Part shown: positions 1 to 32,000 of the stretch, one piece after another
Layout: each line of letters begins with the position of its first letter
Position numbering within the stretch: the stretch's first letter is position 1
NCBI RefSeq assembly: GCF_002082015.1
Contig: NZ_CP015109.1
Location: 116,134 to 148,133 of the forward strand
Source of the DNA: Sporosarcina ureae
GTDB taxonomy: Bacteria; Bacillota; Bacilli; Bacillales_A; Planococcaceae
DNA length: 32,000 bases
Direction of reading: 5' to 3'
The notes under the pieces: generated by a model
Database searches by the model: none
The model's input: the letters and a program-made list of their open reading frames with translations, nothing else
Told to the model about the DNA's origin: nothing
Made by a program: the position numbers and the translations under genes

Positions 1-115
1 GGAATAGCGGGAATATTCATCCGTATCTAGAAATTCCTTACTTAGTTTGCCTAATTCTGAGAAAACTCATCACTACACACCGACTTCAAGGGCTTTTTCT
101 AGTTCATACGTCTCC

Positions 116-769
116 TTACGATTGAATAAGTAATGCCAAGATTAACGTAGAAACACTCAAAATACATGTCATCGTTCGTACGTTGTTCAGCATGGTCCAA
201 CGGGATTCAAAGCGGATTCTTAATTCATTCCATGTAGTAGCGCTTGTAGGTAACTCTGCAGAAATTATGGCTTTATTTAACGGAAGATTTCCTAAGAAAG
301 TGATCAGTAACGTAGCGATATAAAAGGTTAGCGCAATAGATCCCAATAGGATTTGATTAAAATGTTGCGATGAAACAGCTACTACGACAAATCCGATTTG
401 TGCTATGAGGGCACCATTTGAAATGACGAGGAAAAGCGGATTGGCTACGGATGAGGTCAAGTGTCTAATGGCGAGCACGAAAGTACGGTCATCTGATTTA
501 CGTAAACCCGGCATGACAGAGTTGGCATATGCAAAGACAATTCCAGCCATCATTCCAGTTGTCAAAATAGAAAGACCCGCTAAGACTTTGAAGAGTGGCG
601 ATTCATTGTCTCGGTCTTGTACATTCTGAACTGGCAGCGATCCGTCATGTAAGGCAACGGCGTTCAGCTCACTGTGGGGTACATGGTCTGAAGCAAGAGC
701 GATCGACGGAATCAGCAACATGCAAAGAGTGACTAAGACTGCACGAAAACCTGTATATAATCCATTCAT
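116..769 (-). CDS. DUF1772 (anthrone-oxygenase-like) integral membrane protein
   Basis: 217-aa ORF with an AAGGAGAG RBS upstream of the ATG at 769. It has a signal-like N-terminus, four hydrophobic helices and the GNLPLNKAI / W..W..NNVRT pattern I associate with DUF1772. It lies 31 bp downstream of the TetR gene on the same strand, so a likely operon. Family call is from motif memory. Confidence 0.65.
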   Translation of the reverse strand: MNGLYTGFRAVLVTLCMLLIPSIALASDHVPHSELNAVALHDGSLPVQNVQDRDNESPLFKVLAGLSILTTGMMAGIVFAYANSVMPGLRKSDDRTFVLAIRHLTSSVANPLFLVISNGALIAQIGFVVVAVSSQHFNQILLGSIALTFYIATLLITFLGNLPLNKAIISAELPTSATTWNELRIRFESRWTMLNNVRTMTCILSVSTLILALLIQS

Positions 770-800
770 AGGTATTCAACTCTCCTTTATTGTGTGCAAG

Positions 801-1361
801 TTATGCATGATCGTGATTGGGAAGTAAATGAGGGATGGCTGTTTGAATAAATTCTTCTGGTGTAATTTCGTCACTCTTTCTTTTCCATTCTACAGAAGCT
901 CCGTAAATTCCCCAACTTAAGATGACAGCTGTAATTTTCAACCCTTCATCTTCTTCTGAGTGATGTTGTTTTAACAGCATTCTATAAAAAATGATTTCGA
1001 GTTGTTCTCTAATATTCCGAGCAATCGTTTCTTCGTATCCTCTGTGACAACGATTCGATAAAGACTTTTGGAAGTTGGTGATCGCTACAAAAATACTTGT
1101 GATCGCATCTTCATTTAATTCGTCTTGTGGATAATTGCTGCCATCCAAATTGATCCATAATACTTCAGATAAGACTTTTTCCAATAAGTCATATATATCT
1201 TCAAAGTGATAATAGAACGTCGCACGATTAATCATCGCTTCAGCTGCAATATCTGTGATGGTAATATCTTTAAATTCTTTTTTACTCGACAGTTCCATAA
1301 AAGAATCCATGATTAATTTACGGGTTCGTTGAATTCGTGGGTCAATCTTTGGTTGATTCAT
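801..1361 (-). CDS. TetR/AcrR family transcriptional regulator
   Basis: 186-aa ORF with an AGGAGGG RBS. The N-terminal HTH (ITITDIAAEAMINRATFYYHFEDIYDLL) is the classic TetR signature. Confidence 0.85.
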   Translation of the reverse strand: MNQPKIDPRIQRTRKLIMDSFMELSSKKEFKDITITDIAAEAMINRATFYYHFEDIYDLLEKVLSEVLWINLDGSNYPQDELNEDAITSIFVAITNFQKSLSNRCHRGYEETIARNIREQLEIIFYRMLLKQHHSEEDEGLKITAVILSWGIYGASVEWKRKSDEITPEEFIQTAIPHLLPNHDHA

Positions 1362-1607
1362 GTTGACTTCCCTCCTACTTTTTCAACAATTTCATCCATG
1401 TGTTGTATAAGCGACAAAATGGAGTTTCTATTGGTGTTGATCATTTTCATTATGTTATAGAATTATGTTGTAGGCAAATGATTAACTTGTGAAGTACTGA
1501 ATACCTCCTACATGTAAAATGCACAGTAGGAATAAGTAGGTTTAGCCACTTTATTCATACGGACGAAAGTGTTCAATACGTATTGTATAGAAAAGGGGAA
1601 TAATACA

Positions 1608-2549
1608 TTGAAAAATAACAATCATATGATGTGTGATATGGAAACGGGTATATGTGGGGAAGCTGGAAGCGAGGAAATGGAAATAATCGATTTTAATCAG
1701 CCGGCAAAAGAGATTAATTTGTACTATGTGACAGATCCTATTTGTTCTCATTGTTGGGCGGTTGAACCTGAGCTCCGTCGTTTTGTTGAGCAATATGGCA
1801 GTTATTTCAACATGCACACGGTTATGGGCGGATTATTGGAAAAATGGCATGACGGGCCAATCGATCCTGGAAACGGAATTTATAAGCCGGCTGACGTCGC
1901 AGGTCACTGGAGAGAAGTTGGAGAACATACAAGAATGCCGATTGATGGTAGTCTAATGATTGATCATCCAATTCAATCTTCGTATCCACCATCTCGTGTG
2001 TTTAAAATTATTCAAAAAAACCATGGGGACGCACTAGCATCTGCTTATTTACGACGTACAAGAGAAGAGTTGTTCGTATTCAACCAAAATATTTCGGAAC
2101 GCTCTGAAATGGTGGAGATCGTCAATACTCTTGGTCTTGACGGAGAAGCGATCGTCAATGAAGCGGAACAACCAATCGGACAGCAATTACTGAATGAGGA
2201 TTTTGCTCAAGCTAGAAGTTTAGGCGCTAGAGGTTTCCCAAGCATTATTATGATCAATGCGGACAATAAAGGCGTGAAAATTGTAGGGGGTCGTCCTCTT
2301 GAATCATACGTTGATGGATTAAAGAAAGTGCTAGACGTCGACACACTACAACCGAAGCCACAACCAGCACTTTCTAGCTTACTTGAACAAGAAAGACTTC
2401 TTTTCTCGAAAGAAATTGAAGTGATGTACGATGTGGAAAAATCCGATGTCGCTGCTTATGTAGAGAAGGAACTTTCATCTGACGGTTATGAAGCAAAAGA
2501 AATGCTTGGAGAAATCTATTTCACTACTACTGAACCAAAAGGAGAATGA
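1608..2549 (+). CDS. DsbA/FrnE-like thioredoxin-fold protein with extra N-terminal Cys pair
   Basis: CxxC motif (DPICSHCW) sits where DsbA-family proteins carry it, and there is an additional MMCDMETGICGE segment. The start is ambiguous: GTG 1569, TTG 1608 (GAAAAGGGG RBS about 9 nt upstream, preferred) or ATG 1626. The stop overlaps the next gene start (ATGA). Confidence 0.75.
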   Translation: MKNNNHMMCDMETGICGEAGSEEMEIIDFNQPAKEINLYYVTDPICSHCWAVEPELRRFVEQYGSYFNMHTVMGGLLEKWHDGPIDPGNGIYKPADVAGHWREVGEHTRMPIDGSLMIDHPIQSSYPPSRVFKIIQKNHGDALASAYLRRTREELFVFNQNISERSEMVEIVNTLGLDGEAIVNEAEQPIGQQLLNEDFAQARSLGARGFPSIIMINADNKGVKIVGGRPLESYVDGLKKVLDVDTLQPKPQPALSSLLEQERLLFSKEIEVMYDVEKSDVAAYVEKELSSDGYEAKEMLGEIYFTTTEPKGE

Positions 2550-2857
2550 TGATGAGCTATATTGTACAAGTCGATTTTAAAATGAATGGACCATTTGGAG
2601 ATGAAATGGCAGAAGGATTTGCTGACTTAGCCAAAAGTATCAATGAAGAAGAGGGATTCATTTGGAAAATATGGACGGAAGATCCTGAAGCGAATGAAGC
2701 GGGTGGAATTTATAATTTCGAAACAAAAGAATCAGCTGAAAAATATGTAGAGATGCACACAAAGAGATTAGCTAGCTTTGGCATTATGGATATTAACGCA
2801 AAAATCTTTGCTGTCAATGCTACACTTACTGCGATCAATAAAGGGCCTGTAAAATAA
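2546..2857 (+). CDS. ydhR: YdhR-family (ABM/dimeric alpha-beta barrel) putative monooxygenase
   Basis: 103-aa ORF, colinear with E. coli YdhR as I remember it (FxxNGPFGDxMAE...SINxExGFxWKxWTE...EAGGIYxF...H..RL). Three consecutive ATGs (2546/2549/2552) follow GGAG at 2541-2544. It is translationally coupled to the DsbA-like gene. Confidence 0.8.
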   Translation: MMMSYIVQVDFKMNGPFGDEMAEGFADLAKSINEEEGFIWKIWTEDPEANEAGGIYNFETKESAEKYVEMHTKRLASFGIMDINAKIFAVNATLTAINKGPVK

Positions 2858-2890
2858 ATAACTAGAAGTCTGTGTGTAAAACACGTTACC

Positions 2891-2930
2891 ATACAATCGA
2901 CTACCTTTTGGATAGTCGATTGTATTCTAT
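2891..2930 (+). terminator. hairpin after ydhR-like gene (weak intrinsic terminator)
   Basis: Perfect 13-bp stem ATACAATCGACTA (2891-2903) / TAGTCGATTGTAT (2913-2925) with a 9-nt loop. The trailing T-tract is poor (TCTAT), so termination may be partial. Confidence 0.4.
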
Positions 2931-2953
2931 ATGATGAAATGGAGGCGTTACTA

Positions 2954-3703
2954 GTGTTACAAAAACTTGCAGCAAGTAAGCATGCTGTGCCGTTTAGAGG
3001 ACCCTTCACCATTACACGCGTTCAACCAGGTGATATTTTAGGAGATACTACGACAGATACGGCGTTTGGTCCGTTAGCGATCATTGATCATGCAGTGATG
3101 AAAAAGGGGTTAACGATTAACATGCATCAGCATATCAATGATGAAATTTTGAGTTACATTAGCTCGGGCGTCATGCATCATCGAGATTCTGCAGGATTTG
3201 AAGCGCCCATTGCTCGCGGAAAATTAATGATGATGAATGCAGGTGCTGGGTTTTGGCATGAAGAAAAAGTAAAAGAAAATGAAGTGGAAATGCTTCAAAT
3301 ATTTGTGCGGCCGAATGAAAAAGATTTACCTCCAGAAATTCAATTTCATGACAAACCGTTAAACAATGAAGACTGGTATGTCATGGCAGGACCTGAAGGA
3401 AGCGAAGCCCCACTTTCTGTACGGCAACACGTCTACATACTAGATGCGCATCCTAAAGCGGGTGAATTAGTAGAGGTGCCAGCCTATGCAGGTCTCACTC
3501 CTTTTCTATATGTCATGAATGGAGAGATCACGATGCAGCATCTCACAGTTGGCAAACAAGAAGCGGTGACCGATGTAGTCAACCCACTCCCGTCGTTTGT
3601 TGCGAATGAAGATACTACTATCGTATTGTTCTTTGTGGAGTTGAATGCGCCTATGTCTATGGATGGAACTATTAGTGGATTAAAGAACGACCCAGCGAAT
3701 TAA
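2954..3703 (+). CDS. pirin-like bicupin protein
   Basis: Cupin metal-site-like segment MHQHINDEILSYISSGVMHHRDSAG...MNAGAGFWHEE resembles the pirin N-terminal domain. GGAGG (2941-2945) lies 8 nt before GTG 2954, and the ORF-track ATG at 2939 overlaps the RBS. Confidence 0.65.
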   Translation: MLQKLAASKHAVPFRGPFTITRVQPGDILGDTTTDTAFGPLAIIDHAVMKKGLTINMHQHINDEILSYISSGVMHHRDSAGFEAPIARGKLMMMNAGAGFWHEEKVKENEVEMLQIFVRPNEKDLPPEIQFHDKPLNNEDWYVMAGPEGSEAPLSVRQHVYILDAHPKAGELVEVPAYAGLTPFLYVMNGEITMQHLTVGKQEAVTDVVNPLPSFVANEDTTIVLFFVELNAPMSMDGTISGLKNDPAN

Positions 3704-3722
3704 TTAATAGAAATTTAAAGTG

Positions 3723-3751
3723 TTGACAATGAAATGCACCCGTGATATATT
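3723..3751 (+). promoter_or_regulatory. near-consensus sigma-A promoter of the dioxygenase/FMN-reductase operon
   Basis: TTGACA (3723-3728), 17-nt spacer, TGaTATATT extended -10 (TG 3743-3744, hexamer 3746-3751). Confidence 0.75.
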
Positions 3752-3770
3752 TATATCGAATTCGAGATAA
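3751..3770. promoter_or_regulatory. 20-bp palindromic operator (MhqR/MarR-type) overlapping the transcription start region
   Basis: TTATATCGAA|TTCGAGATAA is self-complementary except for one pair. It begins at the last base of the -10. It resembles the TATCTCGAA-TTCGAGATA inverted repeat I recall for B. subtilis MhqR operators. Confidence 0.65.
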
Positions 3771-3880
3771 GTTAATTCATTGCAAAAGCAATTGAAGCTT
3801 GAATGAAGATTTTTCTTTTTTTACTATTTTATCTCGAATTAATACTATATGAAAATGAGCCAATATATAGGAGGAAATAT

Positions 3881-4864
3881 ATGAACCATTTAAAAGGAAT
3901 TCATCACGTCACAGCGATTACGAGTAGTGCAGAAAAGAATTATGAATTTTTCACCTATGTACTAGGCATGCGTCTCGTAAAGAAAACGGTCAATCAAGAT
4001 GATGTTCAAACGTATCACTTATTCTTCGCAGACGATCAAGGCTCTGCTGGAACAGATATGACATTTTTCGATTTCCCGGGGATTCCAAAAGGTACGCACG
4101 GTACGAATGAGATTTATAAAACTTCATTCCGTGTGCCGACAGATGCTGCACTTGAATACTGGGTGAAACGTTTTGAGAAATATGAAGTACAACATAGTGG
4201 AATCGAAGAAGTTTTCGGTAAAAAGACGATTTCATTTGTGGACTTTGATGATCAACAATATATGTTAGTTTCTGATGAATTAAACGAAGGTGTTGAGTCA
4301 GGCACACCTTGGCAAAATGGTCCCGTACCGTTGGAGTTCGCTATTACAGGTTTAGGACCTATCCATATTCGCATCGCTGAATTTAAACAGTTTAAAGGGG
4401 TTTTGGAAAAAGCGATGTTCATGCGTGAAATTGCAAGCGAAGGGTCATTCCACTTATTCGAAGTCGGTGAAGGTGGAAATGGCGCGCAAGTCATTGTGGA
4501 ACATAATGAAACGTTACCCGCTGGCCGACAAGGATTCGGTACCGTGCATCACGCAGCATTCCGCGTGGAGGATACGAACGTATTACATGAATGGATTGAC
4601 CATATGCAATCGTCTGGTTTTAGAACTTCAGGATATGTAGATCGCTTCTTCTTTGAATCTTTATACGCAGCAGTAGCGCCTGGTATCCTATTTGAATGGG
4701 CAACAGATGGTCCTGGCTTTATGGGAGACGAACCGTATGAGACAGTTGGGGAGATTCTTTCATTACCGCCATTCCTTGAAGGCAACCGTAAAGAAATTGA
4801 AGCAACCGTGAGACCGATCGATACAGTACGTAGCACACGTACATTCGACAAAGAGTATTTATGA
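3881..4864 (+). CDS. ring-cleaving dioxygenase, VOC/glyoxalase superfamily (MhqA/MhqE/MhqO type)
   Basis: The start MNHLKGIHHVTAITS... follows AGGAGG. Duplicated VOC modules (GIHHVTA...; GTVHHAAFRV) are typical of the B. subtilis Mhq dioxygenases. The upstream 26 codons of the ORF-track model lack an RBS and lie in the 5' UTR. Confidence 0.85.
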   Translation: MNHLKGIHHVTAITSSAEKNYEFFTYVLGMRLVKKTVNQDDVQTYHLFFADDQGSAGTDMTFFDFPGIPKGTHGTNEIYKTSFRVPTDAALEYWVKRFEKYEVQHSGIEEVFGKKTISFVDFDDQQYMLVSDELNEGVESGTPWQNGPVPLEFAITGLGPIHIRIAEFKQFKGVLEKAMFMREIASEGSFHLFEVGEGGNGAQVIVEHNETLPAGRQGFGTVHHAAFRVEDTNVLHEWIDHMQSSGFRTSGYVDRFFFESLYAAVAPGILFEWATDGPGFMGDEPYETVGEILSLPPFLEGNRKEIEATVRPIDTVRSTRTFDKEYL

Positions 4865-4931
4865 GGAGTTGGAATTAAAAATGAGTTTTTTTAGTAAATT
4901 ATTTGGAACAAAACAACAGGAGGAAATAAAA

Positions 4932-5477
4932 ATGACAAAATCAAACATCGGTATTATTTTAGGATCCACACGTGAAGGGCGAGTAAGTCCACAAGTAGGC
5001 GCATGGGTAAAAGAATTGGCAGACAAACGCGGAGATGCGAATTACACGATCATTGATATCGCAGATTATAAATTACCACTTTTAGGTGAAGCAGGCGCAG
5101 ACGCATCAGGCGCAGCTGCATGGTCAGAAGTGATCGCAAAACAAGACGGTTTCGTATTCATCGTACAAGAATACAATCACTCCATTACAGGTGCACTTAA
5201 AAATGCATTAGACTACCTTCGTGTAGAGTGGAACGACAAAGCAGCAGGTATCGTTTCATACGGTGCAGTAGGCGGAGCGCGTGCTGCAGAACATTTACGC
5301 GGTATTTTAAGTGAATTATCTGTGGCACACGTTCGTGTTCATCCTGCATTATCACTATTTACAGACTTTGAAAATGGTACAGATCTCAAACCAGCTGATG
5401 TTCAAGCGGCTTCAGTAAACCAAATGTTAGACCAAGTGATTCCTTGGACGACAGCATTAAATACCATTCGTAAATAA
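4932..5477 (+). CDS. NAD(P)H-dependent FMN reductase family oxidoreductase
   Basis: MTKSNIGIILGSTREGRVS... is the FMN_red N-terminal flavodoxin-like motif. GGAGG (4919-4923) lies 8 nt before ATG 4932. The gap from the dioxygenase stop is short (operon). Confidence 0.8.
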   Translation: MTKSNIGIILGSTREGRVSPQVGAWVKELADKRGDANYTIIDIADYKLPLLGEAGADASGAAAWSEVIAKQDGFVFIVQEYNHSITGALKNALDYLRVEWNDKAAGIVSYGAVGGARAAEHLRGILSELSVAHVRVHPALSLFTDFENGTDLKPADVQAASVNQMLDQVIPWTTALNTIRK

Positions 5478-5567
5478 TGTTAGAGTATAAAGTTTTCTAT
5501 ATGGATCATAGTAATGGGACGGTTAAACTTAGTTACAACTGATTCATATAGTATCAAATTAGATAAA

Positions 5568-5596
5568 TTGAATTAGAGGCAATTATAGTATATAAT
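5568..5596 (+). promoter_or_regulatory. sigma-A promoter for yceI-like gene
   Basis: TTGAAT (5568-5573), exactly 17 nt, TATAAT (5591-5596). Confidence 0.65.
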
Positions 5597-5630
5597 AATT
5601 TTAATATGTAAAAAAGAGGAGATTTTTAAC

Positions 5631-6155
5631 ATGACAAAATGGAATGTAGATGCAGCGCACACGAACGTAGGTTTTTCAGTAAGACATATGATGGTATCCA
5701 ATGTTAGAGGTAGCTTTACTGGAATAGAAGGTTCAGTTACTGGTGATCTAGACCATTTAACAGATGCGAAAATTGACTTCAAAATTGATGTGAACACGAT
5801 CAATACAAACAATGAAGATCGCGATAACCACCTTCGTTCAGCTGATTTCTTTAATGTAGAACAATATCCGACTATCACATTTGATTCGACGGAAATCGTG
5901 AAAACAGGTGAAGACGAATACGATGTAACTGGTGATTTGACGGTTAAAGATGTTACGAAGAAAACTACGTTTAACGTAACGCGTACGGGAGCTGGAAAAA
6001 ATCCTTGGGGTGTAGATGTAGTTGGTTTTGAAACAGCGATAAAAATTTCTAGAAAAGAATACGGTTTAACGTGGAACCAAGCACTAGAAACAGGTGGCGT
6101 TTTAGTAGGCGATGACATTAAAATCGAAGTAGAACTTCAAGTGAACCCAGCATAA
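5631..6155 (+). CDS. YceI family (polyisoprenoid/quinone-binding lipocalin-like) protein
   Basis: WNVDAAHTNVGFSVRHMMVSNVRGSF...RDNHLRSADFF...YPTITF is the YceI signature. AGAGGAG RBS. Confidence 0.9.
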   Translation: MTKWNVDAAHTNVGFSVRHMMVSNVRGSFTGIEGSVTGDLDHLTDAKIDFKIDVNTINTNNEDRDNHLRSADFFNVEQYPTITFDSTEIVKTGEDEYDVTGDLTVKDVTKKTTFNVTRTGAGKNPWGVDVVGFETAIKISRKEYGLTWNQALETGGVLVGDDIKIEVELQVNPA

Positions 6156-6269
6156 CGAATTACGACTTCTTTATCGCTTAGACGATGATCGCCTCTTTCT
6201 GATTGGATAGCAGTACTTGAACTGGTATGTAGTGAGTAAAATACGTTAAAACTAAGTGAGATGATACGT

Positions 6270-6719
6270 ATGAATAGGAAAGATCAACTGGAAGAGGCAT
6301 TATCTCTAAAATTATTTGTTGTGCTAACTCGAGCTGTAGAGTCGATCAAAAAACGTGTGGAAGAAGATATAAAATGCTTAGGGTTAAATCCAACAGAGTT
6401 TGCGGTTCTAGAGTTCATTTACAGCAAAGGTGATCAACCGATACAAAAAATTGGTGAGAAAGTGTTATTTGCCAGTAGTAGCATTACCTATGTGGTAGAT
6501 CAGTTAGAGAAGAAATGCTTATTGAAAAGAAAACCATGTCCGAAAGATCGTCGGGTCGTACATGCCGCTTTAACAGTTGAAGGAACTGAACTAATGGATA
6601 AAGTTTTCCCTGAACATACAAAAGCGTTGAAAGAGATTTTTAGTGGATTAGACGTAACAGAAAAGCAAGATGTAATTGAACAACTGAAAAAATTAGGTTT
6701 TCATGCACAAAATTTATAA
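6270..6719 (+). CDS. MarR family transcriptional regulator (MhqR-like by context)
   Basis: Winged-helix core (LNPTEFAVLEFIYSKGDQPIQKIGEKV...SSITYVVDQLEKKCLLKRKPCPKDRRV) is typical MarR. It sits between genes of the Mhq type, and Mhq-like operators are present. An alternative ATG at 6261 abuts the RBS. Confidence 0.8.
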   Translation: MNRKDQLEEALSLKLFVVLTRAVESIKKRVEEDIKCLGLNPTEFAVLEFIYSKGDQPIQKIGEKVLFASSSITYVVDQLEKKCLLKRKPCPKDRRVVHAALTVEGTELMDKVFPEHTKALKEIFSGLDVTEKQDVIEQLKKLGFHAQNL

Positions 6720-6794
6720 TGTTATCTCTTATATCTCGAATTAGTAGTAAAGCAATAAGTTATTTATAATAGAGGATACGAGGAGTGAGTATAC

Positions 6795-7729
6795 ATGAAA
6801 AAAACAACTGGAATCCATCATATCACTGCGATTGTGGGTCATCCACAAGAAAATGTCGATTTTTATGCAGGCGTTTTAGGTTTACGTTTAGTGAAAAAAC
6901 GGTGAATTTCGATGATCCGGGTACGTACCATTTATATTTTGGTAACGAAGGCGGCAAGCCAGGTTCGATTATCACCTTCTTCCCATGGGCGAATGCCTAT
7001 CAAGGGAAAATAGGAGATGGCCAAGTAGGCGTAACTTCTTATGTGGTTCCTGCTGGGGCGCTACAGTTTTGGGAACAAAGATTAGACGCATTTGACGTAG
7101 CCGTAACGAAGACTGAACGTTTTGGTGAGCACTACTTACAGTTCAATGACCCTCATGGACTTCAACTCGAAATAGTGGAGCGAGCAGAAGGTGAACTAAA
7201 CGCTTGGACGTTTGGAGGCGTGACACCTGAAGTAGCGATTAAAGGATTCGGTGGTGCCACTTTATATTCTTCACAGCCAACTAAAACAGCCGAACTATTG
7301 GAAAAAGTCATGGGACTTGAACTAGTTGAAAAAGAGGGAGACTATATTCGTTTTTGTTCATCTGCGGACATCGGAAATATAGTAGATCTCAAAGCAACGT
7401 CAACCGGCAAAGGTCAAATGGGCGTCGGAACCGTTCACCATATTGCGTGGAGAGCGATAGATGACCAAGACCAATTGGAGTGGCAAGAACATGTTGCAGA
7501 AAATGGCTATAGTGTGACGGCTGTAAAAGATAGAAACTACTTCAATGCGATTTACTTTAGAGAGCATGGAGAAATTTTATTCGAAATTGCGACGGATCCT
7601 CCTGGCTTTGCTCACGATGAGTCGCTAGAGACGATGGGACAAGAGCTAAAATTACCAGCACAATATGAGCAACATCGCGAAGAACTAGAACGCAGATTGA
7701 TTCCTATTACGGTACGTGAATTACAATAA
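6795..7729 (+). pseudogene. second MhqA/E/O-type ring-cleaving dioxygenase, interrupted by a 1-nt frameshift in an A6 run
   Basis: ATG 6795 (GAGGAG RBS) gives [36 protein letters not shown], with the stop at 6903. The homologous sequence continues in the -1 frame as [14 protein letters not shown]... to 7729. A7 instead of A6 at 6894-6899 would restore ...LVKKTVNFDD..., matching the paralogue at 3881. Confidence 0.8.
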
Positions 7730-7753
7730 ATTTATTTTTCTAGGGCTCGATGT

Positions 7754-7856
7754 ATCCACTAAAAAGAAGCTAGTGAATGGTGTGTAGATGTTCGTCAAGT
7801 TTTGCAGAGACGGCATTTCCCACTTGATCTAGCTTCTTTTAGTGGATGTTTTTTTA
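7754..7856 (+). terminator. long inverted repeat plus T-run downstream of the dioxygenase gene
   Basis: ATCCACTAAAAAGAAGCTAG (7754-7773) pairs with CTAGCTTCTTTTAGTGGAT (7829-7847), with one bulged A and a 55-nt loop, followed by GTTTTTTT (7848-7856). Confidence 0.55.
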
Positions 7857-7863
7857 AAAAAAG

Positions 7864-7913
7864 TTTAAAAAGGTGTATCCTTATTCAGAAAGCTCTCTAT
7901 ATAGCTAGTGAAG
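7864..7913 (+). repeat. conserved 50-nt leader element, copy A
   Basis: 42 of 50 positions are identical to 8387-8436 (TTTaAAAAGGtGTATCCTTATtCAgAAAGCtcTCTATATAGctAGTGAAG). The downstream proteins are only about 40% identical. Confidence 0.8.
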
Positions 7914-7958
7914 AGGCAAATAGCTGTCGCTTACAACTAGTTAGTAGGGGGAACCAAT

Positions 7959-8312
7959 ATGCAAATTATCCATGAATCATTTTTGAAAATTCATCCACAC
8001 ACAGCGGCAAAGATCGGACTCAATGAATCGATATTCTTACAACAAATCCACGAGCTGTCTTTTAGTCCAAATGACACAGAAGAAGGAACGCAGTGGGTGA
8101 GTAGGTCGTATAAAGAGTGGCATGAAGTGATGCGTTTTTGGTCAATGGCTACAATTATCCGCGCGATACGAAAACTGGAGAAATCCGGCTATATTTATTC
8201 GAAGCGACTGAACTTCGGAGAAAAAATGTATCTCGTCGATTACGAAGTCTGTAAGTCGAATGCGATTCATCTACTTCAACCAACGAGCGAAGAAGTAGTG
8301 AATATCAACTAA
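7959..8312 (+). CDS. short wHTH protein, paralogue of the N-terminal domain of the next gene (phage replisome-organizer/DnaD-like N-domain)
   Basis: 117-aa ORF with a GGGGGA RBS. GLNESIFLQQIHELS...W...SYKEW...TIIRAIRKLEKSGYIYS aligns with residues about 5-85 of the 304-aa neighbour. Confidence 0.7.
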   Translation: MQIIHESFLKIHPHTAAKIGLNESIFLQQIHELSFSPNDTEEGTQWVSRSYKEWHEVMRFWSMATIIRAIRKLEKSGYIYSKRLNFGEKMYLVDYEVCKSNAIHLLQPTSEEVVNIN

Positions 8313-8325
8313 CGTGTTATATAGG

Positions 8326-8359
8326 GGAGTGGAAGCCTAGTGCTACCGCTCTTTTTTTT
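8326..8359 (+). terminator. intrinsic terminator
   Basis: Short stem GAGTGG / CCGCTC (one G-U pair) followed by T8 (8352-8359). Confidence 0.5.
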
Positions 8360-8386
8360 GTGTGGTTTTATAATTTTAAAAAATAA

Positions 8387-8436
8387 TTTGAAAAGGAGTA
8401 TCCTTATGCAAAAAGCCTTCTATATAGTAAGTGAAG
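8387..8436 (+). repeat. conserved 50-nt leader element, copy B
   Basis: See copy A. It contains AAGGAG followed 7 nt later by ATG 8406, the start of a 28-codon upstream ORF. Confidence 0.8.
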
Positions 8437-8472
8437 TGCTATCACTTACATACTTTCTAGGAGGAATTCCAT

Positions 8473-9387
8473 ATGAAATTATTAATCAATGAACAGCCAT
8501 TACAATTACTACCGTCACTTGTACATGTAGTCGGGTTAAATGAGGCATTATTTCTGCAACAACTACATTTCCGCTCACTCATTTCTAAAAATATGCGTGA
8601 CGGTCATCTGTGGGTATATAAAACCTATGATCAATGGCTAGAAGAATTTTCATTCTTGTCACGTATGACGATCAAACGCACGATCTATAATTTGGAAAAA
8701 CAAGGTTATCTCATTTCGACTTCCGAATACAACAAGATGAAAATTGACAAGACGAAATGGTATCGGATTGACTACACCAAACTACCGGTTCAGTCTATTC
8801 AAGATGATGCATCAGTGGAAGAGACGATACCGACAAAAAGCGAACTAGAAACAGATCATGCGACGTCTCAAACAGAAACATCACTGAACCAAAAAGAAGA
8901 GGATGCGATGTTTCAATCTGATACAACGGACGTTTCACTTCGAAACGCTGTGTCGTACCAAATTGAAACGAAGGACTGTACCGATATGGTACGGCCTATA
9001 ACCAAAGAACTTAAAGAACTTAAAGAAACAAAGAATAAAGACCTTGTCGAGAAGCCTCTCGACGTTACGCATTTCGTCATTGCTTACTTGAATGAGAAAA
9101 CCGGTAAGCAATTTAAAGCCACATCTGCAGCGACTAAAAAATTTATTCAAGCGAGAGTGAAAGAAGGCTATACACAACAGGATTTTATACAGGTCATTGA
9201 TCTCAAAGTGTCGAAGTGGAATCACCATCCCGAGTACCGAGCGTACTTACGCCCGTCGACGTTATTCAATCCGACGAACTTTGAAAACTATTTGAATGAA
9301 CAACCGGCAATCCCTGTACAAACTGTGCAAAGGCCTGTGCCTCACTCACCAGTATTGGATTTTAGTAAAGGAGAAGATTTAGGCTAG
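8473..9387 (+). CDS. phage-type replisome organizer-like protein (wHTH N-domain + conserved phage C-terminus, Phg_2220_C-like)
   Basis: 304-aa ORF with an AGGAGG RBS. The C-terminal VIAYLNEKTGKQFKATSAATKKFIQARVKEGYTQQDFIQVIDLKVSKWNHHPEYRAYLRPSTLFNPTNFENYLNE matches the conserved phage C-terminal domain I know from prophage replication modules. No other phage genes are nearby. Confidence 0.7.
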   Translation: MKLLINEQPLQLLPSLVHVVGLNEALFLQQLHFRSLISKNMRDGHLWVYKTYDQWLEEFSFLSRMTIKRTIYNLEKQGYLISTSEYNKMKIDKTKWYRIDYTKLPVQSIQDDASVEETIPTKSELETDHATSQTETSLNQKEEDAMFQSDTTDVSLRNAVSYQIETKDCTDMVRPITKELKELKETKNKDLVEKPLDVTHFVIAYLNEKTGKQFKATSAATKKFIQARVKEGYTQQDFIQVIDLKVSKWNHHPEYRAYLRPSTLFNPTNFENYLNEQPAIPVQTVQRPVPHSPVLDFSKGEDLG

Positions 9388-9449
9388 AAAGCGTACGTAA
9401 AGGCGAAAGTATATCTTTGAAAAAAATACTTGTTTTTGAACTCGAAAGA

Positions 9450-9478
9450 TTGACACGTCGCGTATAAAAAAGCATGAT
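9450..9478 (+). promoter_or_regulatory. candidate sigma-A promoter of the MFS gene
   Basis: TTGACA (9450-9455), 17 nt, CATGAT (9473-9478). The -35 is perfect and the -10 is mediocre. Confidence 0.4.
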
Positions 9479-9539
9479 AGGAGTAAATGAACGGTATCCA
9501 CAGTATCGAATTCACGCGATCAACGAAAGAGGTTTTGAG

Positions 9540-11003
9540 ATGGAAGAACAGAAATACGAATACTTGGCAGATAATCCGAATAGTAACGTATTGCCCATTA
9601 TGTTGGCTCTCATCATCGGTGCATTTTTTGCCATTTTAAATGAAACATTATTGAACATCGCACTTGTTACACTGATGGATCAATTTTCGATCACATTACC
9701 AACGGTGCAATGGATGGCGACAGGCTTCATGCTCGTCATGGCGGTTGTCATTCCCATCTCGGCTTTACTCATCCAATGGTTCACGACGAGGCAGCTATTC
9801 CTTGGTACGATGACCGTATTCACGATTGGAACGATTGTCGCGGCGAGCGCACCTACGTTTCCGATTCTATTAACCGGTCGACTCATTCAGGCTGTCGGAA
9901 CAGGGTTACTGATGCCGATCATCTTCAACGTCTTCCTACTCATTTATCCGCCGCATAGACGCGGTAAGATTATGGGCATCATCGGACTCGTTATTATGTT
10001 CGCGCCAGCGATTGGTCCTACGTTATCAGGTGTGATCGTGGAATATCTTGGATGGCGCTATTTATTCATCCTCGTCATTCCGTTCGCATTGTTTTCTATC
10101 GGATTCGGGTATAAATACTTGATCAATGTTACAGAAGTTACTAAACCAAAAATTGATTACATCTCATTAGTGTTTTCATCGATTGGTTTCGGGTCACTCG
10201 TTTACGGGTTCAGCTCAGTCGGTGAAAGTGCAGATGGATTTGCGAATCCACGCGTCTTGCTGTTGATAGGTGTCGGCGTAATCGGCATCGTACTTTTCGC
10301 TAGTAGACAATTGAAGTTGAAAGAGCCAGTCATGGATATGCGCGTATTTCGTTACCCGATGTTCACACACGCGGTATTCTTGTTCCTGATCATTATTATG
10401 GCAATGTTTGCTTCAGAAATCATCTTGCCTATCTATATGCAAGGACCACTTGCACTTAGCGCAGCGACGGCAGGTTTGATCCTTCTACCAGGCAGTATTT
10501 TAAATGGTATCATGTCACCATTCATGGGGTCGTTATTCGATAAATTCGGACCGCGAGTGCTGATGATCCCAGCCACGATCGTGCTGAGTGGGACGATGTT
10601 CATGATGAGCCGATTGACGCTCGACACACCGATTTGGGTGGTGGTCACAAGTTATATCTTGCTGATGCTCAGTGTATCTGCGATTATGATGCCGGCAGAG
10701 ACCAATGGACTGAATCAATTACCTAAGCGTTTATATCCGCACGGCACGGCCGTTATGTCGACGCTGCAACCTGTGGCTGGAGCTATTGGCGTGTCGGTGT
10801 TCATTAGTATTATGAATGCGAGGCAACTGCACTTCCTGAAGAAATCTACGACGCCTGAAGACGCATTAACTGCTGATTTGGCTCTCGTTGCAGGAGTGGA
10901 ACTCGTATACTTTATCGCGTTTGCCATGTCGCTTGTGGCGGTTGTATTGTCGTTTATTGTGTACCGTGCGACACCGCGAGAAGATGTGGAAGGAAGTAAG
11001 TAA
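9540..11003 (+). CDS. DHA2-family (14-TMS, EmrB/QacA/LmrB-like) MFS efflux transporter
   Basis: AAAGAGG RBS before ATG 9540 (MEEQKYEY...). About 14 hydrophobic segments, with motifs LNIALVTLM...GRLIQAVGTG and GPTLSG typical of DHA2 pumps. Confidence 0.85.
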   Translation: MEEQKYEYLADNPNSNVLPIMLALIIGAFFAILNETLLNIALVTLMDQFSITLPTVQWMATGFMLVMAVVIPISALLIQWFTTRQLFLGTMTVFTIGTIVAASAPTFPILLTGRLIQAVGTGLLMPIIFNVFLLIYPPHRRGKIMGIIGLVIMFAPAIGPTLSGVIVEYLGWRYLFILVIPFALFSIGFGYKYLINVTEVTKPKIDYISLVFSSIGFGSLVYGFSSVGESADGFANPRVLLLIGVGVIGIVLFASRQLKLKEPVMDMRVFRYPMFTHAVFLFLIIIMAMFASEIILPIYMQGPLALSAATAGLILLPGSILNGIMSPFMGSLFDKFGPRVLMIPATIVLSGTMFMMSRLTLDTPIWVVVTSYILLMLSVSAIMMPAETNGLNQLPKRLYPHGTAVMSTLQPVAGAIGVSVFISIMNARQLHFLKKSTTPEDALTADLALVAGVELVYFIAFAMSLVAVVLSFIVYRATPREDVEGSK

Positions 11004-11006
11004 ATG

Positions 11007-11046
11007 AAAAATCCACAATCCTTTAAATGGATTGTGGATTTTTTTA
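11007..11046 (+). terminator. intrinsic terminator
   Basis: Perfect 11-bp stem ATCCACAATCC / GGATTGTGGAT with a 7-nt loop and a T6 tail. Confidence 0.9.
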
Positions 11047-11094
11047 TGTAATTGTATTAGGAAACTATGTGAGAAACGTAATAAGCTCAACAAT

Positions 11095-11123
11095 TTGACT
11101 TTCAAATCCGATACTATTAATAT
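11095..11123 (+). promoter_or_regulatory. sigma-A promoter of yeeE/yedE-like gene
   Basis: TTGACT (11095-11100), 17 nt, TAATAT (11118-11123). Confidence 0.6.
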
Positions 11124-11167
11124 GAATTAGTAAACCAACTAAATTAATAGGAAAAGGATGTTATGTA

Positions 11168-12424
11168 ATGACTACTATAAAAGTACAGCCCGTCAACGAC
11201 GTAAAAGGTCCTGTTGAACGAGATGATCTTCTATTAAATCCACCGCAAAAACTTCTCATTGCGGGTGGGGTACTTGTGGCAGTAGTAGTATTCGCTTATG
11301 TACTAGCTACCCAGCATATTTCGCAATCGATGCTCCTCGGCATTGGGTTGCTACTTGGCTTCACGCTATTCCATGCACGCTTTGGCTTTACGTCCGCATT
11401 TCGACGCATGGCGTCAGTCGGAAATGGCCAAGCGATGCGATCACATATGTTAATGCTGGCAATAGCGGTGACGTTATTCGCACCGATTTTAGCGTATGGC
11501 ACGACATTTTTTGGTGGCCCGGTCGCTGGCTATGTTTCGCCGATAGGCGTTAGCCTCATCGTAGGTGCCTTTATTTTTGGAATTGGCATGCAGCTTGGCG
11601 GTGGTTGTGCATCCGGTACATTGTACGCTATAGGTGGCGGACGCACTGTGATGTTCGTTACACTGGCGTTCTTTATAGTCGGTGCTACGGTTGGCGCGTA
11701 CCACTTACCATTCTGGACGGAAGAAATGCCTGCATTCGCCCCGGTTTCATTGGCTACCTCAACTGGTTTAGGTTATGGTGGCGCTTGGCTCGTGTCGATT
11801 GCGCTATTTGGATTCATTGCCTGGATTACTTTGATAATCGAGAAAAAGAAAAAAGCACCCAAAATGGCGGTACTTCCTACTGAGAGAGGATGGAAACGAG
11901 TTTTCCGTGGATCTTGGCCTTTGTTTGCAGCTGCCATTGCATTAGCGGTTTTGAACGCATTAACTCTCATGACGCGTGGTACGCCGTGGGGCATTACTTC
12001 TGCCTTTGCGTTATGGGGTTCCAAGATAGCTTCTGTACTCGGTTTTGATGTAGCGAGCTGGGGGTATTGGCAAGGGGCCAACGCATCTGCACTAGAAGCA
12101 TCCATTTTTGCTGATTCCACAACGGTATTGAATTTCGGGGTTATAATTGGCGCATTCGTCGCTTCAGCAGCTGGCGGTTTATTCAAGTTCACACGCGTGA
12201 CAGTTGGTAACTTTGCAGCTTCTGTCATGGGGGGATTGATGATGGGCTACGGCGCACGCCTTGCATTCGGCTGTAATATCGGTGCTTACTTCGGCGGCAT
12301 CGCTTCATTTAGTTTGCACGGATATATTTGGGGGATTTTAGCCATGGCCGGGACATTTTTAGCTCTATATCTCCGACCGTTGTTTGGCCTAACGGTTCCG
12401 AAATCAAATGATTCTGTATGCTGA
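11168..12424 (+). CDS. YeeE/YedE family sulfur-compound (thiosulfate-type) transporter
   Basis: 418-aa polytopic protein with the two family Cys motifs, GGGCASGTL (first half) and FGCNIGAY (second half). Confidence 0.85.
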   Translation: MTTIKVQPVNDVKGPVERDDLLLNPPQKLLIAGGVLVAVVVFAYVLATQHISQSMLLGIGLLLGFTLFHARFGFTSAFRRMASVGNGQAMRSHMLMLAIAVTLFAPILAYGTTFFGGPVAGYVSPIGVSLIVGAFIFGIGMQLGGGCASGTLYAIGGGRTVMFVTLAFFIVGATVGAYHLPFWTEEMPAFAPVSLATSTGLGYGGAWLVSIALFGFIAWITLIIEKKKKAPKMAVLPTERGWKRVFRGSWPLFAAAIALAVLNALTLMTRGTPWGITSAFALWGSKIASVLGFDVASWGYWQGANASALEASIFADSTTVLNFGVIIGAFVASAAGGLFKFTRVTVGNFAASVMGGLMMGYGARLAFGCNIGAYFGGIASFSLHGYIWGILAMAGTFLALYLRPLFGLTVPKSNDSVC

Positions 12425-12446
12425 TGAAATAAGTAGATAAATATAT

Positions 12447-12493
12447 GAAAAGCACCGGATCCACAAAGCGTTTTTGTGGATCCGGTGCTTTTC
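12447..12493. terminator. bidirectional intrinsic terminator between convergent genes
   Basis: Perfect 20-bp stem AAAAGCACCGGATCCACAAA / TTTGTGGATCCGGTGCTTTT, with A/T tracts on both sides. Confidence 0.9.
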
Positions 12494-12504
12494 ATATGTA
12501 TGTC

Positions 12505-13344
12505 TCATAACAACATCCGCAAATACTTCTCAAAGTTCACTCCTGCTTCTACTGGTGTGTCGTACAAATCGGTATCCTTTATAGCGGCCATCAAAAATTC
12601 CTCTGCCAATGTAATCGCTTGTTCTGTTGACATACCACGCATCCTGCCACCCATAAGTACCGATGCGAATAAATCTCCAGTGCCCGAATAGCTTTTGCCA
12701 TTGTATGGTACGAAGCTACAATGAGTATCCGTCTTGTTAATAAACATATTTCCGACGACGTCTTGACGTCCAGGTGGATTGATGCCTGTGATGACAATTT
12801 CTGCGCTAGTTTTCTGCTGAAGCTGTTGGCCAACTTCTTGCACGGCCTTCAAATAATCCCGTTCGTCAGGAAACCGTAAGAGCTCATCATATGAATAGCC
12901 AGTCAATAAGCAACACTCCGTAATGTTCGGCGTAATAACGTCTGCCCGCGCGACTAGAACTTTCATTTGTTCCAGAAGTTCCTCGTCAAAATTATCATAC
13001 GCTTTTCCATTGTCACCCAGCACGGGATCCACGAGCAATAGCGTCTGATCACGATAAAAGTTTTCGAGAAACGTGAGGATCTGGTGAATTTGCTCTTTGC
13101 CTGTAATATATCCGGTATGAATGCCGTCAAACGAAATATTTAGATTCTTCCATTCTTCCGTATAGAGCGACATAACGTTCGTAAGATCATGACAATAATA
13201 GCTCGGGTATTCTGTTTGTGCAGATAAAACCGCAGTAGGCAGTGGACACGCCTGCACGCCCATCACCGAAAGCACTGGCATGGCGGCAGTGAGTGAACAT
13301 TTACCGAATGAAGATAAATCTTGAATAATGGCAACTTTTTTCAT
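12505..13344 (-). CDS. pdxK: pyridoxal/pyridoxine/pyridoxamine kinase (ribokinase superfamily)
   Basis: MKKVAIIQDLSSFGKCSLTAAMPVLSVMGVQACPLPTAVLS... plus the C-terminal GTGDLFAS motif are typical of the PdxK/PdxY family. GGAGG RBS. Confidence 0.8.
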   Translation of the reverse strand: MKKVAIIQDLSSFGKCSLTAAMPVLSVMGVQACPLPTAVLSAQTEYPSYYCHDLTNVMSLYTEEWKNLNISFDGIHTGYITGKEQIHQILTFLENFYRDQTLLLVDPVLGDNGKAYDNFDEELLEQMKVLVARADVITPNITECCLLTGYSYDELLRFPDERDYLKAVQEVGQQLQQKTSAEIVITGINPPGRQDVVGNMFINKTDTHCSFVPYNGKSYSGTGDLFASVLMGGRMRGMSTEQAITLAEEFLMAAIKDTDLYDTPVEAGVNFEKYLRMLL

Positions 13345-13506
13345 ATGAAATCCTCCGTCAATCGCTATGTATTATACGTATCATAGCATATTATACAACC
13401 CAATATGATGGTTACAATTCGTAGTATGGTGGGTATATATAGGATCAACGGCACACACTCGCGCATAGAAGTTATGAAAGGGAATGAAAGGAAAGGAGGT
13501 ACCATT

Positions 13507-14013
13507 TTGGTGAAAAATACGAAAGACTATTCTAAGCATTTTTCGGAAAAGAAGTTTTGGGATAAAGTACTACAGTTTGGTAAACAAGCAGGAGTGAAGT
13601 TAACGTACGGGGCTCTGTTATTGTTTTACACATTTAAAAAACCAACAGTCCCAAAAAAAGTAAAGTCTACTATTTTAGGTGCTTTAGGATACTTCATTCT
13701 ACCATTGGATATTATACCAGACATCACACCGATTGTAGGATATTCCGATGATTTGGCGGTGGTTATGGGCGCTATACTAGTCGTAGCTACTTATATTGAT
13801 GCACATACAAAACAACTCGCAAAAAATAAAGTGATAGACTGGTTTGGTGAAAACGCTGTGAACGATACGGATTCTTTAGATCATGAAATAAAAAAGACTA
13901 TTCAAGATAGAAAAGAGAAACGGAAGATGAAAAAAGAGGAGAAGCAAGTGAAGAAAGACATTAAGGAGCTAAAGAAAGAAAATAGAAAAGGTAAGAAAAA
14001 CGTCAACGAGTAA
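13507..14013 (+). CDS. YkvA/DUF1232 family membrane protein with Lys-rich tail
   Basis: DUF1232 core (YFILPLDIIPDITPIVGYSDDLAVV). AAAGGAGGT (13491-13499) precedes TTG 13507 / GTG 13510. The ORF-track ATG at 13405 lacks an RBS. Confidence 0.7.
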   Translation: MVKNTKDYSKHFSEKKFWDKVLQFGKQAGVKLTYGALLLFYTFKKPTVPKKVKSTILGALGYFILPLDIIPDITPIVGYSDDLAVVMGAILVVATYIDAHTKQLAKNKVIDWFGENAVNDTDSLDHEIKKTIQDRKEKRKMKKEEKQVKKDIKELKKENRKGKKNVNE

Positions 14014-14187
14014 ATTCGCATTAAAAATATATAAGTGTAATTTAGTGAAAACAGTAATATTTCATTTAGAGTGATGAATAAAAAAATTATGAAAATATAG
14101 AGTTAACCGTTCACTTTTCTATGGTATCATGGTTTAATAGTAAATAACTTACTAGTTAGAAAGTGAGGAGATAGTGTCAAAGATTCG

Positions 14188-14220
14188 AAATTCATTACCA
14201 TTATATAATGAATTTTTTTT
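14188..14220 (+). terminator. AT-rich hairpin with T8 tail inside the long intergenic region
   Basis: Perfect 9-bp stem AAATTCATT (14188-14196) / AATGAATTT (14207-14215), followed by further T residues to 14220. Confidence 0.5.
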
Positions 14221-14462
14221 GAGTTTAGTATGTGATGAGTCGTGACGAAAAGGAGGATAGATAGAATTATAGAATATACTAATCACTCCGACTACCATAT
14301 GTTGTAAGCGGTTTCAACTCGAGGTATATATTGAACTTCGAATCCAATCCATACTGTCATTTCAGAAGCAAAAGTACGTTTTGTAATAGAAAATTTTACT
14401 ACAAATCACTAATGAAATATAAAAATTAGCGATGTTGCTAACTAAAAAGGGAGTTTTGGAAA

Positions 14463-15290
14463 TTGAAGAAATTTACTAGAATGATCATGCTGCTAGCTGT
14501 ATCTATATGGGTATTGGCTGCTTGTGGAAACGATGAAGAAAAAACATCTGAAAGCACTGCTGAAGATCAAGGCTATAATTTAGTTAATGAAGGAAAATTC
14601 ACGTTTGCTGCAAGTGGAGTGTACAAACCGTTTAGTTTTGAAGAAGATGGTAAACTTACAGGCTTTGATGTAGAAATCGGCAATGCGCTTGCTGAGAAAA
14701 TGGGTCTGGAAGCGAACCCTGTGACGAATCCATTTGAAACGATTTTACAAGGTCTTGTTGGAAATAAATTCGACGCAATTATTGGTTCAATGGCGTATAC
14801 GAAAGAACGTGCAGAGCAAGCGGATTTCACCGAGCCTTACTATTATTCAGGTGGCATGATTTTTGTTGCAAAGGATAATAACGACATTACATCTCCGGAA
14901 GACTTAGATGGAAAGAAAATTGGCGTAGTAGCGCAGTCTACATATGAAGAGCCAGCTAAAGAATTGTCAGATAATATCCAGTATTATAGTAGCGACGTAG
15001 TAGCCTTAAAAGATTTAACTGTTAAAGGTCGTTTGGACGCCGTCATCACAGCAGACATCGTAGGTTATGAAGCGATCGACAATGGATTTGAAATCAAAGA
15101 GATTGATAAGCCAATGTGGGTAGAACAACCTTCAATCGCGGTAAACAAAGAAAATCCAGAATTAACAAAAGCGATTGACGAAGCATTACAAGAAATGATT
15201 GAGGATGGGACATATGAGGAAATTTCGGATAAGTGGTTCGGTCGCAATTTACTAGATATTGATTTAGAAGGTGTCGAGTTATTGGAGTAA
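14463..15290 (+). CDS. amino-acid ABC transporter substrate-binding lipoprotein
   Basis: TTG start after AGGGAG. Lipobox LAACGN. Family-3 SBP motifs (FTFAASGVYKPFSF...GFDVEIGNALAEKMG). Confidence 0.9.
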   Translation: MKKFTRMIMLLAVSIWVLAACGNDEEKTSESTAEDQGYNLVNEGKFTFAASGVYKPFSFEEDGKLTGFDVEIGNALAEKMGLEANPVTNPFETILQGLVGNKFDAIIGSMAYTKERAEQADFTEPYYYSGGMIFVAKDNNDITSPEDLDGKKIGVVAQSTYEEPAKELSDNIQYYSSDVVALKDLTVKGRLDAVITADIVGYEAIDNGFEIKEIDKPMWVEQPSIAVNKENPELTKAIDEALQEMIEDGTYEEISDKWFGRNLLDIDLEGVELLE

Positions 15291-15323
15291 GTACAATTTC
15301 CGCCTATTTCTCAGAAAGTTGGT

Positions 15324-15995
15324 GTGCCGGTGCCTGAATTCTTATTAACATTTTATGACGTATTCAAAAATACGTACAAAGGATTTTTACAAGCAGGTCT
15401 ATTAACCATTGAAATTACAGCGATTGCAGTAGTCATTGGAACGGTCTTAGGTGTCATGTTCGCACTGATGAAGATTTCAAACTCCAAAATACTGCAAACA
15501 ATCGCGAATGTGTATATTACGCTAATTCGAGGAACACCGTTAATTGTTCAAATTATGTTTCTCTACTTCGGAATCACATCGATCATTGTATTGGATAACT
15601 TTTGGGCGGGGGCTATTGCTTTAGGTGTTCACAACGGTGCGTATATTGCAGAAATTTTCCGTGGATCTATCCAAGGAATTGACAAAGGGCAACGTGAAGC
15701 AAGTCTTGCACTGGGGATGAATCGATCATTGACGATGAGACGAATTGTCTTCCCGCAAGCTTTACGACGGGCAATTCCACCGCTCGGAAACCAATTTATC
15801 ATCACATTAAAAGATTCATCTTTAGTCTATGTGATTGGTGTATCTGAAATGTTTGGTGTGGCAAACCGTGTAGCTGCTTCTAACTTTAAACAATTTGAAA
15901 CATTTCTCGTAGTAGGTCTTTATTATCTCATTCTCGTTCTGATCTTTAGCGCTCTATTAAAATGGTATGAGAACAAATTGGATGTAGATAAATAA
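15324..15995 (+). CDS. amino-acid ABC transporter permease (HisMQ/GlnP type)
   Basis: Five TM segments and the EAA loop ([35 protein letters not shown]). Confidence 0.9.
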
Positions 15996-16009
15996 TGGGG
16001 GCAGATACA

Positions 16010-16735
16010 ATGATTAAGGTAGAAAATGTTCATAAGTCATTTGGTGAATTGAAGGTGCTCAAAGGTATTGATATGGAAGTACACCGCGGGGAAGTGGTAG
16101 TTCTCATAGGGGTTAGTGGTTCGGGAAAGAGTACCTTTTTACGCTGTTTAAACTTTTTGGAATTGACGAATGAAGGCGTTATTACAATTGACGGAAAGCA
16201 AGTGAATCAGAAGAAAGACAACTTAGCTAAGATCCGTGCGGAAGTAGGGATGGTGTTTCAACACTTCAATTTGTTTCCGCATAAAACGGTAGTAGAAAAT
16301 GTCATGGAAGCGCCTCTGATGGTCAAGAAAATGGACAAAGCACAAGTAAAGAAGATGGCACTCGAAATATTAAAAAAGGTCGGTCTATCCGAAAAAGCAG
16401 CAGTCTATCCTAATAAGTTATCTGGTGGTCAAAAACAACGTGTTGCGATCGCTCGAGCACTTGCGATGGAACCCAAGGTATTGCTATTCGACGAACCCAC
16501 TTCTGCTTTAGACCCCGAACTGGTTGGAGAAGTGTTGCAGGTGATGCAAAACTTGGCCGAGGAAGGGATGACGATGATCGTCGTTACACACGAAATGAAG
16601 TTCGCAAAAAACGTTGCAGACCGAGTGATTATGCTAGATGAAGGAGTCATTATCGCAGATTCTGATCCGGAGACGTTCTTCAATCACTCAACAAATGAAC
16701 GAACACTGCAATTTTTAGAAATGGTGGACGTATAA
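16010..16735 (+). CDS. amino-acid ABC transporter ATP-binding protein (GlnQ/TcyC type)
   Basis: Walker [10 protein letters not shown], signature LSGGQKQR, Walker [15 protein letters not shown] 16010 ([12 protein letters not shown]) has better RBS spacing than ATG 15995, which overlaps the permease stop. Confidence 0.9.
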
Positions 16736-16766
16736 GATGGGTCAAGGCTCTATTTCGAAATGTACA

Positions 16767-16818
16767 AAAGGTACTAGATTCCCGAACAGTTTCATGTTCG
16801 GGATTCTGGTACCTTTTT
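16767..16818 (+). terminator. intrinsic terminator of the ABC operon
   Basis: About 19-bp stem GGTACTAGATTCCCGAACA / TGTTCGGGATTCTGGTACC followed by T5. Confidence 0.85.
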
Positions 16819-16967
16819 CGTTTTTCGTATAAATAAGGAGTTTTTAAGGAGTTATTCTATATGCGTTTTATTGGATGAGTAAAGGGCAACATAAAAGTAA
16901 AGACGTATATATAGATACCTATTTTTAGAGACATAACATGATAAAACAGAAAGGAGACATACACTGT

Positions 16968-17426
16968 ATGAAAAGTTATGGAAGATTTTTAGCTATGATC
17001 GCAACGTCTACTGTCGTGATGTTTGGACTCATGTACGTAAACACCTACGCATTCGATCACGTGTTTTTTAGTGAAACCCGCCTATATATGGCCTTGTTGA
17101 TGGGAGCTGTGATGGCGATCATCATGATGGGGTATATGTGGAATATGTATGAAAATAAAAAGATGAATGTCGGGATCATGGGGGCGAGCGTCATGATATT
17201 TGCTTTATCCTTATTTTTGATTCGAAGCCAGACAACAGTAGATGACACTTCTTGGATGAAAGCAATGATTCCCCATCATTCCATCGCCATTTTGACTAGC
17301 GAACGAGCAAATATTTCTGACCCGCGCGTTAAAGATTTAGCAGATGGAATTATTGAAACGCAAAGAAAAGAAATTAAAGAAATGAAAGAGTTGATTGAGG
17401 ATTTGAAGAAGAAAGACGAGAAGTAG
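16968..17426 (+). CDS. DUF305 family (ferritin-like four-helix, metal/copper-associated) membrane-anchored protein
   Basis: MIPHHSIAI and DLADGIIETQRKEIKEMKELI match the DUF305 repeat motifs. Three N-terminal TM helices. ATG 16968 follows AAGGAG. Confidence 0.75.
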   Translation: MKSYGRFLAMIATSTVVMFGLMYVNTYAFDHVFFSETRLYMALLMGAVMAIIMMGYMWNMYENKKMNVGIMGASVMIFALSLFLIRSQTTVDDTSWMKAMIPHHSIAILTSERANISDPRVKDLADGIIETQRKEIKEMKELIEDLKKKDEK

Positions 17427-17445
17427 GAAACAAAGCGCAAGGAGT

Positions 17446-17486
17446 GTACCGATTTTCTTAAAATTTTAGAAAATCGGTACTTTTTA
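17446..17486 (+). terminator. intrinsic terminator
   Basis: 13-bp perfect stem GTACCGATTTTCT / AGAAAATCGGTAC followed by T5. Confidence 0.9.
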
Positions 17487-17722
17487 TTTCGCGAAATCTC
17501 TAAAGTACTTACTGAGAGAGTTGCCGTCTCCTGAACAAAGTTTGTATTTATGAAATTTCCCAGGAAACGTTTAAAGCTTTCGACATATACACAAACGTCA
17601 TTTTCGGATGACTTAGCGTAGCGGTCAAACAGATTTCCACCCGAAGTATAAGTGATTAACTTCCAATGATTCTGACCATACTGTCAGTAGAAATGGAAAA
17701 CACTTTGTTGAGGAGGAATACA

Positions 17723-19369
17723 GTGGAAAAGAAACAACATAAACAGCATGATGGTCAAATGGAAGAGCGAGAGACACTTACGACACGCCAAGGGCATCCT
17801 GTACAGGATAATCAAAACATCAGGACGATTGGCGACCGCGGCCCTGCTACGCTCGAGAATTATCATTTTATCGAAAAAATCTCTCATTTTGATCGTGAGG
17901 AAATACCTGAACGAGTAGTCCATGCAAGAGGCTCGGGTGCATTTGGTTACTTTGAAACGTATGGGAAAGTCGGGAATGAGCCAGTTGAAAAGTACACCCG
18001 TGCCAAAGTATTTTCAGGTGCTGGAAAAAGAACGCCTCTCGTCGCGCGTTTCTCTACTGTAGCAGGCGCTAAAGATTCGCCTGAAACTGCACGAGATCCG
18101 CGAGGTTTTGCGGTGAAGATGTATACGGAAGATGGCAACTGGGATTTGGTAGGAAATAATTTGAAAATATTTTTCATTCGGGATGCGATGAAGTTTCCTG
18201 ATATGATCCACGCATTCAAGGCCGATCCAGCTTCCAATATATCGCATCCACAACGCATGTTTGACTTTGTCTCCCGATCGCCAGAATCTATTCATATGAT
18301 CACGTTTTTGTTTTCGCCATGGGGCATTCCTGCCACGTATCGTCACATGCAAGGCTCAGGTGTGAATACATACAAGTGGGTCAATGACAAAGGTGAAGCA
18401 GTTCTAGTGAAGTATCATTGGGAGCCGAAACAAGGTATACGAAATTTAACTCAGCAAGATGCCGACGCTGTGCAGGCGAAAAACGTTGCACATGCTACGC
18501 AAGATTTATCTGAAGCGATCGAACGTAAAGAATATCCTGAATGGGAACTGTTCGTGCAAATTATGGAAGATGGATACCACCCGGAACTTGATTTTGATCC
18601 GCTCGATAATACCAAGCTTTGGCCGGAGGAACAGTATCCTTGGCTACCAGTAGGAAAGATGGTATTAGATCGCAACCCCGAGGATTTTCATATGGACATT
18701 GAACAAGCCGCTTTCGGGACCGGCGTACTGGTAGACGGAATGGATTTTTCCGACGACAAAATGCTTCAAGGCCGCACATTTTCGTATTCGGATACACAAC
18801 GTCATCGGATCGGCACGAATTATCTCCAGTTACCTGTAAATGCGCCGAAAAAAGCGGTCCGGACGAACCAGCAACGGGGTCAAATGGACCAACGTGATCC
18901 TCGTGAGTCAGGAGAAAACCCACATATAAACTATGAACCATCCATGCTCGGTGGATTTCAAGAAGCAACAGGAGAAAGCCGCCCTCCGCACAGACCTACG
19001 TACAACGCAGCAGCACTGAGTGCACCAATTGACCGACCCAATAATTATGGACAAGCCGGCGAGACTTTCCGCCAGTTTGAAGAGTGGGAACGAGAAGAAT
19101 TAATCAAAAACCTCTCTGATGCGTTAGCAGTGTGTGATGTACGTATTCAAGAAGCGATGATCGAACACTTCACGCAAGCGGATTATGAATACGGGCGTCT
19201 TGTACAAGAAGGTATTGAACGGAAAATGAAGGAACTAGAAGGAGTGGCAGCAGAAGCTGACATCCCGGGTCGTGAGGCGGGTCAATCAAAGTTTGGACAA
19301 GGTACACCTGATTCTAAAACGGCAGTGAAAGATGCAGTGGACAAAGGCCATGAAGCAGATCCATATTGA
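17723..19369 (+). CDS. monofunctional heme catalase (KatX-size, about 548 aa)
   Basis: Catalase signature ...[13 protein letters not shown]-like ([20 protein letters not shown]), [20 protein letters not shown]-like ([14 protein letters not shown]). GAGGAGG RBS before GTG 17723. Confidence 0.9.
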
Positions 19370-19428
19370 TGAAGAAGTACAACGCTTTTTATCCAAATTG
19401 ATAGATGTTGTGAATAAAGAGTGACTAG

Positions 19429-19493
19429 CATCTGTATAGGACACTTATGTGATTGTGCAAGCAAACACATGGGGTTCTTATACAGGTGTTTTT
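19429..19493 (+). terminator. long-stem terminator after catalase
   Basis: CATCTGTATAGG (19429-19440) pairs with CTTATACAGGTG (19477-19488) with two G-U pairs. The loop carries an inner hairpin, followed by T5. Confidence 0.55.
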
Positions 19494-19619
19494 GATTTGC
19501 TAATCTCTTATCCAATTGATCAATTATCATGAACAATTAAACTCAGCTTGTAAAATTCATACCGAAAATCAATTCGTACAATCAATTATTTGATACCTAT
19601 GCCTTTTCGTACGTACAAA

Positions 19620-20062
19620 ATTCAATTTCTCCATTTTAACGGTTTTTTTATTCCCTGTATTATATTGAGTTCAACACAATAAATAACAGAATAGTTAGAA
19701 AAATTAACAGAAAAATGATATACTTTACACTAAGAAGTGTCTGGAGCCGATTACGATGAATGATAAACATTTGTAAAAAGTATTCATAAGCTAGAATGAA
19801 CTGATCCTAGATTCAGATGGACGACTTGCCTATGAAGTGCGTTTGAAACAAGTACTAGATCAGAAGACTACAGTGAATGAAGCGAAGTGGAGGAAGGAGA
19901 AGGCAAGGGGGGAAGGAGTAGAAAAAGCAATACCAATAGGAGTAGAAAGGATAGTCCAAACAACGCATAGCATTTAAAGGAGAATATAGATTTAGAGTCG
20001 TAGCCAAAATAACCAGCTTATTTATTGAACATGTAAAATTGTTGAAAGAAGATGTAGAGTAG
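19620..20062 (+). pseudogene. decayed, internally deleted copy of the rpn gene (promoter + 5'UTR fused to C-terminal domain)
   Basis: 19620-19740 aligns with 24341-24459, and 19741-19975 aligns codon for codon with 25107-25340. There are in-frame TAA (19774) and TAG (19792) stops, then a frameshift near 19975. Homology continues to the stop at 20060-20062. Confidence 0.75.
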
Positions 20063-20124
20063 ATTCCTGTTGACATGATAAAAACATCACTTACAACTTG
20101 CTGAAAAGATTGGGAGGTGAAATT

Positions 20125-20331
20125 GTGAATAAGTCCTTTTGGATTCCATTAATGGTTTCATTTGGAACGATGATATTCCTATATGTAATAGGCTTTATCG
20201 CTAATATAGACATTCTCATATTTAACATTTCACTCTCGCATACTGAAATTTCTCTACTACCGATCGGTGCTGGTATGGTAATGGGCTTTATTACTGAACG
20301 TATGATCAAGTCGAAATCACATGCCAATTAG
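20125..20331 (+). CDS. small hypothetical membrane protein (2 TM)
   Basis: GGGAGGTG RBS before GTG 20125. Two clear hydrophobic helices. No recognisable family. Confidence 0.5.
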   Translation: MNKSFWIPLMVSFGTMIFLYVIGFIANIDILIFNISLSHTEISLLPIGAGMVMGFITERMIKSKSHAN

Positions 20332-20499
20332 CATTGAAGGAGAGCATGATCTAGCATCATACGTAGGGCGTTAGTTAATTCTTTGAAATCTGTGAAATTG
20401 GTTATCTATAGTATAGAATTATTGAAGTATGTAGTGGCTAACTATTGTGCAACAATCAAAGTTAGGAAAATATTATAATATGTAAAGGGGGCACAGTGC

Positions 20500-20955
20500 A
20501 TGAATATATCTAAAGTAGATGAAGTCAATAGTCTTTATCAAAGATTAATAGACGCATGGAACCTACGTGATGCCAATGGAATGGCTGAACTATTCACTGA
20601 ACAAGGTATACAAATTGGCTTTGATGGAAGTAAGGTGGTTGGACGAGAGGAAATCTTATCGCACCTCGCATCGATCTTTGAAAACCATCCAACTGCTCCT
20701 TTTGTAACTAAAGTGAAAGACGTTCGTGCAATAGGGAATGATACTGCAATAGTTCAAGCTATTGCAGGGATGATTCCACCTGGAAAAACAGATATTGAGC
20801 CCACTGTAAATACCCTTCAAACTTTGGTAGCAGTTAACAAATACAGTAATTGGCAAATAGTGCTCTTCCAAAATACTCCCGCTCAGTTTCACGGGAAACC
20901 AGAATTGATTGAGCAAATGACAGATGAGTTAAGGCAATTAATTACTAGAACATAG
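20500..20955 (+). CDS. NTF2-fold protein (SnoaL/DUF4440; SgcJ/EcaC family)
   Basis: The N-terminal pattern LYQRLIDAWNLRDANGMAELFTEQG...GREEILSHL is typical of the TIGR02246/SgcJ-EcaC family. AGGGGG RBS. Confidence 0.7.
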   Translation: MNISKVDEVNSLYQRLIDAWNLRDANGMAELFTEQGIQIGFDGSKVVGREEILSHLASIFENHPTAPFVTKVKDVRAIGNDTAIVQAIAGMIPPGKTDIEPTVNTLQTLVAVNKYSNWQIVLFQNTPAQFHGKPELIEQMTDELRQLITRT

Positions 20956-21130
20956 CTGTGAAAAGTAATGAGGTACGCGGTTTATCGAACATTGTAAATT
21001 GATGTGCATCCCAAAAGTTAGTATTTAGGACCTGGTACTCCTCAATTACGACCTACCCTCTCCAGTTTTTCTTTCAATACCGTTTACATCAAAGAAGAAC
21101 GGGAAATTAAGAATATGGGAGGGGAAGAAA

Positions 21131-21421
21131 TTGCCGAAACTAACGAGTAACCATCAAGAATATGAAGTCAAGCTAGGAAAGCATGTCATTTTCTTCAATA
21201 AAAACTACCGTTATATTTTCATCATCAACGAGTTAGTATTAGGGATTATATTTATAGTCGGAAGTGTATTCTTCTTTTTTGAAACCTTAAAAACTGCTGG
21301 GATTATTCTATTTGTTGTAGGCAGTGCGCAACTCTTTATACGGCCCGTATTGAAAATACTTCATGCGACTACGCTGCGGAAAATTAGCCAGTCCAGCCAA
21401 AGTCAAGAGAAGGTAGATTAA
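21131..21421 (+). CDS. YrhK-like small membrane protein
   Basis: 96 aa, TTG start after GGGAGGGG. Two TM helices with the GSVFFF...GSAQLFIRP pattern I associate with the YrhK domain. Confidence 0.6.
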   Translation: MPKLTSNHQEYEVKLGKHVIFFNKNYRYIFIINELVLGIIFIVGSVFFFFETLKTAGIILFVVGSAQLFIRPVLKILHATTLRKISQSSQSQEKVD

Positions 21422-21525
21422 CAGATTAAAAAGGTAACGGAGTACCAAGCCTCTGAACGATTCCAAACCAGTTCGGTGCAGAGTTTGTGATGATATAGAA
21501 AGATGATAAAAATTGAATGTAAGAG

Positions 21526-21552
21526 TCTTCATGCAATCGTATGAAGTTTTTT
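21526..21552 (+). terminator. small intrinsic terminator
   Basis: CTTCAT / ATGAAG stem with an 8-nt loop and T6. Confidence 0.5.
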
Positions 21553-21706
21553 GTAATGAAGGAGGATAAGAAAGGAATTTACAGGCCTTTTGAGAAGTTA
21601 TTGGAGATGGCACTTCGTAGTAAATGACTAACTGGATTCATTGAAGCATAGTATAGAAGATCATTTGTCGCAAAGGGCGAATGAGAAATGTTAGGGAGGA
21701 ATCTAT

Positions 21707-22075
21707 ATGAATAATGGACAAGCTCAACCGAACGAGAAAGCTGGGGGAAAAGAGTATATAGAAACGCCTATTAAAACGATTTTCAATAAGTTTGCCAACC
21801 AAAAAGACGTATCCCTTATATACGGAGACCCAATTGAACTTGGTGTGCAAAAAGTAGTGCCTGTGGCGAAAGTTAAATATGCAGTAGGTGGGGGTGGTGA
21901 CGGGAGTGGAGGAGAAGGTGGTGGCGGCGCTTTTACTATTCAACCTATTGGCGTATATGTCATCACACCAGACAAAGTGAAGTTTGAGTCTCCTTTGGAC
22001 GTGAAGAAACTAACCGCGTTGACTGTCGTGGTGGGTGGAGTTCTAGGATTATGGGCGCTTTACAACGGCAAATGA
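21707..22075 (+). CDS. GerW/YtfJ family sporulation protein
   Basis: IYGDPIELGVQKVVPVAKVKYAVGGGGDGSG..GGGGAFTIQPIGVYVITPDKVKF is the GerW (YtfJ) signature. GGGAGG RBS. C-terminal TM helix. Confidence 0.8.
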   Translation: MNNGQAQPNEKAGGKEYIETPIKTIFNKFANQKDVSLIYGDPIELGVQKVVPVAKVKYAVGGGGDGSGGEGGGGAFTIQPIGVYVITPDKVKFESPLDVKKLTALTVVVGGVLGLWALYNGK

Positions 22076-22122
22076 ATCCAATCTGGAAAAACGAATTGCG
22101 CATGTGCAAAAATCAGCATTGT

Positions 22123-22169
22123 AAAAGCGTGTCCTGTAGGCAACTACCTAACCTAGAAGACACGCTTTT
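22123..22169. terminator. bidirectional terminator between convergent genes
   Basis: AAAAGCGTGTC (22123-22133) / GACACGCTTTT (22159-22169) stem flanked by A and T tracts. Confidence 0.7.
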
Positions 22170-22228
22170 TATATGGATAGAGGGACGGTTTCGATTGGAT
22201 CTATTTACTTGTCCACGCTCGATTTAAT

Positions 22229-23428
22229 CTAGCGCTTTTTCATTTTTCTTTTTTCAATCGGTACGTCTGGCATAGGTGCGGGGTTGTATGGTTCTACATA
22301 TAGACCCGAATAGGATTTATACCATTTGAAAATATGCTCGACAATTACCTTGATGACAGCATAAGCAGGAATTCCTAGTATAACCCCTGGCACACCGAAT
22401 AACTTCCCAGCCGTCAGCAACACAATAATAATCGTCACGGGATGTATTTTCAAATTACTACCTAAAATCATCGGTTGGATCAATCTGCCTTCAAGTGCTT
22501 GTTCAACGGCAAACACAATAATTACTTTCACTAACATGAAAGGTGAAGAGGCTAACGCAATGATGACGATCGGAATAATGGCTAAGAACGATCCTAAATA
22601 AGGAACTAAGTTCAGTACACCTGCTACTATCGCAAGTAGAACGGCATACTCAAGTCCAACAATCGCGAGACCAATCCAAAACATCAATCCTACGAAAAAC
22701 GCCACTAATAATTGCCCGCGGATATATTGACTAATTTGCGTATTCATTTCTTTCAATACTCTATACGTATTGGCACGCATCTTGGTCGGCAACAGCTTCA
22801 TCATATGATACGGCAAATCACGCCCATCTTTTAATAAAAAGAATAAAAGAATCGGCATAGTGAGCAATGCGATAATGACATTGGTCACCGTTCCGAGCAC
22901 GCTACCGATACCAGAGAAAGCAGAATCCATAAAGCCCTTCGTTTGTTCGGTAATCGAGTCTATAATACTTTGGTCGATATCGTCCAACTTTCCTTGCAAT
23001 TGAGAAAACAGATTACTACTTAATAGGCTATCAAATTGTTCTAGTAATTGAGTCCAATAGTCGGGCCAGTTTTGAATGAGGCTTGTAGCTTGCTCGCGTA
23101 TAATCGGAATTAGGATGATCACGCCCCATACGACTAATCCACTGATGACTACGAAAACGAATGCGATCCCCCAAACCCGTTTGACCTTCTTTCTTTCCAT
23201 TATATCGATCAATGGATTTAGTAGATAAAATAGAATTCCGGCCATAATGATAGGTAATGCGACTACACTGAGAAACTCTTTTATAAAATGGAACATATGC
23301 ATAACTTTCGAAAAAACTAGGAAGTTCAATAAAATTAATAACGAGATCAATAATATAGCGACTACTTTATTATCCAAAAACCAGTTTCGGAACCAAGTAG
23401 TCATCGTTCGTATTTTATCATTCTCCAT
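22229..23428 (-). CDS. AI-2E family (PerM/UPF0118) transporter
   Basis: About 8 TM segments. The C-terminal GIPAYAVIKV and overall architecture are typical of AI-2E/UPF0118. GAGGTG RBS 6 nt before ATG 23428; the GTG at 23437 lies inside the RBS. Confidence 0.8.
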   Translation of the reverse strand: MENDKIRTMTTWFRNWFLDNKVVAILLISLLILLNFLVFSKVMHMFHFIKEFLSVVALPIIMAGILFYLLNPLIDIMERKKVKRVWGIAFVFVVISGLVVWGVIILIPIIREQATSLIQNWPDYWTQLLEQFDSLLSSNLFSQLQGKLDDIDQSIIDSITEQTKGFMDSAFSGIGSVLGTVTNVIIALLTMPILLFFLLKDGRDLPYHMMKLLPTKMRANTYRVLKEMNTQISQYIRGQLLVAFFVGLMFWIGLAIVGLEYAVLLAIVAGVLNLVPYLGSFLAIIPIVIIALASSPFMLVKVIIVFAVEQALEGRLIQPMILGSNLKIHPVTIIIVLLTAGKLFGVPGVILGIPAYAVIKVIVEHIFKWYKSYSGLYVEPYNPAPMPDVPIEKRKMKKR

Positions 23429-23472
23429 GTTTCGCACCTCTTCTCGTGAAATAATCTGGACCTACATCCAAC

Positions 23473-24156
23473 TTACGGTTCACCAGAAATTCGTTTGCTA
23501 GTATCTACATCTTGACCCGCCACACGCTTTTCAAACGTCTTCCGCCAGCTAGGGGACAACTCTTCAACTTCTAGCAAACGACGAACTGCTCCTAAGTCTT
23601 GCTTGTCATGATGCATTAGCCGATTCGCTTCTGCTACTGAAATAGCAAGTGCTTGGCGTGTTAACGGAATTAACGGATCCGTTGGCGAAACCAACCCTTC
23701 TTGCAACACGCGGAAATAAAAGCCTGTAAAGCCTGTATCCTGTACAAGAAGCGGCATATCTTTCCGTTCATAGACAAGTGCTAACTTAAAACAAGGCTGG
23801 CGAGGCTGACTCACTTGAACAATTGCTTCGCCCAGCTGAAAGGAGTCACCAATACAAATATCTTCTTCAGTCACCCCTGTTAGAGTAAGGTTCTCACCGA
23901 ACGCACTGTACGGAAGCGTTCTTTCTAATACGCGTTCCCAATGAGAATAATGTTCATACGGATACACACAAACCGCTTTATGAACACCACCGTGATGAAC
24001 GAGATCTCCTTGACCATCCCCAGTAAAGTTGACAGAGGATAAAAAAACCGCTTGCTGCACCCGCTCTTTGAAAAAGCCTGTCGTCACAGATTTCTTTCCG
24101 AAATCCCTATCTTTAGGTTTCCCTACATTTAATGAAAGAATTTCAACCTTGTTCAT
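23473..24156 (-). CDS. MOSC domain protein (YiiM-like)
   Basis: VHHGG.HKAV..Y...Y..W......AFGENLT..G..E...CIGD....GEAI.QVSQPRQPC.KL is the MOSC/YiiM beta-barrel signature. GGAGG RBS before ATG 24156. Confidence 0.85.
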   Translation of the reverse strand: MNKVEILSLNVGKPKDRDFGKKSVTTGFFKERVQQAVFLSSVNFTGDGQGDLVHHGGVHKAVCVYPYEHYSHWERVLERTLPYSAFGENLTLTGVTEEDICIGDSFQLGEAIVQVSQPRQPCFKLALVYERKDMPLLVQDTGFTGFYFRVLQEGLVSPTDPLIPLTRQALAISVAEANRLMHHDKQDLGAVRRLLEVEELSPSWRKTFEKRVAGQDVDTSKRISGEP

Positions 24157-24413
24157 GGAATCAACCTCCAGTAGAATCAATATATTACTTGGTTATAAGT
24201 GTATCACTATCACTAAGGCTTGGTAAATTCCAACCCTCTAAGAGAAACTTCAACAATTCAATTTCATCTTCAAAAAACACATCAAAATCGAATTCCTAAA
24301 ATTAAATTCCTCATACCTACAACATCCCCTTCTTTATATAATTCATTTTCCCCATTTTGACGATTTTCTAATTCTGTCATATGCTGATTTCAACACAGTA
24401 ACTAACAGAACAG

Positions 24414-24443
24414 TTAGAAAAATCATCGGAAAAATGATATACT
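24414..24443 (+). promoter_or_regulatory. candidate promoter of rpn (conserved in the decayed copy)
   Basis: TTAGAA (24414-24419), 18 nt, TGaTATACT (-10 hexamer 24438-24443). The same block is present at about 19693-19722. Confidence 0.5.
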
Positions 24444-24470
24444 TTATTCTAAGAAGTGTGAGGAAACCGC

Positions 24471-25436
24471 ATGAACAAACGAGCGATGAAACGGATCTAT
24501 GTAAAGAATTTAGTAGATTTAAAAATTGATTTTGCGTTTAAAGAATTATTTGGCAGCGGGAAAAACAAAGCGATTACCATTATTTTTCTGAATGCCATTC
24601 TCAAACGAACCGGCCGGAATTCAATTAAAGAAGTAACCTTTATAAATCCAGAAATTGGTGCAGAATATGAAGACGACAAGCTATCGCGTCTGGATATTTT
24701 GGTCACCACACAGGATCGGCATCAGATTAATATTGAAATGCAATTTACGAATCAATATGATATGGTCAATCGCAGTGTGTATTATTGGGCTAGATTATAC
24801 AGTGAGCAAAATAAAAGGGGAATGGCATACAATACACTACAACCTACCATTATGATGAACATAATGAATTTTAATTTGATTTCGGAAACGGAAGGATATC
24901 ATACGACGTATCACTTACATGAAGATGAAAAGAAATTTCGTATAGCGGATGGATTGGAATTGCATTTCATTGAAATACCGAAGCTGCTTGCGCATTGGTA
25001 TGATGAAAAGCTCGACCCGTGGAATGACGTATTGGCTCGATGGTTGCTTCTATTAAGTATCGTAGACCAACGAAAACAACATATTTACGAAGACATTTAC
25101 AAAGAACTGGAGGCGATTGCGATGACTGACAAACATCTGCAAGATGCATTTATAAGTTGGAATGAAATGAGTCTAGATTCGGATGGACGACTTGCCTACG
25201 AAGTGCGCTTAAAACAAGTTCTGGATCAAGAAGCGGCGTTAAATGAGGCGAAGTGGAGAGAAAAGAAGGCTAGGGAGGAAGGGATAGAAAAGGGAATAGA
25301 AAAGGGCAAGACAGAGGAGAAAGAACATATTGCACGTAAACTTCTACTGAAGAAACTAGGTGTAGAAATTGTGGCTGAAACAACGGGGTTATCTTTAGAG
25401 CGTGTGCAAGAGATGAAAGCAGAATTAGGTTTATAA
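24471..25436 (+). CDS. Rpn family recombination-promoting nuclease / putative transposase (YhgA-like, PDDEXK_2)
   Basis: N-terminal DFAFKELFG...FLNAIL...EDDKLSRLDILV...INIEMQ (PD-(D/E)XK core) and HFIEIPK are the TIGR01784/Rpn signature. The C-terminus is Lys/Glu-rich. Confidence 0.85.
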   Translation: MNKRAMKRIYVKNLVDLKIDFAFKELFGSGKNKAITIIFLNAILKRTGRNSIKEVTFINPEIGAEYEDDKLSRLDILVTTQDRHQINIEMQFTNQYDMVNRSVYYWARLYSEQNKRGMAYNTLQPTIMMNIMNFNLISETEGYHTTYHLHEDEKKFRIADGLELHFIEIPKLLAHWYDEKLDPWNDVLARWLLLLSIVDQRKQHIYEDIYKELEAIAMTDKHLQDAFISWNEMSLDSDGRLAYEVRLKQVLDQEAALNEAKWREKKAREEGIEKGIEKGKTEEKEHIARKLLLKKLGVEIVAETTGLSLERVQEMKAELGL

Positions 25437-25502
25437 ATTTTAGCTAGGGAATTTCAATGTATCGGAAACCGGCATCTCATTTACAGGGCATAAGCTGATA
25501 AG

Positions 25503-25545
25503 ACGTCTACTTTTAATCTATACAAGGAGAGAGTAGACGTTTTTT
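25503..25545 (+). terminator. intrinsic terminator after rpn
   Basis: ACGTCTACT / AGTAGACGT stem with a 20-nt loop and T5. Confidence 0.65.
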
Positions 25546-25604
25546 AATATTGAAAAGGGTGTAACAAAAAATCATGTAAAATTGAAGAACAGGTACATCT
25601 TAAT

Positions 25605-25847
25605 TCAAGATCCAAACCCAGTATACATCCTAGCCGAAGAAGAAGGAGAAAATGGTACAAGAAACCCCTCACCCAACTCCTCTCGAACTTCAATCGTCAA
25701 CAGTTCACCCATTTCATTATGTTCGTCTTCCATTTGAATCCAATTAGAATACAACACGTCTTGATCCCAATTAATCCATTTTCCGTATTCTAGCAACCAC
25801 TTGTGAAGTTTCCCATTCAAATTCTCTGAAATAAGAATATCCTCCAT
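25605..25847 (-). CDS. hypothetical acidic 80-aa ORF, probably the distal part of a decayed MOSC-gene paralogue
   Basis: There is no convincing RBS. The same frame stays open upstream to 26018 apart from two stops. The upstream part is homologous to the MOSC gene start (see findings). Confidence 0.35.
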   Translation of the reverse strand: MEDILISENLNGKLHKWLLEYGKWINWDQDVLYSNWIQMEDEHNEMGELLTIEVREELGEGFLVPFSPSSSARMYTGFGS

Positions 25848-26287
25848 ATCAAAGTTACTGTAGCATTCATCAGATCAAATGGCCTCCGCACCCACATCGC
25901 CCTCCACCTTTAAATTAAACACTTCGCTCTCTTCGCAAATGCGCGACATCAATACAATAACCCCCTACATCTTTTTCAGTTTTCCTAAGTCTAATGATAG
26001 AATCTCAATTTTTTCACGGAATCTATCTTCAGTAGACCCTATATATCATTTGGATATAAATGTATCATCACCGGAAATTGGTAAATATCTTTCGTAATCA
26101 GTATTTCCAGCTGATTGAAGTCAAAAAGTTATTCATAGTATTAACTCCACACACTAATTTTTGAAATATATCCCAGCGAAACGGTGTTAACCCATTTCCC
26201 CTTCATTAATCTAAGTCACACCCGTCACATAACCAACTAGCTTTTCCACCTCCAACACCTTTCCGGTCGCACCCTCAATACAATCAA

Positions 26288-26296
26288 TGCTATAAT
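26288..26296 (+). promoter_or_regulatory. extended -10 (TGcTATAAT) upstream of the squalene-synthase-like gene
   Basis: TGCTATAAT at 26288-26296, 55 nt before ATG 26352. No good -35. Confidence 0.4.
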
Positions 26297-26351
26297 AAAC
26301 CCATTCTATACAAATCACTATCTGTGCAAAGATTGATGGAGGGAACCTTAC

Positions 26352-27185
26352 ATGAAAACCGAAGCAAAACTACAAAAAGAAGCGATGAAAGTCTTAAAAG
26401 AGACAAGCCGTACATTTTACATACCAATTAAATTACTTGAACCAAACGTTCGCGAAGCCGTTGCGTCTGCGTACTTGTGCATGCGGGCAATCGATGAAAT
26501 CGAAGACCACGAACAACTGGACGTGACGATCGTTACCGACTTGCTGAACAAAGTAAGCGACATTCTCGACCATACGATCGCAACTGGCGAATCGATGGCG
26601 TCTGCACTAGACGAGTTATTCGCACCATACCGCGACCAGTTGCCTGAAGTGACGTTGCGTCTCGCTGACTGGGTAGAGTTCTGTCCGGAAACGGCACGTA
26701 ATAAAGTACTCGAATCGACTGCGATCATGGGGCGTGGCATGGCGGAGTGGGCAGGTAAGGACTGGGTGATCGAGACGCGTGAAGATCTCGATGATTATAC
26801 GTACTATGTCGCTGGACTAGTGGGCGTTATGCTTGCGGATATTTGGCGCTGGTATGATGGTACGGAGACGGATCGTGACCTAGCGATTGGTTTTGGTCGC
26901 GGGTTGCAGTCTGTGAATATTTTGCGTAACTACAAAGAAGACGCAGTGCGTGACGTGAACTTCTTCCCGAATGACTGGAAATTGCCGGAGATGTTCGCGT
27001 ATGCGGAAGAGAATTTGGCACTCGCGGATGCATATATTGAAGACATCCATACGAAGACCATTCTAAACTTCTGCAACATTCCGTTGGCGCTTGCGCATAG
27101 TACACTTGATGCACTGAAAGAAGGACGCGAGAAAATGTCGCGGGTCGAAGTAGTATCGGTCGTGAACAAAGCGATTCTAAAATGA
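26352..27185 (+). CDS. squalene/phytoene synthase family protein (SQS-like, trans-isoprenyl diphosphate synthase head-to-head fold)
   Basis: SRTFYIPIKLL...YLCMRAIDEIED (first Asp-rich motif), YTYYVAGLVG, LQSVNILRNYKED (second motif with N for the first D). This resembles farnesyl-diphosphate farnesyltransferase more than CrtM. Confidence 0.75.
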   Translation: MKTEAKLQKEAMKVLKETSRTFYIPIKLLEPNVREAVASAYLCMRAIDEIEDHEQLDVTIVTDLLNKVSDILDHTIATGESMASALDELFAPYRDQLPEVTLRLADWVEFCPETARNKVLESTAIMGRGMAEWAGKDWVIETREDLDDYTYYVAGLVGVMLADIWRWYDGTETDRDLAIGFGRGLQSVNILRNYKEDAVRDVNFFPNDWKLPEMFAYAEENLALADAYIEDIHTKTILNFCNIPLALAHSTLDALKEGREKMSRVEVVSVVNKAILK

Positions 27186-27217
27186 TGTATGGTTAATCGA
27201 GTGAATGGAGGATGGCG

Positions 27218-28984
27218 ATGCTAGATTTACTGATCATTATGTTCGAACGGGTCGGAATGATTGTGGCAGTCGCTTTCCTTCTGACTCGTTTTCGATTTTT
27301 CCAAAATATGATCCATCAAGACGTATTGGATCGTCGGCAAGAGCTGACGGCGATACTCTTTTTTGGATTATTCGGGGTTTTTGGAACGTATTTCGGTGTG
27401 GCACTGGATATGCAGACGCTTCAATTTGAAAACATGTCGTGGCAACTCGCTAACGATGAAGCGATTGCGAATTCCCGTGTGATCGGGGTGGTCGTCGCAG
27501 GGTTGCTTGGAGGCTATCGACTCGGAATCGGTGCTGGACTCATCGCCGGGATTCACCGGATGTCTTTAGGTGGATTCACGGCTATTTCGTGTGGAATTGC
27601 TACGATTATTTCGGGTGTTCTGGCAGGTTACTTCTATAAGAAGGGCAAGCATATTAGCCCGCTTTTGGCCTTCACGATTGGAGCGGCTGCAGAAGCGTTA
27701 CAGATGTTGCTCATTCTTCTCATTGCGAATCCATTTGAGAAAGCGTTTGCATTGGTTCAAACGATTGGCATGCCGATGATTTTAGCAAACGGTATGGGGA
27801 CTGCATTATTTATGCTGATTGCGTATAACGTCATCAGTGATCAAGATAAAATGACAGCAATGCAAGCGCAGAAAACATTGCGTATCGCGGATCAAACGCT
27901 TGGCTATTTACGGACAGGTATGCGAAAAGATACCGCTTCGGCCGTGTGCGGTATTCTGATGAACGAGTTGCAGCCAGCTGCTGTCGCGATGACAGATAAA
28001 ACGGATATACTGGCGTTTGTTAGCTCTAAAGGCACGAGTATGCAAGGCCCGATTCAGACGGATTTAACGCGTCAAGTGATTCAGGAAGGTCGACTTATTG
28101 TGACGGATTCCTTCACGCATGAGCAGCCGGGTGTATCGTCTTCAGGCGCGACCGTCATTGCACCGCTTAAAACACGAGGCGAAACGATTGGAACATTGAA
28201 ATTATTTTATCCTTCGCGTAAAGCGATTACCGATGTCACAATTGAATTAATTGCAGGACTGGCTGCATTACTCAGCAACCAACTTGAAATTGCCGAAGCG
28301 GATCATGCGCATCAACTGGCGAAGGAAGCAGAAATTCAGGCGTTGCAAGCGCAGATCAGTCCGCATTTTCTGTTCAATTCAATGAATATTATCATTTCAT
28401 TGATACGGACAAATCCGGATGAAGCACGGAAATTGCTGTCGTCGTTGTCGTTCTTTTTGCGTCAGAATCTTGAAGGTACGACGGCGAAAATGGTGACGTT
28501 ACAGCAAGAGTTGGCGCACGTCGAAGCGTATTTGATGATTGAAGAAGCACGTTTCATTGATAAATTGAAGATTTGTATTGATGTCGATCCGAGCGTCTTG
28601 CAGGAGAAGATTCCGCCACTGACGTTGCAACCGATTGTTGAAAATGCGATTACGCACGGTATTAAAGAATTGGACGCAAATGCGATGGTCCATGTGTCGA
28701 TACATGAAAGTGGAGACGCCATTCATATTATAGTGGAGGACAACGGTGTCGGAATTGCTCCTGAGCGTCTCGCTGCGCTTGGAAAAGATCAAGTCGAATC
28801 GGGGAAAGGTACAGGGCTTGGTTTGTACAATGTCAATCGACGTTTACTGATGACGTTTGATGAGAATTCAGGACTCGCAATAGAAAGTACACCCGGTAAA
28901 GGAACGAAGATTTCACTCGATATTCCGAAGTCGGAGGTGAACGGTTATGACGGAAATGATTCGCGCATTGGTCGTGGACGATGA
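27218..28984 (+). CDS. lytS: sensor histidine kinase LytS (5TMR-LYT + GAF + His_kinase/HATPase)
   Basis: MLDLLIIMFERVGMIVAVAFLL... N-terminus. QISPHFLFNSMN H-box of the LytS/YehU class, N-box IVENAITHG, G-box GTGLGL. GGAGG 6 nt before ATG 27218. Confidence 0.9.
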   Translation: MLDLLIIMFERVGMIVAVAFLLTRFRFFQNMIHQDVLDRRQELTAILFFGLFGVFGTYFGVALDMQTLQFENMSWQLANDEAIANSRVIGVVVAGLLGGYRLGIGAGLIAGIHRMSLGGFTAISCGIATIISGVLAGYFYKKGKHISPLLAFTIGAAAEALQMLLILLIANPFEKAFALVQTIGMPMILANGMGTALFMLIAYNVISDQDKMTAMQAQKTLRIADQTLGYLRTGMRKDTASAVCGILMNELQPAAVAMTDKTDILAFVSSKGTSMQGPIQTDLTRQVIQEGRLIVTDSFTHEQPGVSSSGATVIAPLKTRGETIGTLKLFYPSRKAITDVTIELIAGLAALLSNQLEIAEADHAHQLAKEAEIQALQAQISPHFLFNSMNIIISLIRTNPDEARKLLSSLSFFLRQNLEGTTAKMVTLQQELAHVEAYLMIEEARFIDKLKICIDVDPSVLQEKIPPLTLQPIVENAITHGIKELDANAMVHVSIHESGDAIHIIVEDNGVGIAPERLAALGKDQVESGKGTGLGLYNVNRRLLMTFDENSGLAIESTPGKGTKISLDIPKSEVNGYDGNDSRIGRGR

Positions 28985-29678
28985 AAGGTATGCGCGCGAA
29001 GAAATGATTTATTTACTGGAGCAATTTGAACGTGTGAAGATTGTCGGAGAAGCGGATTCTGGGGAGTTAGCGATTGTCAAGGCGATGCAACTGCAGCCGG
29101 ACGTAGTGTTTCTCGACATTGAAATGCCGAAAGTGGACGGCATGGAAGTAGCCAGGACACTTGGCTCGCTAAAGAAAGTGCCGCTGATCGTATTTGCGAC
29201 TGCCTATCCGCAATTCGCGGTCGAAGCGTTTCGTGTTCATGCGATAGATTATTTACTGAAGCCGTATGATGAAGAACAATTGCGGCAGACGATTGCGCGT
29301 GTGGAACAATTGCTGCTTCAGCCAAAAACCGATGCGCCAACGAAACGAATCGATCGGTTGCCGGTCGAAATGGATGGTGAAATTTACTATATCCCGATTG
29401 GCGACATTCTCTATGTACACCGAGAAGAAAATTGGACGAAGATTGTTACGCCCACGCGCGATTATGAAACGCGCATGACATTGAAAGAACTCGAGAATAA
29501 ATTGACCCATTTATCGTTCTTTCGCATCCATAAAAGTATTCTCGTGAACCTCGTGCATGTCAGTAGTTTGACGCCTTGGTTCAACGGAGCGTATCAGTTA
29601 GAAGTCGATCAACGGCCGGAGAAATTGTCAGTTAGCCGAAATTATGTAAAAGAATTACGCCAACGCCTCGAAGGATAA
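28947..29678 (+). CDS. lytT: LytR/AlgR (LytTR) family response regulator
   Basis: Receiver domain (ALVVDDE...DVVFLDIEMP...LLKP) plus a C-terminal LytTR domain (FFRIHKSILVN). GGAGGTG RBS. The 38-nt overlap with lytS indicates coupling. Confidence 0.9.
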   Translation: MTEMIRALVVDDERYAREEMIYLLEQFERVKIVGEADSGELAIVKAMQLQPDVVFLDIEMPKVDGMEVARTLGSLKKVPLIVFATAYPQFAVEAFRVHAIDYLLKPYDEEQLRQTIARVEQLLLQPKTDAPTKRIDRLPVEMDGEIYYIPIGDILYVHREENWTKIVTPTRDYETRMTLKELENKLTHLSFFRIHKSILVNLVHVSSLTPWFNGAYQLEVDQRPEKLSVSRNYVKELRQRLEG

Positions 29679-29747
29679 AAAATCTCGTAACATGTTAATC
29701 TCTCGGAGTGCATCTCACTTCGCGATTCTGACATGTTGCGAGATTTT
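29679..29747. promoter_or_regulatory. 17-bp inverted repeat (lytT terminator and/or LytT operator) abutting the transporter promoter
   Basis: AAAATCTCGTAACATGT (29679-29695) and ACATGTTGCGAGATTTT (29731-29747) are complementary apart from one T:G position. ACATGTT occurs twice as a direct repeat, and ATCTC occurs at 29682, 29698 and 29712. Confidence 0.5.
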
Positions 29748-29774
29748 GTCATGATTTGGACACCTTTCTATTAT
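29746..29774 (+). promoter_or_regulatory. sigma-A-type promoter of the CstA-family gene
   Basis: TTGTCA (29746-29751), exactly 17 nt, TATTAT (29769-29774). The -35 overlaps the right repeat arm. Confidence 0.55.
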
Positions 29775-29816
29775 AGTTAATGTAAGCGTTATCACTTTAA
29801 GGGAGGTTTACAAGCA

Positions 29817-31271
29817 ATGATTACATTTTTATTTTCTATCGTATTATTAATCGTTGGCTATTTTACGTATGGTAAGTACATCGTCAAAATGTTCGGCGTC
29901 AAGGAAGAACGTGCGACACCTGCGTATACGAGCGCAGATGGAGTCGACTATGTGCCGATGAGCACTAGCAAGAACTCGTTGATTCAATTACTAAATATCG
30001 CAGGTGTAGGCCCGATTTTCGGACCGATTATGGGTGCGTTATACGGACCCGTCGCATTTATCTGGATCGTTGTTGGAGCGATTTTCGCAGGCGCTGTACA
30101 TGATTATTTGACTGGTATGATTTCTATCCGAAATCGCGGAGCACACTTGCCTGAACTGGCAGGAAAATTCCTCGGGAAATTTATGAAACATGTCGTCAAC
30201 GCTTTTGCCCTTTTATTACTCGTTCTAGTCGGTACGGTATTCGTTTCGGCACCAGCAGGATTGCTGTACAACCTAATGAATGGTTGGATGGCTCTAGGAA
30301 TCATTTTAGCACTTATTTTCCTTTATTATATTTTGGCCACACTATTACCGATCGATAAGATCATCGGTCGTTTCTATCCAATCTTCGGTGCACTACTTGT
30401 AATTAGTGCAGTTGGCATCGGTGGCATGATGGTCATCAAAGGTGTACCGATTCCGGAATTGACATTTGCGAACTTACATCCAGATAATATTCCGATCTTC
30501 CCGTTATTATTCTTGACGATCTCGTGTGGAGCGCTATCTGGTTTCCATGCGACGCAGTCCCCGATTATTTCCCGGACAACGAAGAATGAAAGCCAAGGTC
30601 GCAAAATCTTCTACGGCATGATGATCGCAGAAGCCGTTATTGCGATGATTTGGGCAGCAGCTGGTATGGCGTTGTTCAACGGTGTGACGTTAAGTGAATT
30701 GCTTGCAGCTGGCGGACCGGCAGTGATTGTAAGCGAAGTATCCATCACGATGCTTGGTGCTGTCGGTGGAACACTTGCAGTGATTGGTGTCATTATCTTA
30801 CCAATCACTTCAGGCGACACAGCATTCCGTAGTGCACGTATGATTATTGCAGACTATATCAAGTACCCGCAAGCTAAAGTCATGAGCCGTCTAGTGATCG
30901 CGCTTCCGATGTTTGCTATCTCGATTGCGTTGACTCAAATAGATTTTAATATTCTATGGCGCTACTTCTCTTGGGCGAATCAGTCTACAGCCGCCATTGC
31001 ATTATTCGTCGGTGCGATGTATCTCTTCATTGCCGGTAAGAACTACTGGGTCGCACTTATACCCGGAACGTTCATGCTGATGGCGACAACGACGTATATA
31101 CTAAACGCAGCCATTGGATTCGGCTTACCGATGAATGTTGCCTTAATTGGAGCGACTGTCATCTCGATTTTCCTAGTAGCCCTATTCTTCAACGCGGCAG
31201 TAAAAGCTCGAGCTGCACAGCTTCCATTAGAGGAAGATATTACGAACTGGGATTCTACAACAACGACTTAA
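29817..31271 (+). CDS. carbon starvation CstA family transporter, short form (predicted pyruvate/peptide:H+ symporter)
   Basis: 484-aa polytopic protein. PAYTSADGVDYVPMS...LLNIAGVGPIFGPIMGALYGP and SGFHATQSPIISRT are CstA-family motifs. GGGAGG RBS. Confidence 0.85.
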   Translation: MITFLFSIVLLIVGYFTYGKYIVKMFGVKEERATPAYTSADGVDYVPMSTSKNSLIQLLNIAGVGPIFGPIMGALYGPVAFIWIVVGAIFAGAVHDYLTGMISIRNRGAHLPELAGKFLGKFMKHVVNAFALLLLVLVGTVFVSAPAGLLYNLMNGWMALGIILALIFLYYILATLLPIDKIIGRFYPIFGALLVISAVGIGGMMVIKGVPIPELTFANLHPDNIPIFPLLFLTISCGALSGFHATQSPIISRTTKNESQGRKIFYGMMIAEAVIAMIWAAAGMALFNGVTLSELLAAGGPAVIVSEVSITMLGAVGGTLAVIGVIILPITSGDTAFRSARMIIADYIKYPQAKVMSRLVIALPMFAISIALTQIDFNILWRYFSWANQSTAAIALFVGAMYLFIAGKNYWVALIPGTFMLMATTTYILNAAIGFGLPMNVALIGATVISIFLVALFFNAAVKARAAQLPLEEDITNWDSTTTT

Positions 31272-31285
31272 TACGATATAATGAC

Positions 31286-31317
31286 AACCTGTTGAGCTTC
31301 GGTTCAGCAGGTTTTTC
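31286..31317 (+). terminator. intrinsic terminator (UUCG tetraloop)
   Basis: 12-bp stem AACCTGTTGAGC / GTTCAGCAGGTT (two G-U pairs), loop TTCG, T-run. Confidence 0.85.
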
Positions 31318-31444
31318 TATGTAGATTTATTTAGAGATTCTAGTTGTGATACACTATTTCTATAGAGAAAATCTAGTTTACACGAATGAAGAAAAATTAC
31401 ATAATAAGCATCTATATTACAAGTTAAATAACTTAAGTAACTAA

Positions 31445-31462
31445 TAGTGTAAATATACACTA
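31445..31462. promoter_or_regulatory. palindromic candidate operator upstream of the XRE gene
   Basis: TAGTGTA-AATA-TACACTA is a perfect 7-bp inverted repeat 10 nt upstream of the RBS. The ATACACTATT decamer recurs at 31349-31358. Confidence 0.4.
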
Positions 31463-31486
31463 TTGATGTAAAGGAGGAATAAAACG

Positions 31487-31942
31487 TTGAATAAGCAGAC
31501 GGTTATGGACTTAGTATCACCCCGCTTGAAGTTAATTCGAACAGAAATGGACTATACGCAAGATCAAATGGCAGAGATTATAGGTATCTCAAAAAAGACG
31601 TTAGTGCAAGTAGAGAAAGGTCGCCAGGAAATTAGTTGGGCTACGACAGTAGTGGTTTGTGCATTATTTCGCGAGAGCGCCCTATTGCGATCGGTCATGG
31701 GAGAAGATCCAATTGAGTTGGCTGAAATCGCAGTACATGCAGAGATTCACTCGCGAGAAACCGCTGCGAGTGCGTCGATTAATTGGTGGACGGAGATCGG
31801 ACAATGGCAGCAATATAAATTGCAACAACATACCGCAGGTGGACATTATCGCATAATTGGAGCGGATCATAAGCGTTTATTTAGTACGGGAGATCGTGAA
31901 AAAGCTTTAGCTGAATTCAAAAAATATATGGACATGCTCTAA
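31487..31942 (+). CDS. XRE-family helix-turn-helix transcriptional regulator
   Basis: TTG start after AAAGGAGG. LKLIRTEMDYTQDQMAEIIGISKKTLVQVEKGRQ is a Cro/C1-type HTH. The C-terminal about 80 aa belong to no family I recognise. Confidence 0.8.
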   Translation: MNKQTVMDLVSPRLKLIRTEMDYTQDQMAEIIGISKKTLVQVEKGRQEISWATTVVVCALFRESALLRSVMGEDPIELAEIAVHAEIHSRETAASASINWWTEIGQWQQYKLQQHTAGGHYRIIGADHKRLFSTGDREKALAEFKKYMDML

Positions 31943-32000
31943 CTATTATATGAAAATAACATATGAAAAACAGATAAAAACCGGCTGTACTCTTTTAAGA

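Follow-up and report, generated by a model that had tools for sequence, protein, structure and literature searches.

In the 32,000-nt window of Sporosarcina ureae DNA analysed here, the spacer between a catalase gene and a gene for a small membrane protein holds a degenerate partial copy of an rpn gene, which we call the relic. An intact rpn gene lies further along the same strand (Table 1). The copied segment begins about 220 nt ahead of rpn and extends as far as the rpn stop codon.

Table 1. Coordinates of the relic, the intact rpn gene and their surroundings in the window.
Feature	Position	Strand	Evidence or remark
Catalase gene	17666-19369		upstream neighbour of the relic
Catalase-gene intrinsic terminator, long hairpin then U-run	19426-19494	+	fold -35.8 kcal/mol, z = -6.5 vs shuffles
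Copied rpn upstream region, promoter and first 5'UTR bases	19532-19740	+	paralogue of 24252-24459
Predicted sigma-70-type promoter, TAGAAA-17-TATACT, TG extended -10	19696-19724	+	consensus scan
Fusion junction GTGT/CTGGAG	19737-19746	+	direct reading; same in groups A, B, C and L090
Internal ribosome-binding site GGAG (19743-19746) and ATG (19756-19758)	19743-19758	+	homologous to TGGAGG...ATG 25108-25124
Decayed short frame, 73 codons with stops repaired	19756-19977	+	tblastn, 70% identity over 69 codons
Degenerate four-amino-acid repeats GVEK AIPI GVER	19917-19955	+	pairwise alignments with the intact copy
C-domain tail (end of long helix and helix-turn-helix)	19955-20062	+	codon alignment
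Gene for 68-aa protein, two hydrophobic segments, GTG start, ribosome-binding site GGAGGTG	20125-20331	+	
rpn upstream region: promoter (24415-24443), 5'UTR, ribosome-binding site GAGGA	24252-24470	+	source paralogue of the left half of the relic
Intact rpn, 321 aa, PD-(D/E)XK nuclease domain and C-terminal domain	24471-25436	+	PF12784, TIGR01784
Predicted internal translation start: GGAGG, 8 nt, ATG (Met218)	25109-25124	+	conservation, homologue starts
7-nt direct repeats TGCAAGA at 25138 and 25405, 267 nt apart, in frame	25138-25411	+	
GIEK x2 four-amino-acid repeats	25281-25304	+	intact gene

The intact rpn gene and its partial copy

The intact Rpn protein matched PF12784 (PDDEXK_2) with an E-value of 1.3e-60 and 205 bits (cut-off 27.4), and TIGR01784 (the Rpn family) with 214.4 bits (cut-off 52.1) over profile positions 1-272 of 273. 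A PDB sequence search with the full-length protein returned only chance matches to ribosomal proteins. RpnL and RpnS are known as a toxin-antitoxin pair with a role in antiphage defence, in which translation that begins inside rpn yields RpnS (Zhong et al. 2023, PNAS, PMC10400941). As in these intragenic systems, the intact gene of the window has a PD-(D/E)XK domain and a strong internal ribosome-binding site with an ATG, and its C-domain is helical with hypervariable four-amino-acid repeats. The internal TGGAGG/ATG was conserved even at synonymous positions in eight of nine intact copies, the ninth having GTG. The internal Met is also kept in distant full-length homologues, and many homologues of about 100 aa begin exactly there; we considered these as widespread free-standing genes but give that reading less weight, since the majority occur as singletons on contigs shorter than 7 kb and could be artefacts of gene calling. 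Among intact orthologues, the repeat unit is GIEK once (L082, L081, L087 and L002), GIEK twice (the window) or GIEQ six times (L085), and the repeats fall inside the predicted helix 20-76. The conservation of the internal start at synonymous sites and the variable number of repeats indicate that these hallmarks of Rpn extend to Sporosarcina. One difference is that the repeats of the intact gene start about 53 residues past the predicted internal Met, whereas those of published Rpn proteins begin 8-20 residues after the internal start (PMC10400941).

Two collinear blastn blocks connect the relic to the intact locus. The first aligned window positions 19532-19745 with 24252-24464 (162/217 identities, 75%; E = 2e-36), and the second 19724-20057 with 25096-25428 (244/344 identities, 71%; E = 1e-50). 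The copied upstream region is 75% identical to its source over 212 columns and 88.7% identical in the core at 19670-19740; the rpn upstream region itself is 85-87% identical between species. A preliminary description of the window had put 19620-19740 at roughly 80-85% identity to 24341-24459, and global alignment gave 100/121 (82.6%). With tblastn, the intact protein was identical to the translated relic at 48 of 69 residues (70%; E = 4e-29), in a match that spans both in-frame stops. Only Rpn residues 211-279 were matched, together with the tail in another frame; residues 1-210 had no tblastn counterpart in 19620-20062, where the PD-(D/E)XK nuclease domain is absent, and all other Rpn matches within the window had E above 0.3. 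The region is AT-rich and its repeat part is purine-rich, which could favour a chance or low-complexity similarity with no homology behind it. Set against these E-values and the recurrence of the structure at the orthologous site of some 15 related genomes, that explanation has a negligible probability and can be regarded as refuted.

At the junction, 19740/19741, the relic reads ...TAAGAAGTGT/CTGGAGCCGATTACGATG. Its left counterpart in the intact gene is ...TAAGAAGTGT/GAGGAAACCGCATG at 24459/24460 and its right counterpart is ...AAAGAA/CTGGAGGCGATTGCGATG at 25106/25107, a jump of 647 bp by direct reading where about 650 bp had been given before. The left side is rpn 5'UTR immediately before the ribosome-binding site of the full-length gene. 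The right side begins 15 nt upstream of the internal start codon, and the internal GGAG lies 2 nt downstream of the junction. Alignment therefore places the junction next to the internal ribosome-binding site and ATG, as the preliminary description had it, and sequence reading and tblastn agree with its statement that both were retained without the nuclease domain. The 647-bp deletion took the full-length ribosome-binding site, the start codon and the entire PD-(D/E)XK nuclease domain. The relic is thus the promoter and 5'UTR of rpn joined to the internal ribosome-binding site and Met218 by a deletion in an rpn duplicate.

The short frame behind the junction contains the head of the Rpn C-domain and degenerate four-amino-acid repeats. 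Two stops, whose positions had been located correctly, interrupt it: TAA at 19774, where the intact gene has CAA, and TAG at 19792, where it has TGG. A frameshift had also been reported near 19975; the frameshift exists, but it lies elsewhere. The frame is lost within the repeat region at about 19925-19955, where the relic has 4 nt more than the intact copy, and 19975 is the TAA at which the old frame terminates after the shift. From 19955 the homology continues in the +1 frame, the only one in which the tail can be read, up to the TAG at 20060-20062 where it had been said to end. With two stops and a frameshift, the relic has no intact reading frame for a small protein; with all three repaired, its product would be 101 aa long. 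An antisense frame of 73 aa (19855-20076) was rejected as a gene, its translation being low-complexity nonsense. A scan of 19300-20400 against Rfam found no known RNA family and one sub-threshold sRNA match, which lies in the catalase terminator (15.8 bits; cut-off 42).

The relic site in related genomes

Nine genomes from four other Sporosarcina lineages share the junction sequence GTGTCT(G/A)(G/T)AG..GAT(T/C)GC; the junction-bearing loci are L001 and L085 (group C), L082-84 (group A), L086-89 (group B) and L090. At the relic site, about 15 related loci yielded no full-length rpn. Since the same junction occurs in four other lineages and a full-length gene was not found at the site, the fusion is old, and the deletion is ancestral and not strain-specific. 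The flanking genes of the junction-bearing genomes share only 83-90% nucleotide identity with those of the window, so these genomes represent distinct species-level lineages. This distribution places the fusion before the divergence of five or more species-level lineages of Sporosarcina. A search of 5.8 billion proteins with the repaired relic protein as query found no intact orthologue of the short gene; the only two matches were both of the main-locus type, at 53-54% identity.

Among the genomes examined, the C-domain of about 310 nt is kept in the window only. Most of the others have a deletion of about 250 nt between 7-nt repeats, and a vestige of about 60 nt is left; DSM 2281 is one strain of the vestige type. 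The relic equivalents of these repeats, now TGTAAAA (19772 and 20032), flank the segment that is absent from the other genomes, and because the deletion is bounded by direct repeats its recurrence is plausible. At both of its ends, the window relic has the same derived states as the vestiges, namely a TAG stop one codon early and GAATGA in place of GACTGA. The survival of the C-domain in the window only is at odds with the flanking-gene tree, which makes the window the sister of group C (91.5% bootstrap support) and requires either repeated identical deletions or recombination within the spacer. The segment at 19495-19535 is also retained in the P group (L002, L091-93 and L095), whose upstream deletion is its own and different, which suggests that a long ancestor was shortened independently in separate lineages. 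The spacer carries several further lineage-specific deletions.

The junction of the P group was compared with shuffled sequences under two readings. Read as a full-length 5' end (GAGAAAAC vs GAGGAAAC), it was equalled by 59 of 500 shuffles; read as a junction of the fusion type, by 221-449 of 500, so that neither reading is convincingly better than shuffles. If the P group does keep the full-length ribosome-binding site, the ancestor at the relic site would have been full length. Parallel losses of the nuclease domain with an intact C-domain frame were seen in L087/L081 (P0002, 101 aa) and in Anaerobacillus (L096). A homologue of the small gene in Neobacillus (L094) has neither a catalase gene nor an rpn-like promoter upstream, and is therefore uninformative on the state before the insertion.

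Conservation of the coding remnant and of the promoter

The first ~60 codons of the relic (the head) and its last ~35 codons (the tail) have diverged from the intact gene to very different degrees at the protein level. Compared with the intact consensus, the head has a dN of 0.112 and a dS of 0.81 (ratio 0.14), and the tail a dN of 0.575 and a dS of 1.09 (ratio 0.53); head and tail differ in nonsynonymous changes (Fisher p = 5e-7) and not in synonymous ones (p = 0.59). From the neighbouring intact gene, the relic head differs by a dS of about 0.8-1.1. The intact orthologues differ among themselves by a dS of 0.26-0.54 with a ratio of about 0.1, and the tail among them has a ratio of 0.1-0.3. 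The window and the junction-bearing lineages differ by a catalase dS of 0.46-0.64, and the window lineage split from them at least about 0.23 synonymous substitutions per site ago. On the catalase calibration, a head that had been neutral since the fusion should carry at least 23-37 nonsynonymous changes, and at most 14 were seen (Poisson p from 0.03 to 1e-5). The test is weaker when calibrated on intergenic identity instead (p of about 0.2 for the closest lineage), and the relic-specific differences by codon position, 8/5/13, are not significantly uneven by themselves.

From a dN/dS argument of about 60 codons, made with no outgroup to the duplication and with a molecular clock assumed, the head appears to have been under purifying selection for a long time after the fusion, while the tail looks neutral since about the time of the duplication. 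The contrast between the two ratios suggests that, following the fusion, selection probably preserved a short product, which was lost only recently. Given that the helix-turn-helix tail drifted neutrally, the working product would probably have been about 73 aa long and without the tail. It had been suggested that the C-terminal module has had an evolutionary life of its own; this would hold for the head but not for the helix-turn-helix tail.

The catalase terminator upstream of the relic is conserved as a hairpin in 13 genomes (in the P group its two stem arms have changed in concert), and its strength implies that the genes downstream need a promoter of their own. The predicted promoter of the relic is the same as that ahead of intact rpn. 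In eight lineage representatives, mean identity was 0.889 in the -35 block (13 of 18 columns invariant) and 0.871 in the extended -10/start region (13 of 18 invariant), against 0.565 in the promoter spacer. This -35/-10 footprint was found in every lineage, including those without the coding part, whereas the internal ribosome-binding site and ATG of the relic were not conserved across lineages (identity 0.518). One conserved block reads ACAGA(A/G)(T/C)AGTTAGA. The promoter had previously been called a relic; it is not one in the sense of a dead element, as the footprint indicates that it is still under selection in all lineages. All promoter-like sites of the AT-rich intergenic spacer lie inside the relic, and their number is not in excess of that in shuffles (6 vs 4.7 +/- 2.4). 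Neither a terminator-like site nor significant structure was found between the relic and 20125, where the gene for the 68-aa protein begins, and homologues of this protein occur in all Sporosarcina loci examined. By its position and conservation, the relic promoter probably now drives this membrane-protein gene.

Interpretation of the relic and comparison with known systems

We favour, with moderate confidence, the view that the locus is what remains of a now dead, free-standing gene of the rpnS type, in which the C-terminal domain of the Rpn nuclease was expressed alone. The rpn locus was duplicated, and the 647-bp deletion then swapped the translation start of the toxin for the internal one; because the nuclease domain was deleted from a full duplicate, the short gene would have been expressed from a copied promoter of the full-length gene. 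The preliminary description had offered a deletion derivative and a once free-standing antitoxin-only gene as alternatives, and we favour both in sequence, a derivative that was then kept translated. The maintained codons would correspond to a short first helix together with the greater part of the long, repeat-bearing helix. By analogy with E. coli RpnS, the product may have attached to the corresponding helix of the full-length Rpn nuclease, whose gene lies 4.4 kb away, and prevented its toxicity, and it is from this analogy that we infer an antitoxin role. On the same analogy, the value of the short product may have gone when the repeat number of its partner changed. Its death in the window lineage would be recent and due to the changes from CAA to TAA and from TGG to TAG, and its death in other lineages would be due to the deletion between the 7-nt repeats, with the surviving promoter most likely left to transcribe the membrane-protein gene.

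A more specific version of this history, which we put forward only tentatively and rather doubt, is that a tail-less mini-RpnS of about 73 aa, consisting of the first and the repeat-bearing helix, was long kept under the copy of the toxin promoter as a trans-acting inhibitor of Rpn, and that the promoter was later co-opted for the membrane-protein gene. If so, the dimerisation helix alone would suffice for antitoxin function. The conservation of the head and not of the helix-turn-helix tail provides a testable idea on which part of RpnS is needed for neutralisation. If the helix-turn-helix of Rpn autoregulates the promoter, the membrane-protein gene would be wired to the regulator of the Rpn system.

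It seems unlikely to us that the relic is an accidental deletion derivative that never functioned, that is, a full-length paralogue pseudogenised by a random 647-bp deletion and neutrally decaying since. Bacterial pseudogenes decay mainly by deletion, and the spacer has its further lineage-specific deletions; two stops and one frameshift per ~100 codons are about what neutral drift would produce at the divergence of the relic, and the codon-position count is without significant bias. The P-group junction might also retain the full-length ribosome-binding site, although that reading is not significant. This account nevertheless leaves the head with about four times fewer replacement changes than the tail at equal dS, and because the junction is common to lineages separated by the catalase divergence given above, a head neutral since the fusion should be far more diverged than it is. 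Quite improbable, in our estimation, is the converse history in which the vestige is ancestral and the window re-acquired the ~250-nt middle of the C-domain, along with ~115 nt upstream, by recombination or gene conversion. With the window nested beside group C, one gain is more parsimonious than three identical losses, and rpn genes are known to duplicate and recombine (PMC10400941). Yet the synonymous divergence of the head from the neighbouring intact gene equals that of the tail and promoter, so a conversion from the neighbouring rpn would need to date back to the duplication itself; a divergent rpn paralogue outside the window may instead have been the donor. Re-acquisition is further opposed by the derived states that both relic ends share with the vestiges, by the need to restore two separate tracts and not the nuclease domain, and by the upstream pattern of the P group, which points to independent deletions that the 7-nt repeats could plausibly have brought about more than once.

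As for the present-day role of the locus, we see about an even chance that it is a working promoter or operator copy for the membrane-protein gene or for a shared regulator, with the coding remnant a passenger in the leader. A footprint in all lineages beside an unconserved internal start, a catalase terminator that isolates the downstream genes, and the finding of no other promoter-like site and no terminator before 20125 argue for such a role, which is compatible with the stand-alone rpnS-type gene and forms part of the best explanation for the present-day state. It does not account for the way in which the window lineage has conserved the head as coding sequence, and the promoter-like matches are no more numerous than in shuffles.

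Orphan antitoxins are toxin-deleted remnants of type II toxin-antitoxin loci. As in these, the toxin part of the relic is gone and the antitoxin part was kept under the original promoter, and maintenance would be possible through neutralisation of a related toxin encoded elsewhere in the genome. Unlike in these, the toxin and antitoxin of Rpn occupy one reading frame, so that an orphan arises by a single internal deletion that swaps ribosome-binding sites. Under the rpnS-type interpretation, the locus would record the life cycle of an orphan antitoxin that stems from a gene-within-a-gene system: birth by deletion, maintenance, independent death in sister lineages and an afterlife of the promoter.

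Free-standing rpnS genes (rpnSs; ypaA, DUF4351) have already been described, with ypaA/rpnE-Ss and rpnC-Ss as examples in E. coli, and they can be lost through deletion (PMC10400941). With antitoxin-only rpn genes and their turnover already published (PMC10400941), the locus is a well-documented example and not a new kind of system, and current understanding is not overturned. Like rpnSs, the relic is a separate small gene for the Rpn C-terminal domain only, starting at the internal translation start; it is derived from the neighbouring rpn and not from another small gene, and it has a region of four-amino-acid repeats. It differs from rpnSs in lying 4.4 kb upstream of its parent and not immediately downstream, in standing under a copy of the full-length gene's promoter and not an internal one, and in having apparently been maintained in its head only before becoming the present pseudogene. 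It also falls in the PF12784 (PDDEXK_2) branch and outside DUF4351. The DUF4351 profile (PF14261), under which some free-standing RpnS proteins are catalogued, gave no match at E <= 1 with the intact C-domain, the repaired relic or P0002, and matched none of 37 short homologues at E <= 0.01. The E. coli Rpn proteins presumably fall in PF04754, another Rpn subfamily than the PF12784 protein of the window. A Foldseek search did not recover the RpnA-S structure (PDB 7TH0), a helical bundle whose long first helix dimerises. For PF27070 (HTH_Rpn_C), precomputed matches, all weak, were present for the orthologous short protein P0002 and for the 131-aa product of L087.

The fusion junction in the window and in related genomes

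The decayed rpn copy (the relic, ~19532-20062) lies between a catalase gene and a gene for a 68-aa membrane protein, and the preliminary description held it to be a fusion of the rpn promoter to the C-terminal domain (C-domain), since decayed, arising as a deletion derivative or an inactivated antitoxin-only gene. Pairwise blastn of 19500-20150 against 24250-25500 produced two collinear blocks, 19532-19745 with 24252-24464 (75%, E 2e-36) and 19724-20057 with 25096-25428 (71%, E 1e-50). The fusion is real: identity between 19620-19740 and 24341-24459 is 82.6%, within the 80-85% first estimated, and at 19740|19741 the match jumps 647 bp (described as about 650 bp), landing directly 5' of the in-frame Met218. 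The left flank of the junction, ending in TAAGAAGTGT, is rpn 5'UTR and stops just short of GAGGA, the ribosome-binding site of the full-length gene; on the right flank, CTGGAGCCGATTACGATG has its homologue in CTGGAGGCGATTGCGATG at 25107 of the intact rpn. Protein-level identity is 48/69 codons, spanning both of the in-frame stops described, TAA 19774 and TAG 19792. A frameshift is also present, but not near 19975 as had been proposed: the frame is lost slightly upstream, at ~19925-19955 in the repeat region, and 19975 is the stop that ends the original frame. Beyond the frameshift, homology persists in the +1 frame and reaches TAG 20060-20062, the endpoint originally reported, and no further Rpn-like sequence was found in the window beyond the relic and the intact gene.

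The window catalase (17666-19369) has 95% protein identity to that of S. ureae DSM 2281, which places the DNA in the S. ureae group. Catalase-to-small-gene spacers were gathered from ~15 related genomes; nucleotide identity to the window across the flanking genes is 83-90%, which points to different species-level lineages. An rpn promoter copy was present in every one of these spacers and a full-length rpn in none. The junction, GTGTCT(G/A)(G/T)AG..GAT(T/C)GC, is common to the window and four lineages, groups A (loci L082-84), B (L086-89) and C (L001, L085) and the single locus L090; in a fifth, the P group (L002, L091-93, L095), it has decayed beyond statistical assignment. Sharing of the junction, with no full-length rpn at the site, argues that the fusion was a single old event, the opposite of a random, strain-specific deletion from a full-length rpn kept by relatives, the outcome set beforehand as refuting the proposal. 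At L091:5711-8001, in Sporosarcina sp. P18a, no catalase gene is called though the DNA aligns at 87% across the whole gene, which may be a pseudogene.

The ~310-nt C-domain is kept at this site in the window only. Groups A, B, C and L090 carry a vestige in which ~30 nt of the C-domain 5' end is fused to ~30 nt of its 3' end, the product expected of an in-frame deletion between two copies of the direct repeat TGCAAGA (7 nt), which the intact rpn has at 25138 and 25405. These lineages also lack ~115 nt of upstream sequence (19495-19610), which is partly kept in the P group, where there is a different upstream deletion. In the relic, both repeat copies read TGTAAAA (19772-19778, 20032-20038); each site has undergone the same two transitions, the first of which creates TAA 19774, and the agreement may be coincidence.

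A tree of 4 kb of flanking genes places the window beside group C (91.5% bootstrap), so the distribution of the long form does not fit the tree. It is possible that the repeat-mediated deletion occurred more than once, or that spacers recombined between lineages. Re-acquisition of the C-domain segment by the window would account for the same distribution but is improbable, given that synonymous divergence from the neighbouring intact rpn is as high in the C-domain head (~first 60 codons) as in its tail (~last 35), that the vestiges and both ends of the window relic have derived states in common, and that two separate tracts would have to be restored, yet without the nuclease domain.

The intact rpn gene and probable selection on the short gene

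The 321-aa product of the intact rpn (24471-25436) matches PF12784 PDDEXK_2 (E 1e-60) and NCBIfam TIGR01784, the model for Rpn family recombination-promoting nucleases/putative transposases (214 bits, cut-off 52). According to Zhong et al. 2023 (PMC10400941), Rpn proteins form toxin-antitoxin systems of the gene-within-gene type, in which a toxic full-length nuclease, RpnL, is neutralised by its own C-terminal domain, RpnS, translated separately from an internal start; a separate gene (ypaA, DUF4351), descended from the adjacent rpn, can likewise supply RpnS, and genes of this kind can get lost again. Sporosarcina rpn has the corresponding anatomy, with a predicted internal start site and a varying number of repeats (see table), the latter in agreement with the hypervariability reported for Rpn proteins of other phyla. 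The start site is invariant, synonymous positions included, in 8 of 9 orthologous copies (the ninth has GTG), and adjacent codons vary. An AlphaFold2 model of the 104-aa C-domain (pLDDT 90.8) is all-helical, with helices at residues 4-18, 20-76 (57 residues, containing the repeats), 81-88 and 92-102. Foldseek returned no significant PDB match and did not recover RpnA-S (PDB 7TH0), giving only weak helix-turn-helix matches to the last ~40 residues.

Features of rpn loci, and conservation by segment among eight lineage representatives (mean pairwise identity)
Feature	Position	State	Mean identity	Invariant columns
Internal start site, intact rpn	25108-25124	TGGAGG + 8 nt + ATG		
Repeats, window	25281-25304	GIEK x2		
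Repeats, L082, L081, L087, L002		GIEK x1		
Repeats, L085	within L085:14044-14460	GIEQ x6		
Main rpn locus, window, L001, L002, L085		Intact		
Main rpn locus, L082	L082:7570-8534	223-bp internal deletion		
Main rpn locus, L086/L088	~13196-13288	Wholly lost		
Main rpn locus, L087 and L081	L087:13076-13480; L081:311-716	Cut to last ~407 nt; intact 101-aa frame from internal Met (P0002)		
-35 block		ACAGA.TAGTTAGA	0.889	13/18
-35/-10 spacer			0.565	1/12
TG-extended -10 + start region			0.871	13/18
Internal ribosome-binding site + ATG			0.518	2/18
Other intergenic segments			0.63-0.65	
Catalase 3' end			0.86	

Substitutions in the head were estimated by the Nei-Gojobori method over the 59 codons 3' of the junction, with stop codons left out and the consensus of six intact copies as reference. 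The head has dS 0.81 (0.80-1.10 against individual copies), dN 0.112 and a ratio of 0.14; intact orthologues compared inter se have dS 0.26-0.54 and a ratio of ~0.1. The tail (35 codons, +1 frame) has dS 1.09, dN 0.575 and a ratio of 0.53, the value expected if the relic branch were neutral over its whole length, and is conserved among intact orthologues (0.1-0.3). Replacement changes differ sharply between head and tail (Fisher p = 5e-7). Silent changes do not (p = 0.59), a result that speaks against the head having undergone gene conversion at a later date. For catalase, dS is 0.46-0.64 when the window is compared with the lineages that share its junction, implying at least ~0.23 neutral substitutions per site in the window lineage since the fusion. 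Had the head been neutral since then, at least 23-37 replacement changes would be expected in it, against at most 14 observed (Poisson p = 0.03 to 1e-5), with p rising to 0.2 under a lower calibration from intergenic identity to the closest lineage. These patterns suggest, with moderate confidence, that translation of the head (the first helix and most of the repeat-bearing long helix), and selection on it, persisted well beyond the fusion and, with similar confidence, that the helix-turn-helix tail has been free to drift since about the duplication. With the head selected and the tail drifting, the functional product was probably a tail-less protein of ~73 aa ending at TAA 19975, a reading of moderate confidence drawn from ~95 codons with no outgroup.

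By sequence descent the relic belongs with the published free-standing rpnS genes, and by analogy it would have worked like them before becoming a pseudogene. It has their C-domain from an internal start, own ribosome-binding site and repeat region. Of the features tested it lacks two: its reading frame is broken, and it has no match to DUF4351. Three details are new: origin by deletion of the nuclease domain in a full duplicate, so that the promoter of the full-length gene came to precede the internal start; the differing fates of head and tail; and an apparent afterlife of the promoter. Free-standing rpnS being already published, these leave the current picture of Rpn systems unaltered.

Instability of rpn loci

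Instability extends to the main rpn locus in this clade (see table). In L087/L081 an unrelated 149-aa gene stands upstream in place of the nuclease domain, and the 101-aa frame is possibly a live antitoxin-only gene. Searched exhaustively without a profile, the 104-aa C-domain gave 691 relatives, the top of the list being mostly 95-140-aa proteins that begin at the homologous Met; the majority of these proteins occur once each, on short contigs from metagenomes, and may be truncated genes called as if complete, so they count solely as support for conservation of the start site.

In the complete genome of Anaerobacillus isosaccharinicus (CP063356.2; L096:2789-3333), a 110-aa C-domain frame with GREE/GLEE repeats lies directly 3' of a 68-aa PDDEXK_2 stub, an independent loss of the nuclease domain with the C-domain frame intact. 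P-group genomes have a further decayed rpn copy, located elsewhere and preceded by an AHSA1-family gene (L092:9454-9950, L093:1906-2430); in it, a PDDEXK_2 fragment of 107-127 aa is accompanied by a C-domain with a frameshift.

The rpn-derived promoter and the downstream gene

The segment identities form a classic promoter footprint, retained even where the coding part is deleted, and indicate that the relic promoter is not dead. The catalase terminator is strong and conserved (-35.8 kcal/mol, z = -6.5); promoter-like sites between it and the next gene all lie inside the relic, such matches in the AT-rich spacer not outnumbering those in shuffled sequence; and neither a terminator nor a stable structure was found between the relic promoter and the gene at 20125. 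From this combination, the most economical explanation is that the gene for the 68-aa membrane protein (20125-20331) is today transcribed from the predicted promoter derived from rpn.

The terminator hairpin (19426-19494; orthologous positions in 13 genomes) is unusually long, with ~27 paired positions, and its arms co-vary between lineages (CTGTATAGGA...TCTTATACAG vs CTATATAGGC...GCCGTATATAG). The intact rpn promoter contains a 5+6+5 palindrome, CTAAC-AGAACA-GTTAG, at 24399-24414 (CTAACAGAACAGTTAG), which abuts or overlaps the -35 element and is kept in three species; in its relic counterpart (19680-19695) the right half and centre alone are invariant among relic copies. It could be a candidate operator, the Rpn C-domain being helix-turn-helix-like. 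A further element, CATCAC(T/G)(T/G)ACA(A/G)C at 20086-20100 (ATCACTTACAAC), ~25 nt 5' of the small gene's ribosome-binding site, is fairly conserved in all Sporosarcina lineages (0.78 mean identity).

The 68-aa protein is 100% identical to an S. ureae protein and has two hydrophobic segments. NCBI Sporosarcina records call it 'ATPase', a name that looks unfounded as the protein has no Pfam or NCBIfam match. Homologues occur in Neobacillus and Mesobacillus, in unrelated contexts.

Follow-up and report, generated by a model that had tools for sequence, protein, structure and literature searches.

A full-length rpn gene with an in-frame internal start signal

The window, that is, the whole stretch of DNA that was analyzed, comprises 32,000 nucleotides from Sporosarcina ureae, and it carries a full-length Rpn-family gene whose coding sequence contains a second Shine-Dalgarno (SD) sequence followed by an in-frame ATG. 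The features that we use below are the following, with the basis for each given at the end of its line.

24415..24443, plus strand: promoter-like rpn site in which TAGAAA and TATACT are separated by 17 nt, the latter preceded by TG as in an extended -10; consensus scan
24460..24463, plus strand: SD sequence GAGG of the full-length start, the weaker of the two, 7 nt before ATG 24471; sequence reading
24471..25436, plus strand: rpnL, full-length Rpn-family PD-(D/E)XK protein, 321 aa; family profiles and conserved core residues
25108..25113, plus strand: internal SD sequence TGGAGG, which runs over codons L213 and E214 and into codon 215 by one base; unchanged in all 81 aligned genes and in the 3 plasmid homologues
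25122..25436, plus strand: nested rpnS-like ORF, 104 aa from Met218, with frame and stop common to rpnL; conserved start and stand-alone duplicates
25279..25306, plus strand: 12-nt unit repeated 2.4 times in tandem, AAGGGAATAGAA, which specifies (E/K)GIE tetrads in a long helix; repeat scan
25320..25433, plus strand: C-terminal HTH-like module, small-protein residues 67–104, the part common to E. coli RpnA-S; profile match
19619..19932, plus strand: decayed rpn copy, promoter region 19619–19740 fused to the start of the S part, 19741–19932 (~62 codons); blastn, tblastn, and sequence

Residues 18–260 of the 321-aa protein match Pfam PF12784 (PDDEXK_2) with an E value of 1.3e-60, and the protein scores 214.4 bits, the cutoff being 52.1, with the NCBIfam model TIGR01784, [quoted passage not shown] where residues 18–314 align with model positions 1–272 of 273. 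By this curated full-length cutoff it is a member of the Rpn family (TIGR01784 / COG5464), and an NCBI Sporosarcina ureae protein named "Rpn family" (P0001) is 100% identical to it. These two profile matches bear out the preliminary description, which had read a 321-aa ORF with an Rpn/PDDEXK_2 nuclease core at this position. That description had also called the gene "Rpn (YhgA-like)," and while the Rpn part of the name stands by TIGR01784, the YhgA-like part is imprecise, because PF12784 is the sole Pfam family matched at E ≤ 1 and the E. coli YhgA/Transposase_31 family is therefore not among the matches.

Within the PD-(D/E)XK core (D ... E-x-Q), neither E89 nor Q91 varies in either of our two protein alignments, and D75 is invariant in one and at least 90% conserved in the other. 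The AF2 model of the full-length protein is of moderate quality (pLDDT 64), and a PDB fold search with it returned only non-significant PD-(D/E)XK matches, for example, EcoO109I and EndoMS. The promoter-like site upstream of the gene is a putative rpn promoter, and its bases are also retained in the decayed copy at 19.6 kb (ttagaaaaattaacagaaaaatgatatact).

Inside the gene, GGAGG (25109–25113) is followed by an 8-nt spacer and then by ATG at 25122–25124, which is in frame with the upstream start as codon 218, and the ORF that begins at this ATG is 104 aa long (MTDKHLQDAF...KAELGL). Both the position of the motif and the small ORF had been proposed from the sequence before; the first agrees with the coordinates, (25122 − 24471)/3 being 217, and the second was verified by translation. 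GGAGG-N5-10-ATG occurs 12 times in the window, as opposed to 3.66 ± 1.8 times in shuffled sequences, and 11 of the 12 motifs are real gene starts, with the remaining one being the internal rpn site. RNA folding around the internal start gave a minimum free energy of −13.2 kcal/mol and a z score of −1.4 with the SD sequence mostly unpaired, and the folding provides no evidence for regulation of the internal start by RNA structure. A consensus scan for sigma-A-type sites detected none within 340 nt upstream of the internal start.

The internal start is conserved at the nucleotide level

The preliminary description had proposed asking if GGAGG-N8-ATG is conserved beyond what the residues LEAIAM require. 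We examined this in 80 Bacillales loci that encode relatives with 44–91% amino acid identity, where the window and the 80 loci were aligned as DNA in 81 rows and read by eye, and degenerate-pattern counts were made in addition. All 81 genes have TGGAGG, a spacer of 8 nt, and a start codon ending in TG, at a mean column identity of only 53%, and synonymous sites nearby vary, so that the conservation does exceed what the residues require. The third positions of the adjoining codons for Y206, D208, I209, I216, and A217 vary freely in the same alignment. In the pattern counts, the residues E-L-E-x-I-A-M are written with the nucleotides YTG GAG G in 45/45 matches, and a looser pattern that allows any NTG start gives YTG GAG G in 65/65.

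Individual codons are constrained in the same way. The codon for E214 is GAG in all 81 genes, whereas E212, which is equally invariant and lies only two codons away, is GAA in about 73/79 (about 92%), and the control residue E168 within the same genes is GAG in 14/32 (44%). Leu213 is encoded by CTG or TTG throughout with the exception of one ATG, as compared with YTG in 28/70 (40%) for the control residue L74, and codon 215 is GNN in every row although the residue itself varies (E, A, G, or V). The start codon is ATG in 71 of the genes, GTG in 6, and TTG in 4; where Met218 is replaced by Val the codon is always GTG (6/6), and where it is replaced by Leu it is always TTG (4/4), with all other Val and Leu codons being absent. 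From this codon bias at E214, Leu213, codon 215, and the Met218 replacements, we conclude that the constraint is on the RNA and not on the protein, and that strong selection acts on the nucleotides of the internal start signals.

As a negative control, we used the best internal promoter candidate, TTGAAA-17-TATGAT at 24733–24761, which lies in equally conserved residues and is kept in only 7/40 relatives. It was rejected as a promoter on the same count, and the consensus scan together with conservation among these 40 relatives revealed no conserved sigma-A-like promoter inside rpn, which leaves room for promoters of other types.

Beyond the aligned loci, three plasmid-borne rpn genes whose products are 37–41% identical also have TGGAGG-N8-ATG, namely those on B. 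cereus pRML01, on B. anthracis pXO1, and on a Priestia plasmid, so the motif is kept in 84/84 genes overall (81 aligned plus 3 plasmid genes), a number that includes a few nonsense-disrupted ones. The internal start is very probably functional, and its conservation across 84 genes makes it highly likely that the rpn tail would yield a second, 104-residue protein.

The small-protein tail has a conserved segment, variable tetrads, and an HTH-like end

We aligned 33 tails from the internal Met, and they consist of a conserved N-terminal segment (MKDExLxxAFxxWEELSxTxEExLAYExRLKxVLDEEAA), then variable tetrads, and then a conserved HTH-like end. The tetrads are of the type (K/E/Q)G(I/L)(E/Q), they number from none to about ten across the 33 tails, and their number varies even among nearest relatives; the 12-nt repeat of Sporosarcina obsidiansis (L004), for example, is present in 6.3 copies. 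In the S. ureae protein the repeats start at residue 53 of the 104-aa product, that is, 52 residues after the Met, and no in-frame ATG with an SD sequence lies nearer to the repeats than ATG 25122 in the rpn sequence. Among relatives the small protein would be 92–146 aa long, and ~45 of its conserved residues fall within Pfam PDDEXK_2 (model positions 188–229).

A profile of the 33 tails matched PDB chain 7TH0_A, "Recombination-promoting nuclease RpnA," with an E value of 0.0011 and 22.3 bits, a marginal match that falls in the expected place and that aligns profile positions 67–104 with chain residues 8–45. There is also a weak precomputed match to PF27070 (HTH_Rpn_C) on a homologue that is 88% identical (P0121). 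DUF4351 has no match at E ≤ 1 in the rpn tail of the window, and it does have one in a homologue that is 61% identical (P0045). In the AF2 model the tail forms a long helix at 237–293 followed by two short helices, with a pLDDT of 86–89 at the C-terminal end; a single-sequence model of the 104-aa protein is essentially one long helix, and a fold search with the model of the 104-aa protein found nothing at E < 4. The variable tetrads, the 7TH0 profile match, and the stand-alone S genes described below support the view that the tail carries the published hallmarks of RpnS.

Stand-alone copies of the small gene and truncated remnants

Three relatives have a gene for the S part only directly after their full-length rpn gene, and in each case it has one repeat more or fewer than the full-length gene. 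In Sporosarcina sp. ACRSM (L013), positions 3629–3851 are duplicated at 4003–4225 with 99% identity, and the S-only gene has four LEQG tetrads as compared with three in full-length rpn. In Virgibacillus soli (L028), positions 3631–3887 are duplicated at 4056–4312 with 98% identity, and there are six tetrads as compared with seven. The S-only gene of Ureibacillus xyleni (L061) has five tetrads as compared with six and a new N-terminus. The duplicated segment in the first two species starts 7–9 nt upstream of TGGAGG, and these stand-alone duplicates are exactly the nested rpnS-like module; their ORFs are intact at 111–112 aa, and the sole expression signals that they brought along are this SD sequence and ATG.

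The window itself contains a decayed rpn copy. Its positions 19619–19740 correspond to the rpn upstream region 24340–24459 with 83% identity, and they take in the promoter-like site with its extended -10; 19741–19932 correspond to 25107–25298 with 80% identity. Because the matches jump from 24459 to 25107, the segment 24460–25106, which holds the whole nuclease part, is missing from this copy. The SD sequence has become GGAGC (19743–19747), the ATG is at 19756, and the frame is stopped by TAA at codon 7 (19774) and by TAG at codon 13 (19792); since the similarity stops at the counterpart of residue 279, the C-terminal HTH part cannot be recognized in this copy. The 19.6-kb copy is thus a dead remnant, that is, a pseudogene. 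The preliminary description had cited it as a copy that keeps the promoter, the SD sequence, the ATG, and the C-terminal domain and has lost the nuclease domain. The copy exists, and it does have the promoter region and the ATG and lacks the nuclease domain, but the SD sequence is mutated, there are two stops, and the HTH part is gone, so that as support for a retained small gene it is weak. It fits with relaxed selection on the SD sequence once the nuclease part is gone.

Two further 5′-truncated remnants come from metagenomes, and one of these has GGAAG in place of the SD sequence (L085) while the other keeps it (L086). The perfect SD sequence is therefore lost in 2/3 of the copies that lack the nuclease as compared with being kept in 84/84 of the genes that span the nuclease domain. 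Although the numbers are small (n = 2/3 versus 84/84), this would fit with the small protein being needed mainly when the nuclease is present. A search for other strains' versions of the locus by way of the neighboring SnoaL protein found none.

Genomic context and distribution

The genes that flank rpn encode, by Pfam, a catalase, a SnoaL-like protein, an AI-2E transporter, a MOSC protein, a squalene/phytoene synthase, and LytS/LytT, and further from rpn there are transporters and redox enzymes; all of the flanking genes that were scanned are housekeeping genes. PADLOC matched 0/10 of the nearest neighbors, and for the 321-aa protein it gave no significant model, with the best E value being 0.012 over a 26-residue stretch. 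The suggestion in the preliminary description that this is possibly a phage-defense locus thus found no backing in the neighborhood. With a housekeeping context and no significant PADLOC match, the idea of phage defense derives only from family membership, and any such role of the rpn locus would be by analogy, unsupported by context.

The family has a patchy, multi-copy distribution that includes 847 plasmid records. In the two closest relatives the nuclease frame is broken, by Q91* at the catalytic E-x-Q in L001 and by K45* in L002, while the tails are open, and an in-frame TGA is present in L069. The broken nuclease frames of the two closest relatives fit with a toxin that is costly or, equally, with a gene that is of little use.

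Comparison with known Rpn systems

Gene-within-gene systems that encode RpnL and RpnS have been described in E. coli for RpnA-E and the plasmid-encoded RpnP2 (Zhong et al. 2023, PNAS, PMC10400941). In these systems the toxic RpnL nuclease is bound and inhibited by RpnS, the number of four-residue repeats determines the specificity of RpnL-RpnS pairing, and the plasmid Rpn system guards against some phages (PMC10400941). The S. ureae gene resembles them in its N-terminal PD-(D/E)XK nuclease-type domain, in an in-frame internal SD sequence and start that are predicted to yield the C-terminal tail as a small protein, and in a long helix that contains a hypervariable repeat of four residues (12 nt) and leads into a three-helix, HTH-like module. 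The E. coli genes rpnE-ypaA represent a stand-alone arrangement termed "rpnSs" (PMC10400941), and the stand-alone small genes downstream of rpn in L013, L028, and L061 are arranged in the same way.

There are also differences. The nuclease part of the S. ureae protein belongs to PF12784, with no match at E ≤ 1 to the E. coli-type family. Relative to the HTH module, the internal start of the S. ureae gene is about 55–60 codons further upstream than that of RpnA-S, whose crystal chain has 49 aa as compared with 104 aa for the predicted S. ureae small protein (92–146 aa in relatives); in the 7TH0 alignment, Met1 of RpnA-S falls at about position 60 of the tail profile, and therefore the S. ureae product would be about twice as long. 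In published RpnS proteins the repeats start 8–20 residues after the initiating Met (PMC10400941), in contrast to 52 here. An internal promoter is present in E. coli rpn genes (PMC10400941), whereas our sigma-A consensus scan detected no conserved one in the S. ureae gene.

For stand-alone RpnS genes such as ypaA (DUF4351/PF14261), the tail-only architecture is shared by the 19.6-kb remnant and by L013, L028, and L061. The window differs in that its rpn tail has no DUF4351 match at E ≤ 1, and its tail-only copy is dead, lies 4.7 kb upstream of rpn, and is joined to a duplicated rpn promoter.

For Gram-positive bacteria, Zhong et al. report that a C. difficile rpn gene gave detectable RpnS in E. 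coli, and that this RpnS was abolished by mutating the predicted ribosome-binding site and internal start; Bacillus cereus appears in the same source among the species whose RpnS proteins vary by four-residue repeats (PMC10400941). The C. difficile gene is, like that of S. ureae, an rpn gene from Bacillota, but it is from the class Clostridia. In the one clostridial homologue that we examined, on C. perfringens pCPPB-1 (L083), TGGAGG and the equivalent of Met218 are absent from the corresponding position, so that the start in Bacillales probably differs from that in clostridia. Our literature search turned up no subsequent work on Rpn systems in Bacillales. The earlier view that the layout was not known to have been described in Bacillales is thus true in a narrow sense, but RpnS had been shown for C. 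difficile, and B. cereus had been named in 2023. As E. coli and C. difficile had been shown to have the layout, and B. cereus had been noted as well, the S. ureae gene extends a published mechanism.

Discussion

The best overall explanation of these observations, to which we assign a probability of roughly 0.65, is that rpn is a two-protein gene whose small protein would pair with RpnL and inhibit it. Homology and the shared hallmarks suggest that the small protein is probably the antitoxin of the nuclease, and toxicity, neutralization, and phage defense would follow for the rpn locus by the same homology. In such a mechanism, ribosomes that start at ATG 24471 behind the weak GAGG would make the 321-aa nuclease-type RpnL, and those that start at TGGAGG-N8-ATG (25108–25124) would make the 104-aa RpnS-like protein, with its conserved N-terminal helical segment, its long helix with variable (E/K)GIE tetrads, and its HTH-like module. 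By analogy with E. coli RpnL/RpnS, the small protein would most likely pair with the identical helix of RpnL and keep the nuclease inactive, with repeat number setting the specificity of pairing between the two, and a trigger such as phage infection may then free the nuclease.

A further reading, which we consider doubtful, is that in the Bacillales PDDEXK_2 Rpn clade the nested small gene is independent of the E. coli type or shifted from it, given the double-size RpnS and the breakpoint upstream of the SD sequence. The extra conserved helical segment of a double-size RpnS may contact the nuclease domain directly, and the stretch just upstream of the internal SD sequence may be a preferred breakpoint that is perhaps cut by RpnL itself. 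From such a breakpoint S modules could be copied out as spare small genes that have gained or lost one repeat, or the toxin part could be deleted.

The internal start could also be real without the small protein being an antitoxin. The protein might instead be a positive partner or subunit of the nuclease, comparable to Cas11d within cas10d, or an HTH-type DNA-binding regulator that acts, for example, on rpn's own promoter. The HTH-like tail would suit such a role, as would a small protein twice the size of E. coli RpnA-S with ~45 conserved residues inside the PDDEXK_2 domain, and it is relevant here that neutralization was tested for the E. coli proteins only and that Zhong et al. cite complementary functions for internal-start products (PMC10400941). 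However, variable tetrads in a helix common to both proteins and S copies that differ by one repeat are published features of L-S pairing and inhibition, and the SD sequence is changed in two of the three nuclease-less copies (GGAGC in the window and GGAAG in L085, with L086 keeping it), so we regard a role other than antitoxin as unlikely.

More improbable still is that only the 321-aa protein is made, and that TGGAGG and Met218 are kept for a reason other than initiation, for example, as a DNA or RNA site of recombination, of cleavage, or of anti-SD pausing beside a Met that the structure requires. Three independent rearrangements (the decayed copy at 25107, L013, and L028) do have breakpoints at most 10 nt upstream of the motif, which could point to a recombination hotspot. 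On the other hand, the Met is replaced only by start-capable codons (GTG 6/6 and TTG 4/4), and the spacing is fixed at 8 nt, which is optimal for initiation; elsewhere in the window the motif is at real gene starts (11/12), and the intact 111–112-aa ORFs of L013 and L028 have only this SD sequence and ATG to drive them. Least probable, and only slightly less so, is that rpn is a selfish or decaying relic of a mobile element (a "putative transposase") with no cellular role, where the nested start is ancestral and has not yet decayed. A dead copy 4.7 kb away, nonsense mutations in the nuclease part of the nearest relatives and the TGA in L069, the patchy, multi-copy distribution with its 847 plasmid records, and the housekeeping context could all be read in this way. 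Yet the copy in the window is completely intact and has every invariant core residue, purifying selection across the family, which acts on the protein as well as on the SD sequence, shows that the family is functional, and Zhong et al. detected neither transposon ends nor target duplications for rpn genes (PMC10400941).

We therefore return to the antitoxin reading, in which the S. ureae rpn gene is an extension of the published mechanism with one structural twist and not a new kind of system. Toxicity, neutralization, and defense are already established for the family elsewhere, and for the S. ureae gene they would hold by analogy. The evidence for the nested start is evolutionary, namely an internal SD sequence and start codon that are invariant at synonymous sites. 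The Rpn layout, an "antitoxin inside the toxin," would then extend to many Bacillales genes, including those on B. anthracis pXO1 and on B. cereus plasmids, and TGGAGG-N8-NTG at the residues E-L-E-x-I-A-M may serve as an annotation rule that marks an unannotated protein of ~100 aa in hundreds of genomes. Moreover, the position of the nested start, which is unlike that in E. coli, would bear on which part of the tail is required for inhibition.

Nuclease frame and tail in relatives of rpn

In the nearest relatives of the window rpn gene (L001, L002 and L069), nonsense mutations are confined to the nuclease part of the frame, as listed here, and the tail ORF, which is the C-terminal part from Met218, is open in L001 and L002.

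L001:3001-3957, rpn relative with Q91*, at the catalytic E-x-Q
L002:3001-3966, rpn relative with K45* plus a 4-aa deletion
L069:3580-3654, TGA ~17 codons 5′ of the internal start

The metagenomic locus L086 carries an rpn remnant that is 5′-truncated, with the internal SD, the ATG and a 103-aa tail ORF all intact, ~750 nt downstream of a Schlafen-like gene with SLFN_AlbA_2 and HATPase_c_4 domains.

L086:742-2244, Schlafen-like gene
L086:2896-3312, rpn remnant

Stand-alone tail genes and breakpoints beside the internal SD

Three Bacillales genomes have a tail-only gene directly 3′ of a full-length rpn, and in each of them the repeat numbers of the tail-only gene and its parent are exactly one four-residue unit apart. 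In L061 there also appears to be a third, partial tail copy (3650-3753 matching 4342-4445 at 82%).

L013:3629-4365 (Sporosarcina sp. ACRSM), rpn tail and stand-alone copy
L028:3631-4415 (Virgibacillus soli), rpn tail and stand-alone copy
L061:3650-4445 (Ureibacillus xyleni), rpn tail and stand-alone copy

In L013 and L028, the duplicated segment begins 7-9 nt 5′ of the internal TGGAGG. Together with the deletion that produced the decayed copy in the window, where the joined sites are alike (AAGAAgtgtGAGG and AAGAActgGAGG), this gives three independent rearrangement breakpoints (one deletion and two duplications), all lying at most 10 nt 5′ of the internal SD.

25107/24459 junction in the window, deletion
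L013:3629, duplication
L028:3631, duplication

Such clustering could reflect either selection to keep the SD or a recombination hotspot.

Other features of the window

ATGs with a spaced GGAGG also lie inside three mechanically listed ORFs of the window, 3803..4864, 4869..5477 and 23473..24180 (reverse strand), whose true starts are probably ATG 3881, ATG 4932 and ATG 24156, respectively.

3870-3883, GGAGG-spaced ATG
4919-4934, GGAGG-spaced ATG
24154-24169, reverse strand, GGAGG-spaced ATG

At 8473-9387, with housekeeping genes around it, lies the only phage-related gene noticed in the window; its 304-aa product carries a Phg_2220_C domain (E 9e-29; "conserved phage C-terminus").

Plasmid homologues and exchange of tails

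The Met218/TGGAGG site is absent from the Rpn homologue of C. perfringens pCPPB-1 (L083). The internal start there may be the in-frame Met of "YNMREK", preceded by AAGGAAAGAG and ~19 residues before the KGKLEGKLES repeats, which would fit the published rule that RpnS repeats begin 8-20 residues after the initiating Met (Zhong et al. 2023, PMC10400941).

L083:1150-1290, region of the candidate internal start

Relatives of the window Rpn protein occur in 847 records of the plasmid collection (Bacillus 536, Clostridium 118, Priestia 82, Leptospira 65), including B. anthracis pXO1, with up to 9 copies on one B. mycoides plasmid. The homologous protein P0045 has a DUF4351 tail (residues 275-332) in place of the window tail type despite 61% identity to the window protein over 81% of the query, and therefore C-terminal modules have been swapped among otherwise similar Rpn proteins.
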